Under the pieces are notes generated by a model. It worked only from the letters and a program-made list of their open reading frames with translations, did not search any database and was not told where the DNA came from. DNA of 64,000 nucleotides from an uncultured Planctomycetales bacterium (GTDB lineage: Bacteria; Omnitrophota; Gorgyraeia; Zapsychrales; Zapsychraceae): assembly GCA_964535935.1 (NCBI GenBank), contig CAZHWM010000021.1, positions 3,903-67,902 of the forward strand, in the 5' to 3' direction. The translations under genes and the position numbers were made by a program. How positions within the stretch are numbered: the first letter of the stretch is position 1; each line of letters starts with the position of its first letter. Positions 1 through 64,000 of this stretch are shown here, piece after piece.

Positions 1-118
1 ATAAATAATAAAATAACTCTTTATATATATAAAAAAAAATATATATAATATTTTTATAAAATTATTGTTTCTAAGTTAATATAGTTAAATAGTATAGTTA
101 AAACTTGGGAGGATAAAT

Positions 119-853
119 ATGAGAGAAAAGACAATTGTTATAAAAACAATAGGATATTTATTAGCACTATTATATGGGATAATCCTCCTATTTTTTTTGT
201 GGGCAGTATATATCCAAGATTATGATGAATATGTGATATTTTATTGTTTGCTTTTTGCTGTTCTTTTTATAAGTGCAATAGCAGTAGCACGTTTACGGGA
301 GTGGGGCAGAAAACTTTTAATTGCTTTGAATGTGCTTACCTTAGTATGTCTTGCAATTAGATATGTCCCCAAGATAGGGATAGTTCCTACAGGGTTTATT
401 TTTATGAATATTATAGTGTTTTTATATTTTACTCAAAATGAGATAAGAAATCATTTTTTTGTAAAGAGTTTCGATAAATGGATTTCTGTTTTAGTAATAG
501 ATGACGATGAGGCACTAATTAAAACTATACGTCCTTTATTAATATCTAATGGCTATTCTGTTCTTACAGCAGATTCAGGAGAGAACGGTTTAATTATTGC
601 TGAAAGCCAACAACCGGATATAATTCTTCTTGATGTCATTTTACCGGGTATAAAGGGGCGAGAAGTATGTAAACGATTAAAATCCAATGATAAGACAAAG
701 GATATCCCTGTGGTATTTGTTACAGCAAAAGATTCAGAAGACGATATTAAGGCAGAAAAAGAGGTTGGAGCGGCAGCTCACCTTACCAAGCCTATTAATA
801 AGAAGATGCTTATGGAAACTTTAAAAAATGTTTTAAAGAAAACAATTTTTTGA
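119..853 (+). CDS. membrane-anchored response regulator (receiver domain only, no output domain)
   Basis: 244-aa ORF with RBS gggagga upstream. The N-terminal ~110 aa form 3-4 hydrophobic helices. The C-terminal half has CheY-like receiver motifs: VLVIDDDE, IILLDVILPG (phospho-Asp context), VVFVTAK and LTKP. Confidence 0.8.
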   Translation: MREKTIVIKTIGYLLALLYGIILLFFLWAVYIQDYDEYVIFYCLLFAVLFISAIAVARLREWGRKLLIALNVLTLVCLAIRYVPKIGIVPTGFIFMNIIVFLYFTQNEIRNHFFVKSFDKWISVLVIDDDEALIKTIRPLLISNGYSVLTADSGENGLIIAESQQPDIILLDVILPGIKGREVCKRLKSNDKTKDIPVVFVTAKDSEDDIKAEKEVGAAAHLTKPINKKMLMETLKNVLKKTIF

Positions 854-905
854 TATTTTTTAGGAAAGTAATTGGTTTGTTTAGGTAATCGAAAGTTGGG
901 AAATT

Positions 906-1829
906 ATGGATATAGATAAGATAATTAAAATATTTAAACGTGCAATGGCGCGGTATGGTATGTATTTTACTGTGTGGCTTTTTAAGGTGTTGCCTTATGG
1001 GGCAGTACGGTATATAACAGGTATTCTTGTTTCGATTGGTTTTAGATTCACCATAAAACAACGTAGGATTGCAAAAGAGAGTCTTACCATTGCTTTTGGT
1101 AAGGAGAAAACACAAGAAGAAATAGAACAAATTATTCGCAATTGTTTTGCCAATTTAGGTAGAGGTATGGTTGAGATGATTTATTTTTTTTCTCATCCTG
1201 AGAAGGTAATGGAAAAGGTGTCTTTTCAAGGTCGTCGGCATTTGGACGATGCTCTTGCCAAAGGACATGGTGTTATTGCTGTTACTGCACATTTTGGTAA
1301 TTTCCCCTTAATGATGTTGGCATGTGTGCGTGCCGGATATAAGACCAGTGCTATAATTAGACCTACACGTGACAAGGAGATGGAGAAATTTCTTTTTAAT
1401 ATGCGTACTAAGATGGGATTAAATACGGTTTATGCCTTACCAAGACACACGTGTGTATCTTCATCGCTGAGGATATTAAGAAATAATGAAATTTTGTTTG
1501 TTCCACTTGACCAAAATTTTGGAAGAGGAGGCGGTGTTTTTGTAGATTTTTTTGGATATAAGGCTGCTACCGCTACAGGTCCTGTAGTCCTTGCAATGAG
1601 AACAAATGCGGTGATTCTGCCAATGTTTATTATTAGAGAAAATAGAGATAGACATAAAATCATTATTGAGCCACCTTTTGAATTGGAATATATAAAAGAT
1701 GAAAAGGAAATGGTTCATATAAATATTGCCAGGATTACAAAATTGATAGAGCAATATATAAGAAGGTATCCACATGAGTGGGGTTGGATGCATAGAAGAT
1801 GGAAGACCCGGCCAGAGATTAATGTTTAA
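906..1829 (+). CDS. lipid A biosynthesis (LpxL/HtrB family) lysophospholipid/lipid A acyltransferase
   Basis: 307 aa. Acyltransferase HX4D-type motif context TAHFGNFPLM. C-terminal family signature YPHEWGWMHRRWK is typical of the Lip_A_acyltrans family. Confidence 0.75.
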   Translation: MDIDKIIKIFKRAMARYGMYFTVWLFKVLPYGAVRYITGILVSIGFRFTIKQRRIAKESLTIAFGKEKTQEEIEQIIRNCFANLGRGMVEMIYFFSHPEKVMEKVSFQGRRHLDDALAKGHGVIAVTAHFGNFPLMMLACVRAGYKTSAIIRPTRDKEMEKFLFNMRTKMGLNTVYALPRHTCVSSSLRILRNNEILFVPLDQNFGRGGGVFVDFFGYKAATATGPVVLAMRTNAVILPMFIIRENRDRHKIIIEPPFELEYIKDEKEMVHINIARITKLIEQYIRRYPHEWGWMHRRWKTRPEINV

Positions 1830-1899
1830 TATTATTTTAGATTATTACTTAACAAAAGATGGATATAGATTGTGATGTTAGGGAGGTAAATGATATAAG

Positions 1900-3429
1900 A
1901 TGCTGGCAAAGACATATGCTTATGGGGTAGTAGGGCTTGATGTTTATCAAGTGGTAATTGAGGTTGATTTTAATAGAGGGGTGCCTTCAAGTGTAATAGT
2001 GGGACTACCAGATAATGCAGTTAAGGAAAGCAAGGAACGAGTCCGAACCGCTATAAAAAATAGTGGTTATGAGTTTCCAGCCTGCAGATTGACAGTGAAT
2101 CTTTCTCCTGCAGATACTAAAAAAGAAGGTGTTGCTTTTGATTTGCCTATAGCAATAGGTTTTTTGGCCGCAAGCGGGCAGATTTCTTCTGATAGATTAG
2201 CTGATTATGTTATGCTGGGTGAACTTTCTTTGGATGGTAAGGTTAAACCTGTAAAGGGCGTATTGCCGATAACTTTGGCGATTAATAGGAAATTTAAGGG
2301 AATTATTGTCCCGGAATCTAATGCATCAGAGGCAGCTATAGCACAGAAAACAAAGGTGTATCCTGTTAAGACATTGAAGGATGTTGTGTATTTTTTAAGT
2401 AATGAGGATAGTATTTTGCCATATCAGGTAGATATTAAAGAGTTGTTTTCTGATGCATGTCACTATGAAATCGACTTTTCTGATGTAAAAGGGCAGAGAC
2501 ATGCTAAACGCGGGTTAGAGATTGCTGCTGCAGGTAATCACAATGTTTTGCTTATTGGTCCACCTGGAACAGGTAAAAGTATGCTTGCAAAAAGATTGCC
2601 TACTATTCTTCCTGATATGGATTTAGAAGAGGCCCTTGAGACAACAAAGATATATTCTATAACAGGACTTTTAAATAAAAATAATGAGTTTATAGCTACA
2701 AGACCTTTTCGTTCACCACATCATACTACTTCAAGTGCTGCTATTATTGGTGGCGGCTCTAATCCTAAACCGGGGGAGGTTACTTTAAGCCATAATGGGG
2801 TTTTATTCCTTGATGAACTTCCGGAGTTTCATAGGGATGTGTTGGAATCATTGCGCCAACCCCTTGAAGACCATTATGTTACTATATCGCGTGCAAGCAG
2901 GTCATTGCGTTTTCCATCAAGATTTTTATTAGTTTGTTCGATGAATCCATGTCCATGTGGATTTTTATCACATCCCCGTCGTGAGTGCAGGTGTACGCCT
3001 AATAGGATAGAAAGGTATATGTCTAAGATATCAGGTCCTTTATTAGATAGGATAGACATTCATTTAGAGGTTCCAGCTCTTGTATCTTCTGAGTTAACTA
3101 GAATAGTGCAAGAAGAATCTTCTTATGAAATAAAGAAACGTGTTATTAAAGCGAGGCAGATACAGAAGAAGAGATTTAAAGGGCTTAGGGTAACTTCTAA
3201 CGCTTATATGGGGCAGGCTCATATTAAACGTTTTTGTGTATTGGATGATGAGGGTAAAAGACTTATTAATATGGCTATTGAAGAATTAGGGCTCTCTGCG
3301 AGGGCATATGATAAAATATTAAAGCTAGCTAGAACAATTGCAGATTTAGCAGAAGAGACAGATATTTTGCCTGCACATATATGTGAGGCTATTCAATATA
3401 GAAGTCTTGATAGAAACAATATTAGGTAG
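1900..3429 (+). CDS. YifB/ComM family Mg-chelatase-like ATPase
   Basis: 509 aa. N-terminal Lon-protease-like S5 fold region. Walker A GPPGTGKSMLAKRLP, Walker B LFLDELPEF, and a C-terminal Mg-chelatase subunit ChlI-like region. Confidence 0.9.
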   Translation: MLAKTYAYGVVGLDVYQVVIEVDFNRGVPSSVIVGLPDNAVKESKERVRTAIKNSGYEFPACRLTVNLSPADTKKEGVAFDLPIAIGFLAASGQISSDRLADYVMLGELSLDGKVKPVKGVLPITLAINRKFKGIIVPESNASEAAIAQKTKVYPVKTLKDVVYFLSNEDSILPYQVDIKELFSDACHYEIDFSDVKGQRHAKRGLEIAAAGNHNVLLIGPPGTGKSMLAKRLPTILPDMDLEEALETTKIYSITGLLNKNNEFIATRPFRSPHHTTSSAAIIGGGSNPKPGEVTLSHNGVLFLDELPEFHRDVLESLRQPLEDHYVTISRASRSLRFPSRFLLVCSMNPCPCGFLSHPRRECRCTPNRIERYMSKISGPLLDRIDIHLEVPALVSSELTRIVQEESSYEIKKRVIKARQIQKKRFKGLRVTSNAYMGQAHIKRFCVLDDEGKRLINMAIEELGLSARAYDKILKLARTIADLAEETDILPAHICEAIQYRSLDRNNIR

Positions 3430-3452
3430 TTTTGAGAGGAGGAAATTGTATT

Positions 3453-3896
3453 ATGAGGACAGTGTTGCATAATAAGATATTAATGATTACTTTACTTGCA
3501 TGGGCTATTGCACAGTTTGTTAAGGTTGTACTTGGGGTTATTCGAGAGAGAAGGTTTGATTTTAAATGGTTCATTGGTACTGGTGGAATGCCATCTAGTC
3601 ATGCAGCTGGAGCAACTGCTTTGGCCACCACATGTGGTTTGTATGTAGGTTTTGACTCTGTGGATTTTGCTCTTGCTACTGTATTTGCTATTGTCACAAT
3701 GTTTGATGCCCAGGGGGTACGCAGGTGTGCGGGGCAGCAGGCAGCCATACTTAATCAAATTTTGGATGATATATATTGGAAGGGCAAGATTGAGGCAGAA
3801 CGGCTTATGGAACTTATAGGTCATACACCATTACAGGTTATTATGGGTGGAATCTTAGGGATTGTTTTGGCGTATCTTTTATATAGAATATGGTAA
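3453..3896 (+). CDS. divergent PAP2 / acid phosphatase-vanadium haloperoxidase-related membrane protein (DUF212 family)
   Basis: Track ORF starts at TTG 3432, but ATG 3453 follows RBS gaggagga. The protein is multi-TM, with the motif GGMPSSHAA and a downstream FDAQGVRR region typical of DUF212. Confidence 0.7.
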   Translation: MRTVLHNKILMITLLAWAIAQFVKVVLGVIRERRFDFKWFIGTGGMPSSHAAGATALATTCGLYVGFDSVDFALATVFAIVTMFDAQGVRRCAGQQAAILNQILDDIYWKGKIEAERLMELIGHTPLQVIMGGILGIVLAYLLYRIW

Positions 3897-3963
3897 TGGA
3901 GTTATATATTTTTAAATAGGAGAAAAAGTTTAATCTTTCAATGATTTTTAATCTTTTTAAAAT

Positions 3964-5604
3964 ATGAAGATAACTTTTGTTGCAAATGGATGGGAACAGC
4001 TTGGTATAAGTCTGCTTTCTGCTATCGCAAAGGCTCATGGCCATGAGGTTTCTCTTGCATTTAGTGTATCTCTGTTTAATGATAGATTCCATCTTACCTA
4101 TCAACCATTGGCTGATTTTTTTGATGATACAAAATATGTTTTGCAGGCCATAGAAAAACAGTGCCCAGATGTAATTGCATTTTCTCCTGTTACTGGAACA
4201 TATCAATGGATGGTTTATGTCGCAGAGCAGGCAAAAAAGATGTTCCCGCATGCAAAGATTATTTTTGGTGGTGTGCATACAACAGCAGTCCCAGAAAGAG
4301 TATTATCCCGGCCATTTATTGATTATGTGTGTGTAGGAGAGGCTGATATTGCCTTTCCTATGATATTAGATGCAATAAAGGATGGAGGTACGCACAGACC
4401 TATTCCTAATACACGATATAAACTTTCAGATGGTAGTGTTGTAAGAGGGCCTCAGATGGGATTTATACAAAATTTAGACAGTTTGCCCATTTTTGATAAA
4501 ACTCTATGGGAAGATTATATGCAGTTTAAGGAATCGTATATTACCATGGGTTCAAGAGGCTGTCCATATAGATGTATTTTTTGTTTTAATAATTTTTTTG
4601 CAAAGTTGCCAGAAAATAATAGGCCGGGAAGATACGTCAGATATAGGAGTGTTGCTCATTTGATGAATGAATTGAAGATAGCAAAAAAACGTTATGGCTT
4701 TAAACTTATTGAATTTTTTGATGATGTGTTTACTTTAAATAAGAGATGGCTAAAGGATTTTTTAAATGAATATAAAAGAGAGATAAATGTCCCGTTTCAG
4801 ATATTTACGCATATAAAATTTATTGATGAAGAGGTTGTTCGCTGGTTGGCAGATGCAGGGTGCCGTTCTGCACAAATTGGTATACAGAGTATGGATGATA
4901 GGTATAAAAGAGAGGTTTTGCATAGAAATGAAACCACTGAGGATATTGAAAAGGCCTTGAGGATTATGAAAAAATATAAGGTGCTGGCTAAATTTGATCA
5001 TATGTTTGGTCTCCCAGAAGAGCCAATTGAAGCTCAGGAGACAGCCTTTAGGTTTTATTTGAGGAGAAGGCCTTATCGGGTCCAGACATATTGGGCTAAT
5101 TTTTATCCTGGGACGGAGATGTTTAAGAGGGCAATTGAGACAGGGCTTATAAGTCGTGAAGATGCTGAGAAGATATATGAAGGAGAAGGGTTGGATTCTT
5201 TTACGCGGCATAATAGCTTTATTGATCCTAAAAAGGTGCCGGTTTATAAAGGATATGAAGCGATTTTTAAATTGATGGTAGGCTTGCCAGTTTTCTTAAG
5301 TAGACGCATTAATCCTAAATTTTTTACTCGTTTACCTATAATAATTAATTCTTTTATTACACTTATTTCTGATATAACAATAGGCTTTTTGAGACTTGAT
5401 ATCGATCATTTTTGTTATGCTAAATATTATTTATATCATATATATAGATTTTTTCTACTTAAAATAGGCGTAAAGCCCCCGCCTGCTACCCGTGTTAAGG
5501 TTGATGAGCCTTTTATTTTTAAAGTTTCCTATCGGATCTCTCAGGAGTATTCAAATGATAGTAAGTTAAATATTAAGGAGGATATACAAAAAATAACAGC
5601 TTAG
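3964..5604 (+). CDS. B12-binding domain radical SAM protein (class B rSAM), paralog 1
   Basis: 546 aa. N-terminal Rossmann-like cobalamin-binding-type domain, then the radical SAM cluster motif GSRGCPYRCIFCFN (CxxxCxxC). C-terminal ~100 aa are hydrophobic/aromatic. Collinear with the ORF at 27175-28821. Confidence 0.8.
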   Translation: MKITFVANGWEQLGISLLSAIAKAHGHEVSLAFSVSLFNDRFHLTYQPLADFFDDTKYVLQAIEKQCPDVIAFSPVTGTYQWMVYVAEQAKKMFPHAKIIFGGVHTTAVPERVLSRPFIDYVCVGEADIAFPMILDAIKDGGTHRPIPNTRYKLSDGSVVRGPQMGFIQNLDSLPIFDKTLWEDYMQFKESYITMGSRGCPYRCIFCFNNFFAKLPENNRPGRYVRYRSVAHLMNELKIAKKRYGFKLIEFFDDVFTLNKRWLKDFLNEYKREINVPFQIFTHIKFIDEEVVRWLADAGCRSAQIGIQSMDDRYKREVLHRNETTEDIEKALRIMKKYKVLAKFDHMFGLPEEPIEAQETAFRFYLRRRPYRVQTYWANFYPGTEMFKRAIETGLISREDAEKIYEGEGLDSFTRHNSFIDPKKVPVYKGYEAIFKLMVGLPVFLSRRINPKFFTRLPIIINSFITLISDITIGFLRLDIDHFCYAKYYLYHIYRFFLLKIGVKPPPATRVKVDEPFIFKVSYRISQEYSNDSKLNIKEDIQKITA

Positions 5605-5718
5605 ATTTTTATGATTAGTTGGAGAGGCTAAAACAGGATGTTTTATCTTGACCTGATTTTAAGAATAGTGTTATAGTTAAACTTTAAAAGAATATGGAAT
5701 GGGAGAGTTAGTTTTTTT

Positions 5719-5901
5719 ATGTTAGTATCTGGTAAAAATATTATATCTATTTTTGTAGCTATCATATTATTAGTAGTAGGAATTGCTTTGATATTGGCTT
5801 GGTGGGAAAACATTGTTATTCTTTTTAAAGCAGTAATAGGAATATTTTTTGCATTAGCAGGTTTATTATTGTTGTATTTATTTACTAATAAGCAAATCTG
5901 A
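5719..5901 (+). CDS. small two-helix membrane protein, unknown function
   Basis: 60-aa ORF made almost entirely of two hydrophobic helices. No recognisable family. Confidence 0.4.
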   Translation: MLVSGKNIISIFVAIILLVVGIALILAWWENIVILFKAVIGIFFALAGLLLLYLFTNKQI

Positions 5902-5952
5902 AAAAAGTATTTTTTAAAAGAATGAAAGATTTGTTTAACAAATTTTTAATAA

Positions 5953-6954
5953 ATGTATTGGCTTTCGTTTATATTTAATGCAGCTCTCATTGTTTTTGCA
6001 GGCACTAAGTTGACACAGTGTGCTGATAGATTTAGTGAAGAATTTAATATAGGGAAAGTGTGGCTTGGGATTATTTTACTTGGGATGGTTACCTCTTTGC
6101 CCGAGGCGATTAGTAGTTTATCAGCAGTTATTTCTCTTCATGCATATGATTTGGCAGTAGGGAATTTACTTGGAAGTGATAATTTTAATTTAATGCTTTT
6201 GGTTGTTATGGATTTGGCATATCGTAGGGGTGCTATTACTGATAATATTCGTTCAGATAGGTCCAACATTGTTTCTGCAGGAAGCGTTGTCCTGCTTGAA
6301 TTGATTGTTATTGCAGAGATAATTTTTTCAAAGTTTTTTTCTCATTCTATATTTGGCTGTTTGAATATAGGGATGCTGTTGATTATGGTTTTCTTTTTTA
6401 TTGGGATGAGATTATTGTATTCTTTTCAAGCAGATAATGTATCTGAGGTTGTTAATAGGACAAAACAGGATCTCTTGAATCAATCTCGGATAAAAATAAT
6501 TATAGGGTTAATTTTAAGTGCAGGTGTGGTTATATTTGCTGCTATGAGGTTGGCATCATCAGCAGATATTATTGCAAAGCAGACAGGATTAGGCAGGACT
6601 TTTGTAGGTAGCATATTCTTGGCATGTGTTACTTCTTTGCCGGAGATGGTTGTATCTTTATCAGCACTTAAATTGGGTGTTATTGATATGGCCGCTGGTA
6701 ATATTTTTGGAAGTAATATGATAAACATTTTTATTATAGCTGTATGTGATCTGGTAAGTAGAGGAGTTTTTGTTTTATCTATGGTATCGAAGTTGCAAAT
6801 ATTAACTGCTAGTTTAGGGGTTATTTTGGTATGTATTGCTGTTATTGGGATAGGTGTTAAACATAAGAGAACATATTTAGGATTAGGGATAGATTCTATT
6901 CTGATGTCTGTTTTATTCTTGTCAAGTATATGGATTTTGTATAAATTAAGATAG
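5953..6954 (+). CDS. Ca2+/cation antiporter (CaCA, YrbG-like sodium/calcium exchanger membrane protein)
   Basis: 333 aa, ~10 TM. Two internally repeated alpha-repeat motifs, SLPEAISS..GNLLGSDNFNL and SLPEMVVS..GNIFGSNMINI. Confidence 0.75.
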   Translation: MYWLSFIFNAALIVFAGTKLTQCADRFSEEFNIGKVWLGIILLGMVTSLPEAISSLSAVISLHAYDLAVGNLLGSDNFNLMLLVVMDLAYRRGAITDNIRSDRSNIVSAGSVVLLELIVIAEIIFSKFFSHSIFGCLNIGMLLIMVFFFIGMRLLYSFQADNVSEVVNRTKQDLLNQSRIKIIIGLILSAGVVIFAAMRLASSADIIAKQTGLGRTFVGSIFLACVTSLPEMVVSLSALKLGVIDMAAGNIFGSNMINIFIIAVCDLVSRGVFVLSMVSKLQILTASLGVILVCIAVIGIGVKHKRTYLGLGIDSILMSVLFLSSIWILYKLR

Positions 6955-7088
6955 AATTAATGGGGAGATTTTCCGTGTTTATTTTGTAATAATTATAATA
7001 AAATTATTTGTAACGTAAGAGGAATATTATTTGTATTTAAATAGAGGGATGAAATGGAAAAATTATTCTGCTTTTAAGAAGGAGCAGG

Positions 7089-7709
7089 ATGATGCCAAAG
7101 AAAGATATTGATATGTTTAGTAAGTTACGCAAATATTTTATTTCTGGATTGATGGTGTTTTTGCCAATGGGGCTTACGGTTTATCTTTTTATTATGGTGA
7201 TAAATTATGCGGATCGGCTCCTTGGTAAGTATATAGAGCCTTATTTTTATAAAAATTTTGGATTTTATTTCCGGGGTTTAGGTATTATTCTTTTAGTTTA
7301 TTTAATTACTGTTGTTGGTTTTCTTGTTACCAATTTTTTGGGACGTAAGATACATCATTTTTTTGAAAAGCTTTTTTTACACTTACCTTTTTTTAAGCAA
7401 GTGTATCCTGCCTTAAAACAGATGGCGGTTTTTCTTTTCTCTCAGGAACGTATAAATTCTTTTAAAAAAGTAGTTTTAGTAGAATACCCTCGTAATGGTA
7501 TTTATGCCTTTGGTTTTCTAACTAATGAAGCACCAGATAAAATAAATAAGAAGATAGGAGAAGAGGTATGTAGTGTTTTTCTTCCTAGTGCTCCAGGTCC
7601 GTTGACAGGATATGTTGTTTTTGTGCCTAAGGATCAAATTATCATAACAGATATAACCATTGAAGAGGCAGTTAAGGTGATTGTATCAGGAGGGGTGGTG
7701 AATCCATAG
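7089..7709 (+). CDS. DUF502 domain membrane protein
   Basis: 206 aa with RBS aaggag. Two N-terminal TM helices. Conserved C-terminal block LPSAPGPLTGYVVFVPKDQIIITDITIEEAVKVIVSGG is typical of DUF502. Confidence 0.6.
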   Translation: MMPKKDIDMFSKLRKYFISGLMVFLPMGLTVYLFIMVINYADRLLGKYIEPYFYKNFGFYFRGLGIILLVYLITVVGFLVTNFLGRKIHHFFEKLFLHLPFFKQVYPALKQMAVFLFSQERINSFKKVVLVEYPRNGIYAFGFLTNEAPDKINKKIGEEVCSVFLPSAPGPLTGYVVFVPKDQIIITDITIEEAVKVIVSGGVVNP

Positions 7710-7720
7710 GAGGGATTGTA

Positions 7721-8407
7721 GTGAAGAGCAAGTCTTTTAATGGGCGGAAGATACATCTCATTATTTTTGACCTTGACGGGACGCTGATAGATGCATATAA
7801 TGCGGTATCTTCAAGTATTGCTTATGCATTAGAAAAATTGGGGTTGCCACCTGTAGATGATGATAAAATAAAAAGAAGTGTAGGCTGGGGAGAGGTTAGT
7901 CTTGCTCATGCACTAGTGCCAGAGGAATATGTGGATGAATTAGTGCAGATTTATCGTAGTCGACATGAATATGATTTGCGTTCCGGCGTAAAATTTATGC
8001 CGAATGCACAGGAGTTGATATGCAGATTGAAAGAGCAAGGGTATAAACTTGCTATAGCAACTAATAGGGCCTCGGTTTTTACAAATATAATATTGCATCG
8101 GTTAGATATTCGTCATATGTTTTCATATGTCCTTTGTCGCGACGAGATAGACTTGCCAAAACCATATGGGCAGATGATCGAGAGGATATTGAATACATTA
8201 GGCTATGATAAAGATGAGGCGGTATATATAGGGGATATGACCGTAGATGTTCAGACGGGTATTAATGCAGGGGTTAAGACTATAGCGGTTGCAACAGGTT
8301 CAAGTAAACCTGATGAGATAGCAATATTGAAACCATTTTCTTTAATTTATAATATAAGTGATGTCCTTGAGATCCTTAATAAATTAAATGGGTATAATTT
8401 TAGTTAA
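7721..8407 (+). CDS. HAD-family hydrolase (phosphoglycolate phosphatase-like)
   Basis: GTG start after RBS ggaggg. HAD motif I IIFDLDGTLID, motif II ATN, and motif IV-like GDMTVDVQ. Confidence 0.8.
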   Translation: MKSKSFNGRKIHLIIFDLDGTLIDAYNAVSSSIAYALEKLGLPPVDDDKIKRSVGWGEVSLAHALVPEEYVDELVQIYRSRHEYDLRSGVKFMPNAQELICRLKEQGYKLAIATNRASVFTNIILHRLDIRHMFSYVLCRDEIDLPKPYGQMIERILNTLGYDKDEAVYIGDMTVDVQTGINAGVKTIAVATGSSKPDEIAILKPFSLIYNISDVLEILNKLNGYNFS

Positions 8408-8472
8408 AAATATTTGGTGTTTATTAGGTTTATATTGACAAAATATAAAATAAATGGAAGAAAGGATGTATT

Positions 8473-8553
8473 ATGAGCAAGAGGAAGAGACGAGGAAAAT
8501 TAAATTGGCGGTCTAAAAAAGCGAATCATGGTAGAAAACCAAATAAGGGATAA
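8473..8553 (+). CDS. 26-aa highly basic peptide, bL37-like ribosomal protein candidate
   Basis: Not in the ORF track. ATG 8473 follows aaggatg/gaaagga. It translates as MSKRKRRGKLNWRSKKANHGRKPNKG. The KANHG(K/R)(R/K)PN tail resembles my recollection of mycobacterial bL37. Confidence 0.45.
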   Translation: MSKRKRRGKLNWRSKKANHGRKPNKG

Positions 8554-8635
8554 AAAAGAATGGTGTTTGGAAGACCGATATATATTTTAAAAAATATTAA
8601 TACTAGATAATTAAAATATTTTTTAGGAGGGGATT

Positions 8636-10966
8636 ATGAATAATATCAGTTTTACACCTGCAGTATGGTGGATTGCTCCATTGGGGAGTATTACGGCTTT
8701 GAGTTTTGCATTATTTTATTATAAAAAAATGATGTCTTATGATGAAGGCACGGAAAAGATGAAGGAGATAGCAGGATATGTTCGTGAGGGGGCTATGGCA
8801 TATTTATTCCGTCAGTATCGTGTCGTGGCTATGGTATTTTTGGTATTGTGTCTTATTTTCTTTGTATTAGCGTTTAACCGTATACAAAATCCATTTGTCC
8901 CCATCGCTTTTCTTACAGGAGGATTTTTTTCTGGATTATGTGGTTTTTTAGGGATGAAGACAGCTACTAATGCTTCAGCGCGTACAGCAAACGCTGCAAG
9001 GAAAAGTTTAAACCAAGGTCTTCAGGTGGCATTTCGTTCAGGAGCAGTTATGGGATTGGTTGTTGTTGGGTTTGGTTTGTTAGATATATGTTTATGGTAT
9101 CTTATTTTAGATAAATTGGTTTATACTTCAGCTCATATGCAAAATGGTTTTTATTTATTTGGGTTACCTTTGGTGCATCCGGGGACCTCTCAGGCAAAGA
9201 AATTGGTTGATATAACTATTACAATGCTTACTTTTGGAATGGGAGCTTCTACACAGGCATTATTTGCGAGGGTTGGAGGGGGTATTTTTACTAAAGCAGC
9301 AGATGTGGGGGCCGATCTTGTAGGAAAAGTTGAGGCAGGGATACCGGAAGATGATCCAAGGAATCCTGCTACTATTGCAGATAATGTTGGGGATAATGTC
9401 GGTGATGTAGCAGGGATGGGCGCAGATTTATATGAGTCATATTGCGGATCAATTCTTGCGACAGCTGCTATAGGTGCATCGATTGCAGCACATAGGGCAA
9501 TGGATAATCCCTCTTTTGAGATATCTAAGGAAATAATGTATGTTATTGCACCTATGATCGTTGCAGGTTTGGGAATTTTTATGTCAATTATTGGGATGTT
9601 TTTTGTAAAGTGTAAAGAAGAAGCCTCACCTAAGAATCTTTTGAATGCACTTTTGACCGGTACGCTGGGCAGTTCTATTTTCCTTATGATAGCAATTGCT
9701 ATTATGGCATCAGTTGGGATGATTACTTGGGGTATCTTTGGAGCTATTATTACGGGTTTAATAGCCGGAGTTATTATTGGACAGAGTACAGAATATTTTA
9801 CGTCTAACCATTATCAGCCCACTAAACAATTAGCTGCTGAAGCAAAAATGGGTGCAGCAACGGTTATAATAGACGGACTAGCTACTGGTATGTATTCAGC
9901 TGGCTGGCCAGTGATAACAGTTGTTATTGGGATATTATGTGCATTTGGTTTTGCTGGAGGATTCTCTGATTTTTCCTTAGGGTTGTATGGTATAGGGTTT
10001 GCAGCAGTAGGGATGTTGGCTACTTTGGGAATAACGCTCGCAACAGATGCATATGGTCCTATAGCAGATAATGCGGGTGGTAATGCAGAGATGGCAGGAT
10101 TAGGGGATAAGGTAAGGGAAAGGACAGATGCATTGGATTCCCTTGGTAACACCACAGCTGCTACAGGTAAAGGATTTGCTATAGGATCTGCTGCACTTAC
10201 TGCTATGGCACTTATTGCAGCTTATATAGAAGAGGTAAAGATGTGGGCAGGCACATTTGCTAATAATGGTACATTTCTTGTTGGGGTTAAGAAATTAACT
10301 GCTGCTGCTATATCAAAATTAGGCATTCTTGATTTTGTTGAGGTGTATAGGGCTCATCTTATGAATCCGCTTTTGTTATGTGGACTATTTATTGGTGCTA
10401 TGACAGCGTTTGTATTTTGTGCCATGACTATGAAGGCGGTAGGGAGGGCTGCTGGGGCTATGGTTAATGAGGTGCGTAGACAGTTTAAAGAAAAGCCTGG
10501 TATAATGGATGGAACACAAAAGGCAGATTATGCACGCTGTGTTGAGATCTCAACGATTGGTGCCCAGAAGGCAATGATTATGCCTTCTTTTCTTGCTATA
10601 TCTATACCTGTAGTTATTGGATTAATTTTAGGCGTGCCTGGGGTTATAGGCGTTCTTTCGGGAGGGCTTACATGTGGATTTGTCCTTGCCACTATGTTGA
10701 ATAATGCTGGCGGAGCATGGGATAATGCCAAAAAATATATTGAGGCTGGACATTATGGTGGCAAGAAACTCCCTGATGGTTCAGTTAATCCTGTTCATGC
10801 TGCTGCGGTAATAGGTGATACAGTAGGAGACCCTTGCAAGGATACAAGTGGACCTTCATTAAATATTCTTATTAAGTTAATTAGTATGGTCAGTATTGTT
10901 TTTACTCCAGTGATTGTAAAGTTTTCTCCTGTTATACAAAAATGGTTAGGAATTATGTTGAAGTAA
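8636..10966 (+). CDS. hppA: membrane-bound ion-translocating pyrophosphatase
   Basis: 776 aa, ~16 TM, RBS taggagggg. Signature blocks [33 protein letters not shown] and [22 protein letters not shown]. Confidence 0.95.
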
Positions 10967-11061
10967 AGTAAAATTTTGAGATTAAAATAGTAATATTTAT
11001 AATATATAAATATTAGTTAACTATCCACATAAACAATAAATCCCGGATAACAGGAGGATAA

Positions 11062-12582
11062 ATGATGAGCAAGGCTAAATTAAGTGAATCTCATCACCCA
11101 CGTCCCCAATGGAAAACCCGAACAGGTTTTATTTTGGCGGCTTTAGGTTCTGCTGTAGGTCTTGGTAATATCTGGAGATTTTCTTATCTTTGTTATAAGA
11201 ACGGGGGTGGGGCATTTTTGATACCGTATTTGGTAGCCCTTTTTATAGTAGGTATTCCATTGATGATATTGGAATTAGGTATAGGTCATAAGATGCGAGG
11301 CTCATCTCCATTAACATTCGCGAAGATTAACCGTGGATGGGAATGGTGTGGATGGTGGTCTGTAAATTGTGCTATGTACGGTATTATGTTGTATTATTCT
11401 GTGGTTATTGCTTGGTGTCTTAGTTATATGTTTTTTTCCTTTAACCTGTCATGGGGAGCGGATCCTAATGATTTTTTCTTTAATAAATATTTACAGATAA
11501 GTTCTGGTCCTTTTCATTTAGGAGATATACGTGTTCCTGTAATATTATCGCTTCTTGTTGTTTGGGGCTTAAGTTGGCTTATAGTATTTTTTGGCGTCCA
11601 AAAAGGGGTTGAACGTGCCAATAAAATTTTTATGCCTATTTTATTTGTCCTAATTTTTATCCTTGTAGTTTGGAGTATTAATCTAAAAGGTGCCTTTCAC
11701 GGTATTGTTGTTTATTTAAAACCAAATTTTTCGTTGTTAGCAAAACCTCAGGTATGGCTAGATGCTTTTTCTCAGATATTTTTTACTTTATCATTAGCCT
11801 TTGGGATAATGATAACATATGCCTCTTATCTCCCACGAAAGGTGAATATAGTAAAGGATGCATTAATAATTTCTATTGGTAATTGCGCCTTTTCTTTTTT
11901 GGCAGGGTTTGCTGTGTTCGGCACATTAGGATATATGGCTTATACCACAGGGCAGCCTATATCAGAGGTGGTCAAAGAAAGTATCGGGTTGGCATTTGTA
12001 ACCTATCCTAAAGCTATAAGTATTATGCCGGCTTTGGCGAATCTTTTTGGAATTGTGTTTTTTTCATCGTTGGTTATTGCAGGTTTATCCAGTGCGATTT
12101 CATTGGTAGAGGCCTTTGCGTCTGCTGTTGTTGACAAGTTCCATTATAATCGCAAGACAGTTGTTTCTGTAATATGTGTAACAGGTTTTCTTGGAAGTAT
12201 AATATTTACAGCAAAAAGCGGGTTGTTTTGGGTGGATATAGTTGACCATTTTATTACACATTATGGATTGGTAATTATTGGTATTATAGAATGCGTACTT
12301 ATCGGCTGGATATGGAAGGCAAATAAGTTACGCGAACATATAGATCATGCTTCAGATAAAAAACTTTTACCATTTTGGGATATATGTGTGCGTTTTATTA
12401 CCCCGATAGTATTAACAATACTTTTAGTATATGATTTGTTTACAGAATTTTCTGCTCCATATGGTGATTATCCTTGGCTTGCCATTATTTTGATTGGTAG
12501 AGATTGGCTAATAATAACGATGATAGGTTCTTTTTTTGTCGCAATGCGACCATGGAGAAAGGAATTACAGGAAGAAATATAA
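11062..12582 (+). CDS. sodium-dependent transporter, neurotransmitter:sodium symporter (SNF) family
   Basis: 506 aa, RBS aggagg. N-terminal SNF signature GFILAALGSAVGLGNIWRFSYL. 11-12 TM. Confidence 0.9.
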   Translation: MMSKAKLSESHHPRPQWKTRTGFILAALGSAVGLGNIWRFSYLCYKNGGGAFLIPYLVALFIVGIPLMILELGIGHKMRGSSPLTFAKINRGWEWCGWWSVNCAMYGIMLYYSVVIAWCLSYMFFSFNLSWGADPNDFFFNKYLQISSGPFHLGDIRVPVILSLLVVWGLSWLIVFFGVQKGVERANKIFMPILFVLIFILVVWSINLKGAFHGIVVYLKPNFSLLAKPQVWLDAFSQIFFTLSLAFGIMITYASYLPRKVNIVKDALIISIGNCAFSFLAGFAVFGTLGYMAYTTGQPISEVVKESIGLAFVTYPKAISIMPALANLFGIVFFSSLVIAGLSSAISLVEAFASAVVDKFHYNRKTVVSVICVTGFLGSIIFTAKSGLFWVDIVDHFITHYGLVIIGIIECVLIGWIWKANKLREHIDHASDKKLLPFWDICVRFITPIVLTILLVYDLFTEFSAPYGDYPWLAIILIGRDWLIITMIGSFFVAMRPWRKELQEEI

Positions 12583-12640
12583 TAATAGTAATATTTTGAT
12601 ATATTAATTAGTCAACCTTATAATTTTAGGAGGAAGAACT

Positions 12641-13048
12641 GTGAAAGGTTTCCTATTTCCCCAGAAGAAAGTATTTATGTTAGCATTACTTATTCCATTA
12701 GTTATCTCATTTAGTGGGTGTATATATTTACTAGTTGGAGGAATAGGGGCAGTTGGAGGCTATATAATAAGTCCTGATACTGTAGAAGGAATAACTAATA
12801 AAGATGAGGATGTGGTCTGGAATGCAGTTGTCAAGATAATTTCTATTATGGGAACTATTGAGGAAGAAATACCGGAAGGTGGCACCCTTATAGCAAGGGT
12901 AAATAATACTAAAGTTACAGTTACTGTGATGCCTATTAATGATTCAACCGTAAAGCTTAGTGTGAAGGCAAGAAAACATTTTTTCCCTAAGATTACGGTC
13001 GCTCAGGATGTATTTGTTAAAATTATGAATTATCTGCAAGATAAATAA
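12641..13048 (+). CDS. small lipoprotein, unknown function
   Basis: GTG start after RBS aggagg. Signal peptide with lipobox-like ISFSGC. No family recognised. Confidence 0.5.
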   Translation: MKGFLFPQKKVFMLALLIPLVISFSGCIYLLVGGIGAVGGYIISPDTVEGITNKDEDVVWNAVVKIISIMGTIEEEIPEGGTLIARVNNTKVTVTVMPINDSTVKLSVKARKHFFPKITVAQDVFVKIMNYLQDK

Positions 13049-13063
13049 TCCTGTTTTTTTAAA

Positions 13064-13094
13064 TTGACAATATAAAAAGCTTTGATAATATAAT
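13064..13094 (+). promoter_or_regulatory. candidate sigma70-type promoter for the tRNA pair
   Basis: TTGACA at 13064-13069. The -10 candidates are TAATAT (16-nt spacer) or TATAAT at 13089-13094 (19-nt spacer). It lies ~55 nt upstream of tRNA-Phe. Confidence 0.3.
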
Positions 13095-13150
13095 AATCTA
13101 ATAAAAAGATAGGAAGCTTGAAATTATATCCTAAATAGAGATATTTTTAT

Positions 13151-13223
13151 GCCGAGATAGCTCAGCAGGTAGAGCGAAGGACTGAAAATCCTTGCGTCCC
13201 CAGTTCGATTCTGGGTCTCGGCA
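13151..13223 (+). tRNA. tRNA-Phe (anticodon GAA)
   Basis: Cloverleaf read by hand. Acceptor GCCGAGA/TCTCGGC, D-arm GCTC..GAGC, anticodon stem AAGGA/TCCTT with loop CTGAAAA, T-arm CCCAG-TTCGATT-CTGGG, discriminator A. CCA is not encoded. Confidence 0.9.
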
Positions 13224-13247
13224 TTTTTTATTTTAGGATTGTTTAAT

Positions 13248-13319
13248 GCCGACGTAGCTCAGGGGTAGAGCAATGCTCTCGTAAAGCATGGGTCGTGCGT
13301 TCAATTCGCACCGTCGGCT
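13248..13319 (+). tRNA. tRNA-Thr (anticodon CGT)
   Basis: Acceptor GCCGACG/CGTCGGC, D-arm GCTC..GAGC, anticodon stem ATGCT/AGCAT with loop CTCGTAA, T-arm GTGCG-TTCAATT-CGCAC, discriminator T. Confidence 0.9.
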
Positions 13320-13460
13320 TTTGTTATTTTTATCATTGTCCTTCCTTCATTCTCCAGTTATTATCATTCTTTTTGAGGCTTGTTTCTAAATATTTAGGCT
13401 TATTCTTGATTTGTTAAGAGACTCTCATTAAAATGCAAATATATAAATCTGTTTTTTTCT

Positions 13461-13499
13461 CTTATTTCACAAATCAACCTTGTTAAATAGTGAAATAAG
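13461..13499. repeat. 39-bp palindromic repeat, copy A (singlet)
   Basis: cttatttcac-aaatcaaccttgttaaata-gtgaaataag, with 10-bp perfect outer arms. It is 32/39 identical to copy C at 27099-27137. Followed by aTTTTTT. Lies 19 nt upstream of the MFS gene start. Confidence 0.8.
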
Positions 13500-13517
13500 A
13501 TTTTTTAGAGAGGGGTT

Positions 13518-14786
13518 GTGAATACTATGTATAGATTTCTTACTCACATAAAGAATAGAAATTTTTTACGGCTTTGGGTTGCTCAGCTTATTTCCCAGTT
13601 TGGGGATAGGATACATCAGCTTGCATTGGTGGGATTAGTTGCAGAAAAGGCATCATCTTCACCAATGGGACTTGCCAAACTCATGGCGTTTACTATTATT
13701 CCAGTTTTTGTGGTTCAACCGTTTGCAGGTGCATGGGTTGATCGATGGGATAGGAGGATGACTTTATTTGTTTGTGATATTTTCAGGGGTGTTTTGGTTC
13801 TGCTTATCCCTACGATTTTTATGTTTGGCAATTCTATGATACCTATATATATTATTGTGTTTCTTGTGTTTTGTTTTAGCCGTTTTTATATTCCTGCCAA
13901 GATGTCGATAATACCTGATCTTGTAGATGAGGATAATTTGTTGGCAGCTAACTCATTGGTTTCAACCACAGGTATGCTTGCCTTTGTTATAGGATGTGCA
14001 TTGGGTGGTTTTTTTATAGATTGGTGGGGTGCAAGAACAGGTTTTTTTATAGATTCTGCTACGTTTTTTGTTTCTGCTATAGTAGTGTTTTCAATAGATA
14101 TGTCTAAGTCATTATTAAAACAGGAGGTTATTGTCAGTGCTAAGCAGGTAGTGAAGATAAAGAAAACGATATGGCGAGAGATAAAAGATGGATTTGATTA
14201 TCTTAAAGAGCATAAAGAGATACGATTTATTATTGATATGTTATTTGTTCTTTTGGCAGCAGCAGGGGCAGTATACGTTGTTATAATTATCTTTGTTCAG
14301 GAGGCATTTCATAGTGTGACAAAACACCTTGGTATATTAGCAGTGTGTGTGGGGGTTGGGCTTTTATTAGGTGCTGTTGGTTATGGTAAATTTGGTAAGC
14401 GTTTTATGTGGGCTAAGACTATATTTTTTTGTTTGATTTTTGGAGGTGTTATGCTGATTATATTTGCATTAGTAGTATATAATTATCCAAATATTTTTGT
14501 TTCCATGCTGCTTTCTTTACTTTTAGGTTTTATTATAGGACCGATTTTTATAGCATCAAATACCATTGTGCATATAGTTAGCGATGAGCAGATGCGAGGG
14601 AAGGTATTTAGTGCACTTGAGATAGTTATACATTTTGCTTTTCTTTCATCTATGTTCATAAGTTCATGGCTTGCTGGCATTGTAGGCAGATTATGGATAT
14701 TAATATTTGTTGGTATTATTATAACCTTTATTGGCATAGTAGGCTTTATTCGTATGGGGAAAGGAAGACTTGCATTCCCTGTATAA
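13518..14786 (+). CDS. MFS transporter
   Basis: 422 aa, ~12 TM. MFS loop 2-3 motif-like GAWVDRWDRR. Start may be ATG 13527 rather than GTG 13518. Confidence 0.8.
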   Translation: MNTMYRFLTHIKNRNFLRLWVAQLISQFGDRIHQLALVGLVAEKASSSPMGLAKLMAFTIIPVFVVQPFAGAWVDRWDRRMTLFVCDIFRGVLVLLIPTIFMFGNSMIPIYIIVFLVFCFSRFYIPAKMSIIPDLVDEDNLLAANSLVSTTGMLAFVIGCALGGFFIDWWGARTGFFIDSATFFVSAIVVFSIDMSKSLLKQEVIVSAKQVVKIKKTIWREIKDGFDYLKEHKEIRFIIDMLFVLLAAAGAVYVVIIIFVQEAFHSVTKHLGILAVCVGVGLLLGAVGYGKFGKRFMWAKTIFFCLIFGGVMLIIFALVVYNYPNIFVSMLLSLLLGFIIGPIFIASNTIVHIVSDEQMRGKVFSALEIVIHFAFLSSMFISSWLAGIVGRLWILIFVGIIITFIGIVGFIRMGKGRLAFPV

Positions 14787-14919
14787 AAAATGGCATACTT
14801 ATGATAATGGGTTGTGTGTATTATTTCTACCTGTTATTTTGAAATATTGTATTATTTTTTGTAGATATTGTGTGTTTTTATGGCATTTATAGCTAAGATC
14901 AAAAGGAGGGGATATTATC

Positions 14920-15525
14920 ATGAGGTTTGCTATTTTTGTATCAGGGGAAGGAACGAATATGGAGGCTATAATATCAGCAGTGAAACATCATCATATAAAT
15001 GCCGAGATAGGACTGGTTTTCTCTAATAATAGAAGGGCCCATGCTTTAAAGAAAGCTGCTGCAGAAGGATTAAAGACCCTATGCCTTTTGCGTAAGGATT
15101 ATGCAACACCACAGAGTTATGAGCGAGATATTGTGATTTATCTTAGAGAGCATGAGATCGATTTTGTGGTTTTAGCAGGTTTTATGTTGGTATTATCTCC
15201 GTTTTTTGTAAAAAAATTTCCTAACAAAATCCTTAATATTCATCCATCCCTGCTTCCTGCATTTAAAGGTAAACATGGGATAAAAGATACATTTACTTAT
15301 GGGTGTAAGCTAGGTGGGGTGACTGTCCATTTTGTAGATGAAAAGATGGATCATGGTCCTATTATATTACAAGAGGCAGTTAAGATTACAGAAACAGACA
15401 CTTTAGAGACACTTGAGGAAAAAATTCATAAAATAGAACATAAGTTATATCCGAAGGCAATATCTTTGTTTGTTGATGGTAGACTTAAGGTGAAAGGGAG
15501 GAAGGTAATGATTTTAGATAAATAA
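14920..15525 (+). CDS. purN: phosphoribosylglycinamide formyltransferase
   Basis: 201 aa, RBS aaggagggg. N-terminal IFVSGEGTN, formyltransferase core NIHPSLLPAFKG, and HFVDEKMDHGPII. Confidence 0.9.
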   Translation: MRFAIFVSGEGTNMEAIISAVKHHHINAEIGLVFSNNRRAHALKKAAAEGLKTLCLLRKDYATPQSYERDIVIYLREHEIDFVVLAGFMLVLSPFFVKKFPNKILNIHPSLLPAFKGKHGIKDTFTYGCKLGGVTVHFVDEKMDHGPIILQEAVKITETDTLETLEEKIHKIEHKLYPKAISLFVDGRLKVKGRKVMILDK

Positions 15526-15534
15526 CCATGGAGG

Positions 15535-16032
15535 ATGAAGATGAAGATACTTGTTATATTTTATTCTTTGGATGGTAATACTCGTTTTATTGCGAAGAAT
15601 ATAGCAGAAGAGACAGGTGCTGATTTGCAAGAACTTTGTCTTAAAAAAAGGGTGTATCCGAAGGGTTTTTTAAAATATTTGTATGGGGGAAAGGATATTG
15701 TCTTTAAAGTTGCCCCAGAGTTATTACCATTAGAGAGAGAGCCATCTTCTTATGATATATTGTTTATAGGTAGTCCTGTTTGGGCAGGAAGTTATTCTGC
15801 TCCATTGAATAGTTTGTTTTCAACGGTTTCTATAAGAGACAAAAAGATAGCTCTATTTTGTTGTCATATGGGGATGAAAGCTAATGTGTTCAAAAAGATG
15901 CAATCTGCACTTGCCGGCAATCGTTTTTTAGGTCAGATAGATTTTTTCTCTCCACTATCTTCTTCTAAAAAAAATATTATCTCTGTAAAGGTAAGGCGAT
16001 GGGCAAAGGCTATGGTTGATAGGGCATCATAG
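15535..16032 (+). CDS. flavodoxin-family protein
   Basis: 165 aa. N-terminal FMN-binding-type loop ILVIFYSLDGNTRFIA and a flavodoxin-like alpha/beta pattern. ATG 15541 is an alternative start. Confidence 0.7.
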   Translation: MKMKILVIFYSLDGNTRFIAKNIAEETGADLQELCLKKRVYPKGFLKYLYGGKDIVFKVAPELLPLEREPSSYDILFIGSPVWAGSYSAPLNSLFSTVSIRDKKIALFCCHMGMKANVFKKMQSALAGNRFLGQIDFFSPLSSSKKNIISVKVRRWAKAMVDRAS

Positions 16033-16071
16033 TATAATTTTGTTAAAGATAGAATATTAGGTTATTTATTA

Positions 16072-17439
16072 CTATGTCCTTTCTTTTGTGGAGTAAAGTA
16101 TCCATAAGGTGATAGTTGGCAAAAGGGCAAATATTATTCTGTCTAAGGTTACATTAAGCCACCAGTTAATTTCAAAGTATGTATTAATAAAATAATAAAA
16201 GCTGATTATGCCCATGTATATCATTAAATAAATTGGAATAATGATAATGTATCGGTCAGATGCCTTTTTTTGGTGTGCTATTAGTAATATAAAAAGAAAA
16301 AGTAATAATCCATGCCACTGGTTTATGTTAATCAAATTCATAAAATAAGAATAGAATATAGCCCGTATCCTAAATAGAATTTCAAGTAGAGGCATAGATA
16401 ATATTTTATTTTCAAATGTGATATTTGTAGGAGCGTATATAATATAAAAAATAGCAGGTATGATAGATGTAATTGATAGGCCTGCAATGAATTTGAATGT
16501 TATTTTTTTTGCATATATGATGTGCCTTTTATTTTGATATACAAGATAAGGAATATATAAAAGGAAAAGGATGCCCGCAGATATAAGCCCTTCTGGTTTT
16601 GTAAAAGATAGTATGCCTGTGAACAATCCTGTTAGGAAACAAAATGGAGTTTCTTTTGTTTGTTTTGCCATAATAAGACATGAGATAGTTGCAAGAAGAT
16701 AATAGCCTAATACAATATCACAATACTGGCTGGAGGCTAGTTTTAGAAATAGAGGATTTGTAATTATAGCAATTATTGTTAAATATAATAGAATGAGGTT
16801 TGTATGAGGTTTGAGCATTGAGAACAATAATCCCATACTAATAAATGTGAATATAGTAGCTGTTATTGCAGGAGTTATATTAGATGGTTGGGATAGTAAC
16901 GACCATCCCCATACATTGATGAGGGGTAATAATATGGGATAATGAGGGCTTGAACGCCATAATATAGGGGAGAAGATATCTTGCCAGTTATCTTTTGCCA
17001 GAAATAAGAATCGGGCTTTTAGATTCCATACAGACCAAGCATCCCATCCTCCATAAGGATAGTGTATATTCTGTATATATAATAAAGGAATTAGTATTGT
17101 AAATAGAATGACAAATTCTATTATTTCTTTTTTATTTTTAAGTATCCCTTTATATTCTATATGGTTTTGTTTTTGTTTTGACTGCCTTTTATATAATTGT
17201 AGCCCTGCCAAGATAATGGCTATGGCAGTGTTAAATATGATTACAAAATATTGGTTAAATTGTTTTAATAGAAGAAAACTTATAAATGTGGTCTCACCAT
17301 TTATTCCAAGCCCAAGTCCCATACCAAGACATAAATGCATTAATGATGAAATTTTATATTTATGTAGTATAAGGCCTATAATAGCCCATCCTATATAGCA
17401 GGATATAAAAAAAGGAAATATGTGTAGTATATATTGCAT
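16072..17439 (-). CDS. polytopic membrane protein, possible GT-C type (ArnT/PMT-like) glycosyltransferase
   Basis: 455 aa with ~13 hydrophobic helices. It lies divergent from sugar-nucleotide modification genes and a polyprenyl-phosphate GT2. Family assignment rests on topology and context only. Confidence 0.45.
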   Translation of the reverse strand: MQYILHIFPFFISCYIGWAIIGLILHKYKISSLMHLCLGMGLGLGINGETTFISFLLLKQFNQYFVIIFNTAIAIILAGLQLYKRQSKQKQNHIEYKGILKNKKEIIEFVILFTILIPLLYIQNIHYPYGGWDAWSVWNLKARFLFLAKDNWQDIFSPILWRSSPHYPILLPLINVWGWSLLSQPSNITPAITATIFTFISMGLLFSMLKPHTNLILLYLTIIAIITNPLFLKLASSQYCDIVLGYYLLATISCLIMAKQTKETPFCFLTGLFTGILSFTKPEGLISAGILFLLYIPYLVYQNKRHIIYAKKITFKFIAGLSITSIIPAIFYIIYAPTNITFENKILSMPLLEILFRIRAIFYSYFMNLININQWHGLLLFLFILLIAHQKKASDRYIIIIPIYLMIYMGIISFYYFINTYFEINWWLNVTLDRIIFALLPTITLWILYSTKERT

Positions 17440-17454
17440 TTTTAGTAATTTTGA

Positions 17455-17895
17455 TTAGGGCAACATCCTTTCTGCCACGATTATGCCATATTGGTTGATT
17501 TTGATAGGAATTGCCTGTAGTTGCCTTAATTTTTTTTCTACTATAGATTTATCGGTACAATCGAGTATAACAAAGCTATGGTTTAGATTATTGGTATCAA
17601 GTATAGTAGGAGCTAGTACAAATTGTGCTTGGGAATATCGTTTATTATTTTTGGGAATAGATAAGTTTCTATTTGTATAGTATCCCACATATTCAACACC
17701 TTGAAGTAAGGGTTTGATATCTTGAAAATGTGCTCCTATTATAGAAGAAAAGGTTTTATATGAAGATATTTGATGGAATAGAGTTTCTTCTTTCAGCAAT
17801 TGATGGATATTGAGTATTATAATTAAGATAACTCCTAGAAAGAAAGGCAATATTTTATAGTATTTGTTTAATTGTGTTTTTATTATTTTGTTCAT
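17455..17895 (-). CDS. hypothetical protein with N-terminal membrane anchor
   Basis: 146 aa, a single N-terminal TM helix, 15 nt upstream of the polytopic membrane protein gene on the same strand. Confidence 0.4.
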   Translation of the reverse strand: MNKIIKTQLNKYYKILPFFLGVILIIILNIHQLLKEETLFHQISSYKTFSSIIGAHFQDIKPLLQGVEYVGYYTNRNLSIPKNNKRYSQAQFVLAPTILDTNNLNHSFVILDCTDKSIVEKKLRQLQAIPIKINQYGIIVAERMLP

Positions 17896-18053
17896 GATGA
17901 CATCATTCTACTATAAAGTCAGGTTATTGCAACCCACTATTTGATTTTTAAAGTCTATAAATTAAGGCTTTCTAATTTTGGTTTTGGCAGGTATAATATA
18001 TTAATTATATTTATAAAATATTATTTTTCTTCAATATAAATGGGAGGGATATT

Positions 18054-19067
18054 GTGATAAAAGTTGGTGTTATTGGGTGTGGTCATTGGGGACCTAATCA
18101 TATAAGAATTTTTGCAGGGCTGCAGGAATCCAGATCGGTTATGTGCGCGGATGTTGATAAAGCACGGCTTAAGAACATGCAGGAGTTGTTTCCGGGGATA
18201 GAGGTATCTTCCGATTATATGGATATCTTAAACAATAAAGAAATAGATGCAGTTTGTATTGCTGCTCCTACAAATCTTCATTTTTCCATAACAAAACAGG
18301 CACTGGAGTCTGGCAAACATGTTTTATGTGAGAAACCACTAGCACTTAAGGTAGATGAGTGTAGATATTTAAAAGAATTGGCAGAGCAAAAACAATTGGT
18401 TTTAATGGTGGGGCATGTTTTTTTATTTAATGCAGGTATAGTATGGCTTAAAGAGTATATTGACTCAGGGGAGTTAGGTTCTATATATTATGCCTATGCC
18501 TTAAGAACTAATTTGGGGCCATTTCGTTATGATGTAAATGCCTTATGGGATCTTGCTCCGCATGATATATCTATTTTTAATTATCTTTTTGGTTCTTCAG
18601 CGATTAATGTTTCGGCAAGGGGACAGAAGTGTCTTGGAAATTCTCTTGAGGATCTGGCATTTGCTACATTAGAGTATCCGTCAAATATAATAGCCAATGT
18701 ACATGTAAGTTGGCTTGATCCAAGAAAAGTAAGACAGATTACTATTGTAGGTGATAAGAAGATGGTTGTATGGGATGACCTTGATAATATTGGCCCAATT
18801 AAGTTATATGACAAACATGTTGAAAAAACATCTATCTTTTATGAAACATATGGTGAATTTCAGTTACTTTCAAGGGAAGGGAGTATCACAATTCCTAAGA
18901 TACCGGCACGAGAGCCGTTAAAGGGGCAGAACAAATATTTTATTAAATGTATAGAAGATAAAAAGCATCCTCATTTATGTGATGCCCAGAAGGGCGAGGA
19001 TGTGGTTAAGACTTTAGAGGCAATACAACAATCTATAGATAGGAAGGGAGAGTGTGTTCGGTTATGA
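18054..19067 (+). CDS. Gfo/Idh/MocA family sugar(-nucleotide) oxidoreductase
   Basis: GTG start after RBS gggaggg. Rossmann motif VGVIGCGHWGPNH and the conserved EKP motif (LCEKPLA). Confidence 0.85.
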   Translation: MIKVGVIGCGHWGPNHIRIFAGLQESRSVMCADVDKARLKNMQELFPGIEVSSDYMDILNNKEIDAVCIAAPTNLHFSITKQALESGKHVLCEKPLALKVDECRYLKELAEQKQLVLMVGHVFLFNAGIVWLKEYIDSGELGSIYYAYALRTNLGPFRYDVNALWDLAPHDISIFNYLFGSSAINVSARGQKCLGNSLEDLAFATLEYPSNIIANVHVSWLDPRKVRQITIVGDKKMVVWDDLDNIGPIKLYDKHVEKTSIFYETYGEFQLLSREGSITIPKIPAREPLKGQNKYFIKCIEDKKHPHLCDAQKGEDVVKTLEAIQQSIDRKGECVRL

Positions 19068-19636
19068 ATTATTTTGTCCATGAGACAGCGCTTATCCATA
19101 AAGGGGCAAAGATAGGAGAAGGGACCAGGATATGGGCGTTTGTTAATATTCAGGATGGTGCTATAATAGGAAAAGGATGTAATATTTGCGATGGTTCTTT
19201 TGTTGAGAAGGGGGCGGTTATAGGGAATAATGTTACTATAAAACATCATGTATCTGTTTTTGATGGTGTTGTTATAGAAGATGATGTTTTTATTGGTTCT
19301 AATATTGCGTTCATTAATGACAGATATCCCAGAAGTAATAGAGAAGATGAGTGGGTTTTGGAACCTACTCGTATAAAGAAGGGGGCCACTTTGGGGACTA
19401 ATGTAACAGTTTTGTGTGGGATTACTATTGGAGAGTATGCTTTTGTAGGCGCAGGTAGTGTAGTAACAAGAGATATTGGAGATTATTGTATAGTTGTAGG
19501 TAACCCTGCCAGGTTTATTGGGTATGCCTGTATTTGTGGTCGAAGGCTTGATGATAAGTTAAGGTGTTTGGTTTGTAATAGACAATATATTCTTTACAAA
19601 GACACATTAAGGATAACTGGAGGCAAGGATGCATAG
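19064..19636 (+). CDS. hexapeptide-repeat (left-handed beta-helix) sugar N-acetyltransferase
   Basis: ATG 19064 forms an ATGA overlap with the upstream stop (the track start GTG 19052 is less likely). Repeated [LIV]-G-x4 hexapeptides occur throughout (IGEGTRIW, IGKGCNIC, IGNNVTIK, IGSNIAFI). Confidence 0.8.
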   Translation: MNYFVHETALIHKGAKIGEGTRIWAFVNIQDGAIIGKGCNICDGSFVEKGAVIGNNVTIKHHVSVFDGVVIEDDVFIGSNIAFINDRYPRSNREDEWVLEPTRIKKGATLGTNVTVLCGITIGEYAFVGAGSVVTRDIGDYCIVVGNPARFIGYACICGRRLDDKLRCLVCNRQYILYKDTLRITGGKDA

Positions 19637-20360
19637 GGTATTGGTGTGTCCTATAGCATATAATGAAAATGTAAAATTAAAACGTGCAATTGAACGTTTT
19701 CTTGATAGTGGAGCACGCGCATATGCAGATTATCTTATTATTGATGATGCATCAGATGATGGTACTACAGAGATGATACAGTCATTTGCAAAGCGAGGAG
19801 TCAAGACAATTAGGCATCCTGAGCGAAGGGGGGTTGGGGCTGCGATAAGAACAGCAATACGGTATGCTCAAAAGAAAGGTTACAAAATATTGGTCATTAT
19901 GGCAGGTAATGATAAAGATGATCCTTTGCAGATACCAAGGCTTATAGAGCCTATTTTAAATGAAGGATATGATTTTGTACAGGGCTCCAGGTATAAAGGC
20001 AAGGTAGGAATTGGAGGAGATATGCCTTTTTATAGAAAGATAGCGACAAGGATGCATCCTATGATAATGTCAGCTATAACAGGAAGAAAGGTTACAGATT
20101 CAACAAATGGATTTCGGGCATTTAGTTTGTCTATTTTTGAAGATAAAAGGATAGATATAGCTCAAAAGTGGCTTAATGAATATGAATTAGAACCATATTT
20201 ACTTTATAAAGTAATTACACTTGGCTATAAATTTACAGAAGCCCCTGTGACAAAGATATATCCACCTAAAGAATTAGGATATACAAAGATGAGGCCATTT
20301 ACAGGGTGGTGGAGTATTTTGAGGCCTTTATTTTTTCTTGGTTTAGGCATTAAAAAATAG
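19629..20360 (+). CDS. family 2 glycosyltransferase, polyprenyl-phosphate sugar synthase-like (DPM1/ArnC/GtrB-like)
   Basis: 243 aa, RBS ggagg. GT-A motifs YLIIDDASDDGT and GFRAF. Confidence 0.8.
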   Translation: MHRVLVCPIAYNENVKLKRAIERFLDSGARAYADYLIIDDASDDGTTEMIQSFAKRGVKTIRHPERRGVGAAIRTAIRYAQKKGYKILVIMAGNDKDDPLQIPRLIEPILNEGYDFVQGSRYKGKVGIGGDMPFYRKIATRMHPMIMSAITGRKVTDSTNGFRAFSLSIFEDKRIDIAQKWLNEYELEPYLLYKVITLGYKFTEAPVTKIYPPKELGYTKMRPFTGWWSILRPLFFLGLGIKK

Positions 20361-20361
20361 T

Positions 20362-20430
20362 ATTCTGCACAATTTAACCTTGTTGATTTGTGAAAAATGC
20401 ACAAATCAACAAGGTTAAATTGTGCAGAAT
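20362..20430. repeat. palindromic repeat, copy B (inverted doublet, perfect 31-bp arms)
   Basis: attctgcacaatttaaccttgttgatttgtg (20362-20392), spacer aaaaatg, then cacaaatcaacaaggttaaattgtgcagaat (20400-20430). The arms are exact reverse complements. Starts 2 nt after the GT2 stop codon. Confidence 0.9.
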
Positions 20431-20459
20431 GTTAAAGGGGAGGGGAAAGTGACTTAGTT

Positions 20460-21200
20460 ATGAGGTTGTTTGGAAAGAATCCTGTTATAGAAAGGTTGCG
20501 TAGGAATCCGTCAAGTATACGAAAGATCTATCTCCAGCAGGGATATGGATCTGCTGGCTATATTTATAAAAAAGCAAAACAGTGGAATATTCCTGTTCTG
20601 TCAGTACCTAAGACAAAAATTGTAAAGATAGCGAGAAATACTAATACTCAAGGGATACTGGCAGATGTTGATGAGTTTGTATATTGTCAGTTAAATGAGG
20701 TTTTGGATATATCGGTTAAAAAAGGGCGATCTTTAATTTTTTTAGATAGGCTTAGTGATCCGCAGAATTTGGGTGCTATTATACGTGGGTTGGCATGTCT
20801 GGGAGGATTTTCTGTGGTATTGCCAACCCATGATTCAGTGCAGGTAACAGAGGCTGTTTTACGAGTTGCTTCTGGTGGAGAGAATTATGTGCCTATAGCA
20901 AGGGTTGCTAATCTTGCTAATGCTATTAGGAAGACTAAGGAGTCAGGTTTTTATATCGTCGGTGCTGTTGTAAGTGGTGGGGAACGATTAACAGGGTTGC
21001 GATTGCCATATCCTATAAGTATAGTGATTGGTTCTGAACAAAAGGGGATAAGACCGCGTATACAGGAGTTACTGGATTTAAAGGTCACAATTCCTATGCA
21101 TGCGTCTACTTTGTCTTTTAATGTTTCGCATGCAACAACAATATTTTGCTATGAAATTACAAGACAAAAACAGACATATAGGCAGGAAAGAAAAGCCTAA
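20460..21200 (+). CDS. rlmB: SpoU/TrmH-family 23S rRNA 2'-O-ribose methyltransferase (RlmB-like)
   Basis: 246 aa. N-terminal substrate-binding subdomain, then SpoU motifs DPQNLGAIIRG, IVIGSEQKGIRP and SLNVSHAT-like LSFNVSHAT. Confidence 0.75.
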   Translation: MRLFGKNPVIERLRRNPSSIRKIYLQQGYGSAGYIYKKAKQWNIPVLSVPKTKIVKIARNTNTQGILADVDEFVYCQLNEVLDISVKKGRSLIFLDRLSDPQNLGAIIRGLACLGGFSVVLPTHDSVQVTEAVLRVASGGENYVPIARVANLANAIRKTKESGFYIVGAVVSGGERLTGLRLPYPISIVIGSEQKGIRPRIQELLDLKVTIPMHASTLSFNVSHATTIFCYEITRQKQTYRQERKA

Positions 21201-21771
21201 TTGGGATAAAGCTCTGGAGTTTTTTGCTGAGGCAGGTTTGTTGAAACATGTCAGGCGAACTGGATGGTGGGTTGCAGGGATAAAGGATCCTGAGACAGTG
21301 GCAGAACATTCTTTTAGATGCGCGGTTATAGGATATTATTTAGCTCATTTGGAAGAGGCTGATCCTTTTAAGGTAGTGATAATGGCATTGTTTAATGATA
21401 TTCATGAAGCTAGAATTAATGACTTGCATAAGATGGGACATTTTTATATAGATTTTAAAAAAGCAGAAAAAAAGGCCTTTTCTGATCAGATAGAAGGATT
21501 GGATAAAACAGTCAGAAAGCAGATGCATGTATTAAGAGAAGATTATGATGGTCAATTAACAAAGGAGGCAATTATAGCAAGGGATGCCGATATTTTAGAA
21601 TGTCTTTTACAGGCTAAGGAATATTATGATTCAGGCTATAATAAGGCTGTAAAATTTTTTAAAAAGGCACCGTCATTTTTAAAAACCGATTCTGCAAAAC
21701 AGATATGGAGGCGTATAAAGACATGGGATAGTAGTAAGTGGTGGGAAGATGTTGTCAAATTCGAGAGATGA
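21151..21771 (+). CDS. HD-domain hydrolase (YfbR/HD_3-like)
   Basis: Pattern VAEHSFR...ALFNDIHEARINDL...RDADILE. The usual HD dyad appears to read ND and needs a real alignment. The start is uncertain: ATG 21151 or 21100, and both overlap the rlmB-like gene. Confidence 0.65.
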   Translation: MKLQDKNRHIGRKEKPNWDKALEFFAEAGLLKHVRRTGWWVAGIKDPETVAEHSFRCAVIGYYLAHLEEADPFKVVIMALFNDIHEARINDLHKMGHFYIDFKKAEKKAFSDQIEGLDKTVRKQMHVLREDYDGQLTKEAIIARDADILECLLQAKEYYDSGYNKAVKFFKKAPSFLKTDSAKQIWRRIKTWDSSKWWEDVVKFER

Positions 21772-22567
21772 TAAATATAGATATTTTTTGTTCAGCAGAT
21801 GGTGTGGTTGTAGACTTAGGAAATTTCTTTTTATTTTATTCCTTGTAGCTTTATCCGGATGTGCCTTTATAGGTAGTTATAACCCAGCTACTGGTCGACG
21901 GGAATTTATTGCTATATCTACTCCCACAGAGGTAAGGATGGGGAGGGATATACATCAGCGGCTTTTGAGAGAGTATGAATTTGTTATTAGAGGAGGATTG
22001 CTTAACAGGGTTCGTTCTATTGGCGCAAGACTTGCAGCGGTTTCAGATAGGAAGGATTATAAATATAATTTTTATGTAATAAAGAAAGATGAAATGAATG
22101 CATTTACCACACCAGGGGGGAATATATATATTTTTACTGGGCTTTTGAATAAATTGAAGGATGACAATCAAATAGCTGCTGTTATTGCTCATGAAATGGG
22201 ACATTGTGCAGCAAGACATGTAGTTAAGAAGTTTCAGGCTATTTTAGGGTATGATTTATTAGGTAGTTTTATTTTATCTAATATAGGCTTGAGTCCATAT
22301 GCAAGAAGTATTGCAAGATTAAGTTCGTCTGCTGTAATGAGATTAGTTTCTTCTGCCTATAGTAGACATGATGAGTATGAAGCGGATAGGTTAGGGGTTA
22401 AATATATGCGATTGGCAGGGTTCAATCCTCAAGGGATGGTGGAGGTATTAAAGATATTAAAGAAGACATCAAGAGAACCGGGTGGGTTAATTATTCTTCG
22501 TAGTCATCCGTATTTAAAGGATAGGATTATAGCAGTTCAGCATGAGATTCTGTGCAGCAAGGAATAA
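21749..22567 (+). CDS. M48-family zinc metallopeptidase lipoprotein
   Basis: 272 aa. Lipobox LSGC, zinc motif AHEMGHCAARH, downstream EYEADRLG. Confidence 0.85.
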   Translation: MLSNSRDDKYRYFLFSRWCGCRLRKFLFILFLVALSGCAFIGSYNPATGRREFIAISTPTEVRMGRDIHQRLLREYEFVIRGGLLNRVRSIGARLAAVSDRKDYKYNFYVIKKDEMNAFTTPGGNIYIFTGLLNKLKDDNQIAAVIAHEMGHCAARHVVKKFQAILGYDLLGSFILSNIGLSPYARSIARLSSSAVMRLVSSAYSRHDEYEADRLGVKYMRLAGFNPQGMVEVLKILKKTSREPGGLIILRSHPYLKDRIIAVQHEILCSKE

Positions 22568-22605
22568 TGTTGTTTGGAGAATAGGTTTTTGGGAAGGTTT
22601 ATTTT

Positions 22606-22920
22606 ATGAAAAGAATTGGTATTGCAGCAAGCAAGATATCAAAAGGTAATTTGGTAATCTATAATTTAATGGTGGTTTTATTGTCTTTTTTATTTTCCTT
22701 ATTTATTTTTTTGATATCAGGTTGTGCTGTTCTTTTGGCCCTTACGATTATAGCTTATATTGCTAGCGGACTTATGCCTCAAGGGTATGAGAGGTTTTGT
22801 TCTTTTTTGTTTGTAGTGTGTATGGCCTCTCTTACAGTAGTGGTTACTATTTTTACTGTTATGGTGATATTGCGTAATATAAGAGTTAAAATATCAGGTT
22901 ATTCAACAAAGGTGAAATAA
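22606..22920 (+). CDS. small integral membrane protein, unknown function
   Basis: 104 aa, three hydrophobic helices. Ends 1 nt before the hybrid kinase gene. Confidence 0.4.
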   Translation: MKRIGIAASKISKGNLVIYNLMVVLLSFLFSLFIFLISGCAVLLALTIIAYIASGLMPQGYERFCSFLFVVCMASLTVVVTIFTVMVILRNIRVKISGYSTKVK

Positions 22921-22921
22921 T

Positions 22922-24880
22922 ATGGAGAAAAAATCGCCCCATATTGATTTTGAAAATCTTGTTAATAGTCTAAAGATAGGTGTGTATCAATCTGTATCAG
23001 GACTTACTGGTAGATTTGTTTATGTGAATAATACTATATGTGAAATGTTCGGTATAAGTCATGAAACATTTTCAAATATGAAAGTACGTGACATTTTTGT
23101 GGAAAAAGAAGCATTGATTAATTTTAATAAAAGGATGCTTAAATATGGAGAGGTTAGAGGGTATGAGGCAATGCTTGTTGGCCCCAAAAAGAATCCTTTT
23201 TGGGCAATATTATCCGGGACGTGTATCAAAGATAAATCTTTAGGTAAGAAATTATTTAACGTTGTTGTTGAGGATATTTCAGTTCAAAAGAAATTTGAGA
23301 AAGAGCTGTTCGAGTCAAGAGATTTGTTTAGGGTGGTTTTTGATAATACTGCAGCAGCTATTACAGTAACAGATAAGACCGAGAAGATTGTTGCATGGAA
23401 TCCGTTTACAGAGAAGTTGCTTGGTATGAGAAAAGAAGATTTATTTAATAAACCTGTTAAGGAGTTATATCCACCACGAGAATGGCGTAGAATGCGGGCA
23501 TTTCGTATACGAAAGAAGGGTATGTTGACTGATATTGAAACACAGATATATCGTAAAGATGGTAGTCTTATTGATGTAAATGTATCTATCTCTGTGGTCA
23601 AGGATTGGGAAGGGAATATAGCCGGTTCTATTGGTATTATAAGAGATATAACTGAACGTAAGCGGACTCAGAAGATGTTACTGCAGGCTAAGCTTGCAGC
23701 AGAAGAGGCTAATAGGGCTAAGTCGTTGTTTTTGGCAAATATGTCGCATGAGGTACGTACTCCTATGAATACTATTATAGGTATGATCGATCTTAGTTTG
23801 GATTCTTCTCTTAATCAGGAACAGAGAGAGAATCTTTTTGTCGCTAAAGAGGCTGCTGATAATTTGTTGGGATTGTTGAACGATATATTGGATTTATCCA
23901 GAGTGGAAGCAGGTAAGATTGTTTTGGAGAAAATAGCATTTAATATTCGTTCTCTAACAAAGACTGTTTCTAAGGGTATGATGGTTATTGCAAAAAATAA
24001 GGATATTAATCTTATTATAAAAGTAGCAGAAGATGTCCCTGAGGTTATTTGTGGCGATCCTACTCGTTTAAGACAGATTTTAATTAATTTATTGAATAAT
24101 GCTATTAAATTTACTCCTAGCGGAGATATTGTTACAGAGATAAAGATTGTTTCAAAGAGAAATAAGAAGGTATGTTTGCAGTTTATGGTTGAAGATAAGG
24201 GAATAGGTATACCAAAGGATAGGCAAGAAAAGATATTTGAGGTTTTTACTCAAGCAGATGATTCAACAACACGTAGATTTGGAGGCACAGGGTTGGGATT
24301 GGCTATTTGTAAAAGACTTGTTGAGATGATGGGAGGTCGTATCTGGGTAGAGAGTGAGGAAGGTAAAGGAAGTAGGTTTTATTTTACTGCCAATTTTACC
24401 TTGCCATCTGTAAGAGAAAAACAAAAAGATATTATGTGTGAAGAAAGGGATAGTATTTATTTTGATAAGGTATATAGGCAACTTAAAGGTGTACGAGTTC
24501 TTGTTGCTGAGGATAATATTGTAAATCAAAGAATGATGGTTAGGATACTTGAAAAATATGGTATAGTAGTTGAGGTTGCATGTAATGGTGCAGAGGTTGT
24601 AGAACGTGTTTTTAAGGAGGCTTTTGATTTGGTTTTGATGGATGGTCATATGCCTATATTAGATGGGCTTCAAGCTACAAAGAAGATACGAGAAAAGGAA
24701 AAAGAAATAGGGGGGCATATCCCTATTATTGCTATGACAGCGCGTGCGATGCAGGATGACCGACAAAAATATATAGATGGAGGCATGGATGGATATGTTT
24801 CAAAACCAATTGATAGGAAGAAACTGATTTTGGAAATATGGCATCATATAAAGATTAAGAAAGGAAGAGGAAATGAGTGA
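22922..24880 (+). CDS. hybrid sensor histidine kinase/response regulator with two PAS domains
   Basis: 652 aa. PAS regions, H-box SHEVRTPMNTIIGM, N-box LINLLNNAIKFT, G-boxes DKGIGIP and GGTGLGLAICK. C-terminal receiver VLVAEDN..DLVLMDGHMPILDG..SKP. Confidence 0.9.
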   Translation: MEKKSPHIDFENLVNSLKIGVYQSVSGLTGRFVYVNNTICEMFGISHETFSNMKVRDIFVEKEALINFNKRMLKYGEVRGYEAMLVGPKKNPFWAILSGTCIKDKSLGKKLFNVVVEDISVQKKFEKELFESRDLFRVVFDNTAAAITVTDKTEKIVAWNPFTEKLLGMRKEDLFNKPVKELYPPREWRRMRAFRIRKKGMLTDIETQIYRKDGSLIDVNVSISVVKDWEGNIAGSIGIIRDITERKRTQKMLLQAKLAAEEANRAKSLFLANMSHEVRTPMNTIIGMIDLSLDSSLNQEQRENLFVAKEAADNLLGLLNDILDLSRVEAGKIVLEKIAFNIRSLTKTVSKGMMVIAKNKDINLIIKVAEDVPEVICGDPTRLRQILINLLNNAIKFTPSGDIVTEIKIVSKRNKKVCLQFMVEDKGIGIPKDRQEKIFEVFTQADDSTTRRFGGTGLGLAICKRLVEMMGGRIWVESEEGKGSRFYFTANFTLPSVREKQKDIMCEERDSIYFDKVYRQLKGVRVLVAEDNIVNQRMMVRILEKYGIVVEVACNGAEVVERVFKEAFDLVLMDGHMPILDGLQATKKIREKEKEIGGHIPIIAMTARAMQDDRQKYIDGGMDGYVSKPIDRKKLILEIWHHIKIKKGRGNE

Positions 24881-25223
24881 TAATATTTTTGATTTACAGG
24901 AGTTTATGGAACGGGTCCAGAATGATAAGGGATTGTTGTTGGAATTATTAGATATCTTTACAGAGGATTATAAAACCAAAAGACAACTTTTATCAGAGGC
25001 CATTGATAAACAGGATTATGAACAGGTTAGAAGTATCGCCCATTCATTAAAGGGAGCAACAGGGAATATATCTGCCAAGGTACTAAGAGAGACTTTTAAT
25101 CAGATAGAGAATATGGCGAAGGCAGAAAATCTTGAAGGTATAGATAGGATTCTTGTTGTATTAGATAGTCAGTATGAAGAACTTAAGAGCCGTATTGATG
25201 CTGTAAGGACTGAGGGAAAGTAA
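24873..25223 (+). CDS. Hpt (histidine phosphotransfer) domain protein
   Basis: 116 aa. Overlaps the hybrid kinase stop by 8 nt. Hpt signature AHSLKGATGNISA. Confidence 0.85.
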   Translation: MSDNIFDLQEFMERVQNDKGLLLELLDIFTEDYKTKRQLLSEAIDKQDYEQVRSIAHSLKGATGNISAKVLRETFNQIENMAKAENLEGIDRILVVLDSQYEELKSRIDAVRTEGK

Positions 25224-25240
25224 GCAGAAGGTAAACAGAG

Positions 25241-25936
25241 ATGTCGGTTACTGTTAAGATGATTATATCTATAGGGCTCTTTCTTATTTTTTTGCTTCTT
25301 TTGTTGCTTTTTTTGTTCCCTACAGAAGAACGTAGACGTAAGAGGAAAAAAAAGAAAAAGACTTCTCTTTCTCAGGAACAGAAAGATTGGAAACAGGCAG
25401 CGTTACGTATGGAGAGGCATATACGTGTTTTGAAGGAAGAAATACATCGTATGCAAGTTAGGGAGAAAGAAAAGGAACGACAGATTTTAATAGAAAAGGC
25501 CCGTAATAAAAAATATCAGGAACGACTTGCCCAGGAGAAGGAATGGCATAGAAAAGAAGAAGATTATGTAGTTAAGAAGACAAAAGAATTTGAACAACTT
25601 AAAAAAGAGCTAGCAGACTTACATGAAATTTATGCAGAGGAACATTCTACAAACTTGCACCAAAAACGAGAACTTCAAGAGTTAAGGAAAGAAGTAGATA
25701 GACTTAATGAGATTAGGTTATCTTTGGAATTGGAAAATTCAAGGTTGAAGACACAGATTGAAGAACAACGGAAAGAGATTTTGCAGCTACGTTCTGATGT
25801 TATAAGGTTGACTAAGAAAGAAAATGATGTGCAGTGGATAGCTAAGTCTGAATACAAAAAATTAGAACGGCAATTAAGAGAGACAGAAAAAGAATTGGAA
25901 AGGATAAAAAGGCGTTTGGATGCACAGGGAGTCTAA
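25241..25936 (+). CDS. membrane-anchored coiled-coil protein
   Basis: 231 aa. N-terminal TM helix, poly-basic RRRKRKKKKK stretch, then E/K/R/L-rich heptad-like sequence to the C-terminus. Confidence 0.5.
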   Translation: MSVTVKMIISIGLFLIFLLLLLLFLFPTEERRRKRKKKKKTSLSQEQKDWKQAALRMERHIRVLKEEIHRMQVREKEKERQILIEKARNKKYQERLAQEKEWHRKEEDYVVKKTKEFEQLKKELADLHEIYAEEHSTNLHQKRELQELRKEVDRLNEIRLSLELENSRLKTQIEEQRKEILQLRSDVIRLTKKENDVQWIAKSEYKKLERQLRETEKELERIKRRLDAQGV

Positions 25937-27131
25937 GAAGTCAGGAATATTTGCTCATAGAACAGATTGGGAGCTTTCATTAAATCCAATAGCAAACACA
26001 CTCAACAGGATAAGAGACACAGGAGTTGAGGTAATAGATCTTACTATATCCAACCCAACACAGGTAAATTTTTACTATCCACAAGATATATTAAGGGCAT
26101 TAAATAAGAAAGAAAATTTAGTATATCTGCCAGTAGCAAAGGGAATCCTTCCTGCAAGAGAGGCTGTATGTAGTTATTATGCCCAAAAAGGAATAGATGT
26201 GTCAGTAGAGAATATTTTTCTTACCTGCTCTACCTCAGAAGCATATGCTTTCCTATTTAGGTTGCTTGCTGCCCCAGGAGATAGTATATTATTTCCTAGG
26301 CCGAGTTATCCTTTATTTGATTTTCTTGCAAGGATAAATGATGTGAATTTATCTTTTTATACGTTAAAATATAGTGATGGCTGGTTTTTGTCACAAGAAA
26401 AATTTAAAGAATGTTTGATAGGTAATCGAGCGGTTGTTATTGTAAATCCTAATAATCCTACAGGTTCATTTTTAACCAGAGAAGAGATAGACTTTGTTAG
26501 TGTCGAATGCATACGCAATGATATCCCGATTATATCTGATGAAGTGTTTGCTGATTACATTTTTAATTATAAGTCAGATGAGAGAGTATTTTCAACGTTT
26601 ATAGGCAATAAAGATGTACTTACATTTACATTAGGTGGCTTGTCCAAGGCCTTAGGGCTCCCACAGATGAAGGTTTCATGGATTATTGTAGACGGCCCTC
26701 ATGATTATGTTAAGGAAGCAATAGCAAGGCTTGAGGTTATTGCTGATACTTTTTTGTCAGTAAATATTGCTTCACAGAATGCATTATTTGATTGGTTCAA
26801 GATAAGTAGTTACATTCAGAACCAGATTCTTGATAGAGTGCGTAACAATTATGCAATATTAGCCCATGCATGTCAGGAGACTGAGAGATGTGAATGTTTT
26901 ATGATTGAAGGCGGCTGGTATGCTGTAATAAAGCTTAAGGTGAGGGATAATTTTGACGAAGAGGAATTTGTTATTGATTTGTTAGAAGATCAAAATGTAT
27001 TTGTTCATCCAGGATATTTTTTTGATTTTGATGAGAATGGTTATATGGTTATAAGCCTTTTGCCTCAGGGAGAGCATATGAAAGAAGGGATTTCTCGTCT
27101 TATGTCACAAATCAACAAGATTAAATTGTGA
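25920..27131 (+). CDS. class I/II pyridoxal-phosphate-dependent aminotransferase
   Basis: 403 aa. Motifs VIVNPNNPTGSF and PLP-lysine context GGLSKALGLPQMKVSW. The last 8 codons and the stop lie inside repeat copy C. Confidence 0.85.
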   Translation: MHRESKKSGIFAHRTDWELSLNPIANTLNRIRDTGVEVIDLTISNPTQVNFYYPQDILRALNKKENLVYLPVAKGILPAREAVCSYYAQKGIDVSVENIFLTCSTSEAYAFLFRLLAAPGDSILFPRPSYPLFDFLARINDVNLSFYTLKYSDGWFLSQEKFKECLIGNRAVVIVNPNNPTGSFLTREEIDFVSVECIRNDIPIISDEVFADYIFNYKSDERVFSTFIGNKDVLTFTLGGLSKALGLPQMKVSWIIVDGPHDYVKEAIARLEVIADTFLSVNIASQNALFDWFKISSYIQNQILDRVRNNYAILAHACQETERCECFMIEGGWYAVIKLKVRDNFDEEEFVIDLLEDQNVFVHPGYFFDFDENGYMVISLLPQGEHMKEGISRLMSQINKIKL

Positions 27132-27137
27132 CATAAG
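27099..27137. repeat. 39-bp palindromic repeat, copy C (singlet)
   Basis: cttatgtcacaa-atcaacaagattaaa-ttgtgacataag, with 12-bp perfect outer arms. The core cacaaatcaacaagattaaattgtg is 24/25 identical to the right arm of copy B. Confidence 0.85.
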
Positions 27138-27174
27138 CATAAGAATAAGAGCTTAAATAACAAAAGGAAGATAG

Positions 27175-28821
27175 ATGCATGTCACTTTTGTTGGTATAGG
27201 ATGGGAACAATTAGGGATAAGTTTACTTTCTGCTATAGCAAAGCGGTATGGACATAGTGTAAATCTTGCTTTTAGTGTATCTTTGTTTAATGACAGGTAT
27301 AATTTTGATGTTCCTGTACTTTCTTCTTTTTTTGATGATACGAAGGATGTGATTGATACTATAGAAAAACAACACCCAGACGTGTTGGTTTTTTCTCCTT
27401 TGACCTGTACTTATCAATGGATGTTATCAGTTGCAGCTGCGGCGAAGCAGATATTACCAAACGTCAAGGTTGTGTTTGGGGGAGTGCATGTGTCGGCGGT
27501 CCCAGAGTTAGTTATCTCAAGAGAAGAGGTGGATTTTATATGTATAGGAGAAGGAGATATTGCTTTTCCTCTAATACTTCAGGTTATTGAAAAGAGATTA
27601 TATGGCAAGATAATTCCTAATACACGTTATAAACTTGCTAATGGTAAAATCATTATCGGGCCTCAGACAGGATTTATTCAAGATTTGGATTCTTTACCCA
27701 TATTTGATAAGCCTTTATGGGAGGATTATATGAGGTTAGGAGATATATATTTTACATTGGCCTCCAGAGGTTGCCCTAATAGATGTAGTTACTGTTTTAA
27801 TAGTTATTTTGCTGGGTTGCATGGTAATTCTCCAATAGGATATGTACGGCATAGAAGTCCAGAACATATGCTTGCAGAGTTGCGCTTTGCTAAAAAACGA
27901 TATAGACTTAAAATAATTGAATTTGAGGATGATGTTTTTACTTTAAATAAAAAATGGCTTAAGGAATTTTTATATAAGTATAAAAAGGAGATAGGGCTCC
28001 CCTTTCAATGTTTATCACATCCCTTATATATGAATAATGAGATAGCTAGATTGTTGGCAGATGCTGGGTGTATTTATGTGCAGATGGGAGTACAGAGTAT
28101 GCATGATGGATACAAACGCAGTGTGCTTAACCGTTATGAGACACAGTCACATATAGAATCTGCATTTAATGCTATGCGTAGGTATAATATTAAGGTAAAG
28201 GTAGATCATATGTTTGCTCTTCCTAATGAGCCTATTGAGGCTCAGGAACTTGCATTAAAGGTATATATGAAATACAGGCCTTTTCGCATTCAAACCTTTT
28301 GGACTAATTTTTTGCCGGGGACAAAGATGTTTCATGAGGCATGTGAATCAGGGCTTATAACCGAATCAGAGGCAGATTTGCTTAATAATGGGATAAATAG
28401 TGACTTTTATAGAAATTCTGCTAAAATTAAAGATCATAGTAAGGAAAGGATATATCATAGATATGAGGCTTGTTTTAAGCTGATACAGTCCTTACCACCA
28501 AAGGCTGTGCAGTATAGTATAACGGTATTGCTTCATATGCCGGTTGTTGTATGTAGGCTGATTAGTTTTTTTATAGATATTTTTAGTGGACTTATTAAAA
28601 GGAATCCTGACCATATAGGGTATGCTAAATATTATCTTTTTCATATTATTAGATTTTTGTTGAAGAAGGTAGGAGTAGAAATTGGTCCTGCTACTAAAGT
28701 AGATAGACAATTAAATTATAAGGATAAGATAGTTGAATGTAGGGAGTATTTCAGAGATATCTCTAAAGAAATAAGTGATAGTAAATTAAAAGAGGAAGAG
28801 GAGGATATGTGCCGTGTCTAA
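27175..28821 (+). CDS. B12-binding domain radical SAM protein (class B rSAM), paralog 2
   Basis: 548 aa, RBS aaggaag. Full-length collinear similarity to 3964-5604 (GWEQLGISLLSAIAK, LAFSVSLFNDR, IPNTRYKL, LDSLPIFDK, EPIEAQE). rSAM motif ASRGCPNRCSYCFN. Confidence 0.8.
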   Translation: MHVTFVGIGWEQLGISLLSAIAKRYGHSVNLAFSVSLFNDRYNFDVPVLSSFFDDTKDVIDTIEKQHPDVLVFSPLTCTYQWMLSVAAAAKQILPNVKVVFGGVHVSAVPELVISREEVDFICIGEGDIAFPLILQVIEKRLYGKIIPNTRYKLANGKIIIGPQTGFIQDLDSLPIFDKPLWEDYMRLGDIYFTLASRGCPNRCSYCFNSYFAGLHGNSPIGYVRHRSPEHMLAELRFAKKRYRLKIIEFEDDVFTLNKKWLKEFLYKYKKEIGLPFQCLSHPLYMNNEIARLLADAGCIYVQMGVQSMHDGYKRSVLNRYETQSHIESAFNAMRRYNIKVKVDHMFALPNEPIEAQELALKVYMKYRPFRIQTFWTNFLPGTKMFHEACESGLITESEADLLNNGINSDFYRNSAKIKDHSKERIYHRYEACFKLIQSLPPKAVQYSITVLLHMPVVVCRLISFFIDIFSGLIKRNPDHIGYAKYYLFHIIRFLLKKVGVEIGPATKVDRQLNYKDKIVECREYFRDISKEISDSKLKEEEEDMCRV

Positions 28822-29626
28822 GAAATTTTTTATATTAATTGTAGCAGGGATTGGCATCGGATTATTATGGATGTCTGTGAATAAAAGAGAACAAAAACCG
28901 GCAGAGGCAGTTGTTTCTCCTGATAAAGAGGCGAGACAGCTCTATACTAAGGCACAGGCATTTGAAAAAGATGGAGAAATGTTGAAGGCCAAGAAGCTAT
29001 ATCAGAAGATTATTTCTGATTATCCTGAATATAGTGATATAGAGGCTGTACAAAAGGATTTAGAATCGCTTAATATGAAGATAATTTTTTCTAATGTTCA
29101 GACACCAGATACTATAATACATGAAGTGGTTAGTGGTGATACTTTGGGTAAGTTGGCCAAAAAATATGGGACCACAGTAGATCTTATAAAAATATCTAAT
29201 AACTTGAAGAGCGATATAATACGCGTAGGCCAGAGGTTACGTATATGGACAGGGAAGTTTAATTTGTTAGTAGATAAGTCTCAAAATATTTTAATGTTAC
29301 GTAAAGGTAATGAGATAATAAAAGTTTACAAGGTTTCTACAGGGAAAAATAACAGTACTCCTACAGGTGAATTTAAGATTACTGTAAAATTAGTGGATCC
29401 AGTGTGGTTTAACAGAGGAGTCATTGTTCCACCAGAGAGCCCGCAAAATGTATTAGGAAGTAGATGGCTTGGATTTAATATTCCAGGATATGGTATTCAT
29501 GGTACGGTTGAACCAGAAACGATAGGTCAGCAGGTTACGGCAGGTTGTGTGAGAATGCGAAATAAAGATGTAGAGGAGTTGTATTCTATCATTCCTTTAG
29601 GAACAAAGGTAACTATTGTAGATTGA
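28814..29626 (+). CDS. L,D-transpeptidase with LysM domain
   Basis: GTG start after gaggaggagga. N-terminal TM/signal anchor. LysM HEVVSGDTLGKLAKKYGTTVDLIKISNNL. YkuD catalytic motif GIHGT...TAGCVRMRN. Confidence 0.85.
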   Translation: MSKKFFILIVAGIGIGLLWMSVNKREQKPAEAVVSPDKEARQLYTKAQAFEKDGEMLKAKKLYQKIISDYPEYSDIEAVQKDLESLNMKIIFSNVQTPDTIIHEVVSGDTLGKLAKKYGTTVDLIKISNNLKSDIIRVGQRLRIWTGKFNLLVDKSQNILMLRKGNEIIKVYKVSTGKNNSTPTGEFKITVKLVDPVWFNRGVIVPPESPQNVLGSRWLGFNIPGYGIHGTVEPETIGQQVTAGCVRMRNKDVEELYSIIPLGTKVTIVD

Positions 29627-29701
29627 TGATATATATACAATATATATTTGTGGTATCTACTATTATTTATTTTTTAACATATTTGAAAATAAGGTAAGAG
29701 T

Positions 29702-30655
29702 ATGGTTATACTTGACTTTGAGAAGCCCATATTTGAGTTGGAATCAAAGATTAGTGAATTGAAAGAGTTTGATTCTGCCAATAATGTTGAGCTTAATCCA
29801 GAATTAAACAGGTTGACGCAGAAACTGGAGAAAATGAAGAATAAAATATATAACAATCTTTCTACTTGGCAGCGAGTTCAGATAGCACGTCATCCAGATA
29901 GACCTTATACATTGGACTATATAAATATGATGATGACAGATTTTATTGAATTACATGGTGATCGACAATTTGCAGATGATCAGGCTATTATTGCAGGATT
30001 TGCCAAAATAGATGGGGCCAAGGTAATGGTTATAGGTCACCAAAAAGGTAGAGATACAAAAGAGAATGTTATGCGTAATTTTGGCTGTGCTCACCCTGAG
30101 GGCTATAGGAAGGCAATTCGGATTATGAGATTGGCAGAGAAGTTTAATCTTCCTATTGTGATTTTTATAGATACACCTGGTGCCTATCCTGGAATTGGCG
30201 CTGAAGAGAGGGGACAGGCTCAGGCAATAGCTGAAAATTTAAGAGATATGTCAAGGATCACATCTCCAATTGTTGCTACAGTTATAGGTGAAGGTGGTAG
30301 TGGTGGGGCCTTAGGAATAGGGATAGCGGATAAAGTTTGTATATTACAACATGCTTACTATTCTGTCATTTCACCAGAAGGATGTGCCTCTATATTATGG
30401 CGTAATAGTTTAAAGGCACCTGAGGCCGCAGAGGCATTAAAGATTACAAGTGAATATTTATTGTCTTTTGGGGTGGTCGATAAAGTCATTCCTGAGCCTT
30501 TAGGAGGAGCTCATCGTGATCCTGCCGCAGTTGCATCCACTCTGAAAAAAAGTATTTTGGAATATATAAAAGAATTGTCCTCTTTATCTAAAGACGCCCT
30601 TCTTGAGCATCGTTATAATAGATTCCGTAGAATAGGTCAATTTTTAGAAAAGTGA
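29702..30655 (+). CDS. accA: acetyl-CoA carboxylase carboxyltransferase subunit alpha
   Basis: 317 aa. Blocks ARHPDRPYTLDY, FIDTPGAYPGIGAEERGQAQAIA and VIGEGGSGGALGIG. Confidence 0.95.
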   Translation: MVILDFEKPIFELESKISELKEFDSANNVELNPELNRLTQKLEKMKNKIYNNLSTWQRVQIARHPDRPYTLDYINMMMTDFIELHGDRQFADDQAIIAGFAKIDGAKVMVIGHQKGRDTKENVMRNFGCAHPEGYRKAIRIMRLAEKFNLPIVIFIDTPGAYPGIGAEERGQAQAIAENLRDMSRITSPIVATVIGEGGSGGALGIGIADKVCILQHAYYSVISPEGCASILWRNSLKAPEAAEALKITSEYLLSFGVVDKVIPEPLGGAHRDPAAVASTLKKSILEYIKELSSLSKDALLEHRYNRFRRIGQFLEK

Positions 30656-30769
30656 TTGTATATATATTTACTGCTTTTTGTTTTTTACAGGGCGGCTAAA
30701 TTGACACACATAGTCTAAATTTTTTAATAGTTAAATTTATTTTAGTTGTGTAGTTAATAATATAGTTTT

Positions 30770-31807
30770 ATGGATAAAACAGATATTCGTGATTTATCAT
30801 ATCAACAACTGTCTGCATATCTGATCTCTCAAGGAGAGAAATCTTTTCGGGCAGGACAAATTTTTGACTGGTTATATAAAAAGGGAGTTACGGATTTTGT
30901 TAGTATGCATAATTTGCCAGTTGCCTTGACCCACAGGTTGGAGAAAGATTTCTCTTTTTTTAAGATTATACTTGAGAAAAAGGAAATTTCTAAAGATAAG
31001 ACAGTAAAACTGCTATTTAGGCTGCATGATGGCGAGAAGATAGAATCCGTGCTTATCCCTTCATCAGATAGACAGACTGTCTGTATTTCAACGCAGGTTG
31101 GTTGCAGGTTCGGATGTAGTTTTTGTGCTAGTCGTATTAATGGTTGGAAAAGGAATTTAACCTGTGCAGAGATTCTCTCTCAGATACTTTTTATAAAGAA
31201 TATGATTAATAAGGGTAAGGTTACACATATTGTATTTATGGGTATAGGAGAGCCTTTAGATAATTTTGACAATATTATGAAGGCTATAGATATAATTAAT
31301 TCAGATAAAGGACTCATGATAGCAGCTAGACGTATAACAATTTCTACTTGTGGTATAATTCCTAAGATAAAAAAATTAGCAGATGATAGTAGGCAAATAG
31401 AGTTATCTGTATCTTTGCATAGCCCGGATGATAAAGTTAGAAGTTTGCTTATGCCAGTAAATAAGAGATATCCTTTATCTGATTTAATCTCAGCATGCAG
31501 GGAATATATTGAGAAAAAACAAAGGCAGGTAACATTTGAATATTTATTAATAAAGGATGTAACATCTACACCAACAGCTGCAAGAAAATTAGGGCGTCTT
31601 TTAAAGGGTATGCTTTGTAAAATTAATTTAATTAATTATAATATAGTAGAGGGTTACAATTTTCTGCCGGCATCAAGGGAAGATATTAATGTCTTTAAAG
31701 AAGAATTACAACGTTATGGTCTCCATTTTACATTTAGAAGGCCGCGAGGTAGAGATATTTCTGCTGCATGTGGGCAATTAAGAAACGATAGGGGCTTTGA
31801 TTGTTAG
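30770..31807 (+). CDS. rlmN: 23S rRNA/tRNA (adenine-C2)-methyltransferase, radical SAM
   Basis: 345 aa. N-terminal FRAGQIFDWLY, rSAM cluster QVGCRFGCSFCAS, MGIGEPLDN, and C-terminal catalytic Cys context ISAACGQL. Confidence 0.9.
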   Translation: MDKTDIRDLSYQQLSAYLISQGEKSFRAGQIFDWLYKKGVTDFVSMHNLPVALTHRLEKDFSFFKIILEKKEISKDKTVKLLFRLHDGEKIESVLIPSSDRQTVCISTQVGCRFGCSFCASRINGWKRNLTCAEILSQILFIKNMINKGKVTHIVFMGIGEPLDNFDNIMKAIDIINSDKGLMIAARRITISTCGIIPKIKKLADDSRQIELSVSLHSPDDKVRSLLMPVNKRYPLSDLISACREYIEKKQRQVTFEYLLIKDVTSTPTAARKLGRLLKGMLCKINLINYNIVEGYNFLPASREDINVFKEELQRYGLHFTFRRPRGRDISAACGQLRNDRGFDC

Positions 31808-31817
31808 TTAGAGTATA

Positions 31818-31847
31818 TATAGTTATAAATTAACTATACATTTTTTT
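31818..31847 (+). terminator. weak AT-rich intrinsic terminator candidate after rlmN
   Basis: 8-bp hairpin tatagtta / taactata with loop taaat, followed by a T7 run (31841-31847). The stem is nearly all A/T, so stability is low. Confidence 0.3.
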
Positions 31848-31865
31848 AAGAAAGGAGATATTTTT

Positions 31866-32342
31866 ATGGGGAAAAGGCCTGATTGGGATGAATATTTTTT
31901 GAAGCTTGCAATGTTAGCATCAGAACGAGCTACATGTCCTAGAATGCATTGTGGATGTGTATTGGTGAAAAATAAAAATGTTATAGCAACAGGATATAAT
32001 GGTTCGATACCAGGCGATGACCATTGCGAGGATGTCGGATGTCTTATTGTTGATAACCATTGCCAACGCACAAATCATGCTGAGATGAATGCATTGATGC
32101 AGGCAGCTAAGAAAGGAGTTGCTGTCGATGGTGCTACAGCCTATGTTACTAATATGCCATGTACTACATGTGCCAAGGCTCTTATAGGAGCGGGGATTAA
32201 GAGAGTTGTTATATTTGCCGATTATCATGACACATTGGCAGCGGAGTTTTTTTCTAAAGCAGGAGTTATAGTCGATAAGATACCTATGCCATCTACAGAA
32301 ATAAATTATAATCTTGAAAGTTATACTTCAGCGAGGGCCTGA
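31866..32342 (+). CDS. dCMP deaminase (ComEB-type cytidine/deoxycytidylate deaminase)
   Basis: 158 aa, RBS aaaggag. Zinc motifs HAEMNAL and PCTTCAKAL. Confidence 0.85.
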   Translation: MGKRPDWDEYFLKLAMLASERATCPRMHCGCVLVKNKNVIATGYNGSIPGDDHCEDVGCLIVDNHCQRTNHAEMNALMQAAKKGVAVDGATAYVTNMPCTTCAKALIGAGIKRVVIFADYHDTLAAEFFSKAGVIVDKIPMPSTEINYNLESYTSARA

Positions 32343-33145
32343 TGAGTGTATTGACAGGTTTTATTGTATTAAGTTCGGTATTATTTTTCTATTATATACG
32401 AAGGCTTGAAAGAAAAACGCTTTTTGTCCCGTCTAAACATATATCATTTATGCCTTCGGCCGTAGGGTTGCAATACGAAGACATATATTTTAAAACCCGA
32501 GATAAACTTCAATTAAACGGTTGGTTTATTCCTGCGGAAGATGCGAAAGCTACATTACTGTTTATTCATGGTAATGCAGGGAATATAGGAGATAGAATTG
32601 ATAAATTTAAATATTTTCATGAAATGGGGATGAATGTATTTATATTTGACTATAGAGGATATGGTAAGAGTTTAGGTCGGCCTACAGAGACAGGTCTTTA
32701 TACGGATGCAGAGGCTGCTTATGACTACCTTACAGTCACAAAGGGAATTGTTCCGGATAAGATAGTGGTGTATGGTGCGTCTTTAGGAGGAGCGGTTGCT
32801 ATTGATTTGGTGTCTAAACAAAAAGTAGCAGGACTTATTGTAGATTCTTCTTTTAGTTGTGCTGCAGATATGGCAAAAATTCTATATCCTTTTGTCCCGT
32901 CGTTTTTAATTAGTGTAAAATTGGATTCTGTATCTAAAATAAGAAATATAGCTGTGCCGAAGTTATTTATACATAGTAAAGATGATGATGTAGTCCCCTA
33001 TGCCTTGGGCAGGAAATTATATGATGCTGCTATGTCTCCTAAATTTTTTGTAGACATAGACGGGGCTCATAATAGTGGTTATATTGTTTCAGAACAGCGA
33101 TTTATTCATGAAATCAAAATATTTCTAGATAAGATATTTAGCTAA
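32342..33145 (+). CDS. alpha/beta hydrolase (BEM46/YqiA-like serine hydrolase) with N-terminal anchor
   Basis: TGATG 1-nt overlap with the upstream stop. HG oxyanion context FIHGNAGN, nucleophile elbow GASLGG, and late D..H (SKDDDVV, GAHN). Confidence 0.8.
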   Translation: MSVLTGFIVLSSVLFFYYIRRLERKTLFVPSKHISFMPSAVGLQYEDIYFKTRDKLQLNGWFIPAEDAKATLLFIHGNAGNIGDRIDKFKYFHEMGMNVFIFDYRGYGKSLGRPTETGLYTDAEAAYDYLTVTKGIVPDKIVVYGASLGGAVAIDLVSKQKVAGLIVDSSFSCAADMAKILYPFVPSFLISVKLDSVSKIRNIAVPKLFIHSKDDDVVPYALGRKLYDAAMSPKFFVDIDGAHNSGYIVSEQRFIHEIKIFLDKIFS

Positions 33146-33169
33146 ATACAGAATTAGTTTTATTTTGAA

Positions 33170-33982
33170 ATGCATATTTTAAAGATAAAAAGTGTCTCCA
33201 ACCCCAAGATTAAAAGGATAATTCGTCTTAGAGGATATAGAGATAGGGCAAAAGAGAAGATTGCTGTAGTTGAGGGAATTCGGGAATTTATGTTGGCGGT
33301 GGATGCTGGAGTTGAGTTTTTGGAAATATATGTATCAGAGGGATTTCTGTCAGAGGGAATAGGTAAGATTATTGCGAATAAGATAAAGTTATTTGATATA
33401 TCTGTGTTTGAGTTAAGTAAACCAGCATTTAGTAAAATTTCTTATTGCAGGAGTACCAAGGGGATATTAGGTGTTTTTAGAACTAGATATGTTTGCTCTT
33501 TAGATTCATTTCCTTTGAGAAAACATGCAATATTTTTTGTAATAGAAGGGATAGAGAAACCAGGGAATATAGGGGCTATTTTACGTACATGCGATGCGGT
33601 TGGAGTTGATGGAGTTTTTTTATGTGACTGTAAAACAGATATCTATAATCCTAATGTTATTCGTTCAAGTTTGGGCACGGTGTTTTCTTTAAAGACAATA
33701 TCCTGTTCTAGTTCACAGGCATTGGATTTTTTTAGATTAAGGGATATTAAGATATACGCAGCATCTCCAGATGCTGAAATAGATTATTTTTCTGTGGATT
33801 TTAGACAAAAGGTGGCGATTGTTGTAGGCAGCGAAGATAGAGGATTGAGCGATTTTTGGTTGAATTCCTCTGATAGATGTGTAGGGATACCTATGAGAGG
33901 AAAGATCGATTCACTTAATGTATCAGTTTCTGCAGCTGTATTACTTTATGAGGCGTTAAGGCAGAGAGGTGCTTATGGTTGA
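33170..33982 (+). CDS. TrmH/SpoU-family RNA 2'-O-methyltransferase
   Basis: 270 aa. SpoU motifs KPGNIGAILRTCDA, VVGSEDRGL and SLNVSVSAAVLLYE. Confidence 0.8.
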   Translation: MHILKIKSVSNPKIKRIIRLRGYRDRAKEKIAVVEGIREFMLAVDAGVEFLEIYVSEGFLSEGIGKIIANKIKLFDISVFELSKPAFSKISYCRSTKGILGVFRTRYVCSLDSFPLRKHAIFFVIEGIEKPGNIGAILRTCDAVGVDGVFLCDCKTDIYNPNVIRSSLGTVFSLKTISCSSSQALDFFRLRDIKIYAASPDAEIDYFSVDFRQKVAIVVGSEDRGLSDFWLNSSDRCVGIPMRGKIDSLNVSVSAAVLLYEALRQRGAYG

Positions 33983-34718
33983 TAAACCAATACGCCTTCA
34001 GGTTTTTCTTTCTCGTAATGGGGTATGTTCTAGGAGAAAGGCATTGGATTTAGTAAAGTCAGGGGTGGTTAGTGTTAATGGAGATATCATATGTGAACCA
34101 TCCTTTAGTATAGTGCCGGGGAAGGATATAGTTGCGGTTAATGGTAAATATGTTAAACCTGTAAATTATGAGTATGTGCTTTTAAATAAACCTGCAGGGT
34201 ATGTAACAACAAAAGCAGATAGATTTGCCAAAAAGACAGTATTTGACCTTCTCCCCAGACATTTACATGTTTTAAATCCTGTAGGCCGTTTAGATAGAGA
34301 TACAGAAGGTCTTCTTTTTTTGACCAATGACGGAGAGTTAGCGTTTTCTTTAACGCACCCTAAATTTAATATTGAGAGGCAATATTTTGTTAAAATAATA
34401 GGGGATTTTAGTAACAGAGATAAAAAATTGCTGGAAAATGGGATTATTATTGACAGCGGAAAGACATTGCCCGCGAGGATACGATATTTATGTAATAAAA
34501 GAGGGATCAGGCAACTATTTATTACAATTTATGAAGGTAAGAAACGCCAGATAAGACGGATGTTTGAGAGAATAGGATGTAAGGTGATTTATTTAAAGAG
34601 ATTATCTCATGGGCCGTTGATGCTTGGTAATCTAAGGCTTGGAGAGTGGCGACACTTAGAAGAAAAAGAAGTAGATATGTTAAAAAATTATATTGCACAA
34701 TTTAACCTTGTTAAATAG
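33975..34718 (+). CDS. RsuA/RluB-family pseudouridine synthase with S4 domain
   Basis: ATG 33975 after gcagagagg (the track start GTG 33969 is also possible). S4 region RLQVFLSRNGVCSRRKA. Catalytic motif GRLDRDTEGLLFLTNDG. The last 7 codons and the stop lie inside repeat copy D. Confidence 0.85.
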   Translation: MVDKPIRLQVFLSRNGVCSRRKALDLVKSGVVSVNGDIICEPSFSIVPGKDIVAVNGKYVKPVNYEYVLLNKPAGYVTTKADRFAKKTVFDLLPRHLHVLNPVGRLDRDTEGLLFLTNDGELAFSLTHPKFNIERQYFVKIIGDFSNRDKKLLENGIIIDSGKTLPARIRYLCNKRGIRQLFITIYEGKKRQIRRMFERIGCKVIYLKRLSHGPLMLGNLRLGEWRHLEEKEVDMLKNYIAQFNLVK

Positions 34719-34754
34719 TGAAAAATGCACAAATCAACAAGGTTGAATTGTGCA
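34694..34754. repeat. palindromic repeat, copy D (inverted doublet, imperfect)
   Basis: cacaatttaaccttgttaaatagtg (34696-34720), spacer aaaaatg, then cacaaatcaacaaggttgaattgtg (34728-34752). The arms are 21/25 complementary. The spacer and right arm are almost identical to copy B. Confidence 0.85.
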
Positions 34755-34786
34755 TTTAAGCATATGCTCATAATAGTGAGATAGAT

Positions 34787-36757
34787 ATGATTACAATAAA
34801 TAATCTTACAATGGGATTTACACAAAGGACGTTGTTTAAGGATGTAAATTTTAGTATCTTTCCAAATGAAAAGATCGGTCTAACAGGACCAAATGGTGCT
34901 GGCAAGACAACTTTATTTTCTATAATTTTGGGAGAGACAGAACCATTGGGTGGAGATGTTCAGATACAGAAGAATATAAACATAGGATATCTTCCACAGG
35001 AAACACAGTTTTCATCTTCAAGAACTGTTATGGAGGAGATGACGGAAGGGGATAGTCGTATACAGGCTTTAATGGAAAAGAAGAGAAGATTAGAAGATGA
35101 AAATAAAGCGTATACTATTCAATATGGAGATATTTTGCAGGAGTTGGAACAGCTTGGTATTTATGAATTGGAACATAGGGCAGAAAAGATACTTTCAGGA
35201 CTTGGTTTTTCAGAGGATGATTTTTATCGACCGATAACTGAACTTAGTGGCGGTTGGCAGATGCGCACGCTTCTTGCCAAATTGTTGACTTATTCATATG
35301 ATTTATTGCTATTGGATGAGCCTACGAATTATTTAGATCTCCCCGCAACATTATGGTTGAAGGATTTCTTGTCGTCTTATAAAGGTGCCTTTATCCTTAT
35401 TTCACATGATAGAGTATTTTTAAATGATGTTACTAATTATACTATTGTGCTGGATAATGGCATGATGTTTAAAGTAAAAGGGAATTATGAGGCATATGAA
35501 CAGCAAAAGCAGATACAACTAAAGACTCTAGAGAAACGACAGAAGGTTATTGAAAAGAAACGCAAGCAATTGGAGAGATTTACCCAGCGTTTTCATGCTC
35601 AGCCAAATCGTGCGGCGGCAGTCAGAAATAAACGTAAGATGATTGAGCGCCTTGAGCGGATTGAATTACCAGAAGAAGGGAAAAGTGTTTCATCTTTTGA
35701 GTTTTCTGATATAGCTGAGAGTGGATATGTTGTTTTAAATATGGAGGGTATAAGGAAATCCTATGGAGATAAGAAGGTCTATGATGGCCTTGATTTGGAG
35801 ATAATTAAGGGTCAGAAAATATGTCTTGTTGGCCCGAATGGTGCAGGTAAATCTACTTTACTTAAGATGATGGCAGGTGTCCTTCCCCCTGACAGTGGAG
35901 TATTGAAATATGGTCATAATGTTAGTAAAGGATATTTTTCTCAGACAAGATTGGATGTCCTTAATCCTAATAATAATGTATTTGATGAGGTTATCTCAGC
36001 AGCACCAGCAGCTACACCAGCAGTAAGGGTGAGAACCTTATTAGGTTTATTTAATTTTCGTGGAGATGATGTTTTTAAAGCTATCAAGGTCCTCTCAGGC
36101 GGTGAAAAGAGCAGGGTTATACTGGCAAAGTTACTCATTAATCCTCCCAATTTTATGCTTCTTGATGAGCCAACAACGCATTTAGATCTTGATGGGGTAA
36201 AGGCATTAACTACGGCCTTTAAAGGCTATACGGGGACAATTTGTTTTATAAGTCATGACTTGTATTTTATACGTGAGATTGCAAATTATATAATAGAAAT
36301 AAATAATGGTTGTATTAAATCTTATCCGGGTGGTTTGGAATATTATTTAGATAAGAAAAAAGGAAATGACAGTACAAGCCTTCAACATTCATCTATTGCA
36401 GGTAAAGGCACTGATAATTTGGGTAGTGAAAAGAAGACTTTAAAGGAGAAAAAGAATAAGTATAAAGATAATATTAATTTGGATTCTAAATTAGATGAAT
36501 TGCATAAAAGGCATAAACAGGCATTAAAACGTTTGTCTCAGATAAAGAATGAGATTAAAAAATTAAGAAAAGAAGAGAAAGAACTTGAAACAGAGAGTTA
36601 TGTAAAATCACGGCTGCTTTCTGAGTCATTTTCTGGCCGGGATCCGCAGACGTTGAAAGAATATGGGAGGAGATTAAAAGACATACAACGGAGATTGCGT
36701 CAGATAAATACAATTATTAAACAACTTGAGGAGGAAAGAGACAGGATAAGTAGATGA
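34787..36757 (+). CDS. ABC-F family ATPase (translation-factor type, no TM domain) with long basic coiled-coil C-terminus
   Basis: 656 aa. Two ABC cassettes: Walker A GPNGAGKTT and GPNGAGKST, signatures LSGGWQMR and LSGGEKSR, Walker B LLLDEPTN and MLLDEPTT. Inter-domain linker, and a K/R/E-rich tail. Confidence 0.9.
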   Translation: MITINNLTMGFTQRTLFKDVNFSIFPNEKIGLTGPNGAGKTTLFSIILGETEPLGGDVQIQKNINIGYLPQETQFSSSRTVMEEMTEGDSRIQALMEKKRRLEDENKAYTIQYGDILQELEQLGIYELEHRAEKILSGLGFSEDDFYRPITELSGGWQMRTLLAKLLTYSYDLLLLDEPTNYLDLPATLWLKDFLSSYKGAFILISHDRVFLNDVTNYTIVLDNGMMFKVKGNYEAYEQQKQIQLKTLEKRQKVIEKKRKQLERFTQRFHAQPNRAAAVRNKRKMIERLERIELPEEGKSVSSFEFSDIAESGYVVLNMEGIRKSYGDKKVYDGLDLEIIKGQKICLVGPNGAGKSTLLKMMAGVLPPDSGVLKYGHNVSKGYFSQTRLDVLNPNNNVFDEVISAAPAATPAVRVRTLLGLFNFRGDDVFKAIKVLSGGEKSRVILAKLLINPPNFMLLDEPTTHLDLDGVKALTTAFKGYTGTICFISHDLYFIREIANYIIEINNGCIKSYPGGLEYYLDKKKGNDSTSLQHSSIAGKGTDNLGSEKKTLKEKKNKYKDNINLDSKLDELHKRHKQALKRLSQIKNEIKKLRKEEKELETESYVKSRLLSESFSGRDPQTLKEYGRRLKDIQRRLRQINTIIKQLEEERDRISR

Positions 36758-37140
36758 GATATATAATTGTAGTAGCTTTTATTTTTTTATTGTGTGTATC
36801 TTTATGTGGATGTTGTATATTATCTCATATGAATGAACTTATTGTATTAAAGAGGTTTGCAGCTGGTCAGGAAGAGATATCAACTCTGATACAACAACAG
36901 GAACAGGCCTTTAGTCGCGTAATAGAAGCAGTTAAATCAGGACAGATGGGGATGTATAAGGACAAAGATAGTATTATGAAGACATTTGGTCATCCTGTAT
37001 TTTCCAGAACAAAAATAAAAGATGGCACACCATGCGAGGTGTGGTTATATAGACATCCTATTAAGTATTTTAATTCGGCTAAGGTGTATATTTTTTTTAA
37101 CAAAAACGGAAAACTTAAGGAATGGAAATATGTCCCTTAA
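36754..37140 (+). CDS. small lipoprotein, unknown function
   Basis: 128 aa. ATGA overlap with the ABC-F stop. Signal peptide ending in a Cys cluster, LCGCC. Confidence 0.4.
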   Translation: MRYIIVVAFIFLLCVSLCGCCILSHMNELIVLKRFAAGQEEISTLIQQQEQAFSRVIEAVKSGQMGMYKDKDSIMKTFGHPVFSRTKIKDGTPCEVWLYRHPIKYFNSAKVYIFFNKNGKLKEWKYVP

Positions 37141-37172
37141 TAAATATTATGTAAAAATGAGAGGAGGTTATT

Positions 37173-37463
37173 ATGTCTGTGATTAAGGTGGAAAAACTTA
37201 GTGAGGATAGAAAGAATGAAATGAATATTCCTAATAGACCTGAGAATACATCAGAGTGGTCTGTGTGGGAATGTGAGCCTTCTGAATTTGACTGGCATTA
37301 TGATAGTAAAGAGATTGCTTATTTATATGAAGGGAAGGTTATTGTAAAGACTTCAGAAGGAGATGTAGAGATACAGGCAGGTGATTTGGTAGTTTTCCCC
37401 GAAGGATTATCGTGTAGATGGAAGGTAATAGAGAAGCTACGTAAAGTATATAAATTTGAATAA
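37173..37463 (+). CDS. cupin-fold protein (DUF861/cupin_3-like)
   Basis: 96 aa, RBS gagaggagg. Single small beta-barrel pattern WECEPSEFDWHYDSKEIAYLYEGKVIV...GDLVVFPEG. Confidence 0.6.
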   Translation: MSVIKVEKLSEDRKNEMNIPNRPENTSEWSVWECEPSEFDWHYDSKEIAYLYEGKVIVKTSEGDVEIQAGDLVVFPEGLSCRWKVIEKLRKVYKFE

Positions 37464-37475
37464 TTTTAGAGATTT

Positions 37476-38135
37476 ATGGGCAGGAGAAAGAAGTTTCTTA
37501 TATCAGTATATAAGATACTATTAGAACATTTTGGACCACAGCATTGGTGGCCAGCTGAAAGTCGTTTTGAAGTTATAGTAGGGGCCATACTTACGCAGAA
37601 TACTAATTGGTGCAATGTGGAGAAGGCTATTGAACGCATGCGTTTAGGGGGATGTTTAGAGCCTGTGGTATTACGCGACATTGCAGAAGATAAGCTTGCT
37701 GAATTTGTTAGGCCAGCAGGATATTTTAATATAAAGGCGCGTAGGCTTAAAAATTTTATGCATTTTTTTTATAAAGAGTATGATGGTAATATTTCAGTGA
37801 TGAAGAAGGAATCTCTAAATATCCTTCGGAAGAAGTTGTTGAATGTAAATGGGATAGGGCATGAAACAGCAGACTCAATATTATTATATGCATTAGATAA
37901 GCCTATTTTTGTTGTTGATGCATATACACGACGATTGCTTTTACGGCATAGAATTATTGCTGCTGAGGCGGATTATGATGATATCCAAAAGGTATTTATG
38001 TCAAGGTTACCTCATAATGTTGATATGTTTAATGAATATCATGCCTTGATTGTACGACTAGGAAAAGATTTTTGTAAAACGACCCCTGTTTGTGAGGAGT
38101 GTCCACTTAATAGATTAAGAGATAAACGGAAATAG
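37476..38135 (+). CDS. endonuclease III-related HhH-GPD family protein
   Basis: 219 aa. ILTQNTNW block, helix-hairpin-helix LLNVNGIGHETADSILLYAL, and a C-terminal Cys cluster CKTTPVCEECPL. Confidence 0.75.
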   Translation: MGRRKKFLISVYKILLEHFGPQHWWPAESRFEVIVGAILTQNTNWCNVEKAIERMRLGGCLEPVVLRDIAEDKLAEFVRPAGYFNIKARRLKNFMHFFYKEYDGNISVMKKESLNILRKKLLNVNGIGHETADSILLYALDKPIFVVDAYTRRLLLRHRIIAAEADYDDIQKVFMSRLPHNVDMFNEYHALIVRLGKDFCKTTPVCEECPLNRLRDKRK

Positions 38136-38140
38136 ATATT

Positions 38141-39274
38141 ATGGGTATATTAAGTATAGTAATAATAGCAGTGATATTAAATGTTGTTTTTTTGGTTGCG
38201 GCATTCCTATTTTTGCTAGGTGTCCTTAAGCGACAGATAAGTCAGGAAGTTAGGACAAATCAGGAACAGTTTCTTCGTCTGGCAAAACAGCAGTTTGAGG
38301 CAGAACAGAATAGATCTGTTACGGAGTTGGAGTTAAGAAAACAGGCAGTCGAGAATTCCGTTTATGGGTTAAAAGAAGAGCTTGCAAAGTATCAGGCACT
38401 AATTCATGAATTAGAGAAGGAACGTGATACCAAATACGGCAATATAGAGGCAGCTTTACGCAATACGTCAGAGGCAACATTAAATTTACAGGATACAACA
38501 AATCGATTGGTGAATATATTAGGTAATGTGCGTATTAGAGGTCAGTGGGGAGAAAGGATGGCGGAGGAGATTGTTAGGGCATCTGGTCTGATAGAAGGGA
38601 TTAATTATAAAAAGCAGACCCGGCTTGACACATCTCTTACGCGACCAGATTTTACCTTTTTATTACCTGATGGGCATAAGGTAAATATGGATGTAAAGTT
38701 TCCTTTAGATAATTATATGGAGATGGTTAATGCGGATCAAGATGAGACAAAAGAGAGATTTTTTAAGGATTTTGAGAAGAATGTCAGAAGGCGGATAAAA
38801 GAGATTCAGAATAGAAATTATATTAACCCAGATGAGAAAACTTTAGACTTTGTCCTTTTGTTTATACCTAATGAACAGGTTTTTGGACTTATACAAGAAA
38901 GGATGCCCGGGTTGATGGATGAGGCATTGAAACAGAAAGTGGTTTTATGTTCGCCATTTACTTTATATGCAATGCTTTCTGTAATAAGACAGGCATTTGA
39001 GAATTTTAGGTATGAGAAAGATATAAAAAAGATTATTCGTTTAATTGATCAATTTGTAACGTTATATACTCGATTTAAATCGCGATTTGAGGAGATTGGT
39101 AAGGCAGTTGATAAATTGGTAGTTGTGTATAGTGATATTAAAGATAAAAATTTTAAAAATATGGATACTAAAATACGACATATAGATAATTATAGAAAGG
39201 GTCGAGTGGAAACCTCACAGAAGGAAATGGATGAGAATTTTATTGAAAAAGATGCTTCAGAAAATATTCCTTGA
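38141..39274 (+). CDS. rmuC: DNA recombination protein RmuC
   Basis: 377 aa. N-terminal TM anchor, coiled-coil, then an RmuC nuclease-like core RPDFTFLLPDGHKVNMDVKFPLDNY...LFIPNEQVF. Confidence 0.8.
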   Translation: MGILSIVIIAVILNVVFLVAAFLFLLGVLKRQISQEVRTNQEQFLRLAKQQFEAEQNRSVTELELRKQAVENSVYGLKEELAKYQALIHELEKERDTKYGNIEAALRNTSEATLNLQDTTNRLVNILGNVRIRGQWGERMAEEIVRASGLIEGINYKKQTRLDTSLTRPDFTFLLPDGHKVNMDVKFPLDNYMEMVNADQDETKERFFKDFEKNVRRRIKEIQNRNYINPDEKTLDFVLLFIPNEQVFGLIQERMPGLMDEALKQKVVLCSPFTLYAMLSVIRQAFENFRYEKDIKKIIRLIDQFVTLYTRFKSRFEEIGKAVDKLVVVYSDIKDKNFKNMDTKIRHIDNYRKGRVETSQKEMDENFIEKDASENIP

Positions 39275-39351
39275 TTATATTTGATTGTTTATAAATGAAA
39301 AGATATTTTAATGAAATAAGCTCTAGCATAAATAAGAGGATACTTTAAAAA

Positions 39352-39666
39352 ATGTATATATTAGTTTTAATAACAGCCAAGGATAAAGAGGAGGCTGAAA
39401 GAATAGCAACTTATATGATAAAAAATAATCTTGCAGCATGTGCTAATATTTTGGGAGATATTAATTCTATTTTTTGGTGGAAACAAAATATAGAGAGGGA
39501 ACAAGAGATTCTCATTATTTTAAAAACACGAAAAGATAAGTTTCCTAAAATAGTCTCTACTATAAAGACCATCCATAGTTACTCTTGCCCAGAGGTTATA
39601 GCTATTCCAATAATAGATGGAAATAAAGATTATCTTAATTGGTTGAATGATAATCTTTGCTGTTAA
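39352..39666 (+). CDS. cutA: divalent-cation tolerance protein CutA
   Basis: 104 aa. CutA1 pattern LAACANI...SIFWWKQNIEREQEILIILKT...HSYSCPEVIAIPI. Confidence 0.8.
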   Translation: MYILVLITAKDKEEAERIATYMIKNNLAACANILGDINSIFWWKQNIEREQEILIILKTRKDKFPKIVSTIKTIHSYSCPEVIAIPIIDGNKDYLNWLNDNLCC

Positions 39667-39712
39667 ACTCTATTATATAACAGCTACGTTAACAATAACG
39701 AGGAAAGACGTA

Positions 39713-41260
39713 TTAGGGGTTGTTAGTTTTTTGCCTTTTTTCCATTTCTGCTATATTATCTTTGAGTTTTGCCTTTGATCTTATATCTTTTATATACTCA
39801 TTGAAAGCCTCATTTTTCCTTTGCATTAACAATCTTTTAGATAGTTTGTTTCTTTCTTTTGTATATTTATCCATATCCACAGGGATATACTTTTCTAAAT
39901 ATAGGATACAAAAACCTTTTGCTGTCTCAACAACACCACTTATTGGATGATTTTTTGTTAGGCTAAATGCTGCTTTTTGAAAATTGCTAGATATTCCAAT
40001 AGTTGGTAAATATTGACCTCTAGTAAAAATAGGTGTTTTATGAAGTTCCAACCCTAATTTTTTAGCTGTTTTTGCGAAGTCTTTTAATTGAGTTTTATTC
40101 ATTTCTGCTTTGATAGATTTTAAATATTGTTCAGCTGTTTGTCTTGCTATTTTTTTTGCCTCAAGTTTAAGTATGGTATTTCTTACCTTTTCTTTTACTT
40201 CTTCATAGTTAGGAAGATGACTTTTTTTTCTAGCTCTTAGCTGAATTATGCATATACCTTTTGGTGTTTCAAAGGGTTCCATTATGTCTCCCGGTCTCAT
40301 TTGAAATACTTTATTAAGTATTTTATAAGACCAGCCAGGTTTCAGGTTTGGTTTTTCCATACTGAAAAATCCGGTCGTATGCATTTCTATCCCGTTTTTT
40401 TTAGCTATATCCTTAAGACTGGGGGTTAATATTAATTGTTGGTATATTTGTTTTGCTTTTTCTATTATTTTTTCTTTATCGTTTTGTTGTTTTTCATTTT
40501 TATTACTTTTTTTCTCAGATTTATTTTTATTTTTTTTGCTAGGAGCAGGAAACTTTAAAGTTATATATTTTACATCTACCATAAGTGGAACCTTAAATTC
40601 TTCTTTATGTGAGTTAAAATACTCTTTTGCTTTTTTTTCGTTAAATACAGCCTTATCAATAAATTTATCAATAGGCACAAATACATAACTTACTTGTACC
40701 TTTTCATTTCTTAGTTTATAATTATTAAATATCTCTTTTTCTGAAACCGATATGCCAGCCGTTTTTTGTTCATATAATTTAGCCATCATAATTGTCTCAC
40801 GGACACTTTCTTCAAAATCTCTTGGTTTGATATGAAAGTACCCACGCAGGATACGCGTGTATATCTTATTATTAAACTGGCCGTCTTGTTGAAAAAATGG
40901 ATATTGTGCTATTGTTTCTATAACTTCTTCATCAGAAACGGTTATTTTTGCCTTTTTAGCCTCATGCAGTAGTATAAGTCTATCCCATGCTTCCCTTTCG
41001 AGATTAAGGAATGGTCTGAGTTTATCTAGGTTGTCTCCATATTGAATGAGTGCTTGAATATTTACAGCTTTATATGCTTTCTTATATTGGTCAAAAGATA
41101 TTTTTTTCCCAAATATTTTTCCTGCATAGTTAAATTGATTTTTGCCTCTGCCATTTAATAGATATGCCTTTCCTGCAAAACCGAAGGCGACAATTATTAA
41201 TATTACAATGCCCCCACAGATGCGTTTTGCTACGCCTTTTTTTCTAAGTATTTTCAACAT
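39713..41260 (-). CDS. periplasmic chaperone / peptidyl-prolyl isomerase (PpiD/SurA-like)
   Basis: 515 aa. N-terminal membrane anchor, SurA-N-like chaperone region, internal Lys-rich linker, and a parvulin-like segment (ETPKGICIIQL, ETAKGFCILYL). Confidence 0.7.
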   Translation of the reverse strand: MLKILRKKGVAKRICGGIVILIIVAFGFAGKAYLLNGRGKNQFNYAGKIFGKKISFDQYKKAYKAVNIQALIQYGDNLDKLRPFLNLEREAWDRLILLHEAKKAKITVSDEEVIETIAQYPFFQQDGQFNNKIYTRILRGYFHIKPRDFEESVRETIMMAKLYEQKTAGISVSEKEIFNNYKLRNEKVQVSYVFVPIDKFIDKAVFNEKKAKEYFNSHKEEFKVPLMVDVKYITLKFPAPSKKNKNKSEKKSNKNEKQQNDKEKIIEKAKQIYQQLILTPSLKDIAKKNGIEMHTTGFFSMEKPNLKPGWSYKILNKVFQMRPGDIMEPFETPKGICIIQLRARKKSHLPNYEEVKEKVRNTILKLEAKKIARQTAEQYLKSIKAEMNKTQLKDFAKTAKKLGLELHKTPIFTRGQYLPTIGISSNFQKAAFSLTKNHPISGVVETAKGFCILYLEKYIPVDMDKYTKERNKLSKRLLMQRKNEAFNEYIKDIRSKAKLKDNIAEMEKRQKTNNP

Positions 41261-41440
41261 AGTTATAGCTCCATAAATAAATTATTTATTCTCAAAATTA
41301 TTTAAATTATAGCTAGTAACTTTACATTTGACAAGAGAAAAGAGATAGAACATACCCTTTACTTATTAATGTTTTAGTATATAATTTAATTAATAGCAAT
41401 TATAGAATAAGAAGAATAATTAAAAATGAAGGAGAAAAAA

Positions 41441-42379
41441 ATGAATTCTGCAGGAAGAGTACTCATAATCTTTTTATTAATTATTTCTATATTACTTTTA
41501 TCTACTACGGCTTTATTTATTTTTTTCTTTCAAAAAGAAATAGAAAAAAGAAAATCTGTTGAGGTAAATTTGTCCGAAAGTATGGAAAGGATAACGGATC
41601 TTGAAGAGGAGCTTTCCAAATTGAAAAAACAAAATACTTTACTGGAAAATAAAAATAAAGAGGCGGATGACAGGATTAATAGTTTGTTGGATGAATTAGA
41701 TCTTCAGGAAGGTTTAAGGGATGAACTAAAATCAGAGATTCTTTCCTTGAAGAAAGAAATGGATAAACAGGGAAAAGTTAAGGAGCAGCTTGATGAAAAG
41801 TTAGCGTCTACAGTAAAGGGTTTTGAAAAAAAGATAATTTCGTTAGAGTCTAACTTAAAGTCAGCAGTGCAGGAAAAAGAATCATGTGCCCAGCAAGTAA
41901 AACAGTTACAGGAAGAAAATAATCAATTACAGAATAAGATAGATGAGTTAAAAAAGAAGCTAAAAGAAGCAAATACGCGTGTTGCTAGGATTAGTAAACA
42001 GATTTCTGCCTCTTCGACAGATATGGCAAATCTGAAAAAAGATATAAAAGAGGCTAATCGACAGTCGAAGGCGATTGATATTGGAGTTCGTGGGTTAAAA
42101 AAACAATCGGGTCCAGAAAATGGAGAAGAGAAAAATGTTAAACATATAAGAGATGGGCGAATAATTAATGTGGATAGGGTTGCGGAATTTGTGGTTATAG
42201 ATTTGGGTAAGAAGGATGGTATTAAGGAAGGCACTGTGCTTGCTGTATATAGAGATAATAATTATCTTGGAGATATTAAAGTGACACGATTGCAGCTTGA
42301 GATGGCTGCGGCTGATTTAGTCCCTCCGTTTTCTATTCGCAAAATACGTAAAAACGATAAGGTTGTTGTAAAGAGATGA
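41441..42379 (+). CDS. membrane-anchored coiled-coil protein with C-terminal small beta-domain
   Basis: ATG 41441 sits 6 nt after AAGGAG (the track start 41426 is less likely). TM helix, ~200 aa of E/K/L/Q heptads, and C-terminal VVIDLGKKDGIKEGTVLAVYR. Confidence 0.45.
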   Translation: MNSAGRVLIIFLLIISILLLSTTALFIFFFQKEIEKRKSVEVNLSESMERITDLEEELSKLKKQNTLLENKNKEADDRINSLLDELDLQEGLRDELKSEILSLKKEMDKQGKVKEQLDEKLASTVKGFEKKIISLESNLKSAVQEKESCAQQVKQLQEENNQLQNKIDELKKKLKEANTRVARISKQISASSTDMANLKKDIKEANRQSKAIDIGVRGLKKQSGPENGEEKNVKHIRDGRIINVDRVAEFVVIDLGKKDGIKEGTVLAVYRDNNYLGDIKVTRLQLEMAAADLVPPFSIRKIRKNDKVVVKR

Positions 42380-43683
42380 TTTTGTATGTTCACCCCGTAT
42401 CTATGTTAAATGGTAGGGTTCCTGCCCCTGCATCAAAGTCTTATTCTATTCGTGCCTTTATTATTGCAGCCTGTGGTGGAGTTTCTGAGATAGTTAGACC
42501 TTCTGAATGTGATGATGCCATTGTGGCTATGGACGCAGCAAGGTTCCTTGGAGCTAATGTAGTAGTTCCTTCTCCAGGGGTGTGGAAGGTGATAGCATGT
42601 AAAGAAGGTATATCTGTAGCAGCTCCTGTAGAAGGCAAGGGTTCTATAAGGAATGAGTTTGATGTAAGAGAGTCAGGGACTGTCTTAAGATTTCTTTTGC
42701 CTCTTCTTAGTAAATGTGGCCGGAATATTGTTGTTACAGGAAAGGGGACGCTTAAAGGTCGTCCAAATTTATATCTTATCCATACGCTCAGGGATATGGG
42801 AATCGATATCTGTGGATATGGAGATAAAGAGAGTATACCTGTTAAGATAAAGGGAGGCAGTCTAAAAGGAGGGGATATTTATATAGACGCGAGTCTTAGT
42901 TCTCAGTTTATTTCAGCGCTTCTTATAACTGCTCCAATGTTAAATCAGGATACTCGACTGCATTTGACAGGCAGAAAATTGGTTTCGTCAGATTATATAG
43001 ATATGACGATAAATGTAGTTAACCGGGCAGGAGTTAAAATTATAAAAAAGAATAAAAGGCTTTATGTGATAAAAGGGAACCAAAGATTTAAGGGGCTTGG
43101 CAGGTTTGTTGTCCCCTCTGATTATGGGCTTGCAGCTTTTATTATGGCGGCTGCAAGTATCATTAAATCGAATGTAATTTTATCAGGCAATTTTTGCCCT
43201 AATTTTATACAAGCGGATGCGAGGATTATCGATATTTTGTCGAGAATGGGGGTTAATTTTATTCATAATAGTCGCACAATAAAAATAACAGGGCCTTTTG
43301 ACCTTAAGGGAGGAGATTTTTCTTTAAAAGACTGTCCAGATCTTGTACCAATAGTATCTATTTTGGCGTTATTTGCAAAGACAAGGACGAGGCTTTATAA
43401 CATACAGCATGCAAGGGTAAAAGAATCTGATAGAATAAGCGATTTACGTAAAGAATTGCTAAAGATAGGTGCCAGGGTTAAGGAAAGAGATAATGAAATA
43501 ATAATTTATCCTGCTATTAATAAATATAAAACAAATGTTGTTTTAGATGCACACAATGACCATAGACTTGCAATGTCTTTTTATGTATTAGGGCTCAAGC
43601 TTGGTGTACGGGTAAAAGGTATAGAAAGTGTAAGCAAATCATATCCCGGATTTGTGAGGGATATGGAAATTATATCGAGATAG
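42376..43683 (+). CDS. aroA: 3-phosphoshikimate 1-carboxyvinyltransferase (EPSP synthase)
   Basis: 435 aa, ATGA overlap with the upstream gene. Motifs PASKSYSIRAFIIAA, ESGTVLRFLLP, ARVKESDRISD and DHRLAMSF. Confidence 0.9.
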   Translation: MILYVHPVSMLNGRVPAPASKSYSIRAFIIAACGGVSEIVRPSECDDAIVAMDAARFLGANVVVPSPGVWKVIACKEGISVAAPVEGKGSIRNEFDVRESGTVLRFLLPLLSKCGRNIVVTGKGTLKGRPNLYLIHTLRDMGIDICGYGDKESIPVKIKGGSLKGGDIYIDASLSSQFISALLITAPMLNQDTRLHLTGRKLVSSDYIDMTINVVNRAGVKIIKKNKRLYVIKGNQRFKGLGRFVVPSDYGLAAFIMAAASIIKSNVILSGNFCPNFIQADARIIDILSRMGVNFIHNSRTIKITGPFDLKGGDFSLKDCPDLVPIVSILALFAKTRTRLYNIQHARVKESDRISDLRKELLKIGARVKERDNEIIIYPAINKYKTNVVLDAHNDHRLAMSFYVLGLKLGVRVKGIESVSKSYPGFVRDMEIISR

Positions 43684-43684
43684 G

Positions 43685-45025
43685 ATGAAACTCTCTTATT
43701 ATACCATTATTGTTGACGATTATCCTAACAAAGGAGAATCTCTTGTATATAATACCCGTACACAGGCATTGATTAAACTGGATAGAGGACTTAGTGAGGC
43801 GATTAAGAATTTGTCTGAACAAACACAACAGCGGTATAGGGAGGAAATAAAGCTACTGCATAATAACGGGATACTTGTTTTGGATGAGGAGGAAGAAAAT
43901 AGGAGGATAGAGGATTTTTTTCACCAATTAAAAGAAGGTATCAGAAAGGCAAGTTTTCCTGTATCTGTCCTGACTACATATGCATGTAATTTTGATTGTG
44001 AATATTGTTTTCAGAAGAGTTCCCGTGTTAATGAAGCTATGAGTAAAGATACTGCTTATGCACTGATAGAATGGGTTGAAGCTAGGGTGTTGAGGTTGGG
44101 ATACGAAGAAGTGTATATAGTTTTTTATGGTGGAGAACCTTTGCTAAATACATCTGTGATTGATATTATAGCATCTAAGATGAATAAATTTTGTAGGAGC
44201 AAGGGACTTAAATTTAGGTTTATGCTTCAGACAAATGGCTACCTTTTAAACAGAGAACATGTAGAAAAATATCTCCCTTTAGGGCTTAGTCAGGTGAGGA
44301 TTTCTGTTGATGGTGTAGGGTATGCACATGATCGCAATAGGCATCTTCCCGACGGCACACCTACATTCGACAGGATTATGGATAATATAGTTGCATGTGT
44401 GGATGATGTGTCTATAGGTATATCTTGTAGTTATGAGAATGGGGATATAACTCATATAGAAGAATTATTGGATTATCTTGATGATATAGGTATTTTATAT
44501 AAACTTGGAGAGTTTATGTTTTCTCCTATTCACCCGTCATTAGGACCGTCTGGTCATGCGCAAGATATCTGTCAGTGTGAGCATATGAATAACTATGCGG
44601 AGGGAAGTCTGATAAATGCTGTTTATCAAATCCGAAAACTAATGGCAGAGAAACGGCTTCCTATGCGGAGTGGACTTTCTATTGTAGCATGCCCTTTAAC
44701 TAGGAGGTATGGTGGGGTTACTATTGACCAGAGAGGAAGGATATTTAAATGTAATTCTATGCTAGGACATCCAGAATTTTCTGTGGGGAATATATGGGAG
44801 AATAGTTTTAATAAAACGCATGAGGACTTTTTAAACCTTGATGTTTGGGAAAAATGTCCACGGAGTTGTCCTTATTTACCAATGTGCAGTGGAGGATGTA
44901 GGATGTTCTCATTTTTGAAAAACCGTAGTTTCAGCACACCAGTATGTTTTAAATCTTATTTAGATGCATTGGCTCCAGAGTTTATTAAGTGGGATTATAA
45001 TGCTATAAATTCTAATGGTTCCTAA
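43685..45025 (+). CDS. radical SAM/SPASM-domain peptide-maturase-like protein
   Basis: 446 aa. ATG lies 1 nt after the aroA stop. A ~95-aa N-terminal extension (possible RRE/PqqD-like) precedes the rSAM motif CNFDCEYCFQ. C-terminal Cys-rich SPASM region: ACPL...CNS...CPRSCPYLPMCSGGCR. Confidence 0.8.
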   Translation: MKLSYYTIIVDDYPNKGESLVYNTRTQALIKLDRGLSEAIKNLSEQTQQRYREEIKLLHNNGILVLDEEEENRRIEDFFHQLKEGIRKASFPVSVLTTYACNFDCEYCFQKSSRVNEAMSKDTAYALIEWVEARVLRLGYEEVYIVFYGGEPLLNTSVIDIIASKMNKFCRSKGLKFRFMLQTNGYLLNREHVEKYLPLGLSQVRISVDGVGYAHDRNRHLPDGTPTFDRIMDNIVACVDDVSIGISCSYENGDITHIEELLDYLDDIGILYKLGEFMFSPIHPSLGPSGHAQDICQCEHMNNYAEGSLINAVYQIRKLMAEKRLPMRSGLSIVACPLTRRYGGVTIDQRGRIFKCNSMLGHPEFSVGNIWENSFNKTHEDFLNLDVWEKCPRSCPYLPMCSGGCRMFSFLKNRSFSTPVCFKSYLDALAPEFIKWDYNAINSNGS

Positions 45026-45068
45026 TATAAATTCGTATTTATCCATTTTGAGAAGTTAGCGGAGATAG

Positions 45069-46817
45069 TTGATTAATATAATGAACTTTATCTCTCTTAT
45101 AAAACCATACCAAAAAAGGATTGCATTTATCCTTTTTTGTATATTTTTTTCTAATCTACTTTCCCTTGCCCTTCCATGGTTTATAAAAATAATGCTTGAT
45201 AGATTGCTTCCCGCAAAAGATAGTTTTATGTTAAGTGTTTTTATTTTTGGGTTAGGAGTTGTCCTTTTAATACGTAGTTTGTTAAATTTTTTGCGAAAGA
45301 AGCAAACTGCTATGTTAGGTGAGATAATGGTTTATAAATTACGAGCAGATATATTTAAGCATCTAAGGAAAATATCTTTACGAAGCCTTAAACATTTAAC
45401 TCCGGCGCAGATATTAACAAGAATATCAGTAGATACAGAGAGTGTACGGGCGTTTATAGCTTCGGATTTAGCAGAATTTATTTATGCAATGCTTAGTACA
45501 GTTTTTATAGTATGTGTATTAGCATGGATTAATATACGTCTTACTATTGTGGCCATAGCAGGGTTGCCTTTATTCGCGGTTTTTTATTTTCGTGTTTTGC
45601 CCAAATTGAGATGTAGTTATAAGTTATTAAAAGATAGCACAGCAGATATGGTTTCCGGTATAAATGAAATATTATGTGGTATGTCTGTTGTTAGAATTTT
45701 TTCTGGATTTGCTTATGAATACCATAGGTTTTTGAAGTTACAGCAGAATATATTAAAGAACGCCAAAGATACCTATAGTTTTAATGCGTTATTATGGTCA
45801 GGGATGGATTTTTTTTCATCATTTGGTATTGTATGTATATTGTGGATGGGAGGTATCGAAGTAATAAAAGGAGTAATGACAGCAGGTGATCTTGTTGCCT
45901 TCTATTCATATTTAGGCATGTTATTTTCTCCATTAATACGTCTCGGGGTGATTAATAGTTCATATCAGGAGGCATCAGCTGCTTTAGTTAGAATTAATGA
46001 TATATTTTCTATATCTGATGAAGTAAAAGTTGTTTCTCATCCTGTAAAATTGGCTCCTTTGATGGGTAAAGTGGAATTTAAAGATGTGTCTTTTGCGTAT
46101 CAAGAAGGGGAATATGTTTTGGATAGAATTAGTTTTTCCGTAGAATCAGGAGAAGTGATTGCTATTGTAGGTGCAAGTGGTGCTGGTAAGACTACTTTAA
46201 TAAACCTACTGTTAAGATTTTATGACCCATCAGAAGGAGATATTTTTATAGATAATCATAATTTGAGATATGTTGATCTTGATAGTTATAGAAGGCAGAT
46301 AGCGGTAGTATTTCAAGACGATTATTTGTTTAGTGGCAGGGTAATAGATAATATGAGATATGGCAGGAGAAGATCTTCTCTACAAGAGATAAGGGATTCT
46401 GCAATAATAGCACAGGCACATGATTTTGTGTCAGGAATGAAGGAAGGATATTTTTCCTGTATTGGCGAAAGAGGGGAAGGGCTTTCTGCAGGACAGAGGC
46501 AGAGAATAGCTATTGCCAGAGCACTTATAAGAGACCCTGCTATGTTAATATTGGATGAGGCTACCTCGGCAGTAGATGCTATAACAGAGAATGCAATACA
46601 GCAAGCAATAAGTAGAAAAATGCGTGGTAAGACGGTTTTTGTAATAGCACATAGGTTTTCAACTATTATGAACGCGGATAAGATTATAGTTTTGGATAAA
46701 GCTCGTATTGTAGAGATGGGGACTCATAAAGAACTTTTAGCAAGGGATGGTTTTTACCGACAATTATACCGTGAGCAATTTGATAATAATTTTGATGTAG
46801 AGACTCAGTGTTATTGA
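45069..46817 (+). CDS. ABC transporter permease/ATP-binding protein (type I exporter, MsbA-like half transporter)
   Basis: 582 aa. Six N-terminal TM helices. Walker A GASGAGKTT, signature LSAGQRQR, Walker B LILDEATSAVD. No N-terminal C39 peptidase domain. ATG 45081 is an alternative start. Confidence 0.9.
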   Translation: MINIMNFISLIKPYQKRIAFILFCIFFSNLLSLALPWFIKIMLDRLLPAKDSFMLSVFIFGLGVVLLIRSLLNFLRKKQTAMLGEIMVYKLRADIFKHLRKISLRSLKHLTPAQILTRISVDTESVRAFIASDLAEFIYAMLSTVFIVCVLAWINIRLTIVAIAGLPLFAVFYFRVLPKLRCSYKLLKDSTADMVSGINEILCGMSVVRIFSGFAYEYHRFLKLQQNILKNAKDTYSFNALLWSGMDFFSSFGIVCILWMGGIEVIKGVMTAGDLVAFYSYLGMLFSPLIRLGVINSSYQEASAALVRINDIFSISDEVKVVSHPVKLAPLMGKVEFKDVSFAYQEGEYVLDRISFSVESGEVIAIVGASGAGKTTLINLLLRFYDPSEGDIFIDNHNLRYVDLDSYRRQIAVVFQDDYLFSGRVIDNMRYGRRRSSLQEIRDSAIIAQAHDFVSGMKEGYFSCIGERGEGLSAGQRQRIAIARALIRDPAMLILDEATSAVDAITENAIQQAISRKMRGKTVFVIAHRFSTIMNADKIIVLDKARIVEMGTHKELLARDGFYRQLYREQFDNNFDVETQCY

Positions 46818-46848
46818 TTATTTTTTAGTCTGATTTAGATCTAAAGAT

Positions 46849-48660
46849 ATGAAAACACCATCTTTTTTTAGAAAGCTTAGTCATTTAATCCCACGTAGGA
46901 TATGGGTTCAGATATTTTTGCTATTAACAATATTTGTAGTTATTCCCTTGATTATTTTAGGATATTTGTTGATTCACACCAGTCAAAATGCCGTAAAATC
47001 TGCTGTTCTGCAGGATTATAAAGAGATTGTGTTTCACGCATCTAGAGAAGTGGAGGAACATTTTTCTAGTATCAAAAGGGCGTTTTTAATGACCGCCTCT
47101 ATATTAGGAACATTAAATATAAGTAAGTGGCAACAAGAATCAGTGTTGGTGGAGTTATCTTTGAGATATCCTATTTTTAAAAAGATCTCTGCATTTGGTA
47201 TTAATGGAGAAGAGATTTCTACTTCAGAGTTAGGTAAAAATTTTGAAGATATAGTTAACACAGAAGCCTTTAAGAACGCCTCTTCAGGTAAGTTTTTTGT
47301 CTCTGAGGTTAGATTGACTTCAGAGCATTTGCCAGTATTAACTATGGCAGCACCGTTACATAATATGGATGAAATTTTAGGAGTTCTTATTGCAGAGGTA
47401 GATTTAAGAGGAATATGGGATATAGTAGATAGTATAAAGATTGGTTTGAGTGGCCATGCATATTTGGTGGATTCAGATGGAAAAGTCATAGCAAGGCCTG
47501 ATAAAAAAAAGGTGTTATTAAATGGTAATTTTGTATATCCAGAAATTATGAGGTTGGTTCTAAAAGGAGAAATCGGTAGTCAGAAATATATAACATCGAC
47601 AGGAGAAAGTTTTTTGGTAGCATATGCTCCTATACATTCTCTTCATTGTGGGTTGGTTATTCTACACCCAGAGCGAGAGGCATATGCATTTCTTGAGATT
47701 ATGAAGATACAGTCATGGATACTTATATTATTAAGTGTCATAGCTGCTGTTGCTATAAGTTGGTTAATTTCTAGATTAATGAGCAGACCTATTTATACAT
47801 TTATAGAAGGGACTCATAGATTGGCACGAGGAGGATTTGACTATCCTTTTCGTATCCGACGTAGAGATGATATAGGCAGATTGTTATATTCTTTAAATAG
47901 GTTAGCTGTAAAGATGAGAAAAGATAGAGAGCTTGAAAAGATGTCTGCCATAGGTAAGGTGGCTACAGCAATAGCCCATGAATTGAAGAATTCTTTACTT
48001 TTAATAGAGACTTTTATTAGGTTGATACCAGAAAGACATAAAGATAAGGGATTTGTCAGAGAATTTTCAGAGATAGTCCCCAATGAACTCGATTCTTGGA
48101 ATACTATGCTTAGAAATATAGTTGAATATGGTTCGATGTACAAACTGTCTTTGACAGAAACTCATTTAAATTCTCTTATTCGTGACATTATTGCCTTATC
48201 TTCACAAAAGATAAGACAGGAAGGCATACATCTTAAGGTTACTATGCAGAAAGATATTCCTGTGATTATGGTAGATGTAGATAAATTAAAAAGGGCATTG
48301 CTAAATCTTTTGATTAATTCTATTGAAGCGGCAGGCAAAGAAGGGACTATTATTATAATAACCACGCGAACAAAATATGTGTCCGGGGAATACGCAGAGA
48401 TGAGGATAACTAATACAGGTGGGGGTATGAATATTAGTGATTTAAAAGAGATGTTTGAACCATTTTATAGTACCAAAAAAGATGGATTTGGTTTAGGGCT
48501 ATCTATTAGTAAAGAAATTATAGATCGACATGGTGGAGAGATAGATGCGGTTAGTGATATGGGGACAGTGACATTTATTGTTAGGATTCCTTCCAAATCA
48601 ACAATAGCTGGTATGTATAGGATGGTGAATAGAGAGTATAAACAGAAGAGGGATATGTAA
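46849..48660 (+). CDS. sensor histidine kinase with extracytoplasmic Cache-like domain and HAMP
   Basis: 603 aa. Two TM helices flank a ~250-aa periplasmic domain. HAMP-like segment, H-box AIAHELKNSL, N-box LLNLLINSIEA, G-box FGLGLSISK. Confidence 0.85.
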   Translation: MKTPSFFRKLSHLIPRRIWVQIFLLLTIFVVIPLIILGYLLIHTSQNAVKSAVLQDYKEIVFHASREVEEHFSSIKRAFLMTASILGTLNISKWQQESVLVELSLRYPIFKKISAFGINGEEISTSELGKNFEDIVNTEAFKNASSGKFFVSEVRLTSEHLPVLTMAAPLHNMDEILGVLIAEVDLRGIWDIVDSIKIGLSGHAYLVDSDGKVIARPDKKKVLLNGNFVYPEIMRLVLKGEIGSQKYITSTGESFLVAYAPIHSLHCGLVILHPEREAYAFLEIMKIQSWILILLSVIAAVAISWLISRLMSRPIYTFIEGTHRLARGGFDYPFRIRRRDDIGRLLYSLNRLAVKMRKDRELEKMSAIGKVATAIAHELKNSLLLIETFIRLIPERHKDKGFVREFSEIVPNELDSWNTMLRNIVEYGSMYKLSLTETHLNSLIRDIIALSSQKIRQEGIHLKVTMQKDIPVIMVDVDKLKRALLNLLINSIEAAGKEGTIIIITTRTKYVSGEYAEMRITNTGGGMNISDLKEMFEPFYSTKKDGFGLGLSISKEIIDRHGGEIDAVSDMGTVTFIVRIPSKSTIAGMYRMVNREYKQKRDM

Positions 48661-48674
48661 AGAGGAGAGATAAT

Positions 48675-49403
48675 ATGATATCAGACAGAATTGTAGTTAT
48701 AGACGATGATCCCCGTGTTATAAAAAGTATAAAATTGGTGTTAAGGAAATATGAGATAAAGGAATTTTTGGATAGTGAAAAGGCTTTGGCTTTTTTCAAA
48801 AAACCCAGAGATATAAAAATCGTTCTTTTAGATGTGATGATGCCGGGAATAGATGGACTTAGTCTACTTAGTGAGATAAAACGATATAATAAGGATATTT
48901 CTGTTATTATAATGACGGGCTATGGGACAAAAGAGATAATCTTAGATGCTTTACGCTCTCATGCAGATGATTTTATAGAGAAGCCGTTTAATTTTGAAGA
49001 TTTAATAGAACGAATAGACAGACTTTTACAGGAAAAACGATATTCTTTTAAGGAAAGAGAGGATGATAAAGGTAAAATTGATAAGATAAAAAGTTTTATT
49101 CGGAGAAACTATCAACAGGCAACGCTTGATATAATAGCAGAAGAGATGTGTATGAGTAGTAAATATTTAAGCAGGATGTTCAAAAGGAAAAATGGAGATA
49201 GTTTCAGGGATTTTAAGTTAAAAATCAAAATAGCAGAAGCAAAGGCTATGTTAAAGGATACGTCTTTTAATGTAAGTGAGATCGCATTAAAATTAGGCTA
49301 TAAAAATCCAGAATCTTTTATGCGTATCTTTAAACGTATTACAAATTGTACTCCTTTAGAATATCGTGCTAAAATTAGGGCAGAAGAGCATAACTCCTCA
49401 TAA
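48675..49403 (+). CDS. response regulator with AraC-type HTH output (YesN-like)
   Basis: 242 aa, RBS agaggagag. Receiver IVVIDDDP..VLLDVMMPGIDG..EKP. C-terminal AraC/XylS HTH (LGYKNPESFMRIFKRITNCTPLEYR). Confidence 0.9.
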   Translation: MISDRIVVIDDDPRVIKSIKLVLRKYEIKEFLDSEKALAFFKKPRDIKIVLLDVMMPGIDGLSLLSEIKRYNKDISVIIMTGYGTKEIILDALRSHADDFIEKPFNFEDLIERIDRLLQEKRYSFKEREDDKGKIDKIKSFIRRNYQQATLDIIAEEMCMSSKYLSRMFKRKNGDSFRDFKLKIKIAEAKAMLKDTSFNVSEIALKLGYKNPESFMRIFKRITNCTPLEYRAKIRAEEHNSS

Positions 49404-49581
49404 AATGGGATTTTAATTAGTAAGGTAGTATAAAGACAGAAAAAAGTCCTATAAAACCATTCCATTTTTATAAATTTTCCCCTATAAATATAAAATTAGC
49501 CATTGTTTAGATATTATTTTAATAATTTTATTATCTATTATTTATTATTATATTACTTTCTTCAGATCGTCGGAGGAAAGT

Positions 49582-50844
49582 ATGAAAGATTTTTGGTATA
49601 AACAGGAGGATTGTCGTTTGGATATGAGAAATTTTGAAAAAGATTATTCTGTTAAGAGTGTTAGAGAGATTCTTTCTGATTTACAGAAAGAGAAGGAAAG
49701 ATTTAGGCGTAGTGAGACATGGCGTAGGCATGTTTTAGATGCAGCAACGCAGTTTGCAATTATAGCTACATCTCCGGAAGGGGTTATCACTATTTTTAAT
49801 TCTGGGGCAGAGAAGATGTTAGGGTATTCAGCTTTGGAAGTGATAGGTAAACTTAGATTAGAAGATCTCCATGTTGAAGATGAGCTTTTATCGTATGGAA
49901 GAGAATTGAGTAGAGAATTTGGTTATGAGATAAGAGGTTTTGCTGTTTTAACTATAAAACCGCAATGTGAAGGATATGAAGAGAGGGAGTGGACATATGT
50001 AAGGAAGGATGGTAGTCACTTACCAGTCAATTTGATTGTGACAGTAGTACGTAGTGATGCGGGAGAGATTATTGGGTTTTTGTCTGTTGCACAGGATATC
50101 TCAAGGCGAAAAAAGGCGGAGCAGAGACAGATAGAGTTACAGGAGGAATTATTGCGTTCAGAAAAACAACTAACATTAGGTCGCCTTGCTGCAGGGATGG
50201 CACATGAGATAAATAATCCGGCTGCAGCGATTAAGAGTGATTTAAGTATGTTATGGAAACTTGTATCTGCTTTACCAGAATCTCCTCAAAAACAGAAAAT
50301 GCTTAATATTATTGAGCGTGATAGAGAAGCTATCTCCCGTATAGAAAGTATAGTTATAGCAGTAAAAGGTGCGTATCGCCCAGAACAGTGGCATTTTGTG
50401 GATATTAACAAAGAGATAGACCTGCAATTAACTATTTTACATCGTCTATATAAGGGGCGAATAGAAATTGTTAAACAATATGATAATTTACCTCAAATTA
50501 AGGTATATGGCAGCGAAATAGGACAGGCAATATTGAATCTTTTGACTAATGCTATAGAGGCAATAGAAGATGAAGGGAGAATAACTATTACTACTAAAAA
50601 TATGTTAGATAAAATAACAATAGATATAGCTGATACAGGTACAGGGATATCAGAAGATATTCTTCCTCATATATTTGAATCATTTTATACCACAAAAGGG
50701 AAGAGTAAAGGAACAGGTTTAGGACTTTCTATGTCAGCACAGATAGCTAGGCGGCATAAAGGGAGACTATATATATCAAAGAATATTGTTGGTAGGGGGG
50801 CGACTTTTACATTAGAAATATCCAAGGATGCGGAAAATGGATAA
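49582..50844 (+). CDS. cytoplasmic PAS-domain sensor histidine kinase
   Basis: 420 aa, RBS ggagga. PAS region, H-box GMAHEINNPAAAI, N-box LNLLTNAIEA, G-boxes DTGTGI and GTGLGLSMS. Confidence 0.85.
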   Translation: MKDFWYKQEDCRLDMRNFEKDYSVKSVREILSDLQKEKERFRRSETWRRHVLDAATQFAIIATSPEGVITIFNSGAEKMLGYSALEVIGKLRLEDLHVEDELLSYGRELSREFGYEIRGFAVLTIKPQCEGYEEREWTYVRKDGSHLPVNLIVTVVRSDAGEIIGFLSVAQDISRRKKAEQRQIELQEELLRSEKQLTLGRLAAGMAHEINNPAAAIKSDLSMLWKLVSALPESPQKQKMLNIIERDREAISRIESIVIAVKGAYRPEQWHFVDINKEIDLQLTILHRLYKGRIEIVKQYDNLPQIKVYGSEIGQAILNLLTNAIEAIEDEGRITITTKNMLDKITIDIADTGTGISEDILPHIFESFYTTKGKSKGTGLGLSMSAQIARRHKGRLYISKNIVGRGATFTLEISKDAENG

Positions 50845-52588
50845 ATATTCTATCTTAGTTGTAGATGATGATGAGGCAGTAGCAGATTCATTAAGGGATT
50901 CCTTAGAGATGTTGGATATATATAAGGCTACTGTTGTAAATAGTGGTAAGGAAGGAATAGAAGAGGCAAAAAAGAATAGATTTGATGCCTTCTTAGTGGA
51001 TCAAAAGATGCCAGGTATGGCAGGAGTAGAATTTATATCTGAATTGGTAAAGATAATAGATGATCCTCTCATTTATATTATTACGGCAGAAGATGACGGA
51101 GTTGCTCTTGCTGAAGCGGAAAAAGAAGATGAGAGAAGATTGCCTATAAAGAGATATGTGCCCAAACCATGGCCCCCAGGGCTTTTTTCTGTAGATCTAA
51201 GAGAAGATTTGCGAGAGCGTGATTTAAAAAGGAATATGCTTGAACAGATAGAAAAATATTCTTCAGAACAGAAACAGGTTCAACATGCCTTGGATGAGGC
51301 AAATACCAAACTAAAAGAACAGCAGATAGAATCAAAGAGGTTGTTACAAAAGACAGCTAAGAGATATAAGCTTTTAGCAGAGGTATCTCCTGTAGGTATA
51401 TTTTATACTGATGCTGACGGTAGTTGTATTTATGTAAATAAGAGATGGCGAGAGATTACAGGGATTATTCCACGTATGGCATTAGGAGAAAAATGGACTA
51501 AGTGGCTACATCCAGAGGATAGAAAGAGAGTAGAAGAAGAATGGAACAGATGTTTGAGAGAAGGGATTTCTTTTAAGATGGAATTTAGGTTTCAGTCTTC
51601 AGAGGGAAGGGAAAGATGGGTGTTAGGGCAGACAAAGGCGGATTTTGGTAGTAATAAAGTTATATTGGGGCATGTTGGGACTATTACAGATATTACTGAT
51701 AGGAAGAAAGCAGAAGAGGCCCTTTGTAGATATAGTGAAAATTTAGAGGAGTTGGTAGCAGAACGTACAAAAGAGGCATATGAAGCTAAAATAAAGGCAG
51801 AAAAGGCCAATCAGGCTAAGACAGAATTTTTGGCTAATATGGGACATGAATTAAGGACGCCTATGCATGGGATACTGAGTTTTTCAAAATTTGGTTTAGA
51901 GAAGAGTAAATCAGAAGGATTGGAGGTTTTACATCGTTATTTTAAAGAAATACATGAGAGTGGACAAAGGTTGCTTTCTTTATTAAACGATTTGCTTGAT
52001 TCTGAAAAGTTAGAGGCAGGTAAGGTTAAATATGAATTTAAGGAACATGATTTAATTAATGTAATCAAAAACGTTGTATCAGAATTCAGTACCTTGTTGA
52101 AAGAAAAGAATATTAATATTAAGTTAGATCTACCTAATAAAAAATGTATTGCAGTGATAGATAAGATTAGAATGATGCAGGTTGTAAGGAATTTATTGTC
52201 TAATGCTGTCAAGTTTTCCTTAGATGGAGGAGAGGTTGTAATTACGTTAAAAGATAAAGGTGGCATTTTTATATTGTCTATAGCTGATAGAGGTATAGGA
52301 ATTCCAGAGAATGAGTTAAATCAGATATTTGACAAATTTGTTCAGAGTAGTAGTTCTAGGACAGGTGCAGGTGGTACAGGGTTGGGACTTTCTATATGTC
52401 GACAGATAGTCTGGGCGCATTATGGAGAGATTTGGGCAGAGAATAGATATGGTGGGGGAGCGATATTTTATGTAGTTATTCCTAACAATCGTTCTGGGAG
52501 GAAAAAGTTGGGACAGTTGTTGGTGGAAAACGGTATTATAACACATCAGCAGTTAGCGGAATTTTTGAAAAAGCAAAGAGAAGATTAG
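50828..52588 (+). CDS. receiver-PAS-histidine kinase hybrid with C-terminal MshEN-like tail
   Basis: 586 aa (ATG 50837 is an alternative start). N-terminal receiver ILVVDDDE..FLVDQKMPGMAG..PKP, coiled coil, PAS. H-box GHELRTPMHGI, N-box NLLSNAVKFS, G-box GGTGLGLSICR. Then a 28-aa tail KKLGQLLVENGIITHQQLAEFLKKQRED. Confidence 0.85.
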   Translation: MRKMDKYSILVVDDDEAVADSLRDSLEMLDIYKATVVNSGKEGIEEAKKNRFDAFLVDQKMPGMAGVEFISELVKIIDDPLIYIITAEDDGVALAEAEKEDERRLPIKRYVPKPWPPGLFSVDLREDLRERDLKRNMLEQIEKYSSEQKQVQHALDEANTKLKEQQIESKRLLQKTAKRYKLLAEVSPVGIFYTDADGSCIYVNKRWREITGIIPRMALGEKWTKWLHPEDRKRVEEEWNRCLREGISFKMEFRFQSSEGRERWVLGQTKADFGSNKVILGHVGTITDITDRKKAEEALCRYSENLEELVAERTKEAYEAKIKAEKANQAKTEFLANMGHELRTPMHGILSFSKFGLEKSKSEGLEVLHRYFKEIHESGQRLLSLLNDLLDSEKLEAGKVKYEFKEHDLINVIKNVVSEFSTLLKEKNINIKLDLPNKKCIAVIDKIRMMQVVRNLLSNAVKFSLDGGEVVITLKDKGGIFILSIADRGIGIPENELNQIFDKFVQSSSSRTGAGGTGLGLSICRQIVWAHYGEIWAENRYGGGAIFYVVIPNNRSGRKKLGQLLVENGIITHQQLAEFLKKQRED

Positions 52589-52621
52589 GAAGATATTTTT
52601 TAAGAGAATGGGAGTAAAGAA

Positions 52622-53713
52622 ATGACAAAATTAGATAGAATGCTTGTGGTAGATGATGACCGAACTAATATAGAGGTGTTGAAAGAGATATTTTGTAATC
52701 GGTTTAATCTTTTAGTGGCTAGATCAGGAGAGGATGCTGTGACCATTGCTAAGGAATGGATTCCGGATATTATTTTATTAGATATCATGATGCCGGGTAT
52801 AGATGGATACGAAACGTGTCGCAGAATGAGGGCAATAGAAGGGTTAAAGTATTCTAAGATAATACTTGTTTCAGCAAAAGGGATGTTAGAGGATAGATTG
52901 AAGGGATATAAGGTAGGTGCTGATGATTATATAATGAAGCCGTTTGATGATGAAGAAATAAAGGCCAAAATAGAGGTGTATTCTCATTTAAAACATATAG
53001 AAGAAGTGAATAGATTGAAGAACGATCTGCTTATGCTTTTTTCCCATGAGACTTGTACACCACTTAATACTATTTTAGGTTTTTCTGAATTGTTAAAAAA
53101 ACGAAAGGAAGATCCTCAGGCATCAGAAAGATGTATGAAGTGTGTTGAGTGGGCACATATGATAGAAGAATCAGGAAAGGATTTATTAACATTTGTTAAG
53201 AAGACATTATTTTTGTGTGATTTGCAAAAAGGATATGAACTTTCTATTGAGCCTTGTTCTATGTCTGATATAATAACAGATGCAGTTGCAGATGCTAGGA
53301 GTAATAGTTTTAATACAGAGGTGTCTATTATATTCGTTAATAAGATTAGCAGGAAGATTTATTTAGATTCGAATCTATTTTGCAGGGCGATTTCTTATGT
53401 TATAGCGAATGCTATAAAGTTTTCTCCGGAAGGTGCTACAGTCTCTATTTTTTCTGAGGTTAAAAATGATAGATGTATTGTAAGTATTTCAGATCAAGGA
53501 GAAGGAATAAACGATGAAGATAAAGATAGAATATTTGAGTCGTTTTCTGTTCAGGATGTATGTAGACATTCGAAAGGACAAGGATTAAGCCTTGCTATAG
53601 CCAGAAGAATAGCACGGTTGCATGGGGGAGAGCTTTCTGTGCATAATAATGAAGAAAAAGGCGCGTGTTTTATATTTGATATTCCATTAAAGATATCATC
53701 AGGGAGTAATTAG
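52622..53713 (+). CDS. receiver-histidine kinase fusion protein
   Basis: 363 aa, RBS gggag. Receiver MLVVDDDR..ILLDIMMPGIDG..MKP. H-box-like FSHETCTPLNTILGF. ATPase region SDQGEGI and GQGLSLAIARR. Confidence 0.8.
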   Translation: MTKLDRMLVVDDDRTNIEVLKEIFCNRFNLLVARSGEDAVTIAKEWIPDIILLDIMMPGIDGYETCRRMRAIEGLKYSKIILVSAKGMLEDRLKGYKVGADDYIMKPFDDEEIKAKIEVYSHLKHIEEVNRLKNDLLMLFSHETCTPLNTILGFSELLKKRKEDPQASERCMKCVEWAHMIEESGKDLLTFVKKTLFLCDLQKGYELSIEPCSMSDIITDAVADARSNSFNTEVSIIFVNKISRKIYLDSNLFCRAISYVIANAIKFSPEGATVSIFSEVKNDRCIVSISDQGEGINDEDKDRIFESFSVQDVCRHSKGQGLSLAIARRIARLHGGELSVHNNEEKGACFIFDIPLKISSGSN

Positions 53714-53795
53714 TGGTGTAAATGTGGGAGAGTAAGGATATGGCGGTAGGAAGGATATCTTTAATAAAGTCTTTTTAAGAAAGGAGGGACGATAT

Positions 53796-53960
53796 ATGAA
53801 GAAATATAAATGTCCTGTTTGTTCTTATATATATGATCCAAAAGTAGGCGATCCAGATTCTGGTATAAAGGCAGGTGTGGCATTTGAAGATATCCCTGAT
53901 GATTGGGTATGTCCTGAATGTGGGGCATCAAAAAGCGAATTTGAACTTATAGAAGAATAA
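53796..53960 (+). CDS. rubredoxin
   Basis: Not in the ORF track (54 aa). RBS aaggaggg lies 8 nt upstream. It translates as [54 protein letters not shown], with the two CxxC knuckles (CPVC, CPEC) and the classic rubredoxin consensus. Confidence 0.9.
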
Positions 53961-53964
53961 ATTT

Positions 53965-55146
53965 TTATTTTCGATAAACATATGTGAGAGAACTATTAGT
54001 TTTGATGTGATTAACATTTATGTTTGTTGTCGGTCTTTGGAGGAGATAACCTTGTCCTGCGTCTACGTGAGAATTAATTACTGTTTGCAATTCTTTTTTT
54101 GTCTCTATCCCTTCAGCGATACATAATATATTATTTTCTTTACAAAAAGCTACTAAGAATTTGATAAGACTTTTTTTATATATATTTTTGTTGCTTTCTG
54201 CGATGATATGCCGGTCTATTTTTATCATTTCAGGCATGATTTCTACAATAGAATCTAAACTTGCATACCCTCCTCCTACATCATCAATAGCAAATTTAAA
54301 CCCTAGATTTCTATATCTCTTTAATTTGTTGTAGAATAAATCAAAATCTTTTACCGCAGAACGTTCAGTTATTTCAAGAACAGTATTCTCTATAGGTATA
54401 TTAGTGGTGTTAAATATTTCTTTGATTTCCTCAAGAGATGTTCCTTCAATAAGATATGGATCGCAATTAAGGAATAAAGTTTTATCTCGGAGGTTTTTGG
54501 AGGCATATCTTAATGCCTTTTTCCATGATGTTATTTCTAGTTCATGATAGAAACCCAATCGTAAGGCTAACTTAAATAATAATTCAGGGTTTGATAATTT
54601 AGTTGATGTAGGTCTGCTTAATACTTCTAATCCTATCCATTCAAATGTTTTCAGGTTAAATATAGGCTGGAAAAAAGGGGTGATCAACTCTTGATCGACA
54701 ATTCTTCTTATTTCAGATACCAAGTGTTCATTATTTGTATGGAGATAAGGGGTTCTATATGTTTGACTACGCCGTATAACCGCCTCCATTCTTGCTATAA
54801 GTTCTTCACATTCAAAAGGTTTAGTAATGTAATCATCTGCGCCAAGGTATAATCCTTCAATTATATCTTCAGATAACGCCCTAGCACTAAGTATGATGAT
54901 TGGGATATGTGAACTTTTGTCACTATTTTTTAATTTTTTGCATAATTTGAAACCGTCAGTATCTGGTAATGAAATATCTAATAAAATAAGGTCTATTTGT
55001 GTAGATATTTGTTTACTAGCTTCTCTTCCTGAATATGCAAAATCCACTTCATATCCTCTAGTTGATAGTAACATACGTAATGTATTTACCAAGGATATAT
55101 TATCTTCTATTAAAAGTATTTTTTTATTCGAAGTAGACTTTCTCAT
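53965..55146 (-). CDS. response regulator with EAL-domain c-di-GMP phosphodiesterase output
   Basis: 393 aa. Receiver ILLIEDN..ILLDISLPDTDG..TKP. EAL-domain blocks FQPIF, LEITERSAV, FAIDDVGGGYASL, IKIDRHII, CIAEGIETKKE and GQGYLLQRP. Confidence 0.9.
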   Translation of the reverse strand: MRKSTSNKKILLIEDNISLVNTLRMLLSTRGYEVDFAYSGREASKQISTQIDLILLDISLPDTDGFKLCKKLKNSDKSSHIPIIILSARALSEDIIEGLYLGADDYITKPFECEELIARMEAVIRRSQTYRTPYLHTNNEHLVSEIRRIVDQELITPFFQPIFNLKTFEWIGLEVLSRPTSTKLSNPELLFKLALRLGFYHELEITSWKKALRYASKNLRDKTLFLNCDPYLIEGTSLEEIKEIFNTTNIPIENTVLEITERSAVKDFDLFYNKLKRYRNLGFKFAIDDVGGGYASLDSIVEIMPEMIKIDRHIIAESNKNIYKKSLIKFLVAFCKENNILCIAEGIETKKELQTVINSHVDAGQGYLLQRPTTNINVNHIKTNSSLTYVYRK

Positions 55147-55252
55147 TTTTATAGAAAAGTTTTATCAGATCTATTATAAATATAACATATTTTTTATATA
55201 ATTCACACTTCGATATAATTAGTATGTATTGTTTAGGAAAAATTTATTTAGA

Positions 55253-55281
55253 TTGACTATAAGATATCTTTAGAGTATATT
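55253..55281 (+). promoter_or_regulatory. candidate sigma70-type promoter for the glycosyltransferase gene
   Basis: TTGACT (55253-55258), 17-nt spacer, TATATT (55276-55281). It lies ~47 nt upstream of ATG 55329 in the divergent intergenic region. Confidence 0.3.
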
Positions 55282-55328
55282 TTGATAAAGTTGTTTAGGC
55301 TTATAAAAGGATATAAGGGGGATATTAT

Positions 55329-56924
55329 ATGGATATGAAGGAAATAGGAGATTTAGTTTCTAGATATGAACATGCCGTTACCAATTCAGAGAAAGAAACG
55401 TCTTCAATGTTGCAGGAGATTATAGAGTTTGCAAGATCTTATCCTGTAGAATTACGTAAGATTTTAAGGGCATATCCCTGTTTGTTGAACCGTCCTTCAA
55501 TAGAAGATTATATAGCAGAGTATTCATCTGTTCTTGGAGAGGATATTGCAAAAGGACTTGTTGGAGATATAAAACAATTAGCACAGGAATTAATATCTCG
55601 CGGTAAAAAGAAAGTTGTGTTGTTTAATGCCACTTATACTGCGGGTGGTGTAGCTGAGATGATGCCTCGATTAGGGCATATTTTAAGTCTTGTTGGTATT
55701 GATTTAGAATGGCAGATGATACGGCCGTCTACCGCTTCGTTTTATGATGTAACAAAAAAGATGCATGATATTATTCAGGGTGCGAATGAGGAATTGACCA
55801 AACAGGAATGGGCAATATTAGAACAGGTTGGGAGAGAAAATTTTGAGTTATTTTCTTCTATTTTTTATGATGAAGAGGTTTGTGCGGTGTTTTTTGAGGA
55901 TCCACAGGTAGTTGGCTTGATGAGGTATGCGCTCGCGCAAAGGTTGAAGGGTAAGTTAAGAAAGGATATTTTGTATAGTTTTCGTTTGCATATAGATGTG
56001 AGTGGCATTAAGACCCATCATACAGGTGCTATGGCTATATGGTCGTGGATACGTGATGCAATCAGGCAGTTGTATCCGCATGAAAAGGCTATGTTTCAGC
56101 CTTATTGTGTCCCGGAGGATATGCAGTATGATGGTCGAGTGATAGAGGAGCCGCCCGGGATAGATCCATTAGCTCCGAAAAATCGTCTCATTCTTAAGGA
56201 AGAGATATTTTCTGTTTTGGATAGATTAAAGGTCAAGGAGATGCGAGGCCGCATTATCCCTGTGGATAAGGCCTCTATTGTAATTGGCGCAAGACTTGAT
56301 GGATGGAAAGGTTTGTTTGAGTCATTTCTTGCAGCTCTTCCTATTATTGTTGAAGATAATAATTTGCAGTTGATACTTTTTGGCAATGTTGCTCCTGACG
56401 CACCTGACGGTAGACTTATATATGAACAGATACAGAAGATGTTAGCAACCCCTGAGGCAGGTGCATGCAGGGATAGAGTTTTTTTCGTGGAGTCTCCGGC
56501 AGGTATGGAGGTTGGGGTTTTGTATAGATTGGCTGCTTTAAGTTGTATGCCCTATATAGCTTATTCATTAAAAGAGGGGTATAATTTGATGGTGGTAGAG
56601 GCAGTAATGCAAGGTGCACTTATATTGGTTTCGAATGCAGGAGGATTGCGTCGTTATAAAGAGGCTGGATATAGATGGCTTGTCCCTTTGCCAGAAGGAC
56701 TTGAGCATATAAAAGACCCGTCACATATCGAGCCTGGCCTTAGAAATGAATTAGTGAAAAGGATATCTACTGGGTTAAGGGATTTTATCTCAGCTAGTAA
56801 GGACCCTGCGTTTAGATCGAATTATGAGCAAGAAAGTGTTTATTTAAAAAGACATGCATATATTACTTCTATTCTTCCTATGGCAAGAGATTATCTTAGA
56901 ATTGCTTTGGGGAAGAACGCATAA
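55329..56924 (+). CDS. GT4-family glycosyltransferase, trehalose synthase (TreT)-like, with ~90-aa N-terminal extension
   Basis: 531 aa, RBS aaggggg. From residue ~95, VVLFNATYTAGGVAEMMPRLGHILSLVGIDLEWQMI...FYDVTKKMHDIIQG resembles the TreT N-terminus as I remember it. C-terminal GT-B region with EGYNLMVVEA (E-x7-E-like). Confidence 0.55.
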   Translation: MDMKEIGDLVSRYEHAVTNSEKETSSMLQEIIEFARSYPVELRKILRAYPCLLNRPSIEDYIAEYSSVLGEDIAKGLVGDIKQLAQELISRGKKKVVLFNATYTAGGVAEMMPRLGHILSLVGIDLEWQMIRPSTASFYDVTKKMHDIIQGANEELTKQEWAILEQVGRENFELFSSIFYDEEVCAVFFEDPQVVGLMRYALAQRLKGKLRKDILYSFRLHIDVSGIKTHHTGAMAIWSWIRDAIRQLYPHEKAMFQPYCVPEDMQYDGRVIEEPPGIDPLAPKNRLILKEEIFSVLDRLKVKEMRGRIIPVDKASIVIGARLDGWKGLFESFLAALPIIVEDNNLQLILFGNVAPDAPDGRLIYEQIQKMLATPEAGACRDRVFFVESPAGMEVGVLYRLAALSCMPYIAYSLKEGYNLMVVEAVMQGALILVSNAGGLRRYKEAGYRWLVPLPEGLEHIKDPSHIEPGLRNELVKRISTGLRDFISASKDPAFRSNYEQESVYLKRHAYITSILPMARDYLRIALGKNA

Positions 56925-57006
56925 TATTTATAGACATCCCTAATTTCATATATTTTTTATTTGGCATTAAATAGAGTTCTATATTTGTGTATATAAAATA
57001 TCTGTC

Positions 57007-57041
57007 TTGACATTTGACAAATATATTGCATACTTATTAGT
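57007..57041 (+). promoter_or_regulatory. candidate promoter for the riboswitch-like leader
   Basis: Two overlapping TTGACA hexamers (57007-57012, 57014-57019). The -10 candidates are weak: CATACT (57029-57034) and TATTAG (57036-57041). Confidence 0.3.
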
Positions 57042-57054
57042 AGAGATGTAAGTT

Positions 57055-57190
57055 TGACGATAATGGCAAACCCATCGTAAGGTGGGGGCCCCGTATATAA
57101 TATGTTTGCTGTATACGGGCTCCGGGAACTTCCCGGAGGCAAAGCTATAGGGTCCTTATTTTTAAGGATAGCCTAGCTGCCGAACCAAGC
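57055..57190 (+). promoter_or_regulatory. c-di-GMP-I (GEMM-I)-like riboswitch aptamer candidate with internal insertion
   Basis: GGCAAACC + 6-bp helix CCCAUC/GGUGGG capped by the GNRA loop GUAA (57065-57086). Later GGAGGCAAAGCUAUAGGG-UCCUUA-UUUU-UAAGGA-UAGCCUAGCUGCCGAAC (57135-57185). Closing pairing GGCA/UGCC. The two halves are separated by two extra hairpins (57090-57119, 57120-57138). Confidence 0.5.
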
Positions 57191-57236
57191 TTTATATAGT
57201 AGGTTTATTGCTATGCACAAAGCTATAGTATGAGGC

Positions 57237-57269
57237 AGGCCTGTCCTTATAAAAGGACAGGCCTTTTTT
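57237..57269 (+). terminator. rho-independent terminator (expression platform of the leader)
   Basis: Perfect 10-bp GC-rich stem aggcctgtcc / ggacaggcct, 8-nt loop ttataaaa, then a T-run (57264-57269). It lies 35 nt upstream of the pseudopilin ATG. Confidence 0.85.
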
Positions 57270-57303
57270 GTTGTTAAAGAGGGTTGGGGGGAGGTATTTT
57301 AAT

Positions 57304-57741
57304 ATGCAGTTGGATGTTAGATTAAAAGAATGTCGAGGGATTTCTTTAATTGAGGTTTTACTAAGTGTATTTATTTTGTCAGTTGCAGTGATAGGAGTTA
57401 TTCGCATATATTATTTCGCAGCATATGAGATTAACCTTGCAAGGCATAGTGCCATGGCTGTTAATTTAGCTCAGGCTAGACTTGAGGAACTATTAAATAC
57501 AAAATATAACCATTTAGATACAGCGGATTTTCCTATATCTGAAAATAATGAGGATGGTTTTGTTCTTGATCCTAATGAGAATTTGAATTGTGGTATGGAT
57601 ACGAAACTTTATAGTATAGGGACTGAAGCATATATGGCTGTTGTTACTGTGTGGTGGCAGGAACCGTTCATGGGTGCTCAACGGGATGTGTCCCAGACAT
57701 TACGTACAATAATCACTGATTATGAAGGAAGTGGAGCATGA
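57304..57741 (+). CDS. prepilin-type N-terminal cleavage/methylation domain protein (PilV/GspI-like minor pseudopilin)
   Basis: ATG 57304 after RBS ggggggagg (the track TTG 57268 would overlap the terminator T-run and start only 4 nt after its stem). Class III signal peptide ECRG/ISLIEVLLSVFILSVAVIGV. Confidence 0.8.
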   Translation: MQLDVRLKECRGISLIEVLLSVFILSVAVIGVIRIYYFAAYEINLARHSAMAVNLAQARLEELLNTKYNHLDTADFPISENNEDGFVLDPNENLNCGMDTKLYSIGTEAYMAVVTVWWQEPFMGAQRDVSQTLRTIITDYEGSGA

Positions 57742-58397
57742 ATATGGAAGTTAATCCAATTATTGGAAAAAGTATAAACAATAGAGTTGGTTTTACTTTA
57801 ACTGAATTAATGATAGCAGTCCCACTTGCGGTTGCTATATTGGGACTTACCTTGGGGACATATATTAGTATGGATAAGATGGTCCCAGGTGGTATTGCAC
57901 AGGTGGTTGTTCAATCTTATGGACGGAGTATTTTGGATAGAATAGCACAAGATATACGTTTGGCAACAGAGGCTTACATAGAAGATGCCGGGGATACTCT
58001 TGTGTTAACCATTGATCCGAATGGTACATATGATATGAGTTCGGATGATAGGCATATTGCTTATTATATATCAGGAGAGAAATTATTTTATGATCCTAAT
58101 ATATATGTATCGGGGGATGAGGTTGTATTGTTGGATGGAGTAGGGCATGCGGTGTGGAAAGAAGGGGGAAAACAGATTTTGCCATATTTTCAACGGGATG
58201 ATGAAAGGTGGTATAGATGGCATGATGGTGAATATTTTAAGTGGGGCGGGCACGGCAATGCTTATATGTATGGGGGCAATAATGGCAATATTATAATTAT
58301 ATCTTTTTGTATTCGTAAACATAGTGGAATATTCGCTGATAAGACTTGTAATATGACCACTTCTGTAAAGATGAGAAATACGGATGAGGATATATAG
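57738..58397 (+). CDS. prepilin-type N-terminal cleavage/methylation domain protein (PilW/GspJ-like minor pseudopilin)
   Basis: ATGA overlap with the upstream gene, RBS ggaagtggag. Class III signal peptide NRVG/FTLTELMIAVPLAVAILGL. Confidence 0.75.
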   Translation: MNMEVNPIIGKSINNRVGFTLTELMIAVPLAVAILGLTLGTYISMDKMVPGGIAQVVVQSYGRSILDRIAQDIRLATEAYIEDAGDTLVLTIDPNGTYDMSSDDRHIAYYISGEKLFYDPNIYVSGDEVVLLDGVGHAVWKEGGKQILPYFQRDDERWYRWHDGEYFKWGGHGNAYMYGGNNGNIIIISFCIRKHSGIFADKTCNMTTSVKMRNTDEDI

Positions 58398-58422
58398 CTT
58401 TTATAAGAAAGAGAGGGCTATG

Positions 58423-59943
58423 ATGGACAGAAAAGGTTCTACATTATTGATAGTTTTGAGTGTGATGTCTTTGCTGTCTGTATTAGGTGCTTCTTTGTTA
58501 AAGGTTACAATAAATGATGCAGTAAATGCACGTAGGCAAGTGGATAGTCATAAGGCATTATTTCTTGCTGAGGCAGGATTACAACGTGCAGCATGGTTGA
58601 TAAAACAGGATGATGGTTCTTTAAAGACAAAGGATCATACTGAGAGATTTAGTTTTAAAGATGGCCAGATAGTAGTTAATGATGCAGGTGAGGTTACTAT
58701 TAATATCCATTATTTAGGTAACGATAGGTATAAGGTAACTTCTTCTTCACAATATGGTTCGGTTTCAAAGACATTGTATTCTTTGGATCAGGCAAATGCC
58801 CCTGCTAAGGTATTTGATTATGTTTATTTTATTAATAATTGGGGGTGGTTTTACGGTAGTCCTATCACCTCTTATGGAGACGTGCGATCTAATGGCAGAT
58901 TTGATTTCAAATATGGGCCTACTGTAAACAGCGATATATATGCAGGCAACGAGGTGGGTATTAATGGAACAGTTTATGGTTATGGTAGGCATGAACAGTA
59001 TCAGCATGGCCATTCAGAGACATTGCCTATGCCTAATTTGAATGATTTATCTTATTATAAAAATAATGCTACAGGTACGATTAAAATAGATGGCCATATT
59101 CTAGTTAATGGAGTATTAGGTGATAATTCAGGAGAGAAAGACAATATTGTCCTTATAGGAACACAAAATCATCCTATTGAAATAAATGGGACAGTGGTTA
59201 TAGAAGGCGATGTAGTTGTTTCTGGCTATATTACAGGGCAAGGCGTAATCTATTCAGGGAGGAACATATACGTGCCTAATAATATCATTTATGTTAATCC
59301 ACCTTCAGCGGAACGGCCGGAATATCCAGTAGATGCACCTCCGGATTGGAAAACTGTTGATACATTTGTCGCAGAGAATCAAACCAAAGATTTAGTTGGA
59401 TTTGCTGCAAGCGAAAATATTGTTTTAGGAGACTATACTGCCTCAAAAAATCAATGGATTTTTAATTATTATTTATATTATATGGGGGACGAAGACGTTG
59501 GTATAGATGGTATTCCAGATACAGGAGATGAAGGTGAAGGGGATGGTATATTTGAAGCTCGGTATGAGGACCTTGATGGAGATGGTATAAAAGACGATCA
59601 TTATGTTTTTGCTGATCTGGATACACAGGTAAGTATAACGGATTTTGCTAATGTACCAGCAGGAGTAAAGAAATATTCTGATATAGCTACTAATCCAGAT
59701 ACCTATACACCAGGAGAGACGACAATAGATGGGATATTTTATACAAACCATGCTATAACTGGCAGGCCAGAAGGCGCATGTACTATTAATGGGGCGATTA
59801 TTTCTAAGGATGAAGCTATAGGAATTTCATCTATTGTTATGAATTATGATTGGAGGATTAATTCAAGATATAGTGAAAACGGCAAAAATATAATTGATTT
59901 GCCTTTTGCAAAAAAAGTAACAATATTAAGGTGGTGGGATTAA
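58423..59943 (+). CDS. large PilX/GspK-like pseudopilin-associated protein with acidic Ca-binding-type loops
   Basis: ATG 58423 after gagaggg. N-terminal RKGSTLLIVLSVMSLLSVLGASLL is typical of PilX_N/GspK (no cleavage Gly-Phe). Repetitive beta-rich middle. The segment GDEDVGIDGIPDTGDEGEGDGI...DLDGDGIKDD lies at 59482-59602. Confidence 0.6.
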   Translation: MDRKGSTLLIVLSVMSLLSVLGASLLKVTINDAVNARRQVDSHKALFLAEAGLQRAAWLIKQDDGSLKTKDHTERFSFKDGQIVVNDAGEVTINIHYLGNDRYKVTSSSQYGSVSKTLYSLDQANAPAKVFDYVYFINNWGWFYGSPITSYGDVRSNGRFDFKYGPTVNSDIYAGNEVGINGTVYGYGRHEQYQHGHSETLPMPNLNDLSYYKNNATGTIKIDGHILVNGVLGDNSGEKDNIVLIGTQNHPIEINGTVVIEGDVVVSGYITGQGVIYSGRNIYVPNNIIYVNPPSAERPEYPVDAPPDWKTVDTFVAENQTKDLVGFAASENIVLGDYTASKNQWIFNYYLYYMGDEDVGIDGIPDTGDEGEGDGIFEARYEDLDGDGIKDDHYVFADLDTQVSITDFANVPAGVKKYSDIATNPDTYTPGETTIDGIFYTNHAITGRPEGACTINGAIISKDEAIGISSIVMNYDWRINSRYSENGKNIIDLPFAKKVTILRWWD

Positions 59944-59945
59944 TT

Positions 59946-60497
59946 ATGAAGATATTTAGATTTGTTTTTTTTATTGGGATTTTTTTCTTTTTTCCTGTTT
60001 CTATTTTACATTCTTTTATTATAGATAAAGGTAATATTTCCTCGATGGATACATTAAACTATAATAACCATTCATCATCTACCAAAGATGCTAAACAAAA
60101 GAAAAAACTAATTAAGGAGACTAATCCAGCCTCTGGCAGTAGTGCTACAAAAAGAGATAATAGTTTTCAAGATGCAATATATAAATTACAAAGAGATGCT
60201 ATGTTAAAGGAAAAGAAACGGTTATTACGCCAGTCCGCAGACAGAAGAAATAAGTTGCATTCATATATTAAAACCAATAAACATCCCGATTTAAAATACA
60301 GTTATTTTAATACTTCTCAGAATATAAATAAATCAGTGCGTAGTTACAAGATTGTGAGTCATAAAAAAGAAAAAGATACTTCTAAAGAATTATCAACAGT
60401 TGATAGGATTGCAAATTTTTTGGGATTTATAGTATACATTACGTTTATAGGGGCTATTATAATGTTTTTCGTTAAAGGGGGAAAAACGGCAAAGTGA
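59946..60497 (+). CDS. hypothetical bitopic protein (N-terminal signal/anchor and C-terminal TM), last gene of the pseudopilin operon
   Basis: ATG 59946 after aaggtggtggg. Hydrophobic N-terminus, K/S/N-rich low-complexity middle, C-terminal helix FLGFIVYITFIGAIIMFFV. Confidence 0.4.
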   Translation: MKIFRFVFFIGIFFFFPVSILHSFIIDKGNISSMDTLNYNNHSSSTKDAKQKKKLIKETNPASGSSATKRDNSFQDAIYKLQRDAMLKEKKRLLRQSADRRNKLHSYIKTNKHPDLKYSYFNTSQNINKSVRSYKIVSHKKEKDTSKELSTVDRIANFLGFIVYITFIGAIIMFFVKGGKTAK

Positions 60498-60706
60498 AAT
60501 TATAGCTTTTTAAAATAAGCCTATATATTTTTTTAATAAGGCACAATAAAATTCTTTACAATAATCATCCTCAAGGATATAATAACCTTTCCTTTTTTAT
60601 AAATTTATTTTAAACTATCTTGTAAGTTTATTTTTTTAATATATTATAATAAAAAATAAAACAAATTAAGAAGAATAAAAACTAATAATATGGAGTAAGC
60701 AGTAAG

Positions 60707-61582
60707 ATGGAAAAGTTAAAACTAGGTTTGCCAAAAGGAAGTTTACAGGAGGCTACAATTAAGGTTTTTGAACGAGCAGGTTTCAAGATATATGTATCCC
60801 ATAGGTCGTATTTCCCTTCAATAGATGATCCTGAGATAGAGGCTGTTTTGTTACGGGCACAAGAAATGTCAAGATATGTTGAAGAAGGTGCTCTTGATTG
60901 TGGGATAACAGGAGCTGATTGGGTATTAGAGAATGGTTCAAAGGTTGTATCTCTTGCTGATTTGGTTTATGCGAAACAAACTTCAGTAAAGGTGAGATGG
61001 GTGTTGGCGGTCCCTGAGAAGTCCACCATTAATTCAGTAAAAGATTTGGAAGGTAAAAGAATAGCAACCGAAGTAGTTAATATTACTAAAAATTATTTAA
61101 GAGAAAATGGTGTAAATGCGGATGTGGAGTTTAGCTGGGGTGCAACTGAGGCAAAGGTGGCTACAGGGCTAGTAGACGCTGTCGTGGAATTGACTGAGAC
61201 AGGAAGTAGTTTAAGGGCGCATAAACTTCGTATAGTTTCTACGATTTGTGAATCTACTACACAATTTATTGCTAATGAGCAGGCAATAAATGATCCATGG
61301 AAGAAAGCAAAGATGGATCAGATTACCATGCTTTTAAAAGGTGCTATTGCTGCCGACAATATGGTCGGGCTAAAGATGAATGTCGAGAAAAAGGATCTGG
61401 ATAAAGTTTTGGAAATATTACCGTCTTTAAAGAAACCCACTATTTCTTCTTTAAGTGAGGATGAATGGGTTGCAGTGGAGACGGTTGTGGAGGAAGGCAA
61501 GGTTCGTTCGTTTATTCCGCTTATTAAGAATGCAGGGGCACAAGGAATTATAGAGTATCCATTAAATAAATTGATATATTAA
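60707..61582 (+). CDS. hisG: ATP phosphoribosyltransferase (long form)
   Basis: 291 aa, RBS ggag. N-terminal [21 protein letters not shown]-binding-type [12 protein letters not shown], and a C-terminal regulatory domain. Confidence 0.9.
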
Positions 61583-61620
61583 TTATATTGGAGTATTGTA
61601 AAAGATAGAGGGTGGTATTT

Positions 61621-61722
61621 ATGCCGTGTGGGAAAAAGAGAAAAAGACGAAAAATTAGAACACACAAACGTAAAAAATTAAGAAAATCATTAAGGCATCT
61701 TAAGAAACGTAAATCCAAGTAA
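61621..61722 (+). CDS. 33-aa highly basic peptide, ribosomal protein bS22-like (AURKAIP1/COX24-type)
   Basis: Not in the ORF track. ATG 61621 follows agagggtgg. It translates as MPCGKKRKRRKIRTHKRKKLRKSLRHLKKRKSK. The pattern GKKRKR.K...HKRKK.LR matches my recollection of bS22 from Bacteroidota/Actinobacteria. Confidence 0.6.
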   Translation: MPCGKKRKRRKIRTHKRKKLRKSLRHLKKRKSK

Positions 61723-61817
61723 TTTATTAAACAATATGTGGCCTTTAGTGGCTGTTAGACACAAGCTGGCAGTTTCCATAGAATTTGGGAATTGTCGTAA
61801 AGATAAAAGGTACGGCT

Positions 61818-62849
61818 ATGCGCAAAACAATTTTTATAGTATGTCTCTTATGCGTGTGGTTGTGGACACCCGTTGTTGCTTCTTATGCCGATGAGGATGT
61901 TTTATTCTATCAAGACAGAATAACTACAGCAGAGGGCTTAGCGCATTATTGTCTTGGATATATGTATGATCTTCTCGGTAAAGAGAAAGATGCAGTTATC
62001 GAGTATAAAGCAGCTGCTGAGGCAGATAGGGAATGTTATCTTATACACCTAAGACTTGCTACGGATTATATCCGATTAGGTAAACTCGATGATGCTGTGT
62101 TGGAGTTAAAGTTAGTAAGTAAATATAAACCTTCAGACTTAAATTCTCATTATCTTCTTGCGTTAATATTTTCTTCCAGAAAAGAATATGGTAAGGCAGC
62201 GGATGAATATGAGATTATTCTTAGATCATTAAGTAAAGAGAATCCGAAGAATATCGAGATTTATGGTTACCTTGCCCAGCTTTACTATTCTCAGAAGAAA
62301 TATGATAAGGCAATTAAACAGTTTGAGAAGATGATAGAACTGGACCCTAAAAACGCCAATGTTATGTATCTATTAGGATCCATATATTTAGAATTAGGCC
62401 GTAAGAAGGAAGCGGTTGATATTCTTAAAAAGGCTATAAAAATAGATCCTAACAACGATGGTAGCTTGAATACACTTGCATATATATACGCCGAAGAGGG
62501 GCAACGGCTTGATGAGGCATTAGATTTTGCGACTCGTGCCCTTGTCATAGATCCGGACAATGGCGCGTATCTTGATAGTTTAGGTTGGGTTTATTATAAA
62601 AAAGGTATGTATAAAAAGGCATTAGAGATATTGAAACGAGCAAATAAAAGATTACGTGATCCGATTATATCAGAACATTTAGGAGACGTTTATTATAAGT
62701 TAAACCGTATAGACGAGGCCTTGAAGTACTGGCAGGGGTCTTTAGAGTTATTACCAGGGCAGACGGAAGTTATACGTAAGATAAATAGTGTGAAAAACGC
62801 TCAGGTCAAGAAAACAGAAAATGCTCCTACGACAACAACCGTTCCTTAA
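61818..62849 (+). CDS. secreted tetratricopeptide-repeat (TPR) protein
   Basis: ATG 61818 gives the signal peptide MRKTIFIVCLLCVWLWTPVVASYA (the track start 61785 is less likely). There are at least 7 TPR-like 34-aa repeats (A..Y..AL..DP.N pattern). Confidence 0.8.
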   Translation: MRKTIFIVCLLCVWLWTPVVASYADEDVLFYQDRITTAEGLAHYCLGYMYDLLGKEKDAVIEYKAAAEADRECYLIHLRLATDYIRLGKLDDAVLELKLVSKYKPSDLNSHYLLALIFSSRKEYGKAADEYEIILRSLSKENPKNIEIYGYLAQLYYSQKKYDKAIKQFEKMIELDPKNANVMYLLGSIYLELGRKKEAVDILKKAIKIDPNNDGSLNTLAYIYAEEGQRLDEALDFATRALVIDPDNGAYLDSLGWVYYKKGMYKKALEILKRANKRLRDPIISEHLGDVYYKLNRIDEALKYWQGSLELLPGQTEVIRKINSVKNAQVKKTENAPTTTTVP

Positions 62850-62913
62850 ATATGAAATTTTATATTTTTATAATTTTTGTTAAGTTTAAGAGTAGGACAT
62901 ATTTTACTTAATA

Positions 62914-63792
62914 ATGAAACACCTTACAATTAAATCCCCTGCCAAGATAAACCTCTTTCTTAAAGTTATTGGGAAGCGTAGTGATGGTTATCATAACATC
63001 ATTACACTATTCGAACGTATCAGTCTTTGTGATGAGATAACATTATCTGAAACAGATGATGCCCAAATACATCTGTCATGTCCTTATTTTGGGGTCCCAG
63101 AAAATGAAGATAACCTCGCTTATAAAGCAGCCCTTCTTTTAAAGGAAAAGATAAAAACAAGACAGGGAGTAAAAATAAAGATAAAGAAGAATATCCCTGT
63201 AGCTGCTGGACTTGGAGGAGGCTCAAGCAATGCAGCTGCTGTATTACTTGGTTTGAATAGATTATGGGGGCTTAACCTGTCCCGTAGAAGTCTTCTATCA
63301 TATGCTAGAAAAATAGGCAGTGATGTCCCTTTTTTTATCTATGACTGTTGTTATGCTATTGGTACGAAACGCGGGGATAGTATACGAGCTGTTGATATAA
63401 AGACTCGGTTATGGCATGTGGTTGTGGTTCCTAAAAGTGAAATACGAGCAGGTGATGTCTATTATAGGTTAAGTAAAAAGCTTAAGGGGACAATGAATAT
63501 ATTGACAAACCCATCTTATAATGTTAGTATTCTTATTCGTTATTTAAAGTCTAATGATATTTTAAGTTTGTCACGTGTATTAAATAATGATTTGGAGCAA
63601 ACAGTTCTTAAAATAAAGCCTTCTTTATTAAGATTGAAACAACAACTTGTTTCTCTGAAGGCAACAACAGCTATGGTATCAGGTAGCGGTCCTGCGGTTT
63701 TTTGTATTACAACAACCCGGGATAAGGCCTGTTATATAAAAAAGATTTTGGCTAAAAGGTTTAGCCGTGTATTTATAGTAAGTACATTTTGA
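62914..63792 (+). CDS. ispE: 4-(cytidine 5'-diphospho)-2-C-methyl-D-erythritol kinase
   Basis: 292 aa. N-terminal PAKINLFLKV..KRSDGYH and GHMP kinase motif IPVAAGLGGGSSNAAA. Confidence 0.9.
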   Translation: MKHLTIKSPAKINLFLKVIGKRSDGYHNIITLFERISLCDEITLSETDDAQIHLSCPYFGVPENEDNLAYKAALLLKEKIKTRQGVKIKIKKNIPVAAGLGGGSSNAAAVLLGLNRLWGLNLSRRSLLSYARKIGSDVPFFIYDCCYAIGTKRGDSIRAVDIKTRLWHVVVVPKSEIRAGDVYYRLSKKLKGTMNILTNPSYNVSILIRYLKSNDILSLSRVLNNDLEQTVLKIKPSLLRLKQQLVSLKATTAMVSGSGPAVFCITTTRDKACYIKKILAKRFSRVFIVSTF

Positions 63793-63866
63793 TACTACGG
63801 CCAGAAATTATTTAATCATAAAAACATGGTCGAGATAAGACACCCTCAGTGAAAGGAGTAGATCCT

Positions 63867-64000
63867 ATGGAGATTACAGAGATTAGAGTATTTCCAAAAG
63901 AAGGACAGGACAAGAAATTAAAGGCATACACAACCGTTACATTCGATAATGTGTTTGTTGTTAGAAACATAAAAGTTATTCAGGGTGGCAATGGTTTATT
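63867..64000 (+). CDS. spoVG: septation protein SpoVG (5' partial, runs off the window)
   Basis: RBS aaaggag. It translates as MEITEIRVFPKEGQDKKLKAYTTVTFDNVFVVRNIKVIQGGNG, which matches the SpoVG N-terminal consensus. Confidence 0.85.
   Translation, partial: MEITEIRVFPKEGQDKKLKAYTTVTFDNVFVVRNIKVIQGGNGL

Follow-up and report, generated by a model that had tools for sequence, protein, structure and literature searches.

A probable REPIN copy from an undescribed repeat family of Omnitrophota and its association with a likely RAYT-type transposase

To our knowledge, work on REPIN-RAYT systems has been confined almost entirely to Proteobacteria, where they serve to model "replicators" that persist for long within genomes and are inherited vertically. 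The closest described systems are those of Pseudomonas and Enterobacteria (Bertels & Rainey 2011, PMC3116915), with the E. coli TnpA_REP structure 4ER8 (PMC3479197). According to Di Nocera et al. (2013, PMC3733652), GTAG and CGTC tags mark two large REP super-families and not REPs in general. TnpA_REP subclass 2.1 (TIRYT) proteins carry an extra C-terminal HTH (Bac_DnaA_C, HTH_23 or HTH_28) (Quentin et al. 2018, PMC6006769). Their genes are described as lacking neighbouring REP-like sequences, and GGGGWSAS is given as the TIR consensus (Quentin et al. 2018, PMC6006769; Di Nocera et al. 2013, PMC3733652). In the TIRYT-TIRtron literature (PMC6006769, PMC3733652), some TIR families are self-complementary, moderately repeated and dimeric. 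No paper linking Omnitrophota with REPs was found in the literature searched. Here, the segment 20362-20430 of a 64-kb stretch of DNA, analysed as a whole (the window), was interpreted as a REPIN copy from a dispersed, non-autonomous Omnitrophota family tied to a RAYT-type Y1/HUH transposase (probability about 0.85). The REP/REPIN and RAYT reading had been put forward in the original prediction and is supported by many further copies, doublet spacing, a repeat-flanked Y1/HUH gene and polymorphic orthologous gaps. The repeat family is undescribed, but of the known REP/REPIN kind.

The locus comprises the following features:

19629..20360, plus strand: family-2 glycosyltransferase (GT2) gene, upstream neighbour (PF00535, E = 8.9e-22)
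20362..20430, no strand assigned: probable REPIN doublet, each arm an ATTCTG flank plus a 25-bp unit (units 20368-20392 and 20400-20424)
20460..21200, plus strand: SpoU/RlmB-type rRNA 2'-O-methyltransferase gene, downstream neighbour (PF00588, PF08032)

Homologues of the methyltransferase are named RlmB and come from Candidatus Omnitrophota. The GT2 stop codon TAG occupies 20358-20360, and the repeat begins at the second base past it. A repeat search of the window returned two arms of 31 nt each (20362-20392 and 20400-20430) with 100% complementarity, separated by the 7-nt spacer AAAAATG (20393-20399), exactly as predicted for an inverted repeat just 3' of the GT2 stop. Each arm was also correctly described as containing a 25-bp near-palindromic unit, CACAAATCAAC-AAG-GTTAAATTGTG, which consists of 11-nt arms and a 3-nt loop, with 9/11 arm positions complementary in the window copy. 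The same architecture (32 nt from unit start to unit start, AAAAATG, flanks TATTCTG/CAGAATA) recurred in 40 aligned copies elsewhere. Folded as ssDNA, 20362-20430 formed one 31-bp hairpin (-34.7 kcal/mol, z = -12.9).

The unit was present at four loci of the window, as singlets (13468-13492, 27106-27130) and doublets (20368-20424, 34696-34752). Five units with up to three mismatches were counted in the window versus 0.00 expected from 100 shuffles, and a looser unit search added 13468-13492. The three further loci are:

13461..13499, no strand assigned: probable REP singlet with self-complementary flanks, CTTATTT-CACAAATCAACCTTGTTAAATAGTG-AAATAAG, from unit search and fold
27099..27137, no strand assigned: probable REP singlet with flanks CTTATGT/ACATAAG (-11.1 kcal/mol, z = -7)
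34694..34754, no strand assigned: second probable REPIN doublet, of the same subfamily as 20362-20430 (units 34696-34720 and 34728-34752, spacer AAAAATG)

The first singlet lies 148 nt past tRNA-Thr and 25 nt ahead of the start of an MFS transporter gene. The second overlaps the 3' end of an aminotransferase gene (last codons and stop TGA, 27129-27131) and lies 44 nt ahead of a radical-SAM gene. The second doublet formed an imperfect long hairpin (-18.3 kcal/mol, z = -4.9); its left unit contains the stop codon of an RluB-like gene that ends at 34718. All four copies have a start codon 25-45 nt downstream, and they are scattered singly among functionally unrelated housekeeping genes. Rfam yielded no family at any of the four loci, its matches in the window being two tRNAs and a c-di-GMP-I riboswitch only. 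The spacing of the loci (6.9, 6.7 and 7.6 kb) was considered as a possible regularity of about 7 kb, but was not repeated in other contigs and is therefore regarded as chance.

For detection of copies beyond the four loci, metagenome contigs were scanned with the unit pattern. This gave 65 loci, mostly from one community (Ga0256914 / VAPK01). After de-duplication of the fetched loci together with the window, the distinct elements numbered 42 doublets and about 44 singlets, the latter count including 13 from the loci L085 and L087 of a relative. Beyond the window, about 85 distinct unit loci were present in metagenome contigs of the same community, and two more lay in the 12 kb adjoining the window. 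The predicted combination of inverted doublets with a conserved spacer and singlets elsewhere was thus recovered, with a unit spacing of 32 nt in 42/42 distinct doublets. On three long contigs, a unit was present about every 10-19 kb, corresponding by extrapolation only to ~100-250 per genome. In the genome_contigs collection, which holds one genome per GTDB species and from which the host is absent, seven single chance matches were obtained in unrelated taxa. Elements occupied short gaps between unrelated co-directional genes, 7-40 nt past a stop codon (or supplying it) and 8-45 nt ahead of the next start, which agrees with the siting at gene 3' ends proposed originally. No target-site duplication was visible beside the listed copies; IS200/IS605-type transposition is expected to leave none.

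Across 41 singlets, 15 of the 25 unit positions were invariant. The conserved dyad positions of each unit are CAC...T.AAC / GTT.A...GTG. The flanks were of the types (C)TATTCTG, AAATGT, and TTATTT or TTATTG; neither units nor flanks contained a GTAG or CGTC tag. In the subfamily of the window (A), most copies had 3-6 mismatches in the long hairpin, typically three of them conserved in the inner stem, and the two units were direct, not inverted, repeats at the variable positions. Since the three inner mismatches belong to the family consensus, the perfect copy at 20362-20430 represents a minority of the family. The other subfamily, which flanks a second transposase gene (L019), had CTG/CAG loops and the spacer CATAATG, and subfamily B copies were perfect inverted repeats.

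For the long hairpin (87.5% paired), a co-variation score of 0.126 was obtained versus 0.064 in shuffles (0/500 reached 0.126), a signal that is in part subfamily relatedness. Singlet flanks co-varied as well (UA/GC/CG with almost no unpaired cells; 0.344 versus 0.170), and loops and flanks were inverted between the two units of a doublet. When each unit was considered alone as a short hairpin, co-variation was no higher than in shuffles, and the model of separately folding units was dropped. Of the two forms originally envisaged, the long 31-bp hairpin was thus borne out by fold and co-variation, and the pair of short hairpins was not. Simple optimisation for stability does not account for the hairpin, given the mismatches and the direct-repeat variable positions of subfamily A.

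As RNA, 20362-20430 formed a 33-bp stem (136-nt region, -53.2 kcal/mol, z = -9.7), leaving unpaired the ribosome-binding site of the methyltransferase gene (GGGGAGGGG, about 20438-20446), which lies outside the hairpin. The stem might be a locus-specific RNA element that arose in place for the GT2/methyltransferase operon, such as a factor-dependent terminator, an attenuator or a 3' mRNA stabiliser, with its likeness to other loci convergent or secondary. Its start at the second base past the stop, the long stem with the next ribosome-binding site free, and the roles hypothesised or reported for REPs in PMC3733652 and PMC3479197 (transcription termination, mRNA stabilisation, turnover) would suit such a function. 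However, a consensus scan revealed no T-run after the element and no terminator- or promoter-like consensus overlapping it, which bears out the earlier statement that it is not a canonical terminator, and the stem is AT-rich, versus the GC-rich stem and T-run of an intrinsic terminator. Moreover, the same sequence occurs at dozens of unrelated loci in both orientations, with no usable bias of doublet orientation relative to transcription or GC skew (~22 co-oriented, 11 of which form the transposase cluster, to ~8 anti-oriented), and in the relative the element takes another form at the orthologous gap. This explanation is considered very unlikely. Secondary exaptation as an RNA element would not contradict the REPIN explanation: in the GT2/methyltransferase transcript, a very stable stem-loop would separate the two cistrons and could serve as a 3' mRNA stabiliser or a transcription barrier.

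For comparison of orthologous gaps, the related MAG GCA_054039975.1 was used, which holds the regions syntenic to both the window contig and the transposase contig, with the unit in different forms. Its GT2-SpoU gap contains a singlet instead of a doublet. At the place of 13461..13499 only a 13-nt remnant is left, and at that of 27099..27137 a degenerate in-frame copy is accompanied by a separate intact singlet. A distant outgroup had no unit. The gaps, which had been suggested for comparison with relatives, are thus polymorphic (doublet versus singlet, intact unit versus 13-nt remnant, extra singlet). Among near-identical contigs at the GT2-SpoU gap, L001 carries the doublet and L002-L004 end inside it. 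No empty-site allele of this gap was found in the near-identical contigs or in the relative with its singlet, the next outgroup being too distant to align, and no transposition event was observed.

The original prediction had proposed a search for an IS200-like RAYT gene flanked by the units. Such a gene was found at L048, and also at L083:

L048 9469-10388, other contig of the same assembly: gene for a 306-aa Y1/HUH transposase (Pfam Y1_Tnp PF01797, E = 9.5e-9)

The window contig and the transposase contig belong to the same ENA assembly (ERZ27262694). The shared assembly and the presence of both syntenic regions in the relative's MAG suggest that the gene, which lies outside the window, is from the same genome as the window. 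The best profile match of the transposase was NCBIfam NF047646 REP_Tyr_transpos (E = 1.1e-19, model positions 3-146 of 146), at 70.8 bits and thus below the equivalog cut-off of 80; the IS200 model matched at E = 0.007 only. The HUH motif N93-H94-L95-H96 and the motif Y153-I-H-L-N-P were invariant in 42 homologues. An AlphaFold model (pLDDT 82) was compared with PDB structures using Foldseek, and the top match was 4ER8, the E. coli RAYT with REP hairpin (E = 2.3e-5, TM 0.74, rmsd 2.0 A); TnpA of IS608 (rmsd about 6 A) and ISDra2 ranked behind it. As a single sequence, the transposase matched no PDB chain, and as a profile it matched 4ER8 at E = 0.21, so that the kinship is clear only with the predicted structure. 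From profile and modelled fold, the protein is likely of RAYT (TnpA_REP) type and closer to RAYTs than to IS200 TnpA.

Doublets surround the gene at 9357-9413 (55 nt upstream of the start), 10370-10426 (holding the stop codon) and 10537-10593 (110 nt further on). Six doublets are listed for the 11-kb locus L048, five of which also occur in L083, and the gene sits in the densest doublet cluster. Each sequence-variant cluster of the transposase was recorded on one contig, which would suit a single-copy, chromosomally fixed gene. The L085 orthologue (84%) has the same gene order in GCA_054039975.1 and is also doublet-flanked; synteny of the transposase in a related genome fits vertical inheritance. 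The L019 copy, a 78% identical paralogue or orthologue, shows the same doublet arrangement with the other repeat subfamily. Four distant homologues (43-48% identity) are flanked by palindromes as well, three of which recur nearby.

In the dense clusters L048, L015 and L016, a doublet follows almost every gene. This arrangement, together with half-sites that match RYYYAAC / GTTRRRY, would be expected of integron attC-like sites, with the clusters as cassette arrays for a tyrosine recombinase; ATTTAAC and GTTAAAT presumably fit the attC core-site consensus. The genes between cluster doublets were, however, ordinary chromosomal genes whose order is kept in the related MAG (by Pfam: secretin, TPR protein, histidine kinase, response regulator, XseA and Macro-domain protein). 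No integrase was found in the loci, where the only recombinase-like gene is that of the Y1/HUH transposase, and the window copies stand singly among housekeeping genes. Pfam annotation of the intervening genes and synteny effectively refute the integron idea, which is given next to no credence here.

The transposase carries a C-terminal extension of ~130 residues with an HTH at its end. HTH_23 matched weakly (E = 7e-4), the AlphaFold model placed helices at 258-321, and the PDB search gave weak GerE/LuxR- or resolvase-like HTH matches (E 0.01-0.1). The HTH domains of homologues were HTH_7, HTH_23, HTH_11 and HTH_38. A total of 2997 homologues was obtained; ~300-aa Y1 plus HTH proteins are widespread in Omnitrophota, Elusimicrobiota, WOR-3 and Cloacimonadota. 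The resemblance of TTCTGCACA to the DnaA box TTWTNCACA was dismissed as coincidence: it includes one mismatch, the box is not matched by the other flank types, and Bac_DnaA_C gave no match to the C-terminal domain.

A predicted HTH domain bears on the alternative already named in the original prediction, that the units are duplex operators or architectural sites for a dimeric HTH protein and the doublets pairs of such sites in tandem, separated by about three helical turns. On this view a global binding protein, and not mobility, would lie behind the dispersal; in a softer form, the HTH of the transposase itself docks on the duplex unit. The strict dyad at fixed positions, between which the sequence varies without within-unit co-variation, would be natural for such sites, as would the invariant 32-nt spacing, the location of all four window copies 25-45 nt ahead of a start codon, and an associated protein with a predicted C-terminal HTH of the weak HTH_23, GerE/LuxR- or resolvase-like kind. 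For the direct-repeat variable positions of subfamily A, too, a protein that recognises the units in one orientation is an easier explanation than the stability of a hairpin. Yet the neighbouring genes share no function, and copies extend into the 3' ends of coding sequences, where they provide stop codons. Co-variation across the long hairpin, seen at variable positions, in loops and in flanks, is not something that a duplex operator needs. Orthologous gaps shift among doublet, singlet, remnant and nothing, which would be surprising if the sites were regulatory and conserved. It is a transposase gene, not a regulator, that the densest cluster encloses, and no sigma-70-like promoter overlaps the element. 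The tandem-operator reading is thus not supported as the primary nature of the units, in view of the unrelated neighbours, the overlap with coding 3' ends and the long-hairpin co-variation, and is judged improbable. Binding of the duplex unit by the transposase's own HTH domain is possible.

For the REPIN interpretation, a mechanism is suggested by analogy with E. coli TnpA_REP and IS608/ISDra2 TnpA; we infer catalysis, strand choice and any benefit to the host. When single-stranded, e.g. at a replication fork, the element would fold into the hairpin. The transposase would recognise hairpin and foot, and its catalytic tyrosine would cleave and rejoin ssDNA, by which the doublet might be copied or moved into intergenic gaps. 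Singlets may be products of decay or recombination, or REPs that move independently.

A broader and more tentative proposal, which we hold to be possible though doubtful, is that ~300-aa Y1 proteins with a C-terminal HTH drive lineage-specific REP/REPIN populations across candidate phyla, the HTH reading the duplex 25-bp unit. Such reading would explain why the dyad positions are strictly conserved, why the variable positions are binary and non-pairing, and why subfamily A units have a direct-repeat character. Binary non-pairing variable positions are found again in the REPs associated with a 47% identical homologue (L095). If the proposal is true, recognition would have two modes (duplex and hairpin), which is not known for classical RAYTs.

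The family provides a clean REPIN-RAYT example in one uncultivated Omnitrophota lineage, with two transposase/repeat pairs that diverge together within a single community, and with turnover seen between two related genomes. It links genuine REP doublets with what is, by domain architecture, an HTH-bearing Y1 branch that a systematic survey reported to be REP-less, and widens both host range and protein diversity. The 25-nt and 73-nt elements are compact substrates for hairpin-recognition tests. Short-read assemblies are also interrupted by the repeats, as in Logan contigs that stop within the 31-nt arms, and neighbouring genes take stop codons from them, which matters for MAG annotation.

Compared with IS200/IS605 elements (IS608, ISDra2), the catalytic fold, the HUH and Tyr motifs and the lack of a target-site duplication are shared, and in both IS200/IS605 and the REPIN model hairpin ends would, by analogy, be recognised in ssDNA. 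Unlike in IS200/IS605, the transposase is on one contig per variant and syntenic in the relative, only the short hairpins are multi-copy, the match to the IS200 profile is poor (E = 0.007) and the IS608 fold fits worse (~6 A versus 2 A). With subclass 2.1 / TIRYT, the system shares a long Y1 protein bearing an HTH_23-like domain at its C-terminus, and flanking inverted repeats that overlap the gene 3' end. The likeness is one of domain architecture: the Omnitrophota flanks are true REP doublets, AT-rich, of unrelated sequence and dispersed between genes, and the flanks of the L048 transposase gene contain no GGGGWSAS motif. From the Pseudomonas and enterobacterial REPIN-RAYT systems (PMC3116915), the family differs in its host, which belongs to another phylum (Omnitrophota), the absence of a GTAG tag, a spacer fixed at 7 nt, the three conserved inner-stem mismatches retained in subfamily A, and a transposase of ~300 aa with C-terminal HTH versus 165 residues in the 4ER8 chain, the ~130-residue HTH extension being absent from classical RAYTs. 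As in those systems, inverted, imperfectly palindromic units form a long hairpin and occur in many extragenic copies together with singlets; the Y1/HUH transposase gene is found on a single contig per variant, repeat-flanked and syntenic in a related genome; and transposase and repeat subfamily co-vary, with 4ER8 as the best fold match.

The arms at 20362-20392 and 20400-20430 were confirmed by repeat search to be 100% complementary around the 7-nt spacer AAAAATG, and each contained the predicted 25-bp near-palindromic unit, CACAAATCAAC-AAG-GTTAAATTGTG. The flanking genes are:

Upstream: GT2 glycosyltransferase, stop TAG 20358-20360
Downstream: SpoU/RlmB-type methyltransferase, start 20460

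All named homologues of the methyltransferase came from Candidatus Omnitrophota/Omnitrophica. As single-stranded DNA, 20362-20430 folded into a single long hairpin (-34.7 kcal/mol, z = -12.9); as RNA, the surrounding 136-nt region folded at -53.2 kcal/mol and left the downstream ribosome-binding site unpaired. No promoter-like or terminator-like consensus overlapped the repeat in a consensus scan, and no Rfam family matched it. With a probability of roughly 85%, the repeat is a REPIN doublet (two inverted units) from an Omnitrophota genome, a member of an undescribed REP family that is associated with a predicted RAYT-type Y1 transposase.

At ≤3 mismatches, five units were matched in the window (0.00 expected from shuffles), and a looser search added 13468-13492. 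They form four loci:

13468-13492, singlet (one unit), between tRNA-Thr and MFS transporter genes
20368-20424, doublet, between GT2 glycosyltransferase and SpoU methyltransferase genes
27106-27130, singlet, between aminotransferase and B12-binding radical-SAM protein genes
34696-34752, doublet, between RluB-like pseudouridine synthase and ABC-F protein genes

The flanking genes have nothing in common. Two of the four elements reach back into the upstream gene and provide its stop codon; last codons and stop are unit-derived in the aminotransferase (27106-27131), the RluB-like synthase (34696-34718) and the transposase described below (locus L048, 10370-10388). Intervals between the loci (13480, 20396, 27118, 34724) were 6.9, 6.7 and 7.6 kb, a regularity of about 7 kb that is probably due to chance, since other contigs showed none comparable.

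A degenerate pattern searched against genome_contigs, a collection with one genome per GTDB species, gave only seven hits, all of them single and in unrelated taxa; the pattern is therefore specific, and the collection lacks this organism. A slightly looser pattern retrieved 65 loci from metagenome contigs, nearly all from JGI metagenome Ga0256914 and NCBI metagenome assembly VAPK01, which also holds contigs encoding window proteins exactly. De-duplication left 42 different doublets and about 44 different singlets, a tally that covers the copies in the window as well as 13 singlets from loci L085 and L087 of a relative, GCA_054039975.1. The further copies expected in the original prediction thus exist, and uniqueness to the four window loci is ruled out. 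Unit spacing was 32 nt start to start in every one of the 42 doublets, and the full element of ~73 nt reads (C)TATYCTG - unit - 7-nt spacer - unit - CAGRATA(G). The elements occupy narrow intergenic spaces flanked by genes in the same direction: typically 7-40 nt separate an element from the stop upstream, unless the two overlap, and 8-45 nt separate it from the start that follows. Orientation relative to transcription was not strict (~22 co-oriented, ~8 anti-oriented), and no target-site duplication was seen beside the copies listed from fetched loci and the doublet alignment. Three independent Logan assemblies (contigs L002, L003 and L004) stop within the right arm, 53-58 nt upstream of the methyltransferase start. 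We suspect that the assembly broke at the palindrome, whose length is close to the assembler's k-mer (31).

The doublets fell into two subfamilies:

Subfamily A: contig G+C about 35%, window included; loops CTT...AAG; spacer AAAAATG or CAAAATG; long hairpin usually with 3-6 mismatches
Subfamily B: contig G+C 40-46%; loops CTG/CAG, co-varying; spacer CATAATG or CATTATG; long hairpin essentially perfect

Outer half-sites co-vary in subfamily B (at least five types). In subfamily A they are variable and the inner half-sites are nearly fixed (GTTAAATAGTG and CACAAATCAAC), which places three mismatches within the long hairpin; the perfect 31-bp copy in the window is therefore a minority variant. 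Its core recurs at L016 450, and a typical copy folded at about -16.6 kcal/mol.

In an alignment of 40 doublets, the long-hairpin model had 87.5% of cells paired and a co-variation of 0.126 against 0.064 when shuffled, a score reached by 0 of 500 shuffles and far above slid controls. Co-variation under the two-short-hairpin model was not above shuffles in the same alignment. Among 41 aligned singlets, flanks outside the unit co-varied (0.344 against 0.170; TT/AA, TG/CA, GT/AC), nearly all cells being paired, and three internal positions of each half-site were binary and often unpaired. Part of this signal is subfamily relatedness; what stands is that symmetry is kept across the whole element, not merely inside the units. 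The flank and unit start at 20361-20369, TTCTGCACA, have one mismatch to the DnaA-box consensus TTWTNCACA (PMC6006769). This likeness is probably coincidence: other flank types misfit, and the transposase C-terminal domain had no Bac_DnaA_C match.

The densest doublet cluster lies in one region recorded as VAPK010939693.1, Ga0256914_1000998 and ENA ERZ27262694:k141_286324, with ordinary genes between doublets (secretin, TPR protein, histidine kinase, response regulator). Inside it, one ORF with a Y1_Tnp domain supplied the anticipated unit-flanked IS200-like gene. The predicted transposase has 306 aa from a probable ATG at L048 9469; one doublet lies 55 nt upstream, another includes the stop codon, and the third comes 110 nt after that. 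Its best NCBIfam match was REP-associated tyrosine transposase (E = 1.1e-19, full model length; 70.8 bits, below the cut-off of 80), and the IS200 model gave E = 0.007. The HUH histidines and the YIHLNP tyrosine were invariant in 42 homologues. The AlphaFold model (pLDDT 82) best matched 4ER8, the E. coli RAYT-REP complex (E = 2.3e-5, TM 0.74, rmsd 2.0 A over 141 columns), which ranked above the IS608, ISDra2 and IS200 transposases; sequence-only searches of PDB chains left this relationship almost invisible. The roughly 130 additional C-terminal residues terminate in an HTH that was detected only weakly. On a contig of 45% G+C, subfamily B doublets flank the gene of a protein 78% identical to this one.

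ENA assembly ERZ27262694 contains one contig with the window's first gene and another with the transposase. In the relative GCA_054039975.1, one region is syntenic with the window (methyltransferase 91% identical) and another with the transposase cluster (transposase 84% identical). The shared assembly and these two regions are the strongest evidence at hand for the transposase gene being part of the window's genome, and the synteny suggests that the predicted gene was inherited in place. The relative carries the same unit, mostly as singlets with AAATGT/ACATTT flanks, with 12 units in the 19 kb around its transposase. Two unit pairs there (L085 7847-7909 and 9889-9956) are spaced 38 and 43 nt start to start, not 32; the pair adjoining the transposase is degenerate. 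Element forms differed in all three orthologous gaps aligned:

GT2-SpoU gap: doublet in the window, perfect singlet in the relative
tRNA-MFS gap: intact singlet in the window, 13-nt remnant in the relative
Aminotransferase 3' end: singlet in the window, degenerate in-frame unit followed by an additional intact singlet in the relative

The degenerate in-frame copy (L087, about 16650-16675) makes the overlap with the aminotransferase stop codon old. A distant Omnitrophota outgroup (62% identity, 49% G+C) had no unit in the GT2-SpoU gap, but a small ORF instead. Conserved gene-specific regulatory DNA is ruled out by the differing forms and the outgroup. Both outcomes named beforehand as contrary to the REPIN/RAYT reading, four loci without a RAYT gene and ancestral gene-specific DNA, thus failed; dispersed copies, a flanked RAYT-type gene and turnover in the relative show that reading to be right.

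The window (35% G+C) has nearly all genes on the + strand and a very strong, uniform GC skew of about +0.28. The fall to about 0.06 at 39713-41260, where genes lie on the - strand, suggests that replication and coding strand contribute additively. On the transposase contig (L048/L083), whose genes all lie on one strand, the skew is about 0.05, as expected for lagging-strand-encoded genes. A c-di-GMP-I riboswitch aptamer (57055-57184, +; Rfam RF01051, 40.1 bits, exceeding the gathering score) lies upstream of an ORF at 57268-57741.

Four distant transposase homologues (43-48% identity) were fetched as a check of generality, each with a palindrome on both sides:

L091, Omnitrophota MAG: 40 nt; more copies within about 10 kb
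L093, Elusimicrobia MAG: 44 nt; no more copies within about 10 kb
L095, Omnitrophica: 45 nt; more copies within about 10 kb
L096, JGI metagenome contig: 33 nt; more copies within about 10 kb

On the 3' side, stop codon and palindrome overlap in L091 and L095; the palindrome starts inside the gene's last bases in L093 and six bases past the stop in L096. The window's unit and the L095 palindrome have the tip TYAAC-N3-GTTRA in common, and their binary variable positions are the same. In L091 (5426-9441), an ATP synthase operon contains the homologous gene between its epsilon and delta subunit genes and a 97-aa GIY-YIG ORF between those for alpha and gamma.

In the library searched, no paper treated Omnitrophota and extragenic palindromes together. 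The family has the architecture of REPINs and RAYTs (PMC3116915, PMC3337134), without a GTAG or CGTC tag. Most interesting is the HTH-bearing transposase taken together with the conserved and binary unit positions, which leaves room for duplex recognition besides hairpin recognition. The candidate's domain architecture corresponds to TnpA_REP subclass 2.1 (Quentin et al., PMC6006769), long proteins with Bac_DnaA_C-, HTH_23- or HTH_28-like C-termini, equated there with the TIRYTs of Di Nocera et al. (PMC3733652). Members of this subclass are described in the literature as not associated with REPs. TIRYTs have GGGGWSAS inverted repeats on their flanks (PMC3733652), whereas the transposase here is flanked by genuine dispersed REP doublets of unrelated AT-rich sequence.

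Follow-up and report, generated by a model that had tools for sequence, protein, structure and literature searches.

A single MshEN-type hairpin at the C-terminus of a HisKA-class histidine kinase suggests a c-di-GMP site shared between two chains

The 64-kb stretch of DNA analysed here (the window) encodes a sensor histidine kinase that ends in a real, selected half-MshEN module, a variant on a known receptor. Within the C-terminal 28 residues of the kinase, the 24-residue MshEN motif occurs once, matched at every position and beginning with K. This suggests that in kinases of this type two tails might pair to form a c-di-GMP site, a plausible arrangement.

The open reading frame at 50828-52588 encodes 586 amino acids from its first ATG. 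Public gene calls place the start at 50837, and an identical copy of the protein (P0001) is present in public assemblies. With both a HisKA domain carrying the phospho-acceptor His and a HATPase_c domain with N, G1, F and G2 boxes, the product is a HisKA-class sensor histidine kinase. The gene and its parts are as follows:

50828-52588, + strand: sensor histidine kinase gene, REC-PAS-HisKA-HATPase_c plus tail (open reading frame list)
50852-51124, + strand: N-terminal REC domain, aa 9-99 (Pfam PF00072, E=1.7e-16)
51362-51706, + strand: PAS sensor domain, aa 179-293 (Pfam PF08447, PF08448 and PF00989)
51815-52021, + strand: HisKA (DHp) dimerisation/phospho-acceptor domain, aa 330-398 (PF00512, E=6.5e-17)
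52160-52486, + strand: HATPase_c (CA) catalytic domain, aa 445-553 (PF02518, E=6e-30)
52484-52504, + strand: basic linker NNRSGRK of 7 residues, aa 553-559, joining the conserved Pro552 to the motif
52505-52576, + strand: single MshEN/GSPII-type hairpin motif KLGQLLVENGIITHQQLAEFLKKQ, aa 560-583 (regular expression, PDB matches, AF2 helices, selection)
52577-52588, + strand: final residues RED and stop codon (translation)

The HisKA H-box reads MGHELRTP, and H340, N455 and G516-G520 are invariant in alignment A3. HisKA kinases homodimerise through a four-helix bundle formed by their DHp domains. Prediction of the structure by AF2 from the single sequence was poor (pLDDT 42), and a model based on a multiple sequence alignment, with a mean pLDDT of 86.5, was used instead. 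In a Foldseek comparison of this model with the PDB, the fold of the kinase core matched HK853, WalK and VicK, while the tail gave no structural match information. The named relatives of the core at about 50% identity are found only in Candidatus Omnitrophica MAGs. The last beta-strand of the CA domain comprises residues 545-552 (DSSP on the AF2 model) and the Pfam HATPase_c match ends at aa 553; thus, the tail sits beyond the ATPase domain.

The end of the open reading frame, 52502-52588 on the + strand, reads KKLGQLLVENGIITHQQLAEFLKKQRED followed by the stop codon. The initial annotation had recognized in it a single MshEN-type motif with K in place of R, and both the pattern scan and the PDB searches agree with that assignment. 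When all six frames of the window were scanned with the strict pattern [RK]LG..[LVI][LVI]..G[LVI][LVI]....L...L..Q, a single match was obtained, at 52505-52576, where the composition of the window leads one to expect about 1e-6 to 3e-6 matches by chance; 300 shuffles yielded 0. KLGQLLVENGIITHQQLAEFLKKQ also fits every position of the extended consensus, (R/K/L)LGxx(L/V/I)(L/V/I)xxG(L/V/I)(L/V/I)xxxxLxxxLxxQ. In the alignment-based AF2 model the tail forms helices at 561-567 and 573-585 with a turn at G569 (pLDDT 67-84), so that it is predicted to be a helix-turn-helix hairpin turning at the central Gly. About 9 of the 24 residues of the hairpin are hydrophobic.

The 34-aa tail alone, searched against 177,635 PDB sequences, matched solely the GSPII domains of the PilB, MshE and PilF assembly ATPases, among them Geobacter PilB (5zfr, 2.1e-8) and V. 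cholerae MshE (5htl, 1.7e-5). A profile of the tail family retrieved 5tsg at 1.5e-14 and 5htl at 3.7e-10. The window tail resembles motif I and motif II of PilB to an extent that we score as equal (16.1 and 17.0 bits, respectively), and the basic residues preceding its motif recall K5, R7 and K8 of MshE. Whether the motif would stand out against a background of amphipathic helices had been left as a possible point of failure; the chance expectation of about 1e-6 and the restriction of the PDB matches to PilB, MshE and PilF settle this in its favour. Judged from these alignments, the tail is truly related to the MshEN motif and no generic amphipathic helix.

The Pfam MshEN model, PF05157, had been put forward as the means of checking the assignment and proved unsuitable for it. 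It gives no match to the kinase at E<=1, the protein stopping 3 residues past the motif. The hairpins of the control protein P0260 lie upstream of the region to which the model aligns, which makes the model uninformative for the hairpin. The hairpin of P0260 is instead weakly detected by positions 48-77 of the DUF4388 profile (PF14332). The kinase stays below the gathering threshold of 25 bits for this family, scoring 14.3 bits over its full length and 17.4 bits when the tail is taken by itself; its match spans profile positions 49-76 only, the same segment that multi-hairpin proteins match.

Conservation of the tail in orthologs, on which the initial annotation had also made its proposal depend, holds in part. 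The orthologs with 90% and 72% identity keep the tail, both with the canonical R, whereas the one with 62% identity has neither a tail nor a remnant of it, which implies that the core function does not require the tail. Over 25 tail codons, the window and the 90% identical ortholog differ by 16.5 synonymous and 3.5 non-synonymous changes, and pN is 0.058 in the tail versus 0.049 in the remainder of the kinase gene. The tail is under purifying selection.

A look at the C-termini of other kinases, as had been recommended, shows that the tail is a recurrent module shared by many kinases. We count at least 27 different tails of this type, which belong to at least 5 kinase-core lineages with differing sensor domains and include tails from Ectothiorhodospiraceae MAGs. 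The hairpin is single and extreme C-terminal in all 27, with 0-10 residues (most commonly 3) between the motif Gln and the stop in the other tail-bearing kinases. Of 29 tail-bearing kinases, 25 have a linker of exactly 7 residues, and the linker is rich in K and R. Within the motif (n=27), position 1 is K or R in 26 tails and position 2 is L, I or V in all 27; G3, L21 and Q24 occur in 27/27, and L17 in 26/27. Position 10, a G in the window, is occupied by K, N, E or R in 12/27.

In a larger search, the tail profile matched 6010 of 1.84 billion representative proteins at E<=1e-3. Among the matches listed (150 of the 6010), all carry 2 to 11 matched stretches; this search thus provides no census of single-copy kinase tails. 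Odd and even copy numbers of the hairpin, compared as a sign of obligate pairing, shifted with the score threshold. A pair of word-indexed searches, run with CA-plus-tail profiles, added approximately 17 tail-bearing kinase fragments, which are short and give no full architectures. Scanning genomes with the tail pattern gave 80 loci, of which 48 were PilB/T2SSE N-termini and only 2 were kinases.

What a single hairpin could do is best considered in light of the known receptor. Each guanine pocket of MshEN draws on two hairpins, namely Leu10 of motif 1 and Leu54 and Leu58 of motif 2, and it follows that one hairpin cannot bind c-di-GMP alone. The two tandem motifs with a spacer of about 5 residues, which make up the 53-residue four-helix bundle, are represented in the kinase by one copy, and a search of the entire 64-kb window with the kinase-tail profile found no second hairpin copy. 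Having one motif and no C-subdomain, the kinase would need a second chain for a complete site. The C-subdomain itself is not essential in MshE, where MshEN_N 1-62 binds c-di-GMP without the MshEN_C/T2SSE_N1 subdomain (Wang 2016), and the halves of MshEN_N superimpose at 0.8 Å and have been termed a pseudo-dimer. As to the K at position 1, GSPII-B of PilF has K167 there and binds c-di-GMP with a KD of 6 nM, its K167R mutant binds more weakly, and the consensus has been extended experimentally to (R/K/L) at this position (PMC11731258). In a solved c-di-GMP complex, then, K in place of R does no harm or even helps (PMC11731258). The residues of MshEN that contact c-di-GMP (PMC5013675) include Gly3 and Gln24, which lie outside the hydrophobic core, and by alignment these ligand-contact positions are the most conserved, near-invariant ones among the 27 kinase tails. 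Position 10, the turn Gly, is described as "highly conserved" in MshEN (Wang 2016), although one motif I of PilB has N there. It should be noted that c-di-GMP binding is lacking in many T2SSE_N domains (e.g. XpsE), that some are purely protein-binding modules and that small sequence and structural deviations abolish c-di-GMP binding in GSPII-A of PilF.

The surroundings of the gene have a c-di-GMP component, in agreement with the initial annotation, which had pointed to an EAL gene and a GEMM-like riboswitch nearby:

52622-53713, + strand: REC-HisKA-HATPase_c kinase gene without the hairpin motif (open reading frame list, Pfam)
53965-55146, - strand: REC-EAL protein (PF00563, E=9e-41; PF00072), kept beside the ortholog
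57055-57184, + strand: c-di-GMP-I riboswitch (Rfam RF01051, 40.1 bits, cut-off 35)

The downstream kinase gene begins 34 nt past the stop codon of the tail-bearing kinase, and the synteny is kept in the MAG L004. A split gene, with a second motif in this next gene, was considered and ruled out, since the next open reading frame opens with a normal REC domain. The REC-EAL protein is a putative phosphorylation-controlled c-di-GMP phosphodiesterase. Another REC protein of the neighbourhood, REC-AraC, is encoded at 48675-49403. The riboswitch, which is also kept in the syntenic L004 (36.3 bits), precedes a pilin-like gene cluster, the open reading frame downstream of it having an N_methyl motif, and its presence indicates that the organism uses c-di-GMP. 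No GGDEF, EAL or HD-GYP enzymes are encoded next to the five further tail-bearing kinases whose surroundings were inspected, and the c-di-GMP gene link at this locus is therefore not general among tail-bearing kinases. A REC-HDOD gene lies downstream of one of these five.

The mechanism that we consider most likely, with a probability of roughly 40%, is that the kinase tails pair as a split MshEN site that clamps c-di-GMP. The hairpin would be held to the last CA strand by the fixed, basic 7-residue linker, and two tails would pack as a symmetric four-helix bundle around one two-fold-symmetric c-di-GMP. We infer both the binding of the ligand and the pairing, and the paired tails may belong to both subunits of one kinase dimer or to neighbouring dimers. 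Two CA domains would thereby be coupled, which, we propose, would alter their reach to the phospho-acceptor histidine and shift the balance between kinase and phosphatase activity, in one direction or the other. As for the response regulator addressed, the REC-EAL phosphodiesterase encoded nearby could form part of the output at this locus and would thereby create a feedback on c-di-GMP levels.

Other functions of the hairpin have to be weighed against this split site. A reading of the tail as an amphipathic helix that arose by chance, or as a neutral appendage without function, is contradicted by the data and deserves next to no credence: the chance expectation is minute and the PDB matches are specific, synonymous changes far exceed non-synonymous ones, and the tail occupies the same position in at least 27 kinases. 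The ortholog lacking the tail does speak for this reading, and so might the lack of a match to the Pfam MshEN model, except that this model misses the hairpin region in the control protein as well. A rather unlikely but more substantial alternative is that the hairpin is a ligand-independent protein-protein or oligomerisation module with no role for c-di-GMP, which pairs with a further hairpin, of its own kind or from a multi-hairpin or MshEN-containing protein, and so clusters kinases or docks them on a partner. A helical hairpin this rich in hydrophobic residues needs a partner surface, and the thousands of hairpin proteins in many architectures (2 to 11 copies among the matches listed) are possible partners; moreover, the c-di-GMP gene neighbourhood is inconsistent among tail-bearing kinases, and binding of protein only is already known for some T2SSE_N domains. 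What argues against such a module is that the near-invariant positions are the c-di-GMP contacts, Gly3 and Gln24 included, rather than the hydrophobic core, and that the basic leader resembles that of MshE.

The conservation of ligand-contact residues likewise fits poorly with an intramolecular lid or autoinhibitory element, formed by the hairpin folding back within its chain onto the CA, DHp or N-terminal REC domain, a reading that we regard as improbable. The short linker, with 7 residues in 25/29 kinases, suggests a defined position relative to CA, and the AF2 monomer model does give the tail moderate confidence; yet the sensor parts of the tail-bearing kinases are unrelated (REC-PAS, 7TMR-DISM or REC only), which leaves only CA or DHp as a shared docking surface. 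Finally, the tail and a hairpin of a different protein could form the c-di-GMP site in trans, such that c-di-GMP recruits the kinase to its partner. The evidence for ligand competence would serve this reading as well as the split site, and hairpin-containing proteins are abundant, but no other hairpin is encoded in the 64-kb window or in the neighbouring kinases, and no conserved partner gene lies beside other tail-bearing kinases; we consider it very unlikely.

If the split site between kinase tails is extended to all its bearers, a widespread, so far overlooked HisKA class would sense c-di-GMP with one hairpin per subunit, and the ligand would zip two CA domains into a pair. Such kinases would then provide the first half-site MshEN receptor, a living model of the pre-duplication ancestor of the MshEN four-helix bundle and the third, structurally distinct type of direct c-di-GMP control of a histidine kinase; we advance this broader claim tentatively, the odds being against it. 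Direct c-di-GMP control of two-component kinases is known in few proteins (CckA, ShkA), each with its own type of site. Were the claim true, a 24-residue tag would make c-di-GMP-responsive kinases predictable from sequence across many uncultured lineages. A further consequence would be that an MshEN site can assemble from two chains, with c-di-GMP acting as a dimerisation or cross-linking signal as opposed to filling a pre-formed pocket, which bears on the evolution of the duplicated MshEN.

Among known systems, the closest are the MshEN/GSPII domains (V. cholerae MshE 5HTL, T. thermophilus PilF GSPII-B, Geobacter PilB), with which the kinase shares the 24-residue motif and all six ligand-contact residues, and in the case of PilF GSPII-B the K at motif position 1. 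These domains have two tandem motifs over 53 residues of one chain, usually N-terminal and followed by MshEN_C/T2SSE_N1, whereas the kinase has one motif at the extreme C-terminus and no C-subdomain. The initial annotation knew of no description of this architecture, and it is indeed absent from the published table of MshEN architectures (Wang 2016, Suppl. Table 4). The same table contains a CheA of Aeromonas veronii in which an MshEN-type element is likewise fused to a histidine kinase. That protein is of the CheA class (HPT, H-kinase_dim, CheW) and carries a complete two-motif MshEN_N before the dimerisation domain, while the kinase described here is of the HisKA class and carries a single hairpin past the CA domain. 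The glycosyltransferase NfrB of E. coli also has a C-terminal MshEN module on an enzyme, giving local c-di-GMP control, but the enzyme class is another and the MshEN domain is full, where the kinase has half. In Caulobacter CckA and ShkA, c-di-GMP directly alters the kinase/phosphatase state of a histidine kinase or frees its domains; the likeness is conceptual. CckA binds c-di-GMP on its CA domain and ShkA at the REC1-REC2 linker, neither with an MshEN motif.

The tail-bearing histidine kinase has the following layout, with domains assigned by Pfam:
50828-52588, +, kinase ORF of 586 aa (ORF list)
aa 9-99, +, Response_reg (REC)
aa 179-293, +, PAS
aa 330-398, +, HisKA
aa 445-553, +, HATPase_c (CA domain)
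52502-52585, +, tail, final 28 residues KKLGQLLVENGIITHQQLAEFLKKQRED, then the stop codon (translation)
aa 560-583, nt 52505-52576, +, MshEN motif (strict pattern, K or R at position 1)

The initial annotation described a 28-aa tail after the ATPase domain bearing one MshEN motif copy, with K in place of R, and pattern search, Pfam and shuffling confirm this. No second strict-pattern match is found elsewhere in the six-frame translation of the window, the motif is absent from all 300 shuffles, and for a window of this residue composition only some 1e-6 to 3e-6 matches are expected by chance. Public gene calls put the kinase start at 50837; the kinase gene begins before the upstream PAS-kinase gene has ended, with 8 to 17 nt shared between them (50828-50844), which suggests translational coupling of the two genes.

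Upon phmmer comparison of the 34-residue tail with all 177,635 distinct PDB sequences, among which amphipathic helices abound, each of the 13 matches with E of 10 or less is a type IV pilus assembly ATPase, namely: Geobacter PilB (5zfr, 2.1e-8; 5tsg, 8.8e-8), V. cholerae MshE (5HTL, 1.7e-5) and T. thermophilus PilF (8.1e-5). This exclusivity sets the match apart from generic amphipathic helices, a concern raised at the outset. A profile of 11 kinase tails detects PilB at 1.5e-14, aligned to both PilB motifs, and MshE at 3.7e-10; its sole unrelated matches are to the myc epitope EQKLISEEDL, an accidental likeness. Some kinase tails (e.g. P0057) contain EQKLISQEDL or EQKLISKEEL, hence the spurious matches to myc-tagged constructs. 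K at position 1 is no defect: PilF GSPII-B has K167 there and a 6 nM KD for c-di-GMP, binding is weakened in the K167R mutant, and the authors of that study extended the MshEN consensus to (R/K/L)LG... (PMC11731258). Given the PDB similarity and this K-tolerant consensus, the tail is, on sequence grounds, homologous to the MshEN hairpin, and every position fits the experimentally defined consensus.

The Pfam model PF05157, proposed earlier as a check, does not match the kinase. This null proved uninformative because, in the control protein P0260, which has two clear hairpins, the 90-position model that Pfam now names 'MshEN' falls on residues 60-91, past the hairpins. Thus, PF05157 domain scans would miss MshEN_N-only proteins. 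A P0260 hairpin is matched weakly by positions 48-77 of PF14332 (DUF4388); the same positions match the hairpins of P0134, P0140 and P0264, in P0134 and P0140 above the gathering score.

A single-sequence AF2 model was poor and was set aside. The monomer model from a 70-sequence alignment (mean pLDDT 86.5) has a core matching the HK853, WalK and VicK structures. It places the last CA strand at 545-552, followed by helices 561-567 and 573-585 around a turn at G569; the tail (pLDDT 67-84) is therefore predicted to be a helix-turn-helix.

Conservation in orthologs, a further expectation of the initial annotation, holds for P0002 (90% identity) and P0003 (72%): both retain the tail and have the canonical Arg as the first motif residue. 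The exception is P0004 (62%), which has no tail and no remnant of one; there, the stop codon shares bases with the start codon of the next gene downstream. Between the window and P0002, the 25 tail codons show about 16.5 synonymous and 3.5 non-synonymous differences; pN is 0.058 in the tail and 0.049 in the remainder of the gene, and the synonymous sites are saturated.

The same tail ends kinases that differ in their sensor parts: REC-PAS kinases (P0023, P0028, P0033), 7TMR-DISM kinases (P0057, P0096, P0098, P0105), kinase P0021, and REC-only kinases in two Ectothiorhodospiraceae MAGs (L034, L058), whose last residue is the motif Gln. Many metagenomic fragments also bear it. By kinase-core identity these proteins form at least five groups, each with next-nearest relatives that have no tail, so the module is repeatedly gained or lost. 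In our collection of 27 distinct tails, the motif is single-copy in every case and is followed by 0-10 residues, most often 3. The six most conserved positions are the six that contact c-di-GMP in MshEN (Wang et al., PMC5013675): position 1 (K in 23/27, R in 3/27), 2 (L/I/V, 27/27), 3 (G, 27/27), 17 (L, 26/27), 21 (L, 27/27) and 24 (Q, 27/27). Glu at position 8 is kinase-specific (25/27). The spacer from the conserved Pro at the end of the CA domain to position 1 is K/R-rich and, in 25 of 29 sequences, 7 residues long; MshE is likewise basic, with K5, R7 and K8 before R9. Furthermore, a search of species-representative genomes for the peptide pattern of the tail gave 80 confirmed loci, 48 at PilB/T2SSE ATPase N-termini and 2 at kinase C-termini, a measure of how nearly the tail resembles the first motif of canonical MshEN domains. 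Taken together, we put the probability that the tail is a genuine, selected MshEN-type hairpin module at about 90%.

Related proteins vary in several ways. The L034 (4444-6081) and L058 (4372-6081) kinases have a ~110-residue insertion that looks receiver-like (…LLVVDIDG…) between the N and G1 boxes of HATPase_c, and their Pfam match is limited to profile positions 23-109 (aa 421-515); in L034 a REC-HDOD gene starts 3 nt after the kinase stop. On a 171-kb contig (L087, 8001-8357), adjoining a kinase/receiver gene block, a 118-aa ORF (P0277) comprises only the C-terminal half of HATPase_c and the hairpin; it could be a gene cut short, a wrongly called start or a CA fragment plus hairpin that stands as a protein by itself. 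The hairpin profile matches at least 6010 cluster representatives. Among the matches listed, some carry 7-11 tandem hairpins at ~28-32 residue spacing, e.g. P0121 (1184 aa; also Hpt, bacterial TSP3 and dockerin matches), and small proteins of only 2 or 4 hairpins exist (P0264, P0140).

The surroundings of the gene are as follows:
two-component block, dCache kinase, REC-AraC regulator, PAS kinase, the tail-bearing kinase, REC kinase, rubredoxin, convergent REC-EAL (Pfam)
53965-55146, -, REC-EAL gene (Pfam)
57055-57184, +, c-di-GMP-I riboswitch (40.1 bits)
57268-60497, pilin-like gene cluster, first gene with an N_methyl prepilin motif

The EAL gene and GEMM-like riboswitch reported beside the kinase are both real; the riboswitch lies ~4.5 kb downstream, before the pilin-like genes, the rest of which have no Pfam match. 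The whole arrangement is conserved in a related MAG, L004 (riboswitch at 14235-14362, 36.3 bits, its first hairpin loop enlarged by an extra 63 nt), indicating that the organism uses c-di-GMP. No c-di-GMP enzymes occur among the neighbours of five other tail-bearing kinases, and thus gene context gives the c-di-GMP hypothesis no general support. The REC-EAL protein has EVL for EAL (…GLEVLSRP…) but appears competent for catalysis, since motifs of the DDVGGGY, EGIE and GQGY type are retained; its nearest named NCBIfam model, far under cut-off, is the PvrR-type REC-EAL phosphodiesterase. Between the REC kinase and REC-EAL lies the 54-aa rubredoxin gene (53796-53960), which the related MAG also has at this place; it hints that the signalling block may receive a redox input.

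In MshEN, each guanine pocket is built from Leu10 of motif 1 and Leu54 and Leu58 of motif 2 (Wang et al., PMC5013675), and the two halves, described as a pseudo-dimer, superimpose at 0.8 Å. Since the pocket needs both hairpins, a lone hairpin forms no site and a second is required; none is encoded in the window, the three neighbouring kinases included. HisKA kinases are homodimers, and in the simplest reading two tails would form a symmetric four-helix bundle round one c-di-GMP, tying the two CA domains together and altering autophosphorylation or the kinase/phosphatase balance. As expected of an element playing both roles, the window tail does equally well against PilB motif I (16.1 bits) and motif II (17.0 bits). 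The second hairpin might instead belong to a different protein, the site forming in trans. Alternatively, the hairpin might interact without ligand, or serve as an intramolecular lid over the kinase's own domains. The functional claim for the tail rests wholly on inference at present, and we hold the full split-site mechanism only tentatively, at somewhat less than even odds. The finding is both specific and recurrent and can be tested cheaply; if confirmed, it would add to what is known of c-di-GMP receptors and of how kinases are regulated.

The tail has the motif, similarity and predicted secondary structure of MshEN, but the tandem pair of motifs within one polypeptide, which defines the domain, is absent; the name half-MshEN module, within a known kind of receptor, suits it best. 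The initial annotation knew of no description of this architecture, and full-text literature of incomplete coverage, hence no proof of absence, yielded no account of a lone hairpin ending a HisKA kinase. The MshEN fusions listed by Wang et al. comprise REC, HD-GYP, CheA, CheX, cyclases, Ser/Thr kinases and glycosyltransferases. The lone histidine kinase among them, CheA, has a complete internal two-motif MshEN_N, whereas the tail here is a single C-terminal hairpin on a HisKA kinase. The proposed tethering of CA domains would be analogous in outcome to CckA, but different in structure.

Follow-up and report, generated by a model that had tools for sequence, protein, structure and literature searches.

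The leader, its operon and the aptamer core

In the window, by which the whole 64-kb stretch of DNA is meant, two open reading frames are separated by a non-coding gap of 379 nt (56925-57303), which is followed on the plus strand by an operon of pilin-type genes. The first gene (57304-57741, plus strand) encodes a pseudopilin of 145 aa with an N-terminal methylation motif (Pfam N_methyl) and is preceded by a predicted ribosome-binding site, GGGGGGAGG (57287-57295, plus strand), recognized in the sequence itself. The remaining operon (57738-60497, plus strand) encodes a 219-aa protein with the prepilin-like motif GFTLTELM, a 519-aa PilX-N-like protein and a 188-aa membrane protein. Homologs of the 519-aa protein carry PF14341, those from Omnitrophota being named "pilus assembly PilX N-terminal domain-containing protein", and at a related locus (L003) the homolog lies within a full type IV pilus cluster. 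GEMM riboswitches are classically linked to pilus genes (PMC1950547). A sequence-only reading of this DNA had named REC-EAL and MshEN-like proteins as neighbors fitting c-di-GMP control; the former is encoded at 53965-55146 on the minus strand, whereas the latter was not found, the MshEN/T2SSE_N domain being absent from the ORFs of 200 aa or more that were scanned from 8.6 to 64 kb. A promoter-like site (TTGACA, 16 nt, CATACT; 57007-57034, plus strand), which matches the consensus at 10 of 12 positions in a consensus scan only, would place the transcript start approximately 15-20 nt before the aptamer, and the same stretch is identical but for one base in L142, a relative with a 92%-identical leader.

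The leader contains a class I c-di-GMP (GEMM-I) riboswitch at 57055-57185 (plus strand), as the sequence-only reading had proposed. The Rfam c-di-GMP-I model RF01051 matches 57055-57184 with 40.1 bits, which exceeds its gathering score of 35 (E = 2.3e-4 when all 64 kb of the window are searched), and is covered in full (model positions 1-87), while the c-di-GMP-I-GGC model RF03167 aligns over its full length with 35.7 bits, below its gathering score of 59. A further model, R1, built from four unrelated aptamers of the insertion type described below, scores the window aptamer with 57.8 bits, and the minimum free energy (MFE) of the leader has a z-score of -7.5 against dinucleotide shuffles.

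The ligand-contacting nucleotides of the class are G20, A47 and C92, and C44-G83 is a universally conserved interhelical Watson-Crick pair (numbering as in PMC4744006). The signature nucleotides G20, C44, A47 and C92 are all kept, since the alignments to RF01051 and RF03167 equate G20 with G57065, A47 with A57141 and C92 with C57180. The retention of G20 had also been claimed in the sequence-only reading, along with the 5' half GGCAAAC-CCAUC-GUAA-GGUGG-G, which is indeed located at 57065-57086, and the 3' half GCAAAGCUAUAGGGUCC...GGAUAGCCUAGCUGCCGAAC, which does end at 57185. Both members of the candidate C44-G83 pair are present, namely C57089, the last base of the GGC after P2, and G57171 in the bulged AG of P3. 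According to PMC1950547, the first hairpin of the class has a GNRA-capped stem of 6 bp, separated from a 2-bp stem by an internal loop of 3 nt (AAA/GAC). All of these elements are found in the window: the G20 equivalent is followed by the 5' side of the 2-bp stem (57065-57067, plus strand), which pairs as G57066-C57140 and C57067-G57139 in the Rfam alignment; AAA lies opposite GGC (57087-57089, plus strand), the equivalent of the conserved GAC as judged by comparison with the relatives L002, L003 and L085; and in the folds the distal P2 hairpin of 6 bp (57071-57086, plus strand), closed at its base by C57071-G57086, carries a GUAA tetraloop. Both stems covary, with the C-G pair of the 2-bp stem replaced by U-A in L003, and with all six pairs of distal P2 changing on both sides across the variant set defined below; among 93 aligned rows the two pairs of the 2-bp stem are GC in 88 and CG in 90.

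The AAA linker between P2 and P3 (57141-57143, plus strand), P3 and the P1 helix formed by the flanks are likewise present in the Rfam alignments. P3 (57143-57178, plus strand) has the bulged A57170 and G57171, the latter being the G83 equivalent, and does not contain the 11-nt tetraloop receptor, which is usually missing for GYRA loops (PMC1950547). The GCCGAAC at 57179-57185 (plus strand) provides the C92 equivalent and, with its remainder, the 3' strand of P1, whose 5' strand (57056-57059, plus strand) forms the pairs G57056-C57185, C57058-G57182 and G57059-C57181 according to the RF03167 structure line; the change of C57185 to U in L142 keeps the pairing.

Recurrence and covariation of the inserted hairpins

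The first hairpin is interrupted by 49 nt (57090-57138), which separate C44, the end of the conserved GAC, from G45, where the GC of GCAAAGC begins; A47 is 2 nt downstream of the insertion. RF01051 spans this insertion by a local-end jump only, with 63 nt for 14 model positions. Because the first hairpin is interrupted and the RNA departs from the three-helix architecture, the element is referred to as a variant rather than an ordinary member of the class. The insertion consists of two abutting hairpins, in agreement with the two extra hairpins near the ligand pocket described in the sequence-only reading: hairpin A (57090-57119, plus strand) has 10 pairs in the MFE fold, with eight perfect basal pairs, and hairpin B (57120-57138, plus strand), a 9-nt perfect inverted repeat forming 8-9 bp, adjoins A on one side and G57139 on the other, so that the fold has 0-nt linkers at all three sides. 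As A, B and the 2-bp stem abut without linkers, the P2 internal loop would become a perfect four-way junction. In the geometry we propose, the 2-bp stem and distal P2 would stay coaxially stacked, as in the known structure, and A and B would form a second coaxial stack alongside; the insertion would then be a structural module at the periphery, much like an expansion segment, that leaves c-di-GMP recognition intact and may tune folding or affinity.

Relatives differ at this position. In L142 the hairpin A pair G57093-C57116 is replaced by A-U, a compensatory change, and in L002 the identical site holds two hairpins within 82 nt of inserted sequence, where the flanks are nearly the same and the stems are unrelated in sequence. 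L003 and L085 have no insert: upstream of the same operon type, the former has a canonical c-di-GMP-I aptamer of 58.2 bits and the latter a canonical aptamer at 713-795, read directly. Among 84 loci (L001 and L003-L085, from a genome scan and protein look-ups) R1 recovered only the three canonical aptamers; regular-expression matches for GEMM-I in PilX loci were mostly noise.

The sequence-only reading had missed that the insertion is not locus-specific and that its covarying architecture recurs in many metagenomic GEMM-I aptamers. A metagenome pattern for GEMM-I aptamers with an insert of 38-68 nt at the C44/G45 site, in which the ligand-contact nucleotides were fixed, matches at least 119 stretches, and 84 of the 106 unique matches among those listed have exactly two hairpins at the insertion site; a scan of viral contigs gave no match. 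Of the 84, 81 have no linker nucleotide ahead of A, 67 none between the two hairpins and 71 none behind B, and the insert MFE of the variant set has a mean z-score of -4.9 against shuffles. The window aptamer belongs to the four-way-junction GEMM-I variant defined in this way. In a model-based alignment of 93 rows, each of the 18 modeled pairs of the two hairpins changes at both of its positions: nine of nine pairs do so in A (95.7% of cells paired) and nine of nine in B (94.8%), and the covariation score of the two hairpins is 0.78, compared with 0.17 in shuffles and no more than 0.12 with slid partners. The alignment behind these pair counts was fitted to the structure of the model, and because of this fit and of the nucleotides fixed in the pattern, conservation of the ligand contacts across the variant set is not independent evidence. 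The covariation shows selection for pairing of A and B and is not proof of a positive function of the hairpins. A and B are not duplicates or kissing loops in general (3.4 identities with the own B versus 3.3 with permuted partners), a relation that does hold for one sub-family (L089, L124, and L127).

It is possible, if somewhat doubtful, that the hairpins are a neutral expansion segment, i.e., an insertion once tolerated at a permissive point of the backbone, paired only to avoid interference and without functional contribution. In its favor, there is hardly any constraint on the sequence or length of the stems and loops (38 to at least 82 nt), the loops of the insert hairpins show no conserved motif, and close relatives lack the insertion. 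Against this stand the uniform architecture among the matches listed, with two hairpins and zero-length linkers, the persistence of the variant across many divergent lineages, the conserved C-G identity of the third pair of A (74 rows) and the first pair of B (75 rows), and the absence of inserts of 10-37 nt among 115 aptamers of the loci examined, a biased sample. No prior description of such an insertion was found in the literature searched, a limited full-text collection, and the four-way-junction variant is apparently a widespread, undescribed architecture of the class. That it constitutes an undescribed, widespread subclass, common in Omnitrophota and other uncultured lineages, whose extra arm has a function of its own, is offered here as a tentative suggestion. 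Such an arm could act as a brace between P2 and P3 that substitutes for the tetraloop-receptor contact (a receptor-like motif appears in 19 of the 84 variants listed by a crude CUAA[AG] test), alter the on and off kinetics of the ligand, or present a second surface for a protein or ligand.

The terminator and the predicted direction of switching

The expression platform is an intrinsic terminator (57237-57269, plus strand), in which a 12-bp stem of -21.6 kcal/mol with seven G-C pairs (57237-57248 with 57253-57264) and an AUAA loop is followed by a T run to 57269, ending 34 nt before the start codon. The terminator platform upstream of the pseudopilin gene anticipated by the sequence-only reading thereby stands, with a stem of 12 bp rather than the GC-rich 10 bp it gave. 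The terminator is conserved in L142, where the change of C57258 to U gives a G-U pair. Between aptamer and terminator, the folds contain a linker hairpin (57189-57236, plus strand). It holds the second copy (57218-57228) of an 11-mer, CAAAGCTATAG, whose first copy at 57140 is part of the aptamer. The exact repeat had been noted before and taken as a sign of competing pairings; it is real, but the role as competing strand was rejected, since 4 of the 11 positions of the second copy are changed in L142, where the linker hairpin is poorly conserved and aptamer and terminator are kept. An AGCUUU (57188-57193), which could pair with either CAAAGCU copy as an anti-aptamer strand, was likewise discarded, being absent from L002.

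The better candidate for an antiterminator has as its 5' strand the 3' arm of P3 (57163-57178, plus strand), which could pair with 57234-57249 in a 15-bp helix with two 1-nt bulges. Thermodynamic folding alone gave no antiterminator, and this one surfaced only when complementarity between P3 and the terminator was tested. With the transcript end at 57250, the enforced antiterminator has -74.4 kcal/mol compared with -75.8 kcal/mol for the MFE structure, a cost of 1.4 kcal/mol. Paired with the terminator 5' region, the aptamer 3' strand gives a duplex energy of approximately -20 kcal/mol in the window, L142 and L002, as against shuffle means of -8 to -12, and at most 2 of 300 shuffles attain this energy. 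L002 keeps the complementarity though its terminator sequence differs. In the full leader the terminator state is more stable than the antiterminator state by approximately 11 kcal/mol, hence the antiterminator can act only kinetically. P3 is a local hairpin and forms first, which counts against the antiterminator.

Pairing of the P3 3' arm with the terminator 5' arm would imply that c-di-GMP turns the operon off. Upon binding of c-di-GMP, P1 and P3 would be locked, the 12-bp terminator would form and the operon would be off; in the absence of ligand, the basal P3 and P1 3' strand (57163-57178) would be captured by 57234-57249, including the 5' arm of the terminator, and the 15-bp antiterminator would allow read-through. 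From sequence we infer c-di-GMP as the ligand and off as the direction for the window riboswitch, the prediction at this locus being that c-di-GMP represses the PilX/minor-pilin operon. The complementarity is absent from the canonical relatives L003 and L085, so the off-switch logic would be lineage-specific.

The same riboswitch could instead be an on switch in which binding of c-di-GMP prevents termination, a mode proposed for many GEMM RNAs, which we regard as unlikely here. c-di-GMP promotes type IV pili in many bacteria, a direction that would suit such a switch. In this class, the 3' side of the second hairpin often doubles as part of the terminator (Weinberg 2007, PMC1950547), an arrangement that implies on switches (PMC1950547). 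The terminator in the window, by contrast, is a stand-alone perfect hairpin (57237-57264) that has no nucleotide in common with the aptamer, inspection of the spacer between the two revealed no segment complementary to the terminator 5' arm, and the sole strong partner of this arm is the aptamer 3' strand, which ligand binding would sequester.

Ligand identity, implications and related riboswitches

The insertion adjoins the pocket, beginning right after C44 and stopping 2 nt short of A47, and the sequence-only reading had considered an altered pocket or specificity; a remodeled pocket that accepts 3'3'-cGAMP, c-di-AMP or a new ligand appears quite improbable. The replacement of A43 by G in the window (GGC instead of GAC), together with the sub-threshold match of the c-di-GMP-I-GGC model, could be read in its favor, yet both GGAC and GGGC occur among the variants listed, 55 and 29 times, respectively. 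The known switch to cGAMP involves G20A, a change that is absent from the window, where G20, A47, C92 and both nucleotides of C44-G83 are retained and the closing 2-bp stem covaries normally. Furthermore, one and the same type of operon is preceded by orthologous leaders that carry the insert in some cases and lack it in others, and the genes downstream of the variant set (pilins, PilM, response regulators, HD-GYP-like and secretion proteins) are typical of a GEMM regulon. There is no positive evidence for a different ligand of the insertion variant. That a mobile or palindromic element of the MITE or REP type recently entered the leader, possibly inactivating the riboswitch, could be imagined from the pair of perfect hairpins with GGC on either side in the window, but is hardly credible given that 84 other aptamers listed have two hairpins of unrelated sequence with compensatory changes at the site, no further copies of the hairpin sequences occur in the leader region and the insert matches no Rfam family.

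Taken as a whole, the element is a class I c-di-GMP riboswitch from an Omnitrophota-like bacterium, in which the two hairpins probably form a peripheral module and which probably acts as an off switch for the minor-pilin/PilX-like operon downstream. Few riboswitches have been studied as thoroughly as those of class I for c-di-GMP, whose fold of three helices tends to be regarded as invariant. In the recurrent five-helix form an extra arm enters one nucleotide after C44 and two before the intercalating A47, which marks a permissive, possibly functional, backbone position beside the pocket, and orthologs ahead of one operon type, some carrying the insert and some not, offer a natural matched pair for the effects of peripheral helices on sensing. 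As RF01051 overlooked the L002 aptamer altogether and only about a quarter of 20 sampled variant members reach its threshold, under-annotation of c-di-GMP regulons is probable in Omnitrophota and similar uncultured groups; should the variant be a subclass as suggested above, Rfam-based censuses would systematically under-count c-di-GMP riboswitches in these phyla.

With the c-di-GMP-I riboswitches of RF01051, such as Vc2 of V. cholerae and Cd1 of C. difficile, the window aptamer has in common the core of GGCAAAC, the GNRA-capped 6-bp P2, GAC/GGC, GCAAAGC, P3 with the bulged AG and UGCCGA, as well as the location in a 5' UTR, the pilus-type genes and an intrinsic terminator downstream. It differs in the interruption of the P2 3' strand between C44 and G45, which turns a three-helix into a five-helix RNA, and in its score just above the threshold, most sampled variant members being below it. 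RF03167 (c-di-GMP-I-GGC) belongs to the same clan and aligns over its full length, while its consensus reads GCGAAG where the window has GCAAAGC, the ordinary class I signature. The GEMM-Ib riboswitches of Geobacter, which respond to 3'3'-cGAMP, are of the same fold family and are also associated with pili and extracellular functions, but their change in specificity rests on A at position 20, whereas the window keeps G20 and nothing points to cGAMP. A functional analog is the c-di-GMP-II riboswitch upstream of pilA1 in Clostridioides difficile, in which c-di-GMP controls type IV pilin transcription via a terminator; its fold is unrelated and it was reported as an on switch, in contrast to the off logic predicted for the window. 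Lineage-variable helices outside the ligand core, with conservation of pairing rather than of sequence, are also known from the P3 extensions of TPP riboswitches and the peripheral domains of cobalamin riboswitches, compared with which the addition described here consists of a fixed hairpin pair that enters the backbone at one position, immediately beside the pocket.

An expanded c-di-GMP-I aptamer ahead of the pseudopilin genes

The 379-nt intergenic gap (56925-57303) between a glycosyltransferase-like ORF ending at 56924 and the first pseudopilin ATG at 57304 folds far better than shuffled sequence (MFE z = -7.5), and all sequence features reported in it by the sequence-only reading are present. 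These comprise, read from the sequence, a GGCAAAC...GUAA...GGUGGG hairpin (57065-57086), perfect hairpins A (57090-57119) and B (57120-57138), and GCAAAGC with the P3 hairpin through GCCGAAC, ending at 57185, as well as an exact 11-mer repeat (identical copies at 57140 and 57218) and a terminator with a 12-bp stem (57237-57264) followed by a T run. Aligned from end to end, the Rfam c-di-GMP-I model RF01051 scores 40.1 bits at 57055-57184, above its gathering score of 35 (E = 2.3e-4 when the entire window is searched), so that the family had been assigned correctly and the element is a genuine c-di-GMP-I riboswitch. The GGC-variant model aligns at 35.7 bits, far under its own threshold of 59, and the Rfam comparison of the leader gave no meaningful match to any further family.

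The ligand is contacted by G20, A47 and C92 in Vc2, and the universally conserved interhelical pair is C36-G90 in Vc1 (PMC4744006). With an 8-nt offset Vc1 C36 becomes Vc2 C44, and the window equivalents are 57065 (G20), 57089 (C44), 57139 and 57140 (G45, C46), 57141 (A47) and 57180 (C92). Including 57171 for G83, which we take to be the partner of C44, every one of these positions is kept.

The insertion was located by comparison with leaders of the closest relatives (58-60% protein identity) of the downstream 519-aa protein, which has hundreds of homologues, the named ones being nearly all Candidatus Omnitrophota 'PilX N-terminal domain' proteins. Two of these leaders lack an insert and are canonical, namely L003 (2222-2317, 58.2 bits) and L085 (713-795, judged by reading the sequence). 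The third, L002 (2739-2900, below the Rfam threshold), has flanks near-identical to those of the window and an 82-nt insert of two hairpins unrelated in sequence to the two hairpins of the 49-nt window insert. Because the insert lies in both exactly between the post-P2 GAC/GGC and the GC of GCAAAGC, and because the closing 2-bp stem shows a compensatory C-G to U-A change in L003, we place the insertion between C44 and G45, closed by the normal 2-bp stem. RF01051 spans the middle of the first hairpin by a local-end jump (63 nt against 14 model positions), and that it assigns 'GGAC' to the 3' end of B is a model artefact. In L142, a relative whose leader is 92% identical, a G-C pair of hairpin A is cleanly replaced by A-U. 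In the longer hairpin B of L002 (2816-2856), GUGAAA faces CGGAGUA in an asymmetric, purine-rich internal loop, which might be a defined motif, e.g., a kink-turn-like element.

Recurrence and geometry of the two-hairpin insert

Metagenome contigs were scanned with the pattern GGCAAAC-N5-GNRA-N5-GGRC, 38-68 nt, GCAAAGC, 18-48 nt, RCCGA, for which only a few matches are expected by chance (our own rough estimate), and at least 119 stretches were found. Among the matches listed, 84 of 106 unique ones have an insert filled by exactly two adjacent hairpins, 15 bridge ordinary or tandem aptamers and 7 others, mostly chance-like, fail the two-hairpin filter, which is passed by only 18% of shuffles. 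The junction geometry of the 84 listed members is very uniform, with no unpaired nucleotide before A in 81, between A and B in 67 and after B in 71, and the inserts have a mean MFE z of -4.9 against dinucleotide shuffles. The covariance model R1, built from four unrelated members of this variant set, recovers nearly all 84 loci, the window (57.8 bits) and L002 (44.7 bits). In the resulting 93-row alignment each of the 9 + 9 pairs modelled for A and B shows changes in both partners, ~95% of the cells are paired and the covariation score is 0.78 (shuffles, 0.17; slid partners, no more than 0.12). These figures lean high, as the alignment was made to fit the structure and a few of its rows are from the reverse strand. 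Even so, we judge the covariation signal overwhelming and the insertion to be a recurrent, covarying module; it had been observed from the start, but its being conserved architecture had been missed. The window aptamer is one example of a widespread four-way-junction variant, and no ordinary member of its class.

The helices follow the order 2-bp stem, AAA, distal P2, GRC, A, B and return to the 2-bp stem. As the A-B and B-stem linkers have zero length, the P2 region would form a perfect four-way junction. In the simplest arrangement the 2-bp stem and distal P2 would stay stacked as in the solved three-helix RNA, and A and B would form a second coaxial stack beside them, with two exchanging strands, like a stacked-X junction; such an arrangement would account for the hairpins always coming as a pair and never singly. 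Their stems and loops are nearly free in sequence, fair conservation being limited to the third pair of A (C-G in 74 of the 93 rows) and to the first of B (C-G in 75), and no conserved loop motif was seen in the inserted hairpins of the variant set. Insert lengths occupy the full allowed range of 38-68 nt, and longer ones exist (L002, 82 nt); inserts of 10-37 nt are absent from all aptamers in the collected loci, a biased sample that includes 21 canonical aptamers.

In one sub-family (L089, L127, L124, L168, L090) A and B are near-duplicates (CCUGMACC-N6-GGUKCAGG), with their order swapped between L089/L127 and L124, and a kissing interaction of 3-4 pairs would be possible between the loops ACGNNG and NNNCGU; these traits do not hold for the variant in general. 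On several contigs the variant lies in tandem with or near a second GEMM-I aptamer (494-594 and 947-1078 in L184; 1343-1417 and 1428-1484 in L137). In L088, L144 and L194 it is followed by small HTH_17 (excisionase-like) ORFs, and the hairpin stems of these aptamers resemble one another (UCCCACC...GGUGGGA and CUGUUCGCC...).

In five loci (L104, L117, L130, L182, L197) the variant directly precedes a protein of ~500 aa with a signal peptide (in L117 from about 9954). This family has no Pfam match and 270 homologues at E < 1e-20, the named ones nearly all from Candidatus Omnitrophota; it looks like a phylum-typical secreted protein under putative c-di-GMP control, and its five occurrences argue that the variant is common in Omnitrophota. 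The G+C of members, ranging from 0.42 to 0.76, hints at a spread beyond this phylum.

Ligand, gene context and expression platform

An altered ligand specificity, which had been suggested for the expanded junction, is unsupported, since the window keeps its ligand-contacting nucleotides and the interhelical pair, orthologous operons carry either aptamer form, and the genes that follow the variant aptamers are of the kind usual for GEMM regulons (compare PMC1950547), encoding pilins, Flp-like pilins, PilM, response regulators, a GAF-HD protein, a two-partner-secretion protein and outer-membrane proteins. G20, A47 and C92 were fixed by the metagenome pattern, hence the variant set is no independent test of their conservation. 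The window riboswitch is probably still c-di-GMP-specific.

Upstream lies a signalling cluster (46849-55146) of a dCache histidine kinase, REC-AraC, PAS kinase, REC-PAS hybrid kinase, REC-kinase and a divergently transcribed REC-EAL gene, a predicted phosphodiesterase, followed by the TreT-like glycosyltransferase; the proposed MshEN-like neighbors were not recovered, no MshEN domain having been found in the ORFs of at least 200 aa scanned between 8.6 and 64 kb. Downstream follow a 145-aa pseudopilin, a 219-aa prepilin-like protein, the 519-aa PilX-like protein, a 188-aa membrane protein and hisG, and in L003 the homologous genes lie within a complete type IV pilus cluster (PilC, PilM, PilN, PilO, secretin). 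Elsewhere in the window, an adjacent pair of tRNA genes matches RF00005 (13151-13223, 69.5 bits; 13248-13319, 67 bits). In L085 (880-1195) and L004 (1-280) a further ~300-nt non-coding stretch with a long inverted repeat (GGAGGCTGTCCGAGAA ... TTCTCGGACAGCCTCC) separates the canonical GEMM-I aptamer and terminator from the pseudopilin gene and may be another structured element of the leader.

The terminator lies clear of the aptamer, and in plain MFE folding aptamer, linker hairpin and terminator are independent domains. The 3' arm of the terminator resembles that of P3, and therefore the terminator 5' arm is complementary to the 3' arm of P3: 57163-57178 can pair with 57234-57249 in a 15-bp helix with two single-nucleotide bulges, which at transcript length 57250 lies +1.4 kcal/mol over the MFE (-74.4 vs -75.8). 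P3 itself, at -14.2, is weaker than this duplex (-19.5). When the aptamer 3' strand was compared with the terminator 5' region (300 shuffles per leader), the duplex energy was -19.9 kcal/mol in the window (reached by 2/300 shuffles), -21.3 in L142 (0/300) and -19.8 in L002 (0/300), with shuffle means of -8 to -12. The canonical relatives L003 (-5.9 kcal/mol, 88/300) and L085 (-8.5 kcal/mol, 87/300) have no such complementarity. The L002 terminator differs in sequence, so that it is the complementarity itself which is conserved. Bound c-di-GMP would lock P1 and P3 so that the terminator forms, and without ligand the frayed basal P3 strand would be captured and transcription would read through. 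This direction, off, is somewhat favored over the reverse, and the element is probably a transcriptional off switch at the pseudopilin/PilX-like locus. In the full-length transcript the terminator state is ~11 kcal/mol more stable, hence the choice would have to be kinetic. The 11-mer repeat, which had been read as a sign of competing pairings, is real, but L142, in which its flanks are conserved, departs from it at 4/11 positions, and the repeat looks more like a side product of a platform with a P3-like origin than like the competing element.

Detection and comparison with described riboswitches

The variant has practical consequences for annotation. Of 20 insertion-type loci compared with Rfam, five reach the RF01051 threshold (58.7, 46.7, 38.5, 38.3 and 35.1 bits), five stay below it at 29.6-34.7 bits, nine are matched only by the GGC model, again sub-threshold, and one (L169) has no Rfam match. 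No published description of the two-hairpin form was found in the full-text literature, the coverage of which is incomplete, so that an earlier report is possible. The first hairpin of the class has been described as highly conserved, with 2-bp and 6-bp stems and a 3-nt internal loop, and no insertion is mentioned (PMC1950547). The four-way-junction variant brings neither a new ligand nor a new mechanism, and what distinguishes it is an expansion beside a textbook riboswitch pocket that is notable in structure and has apparently not been described before.
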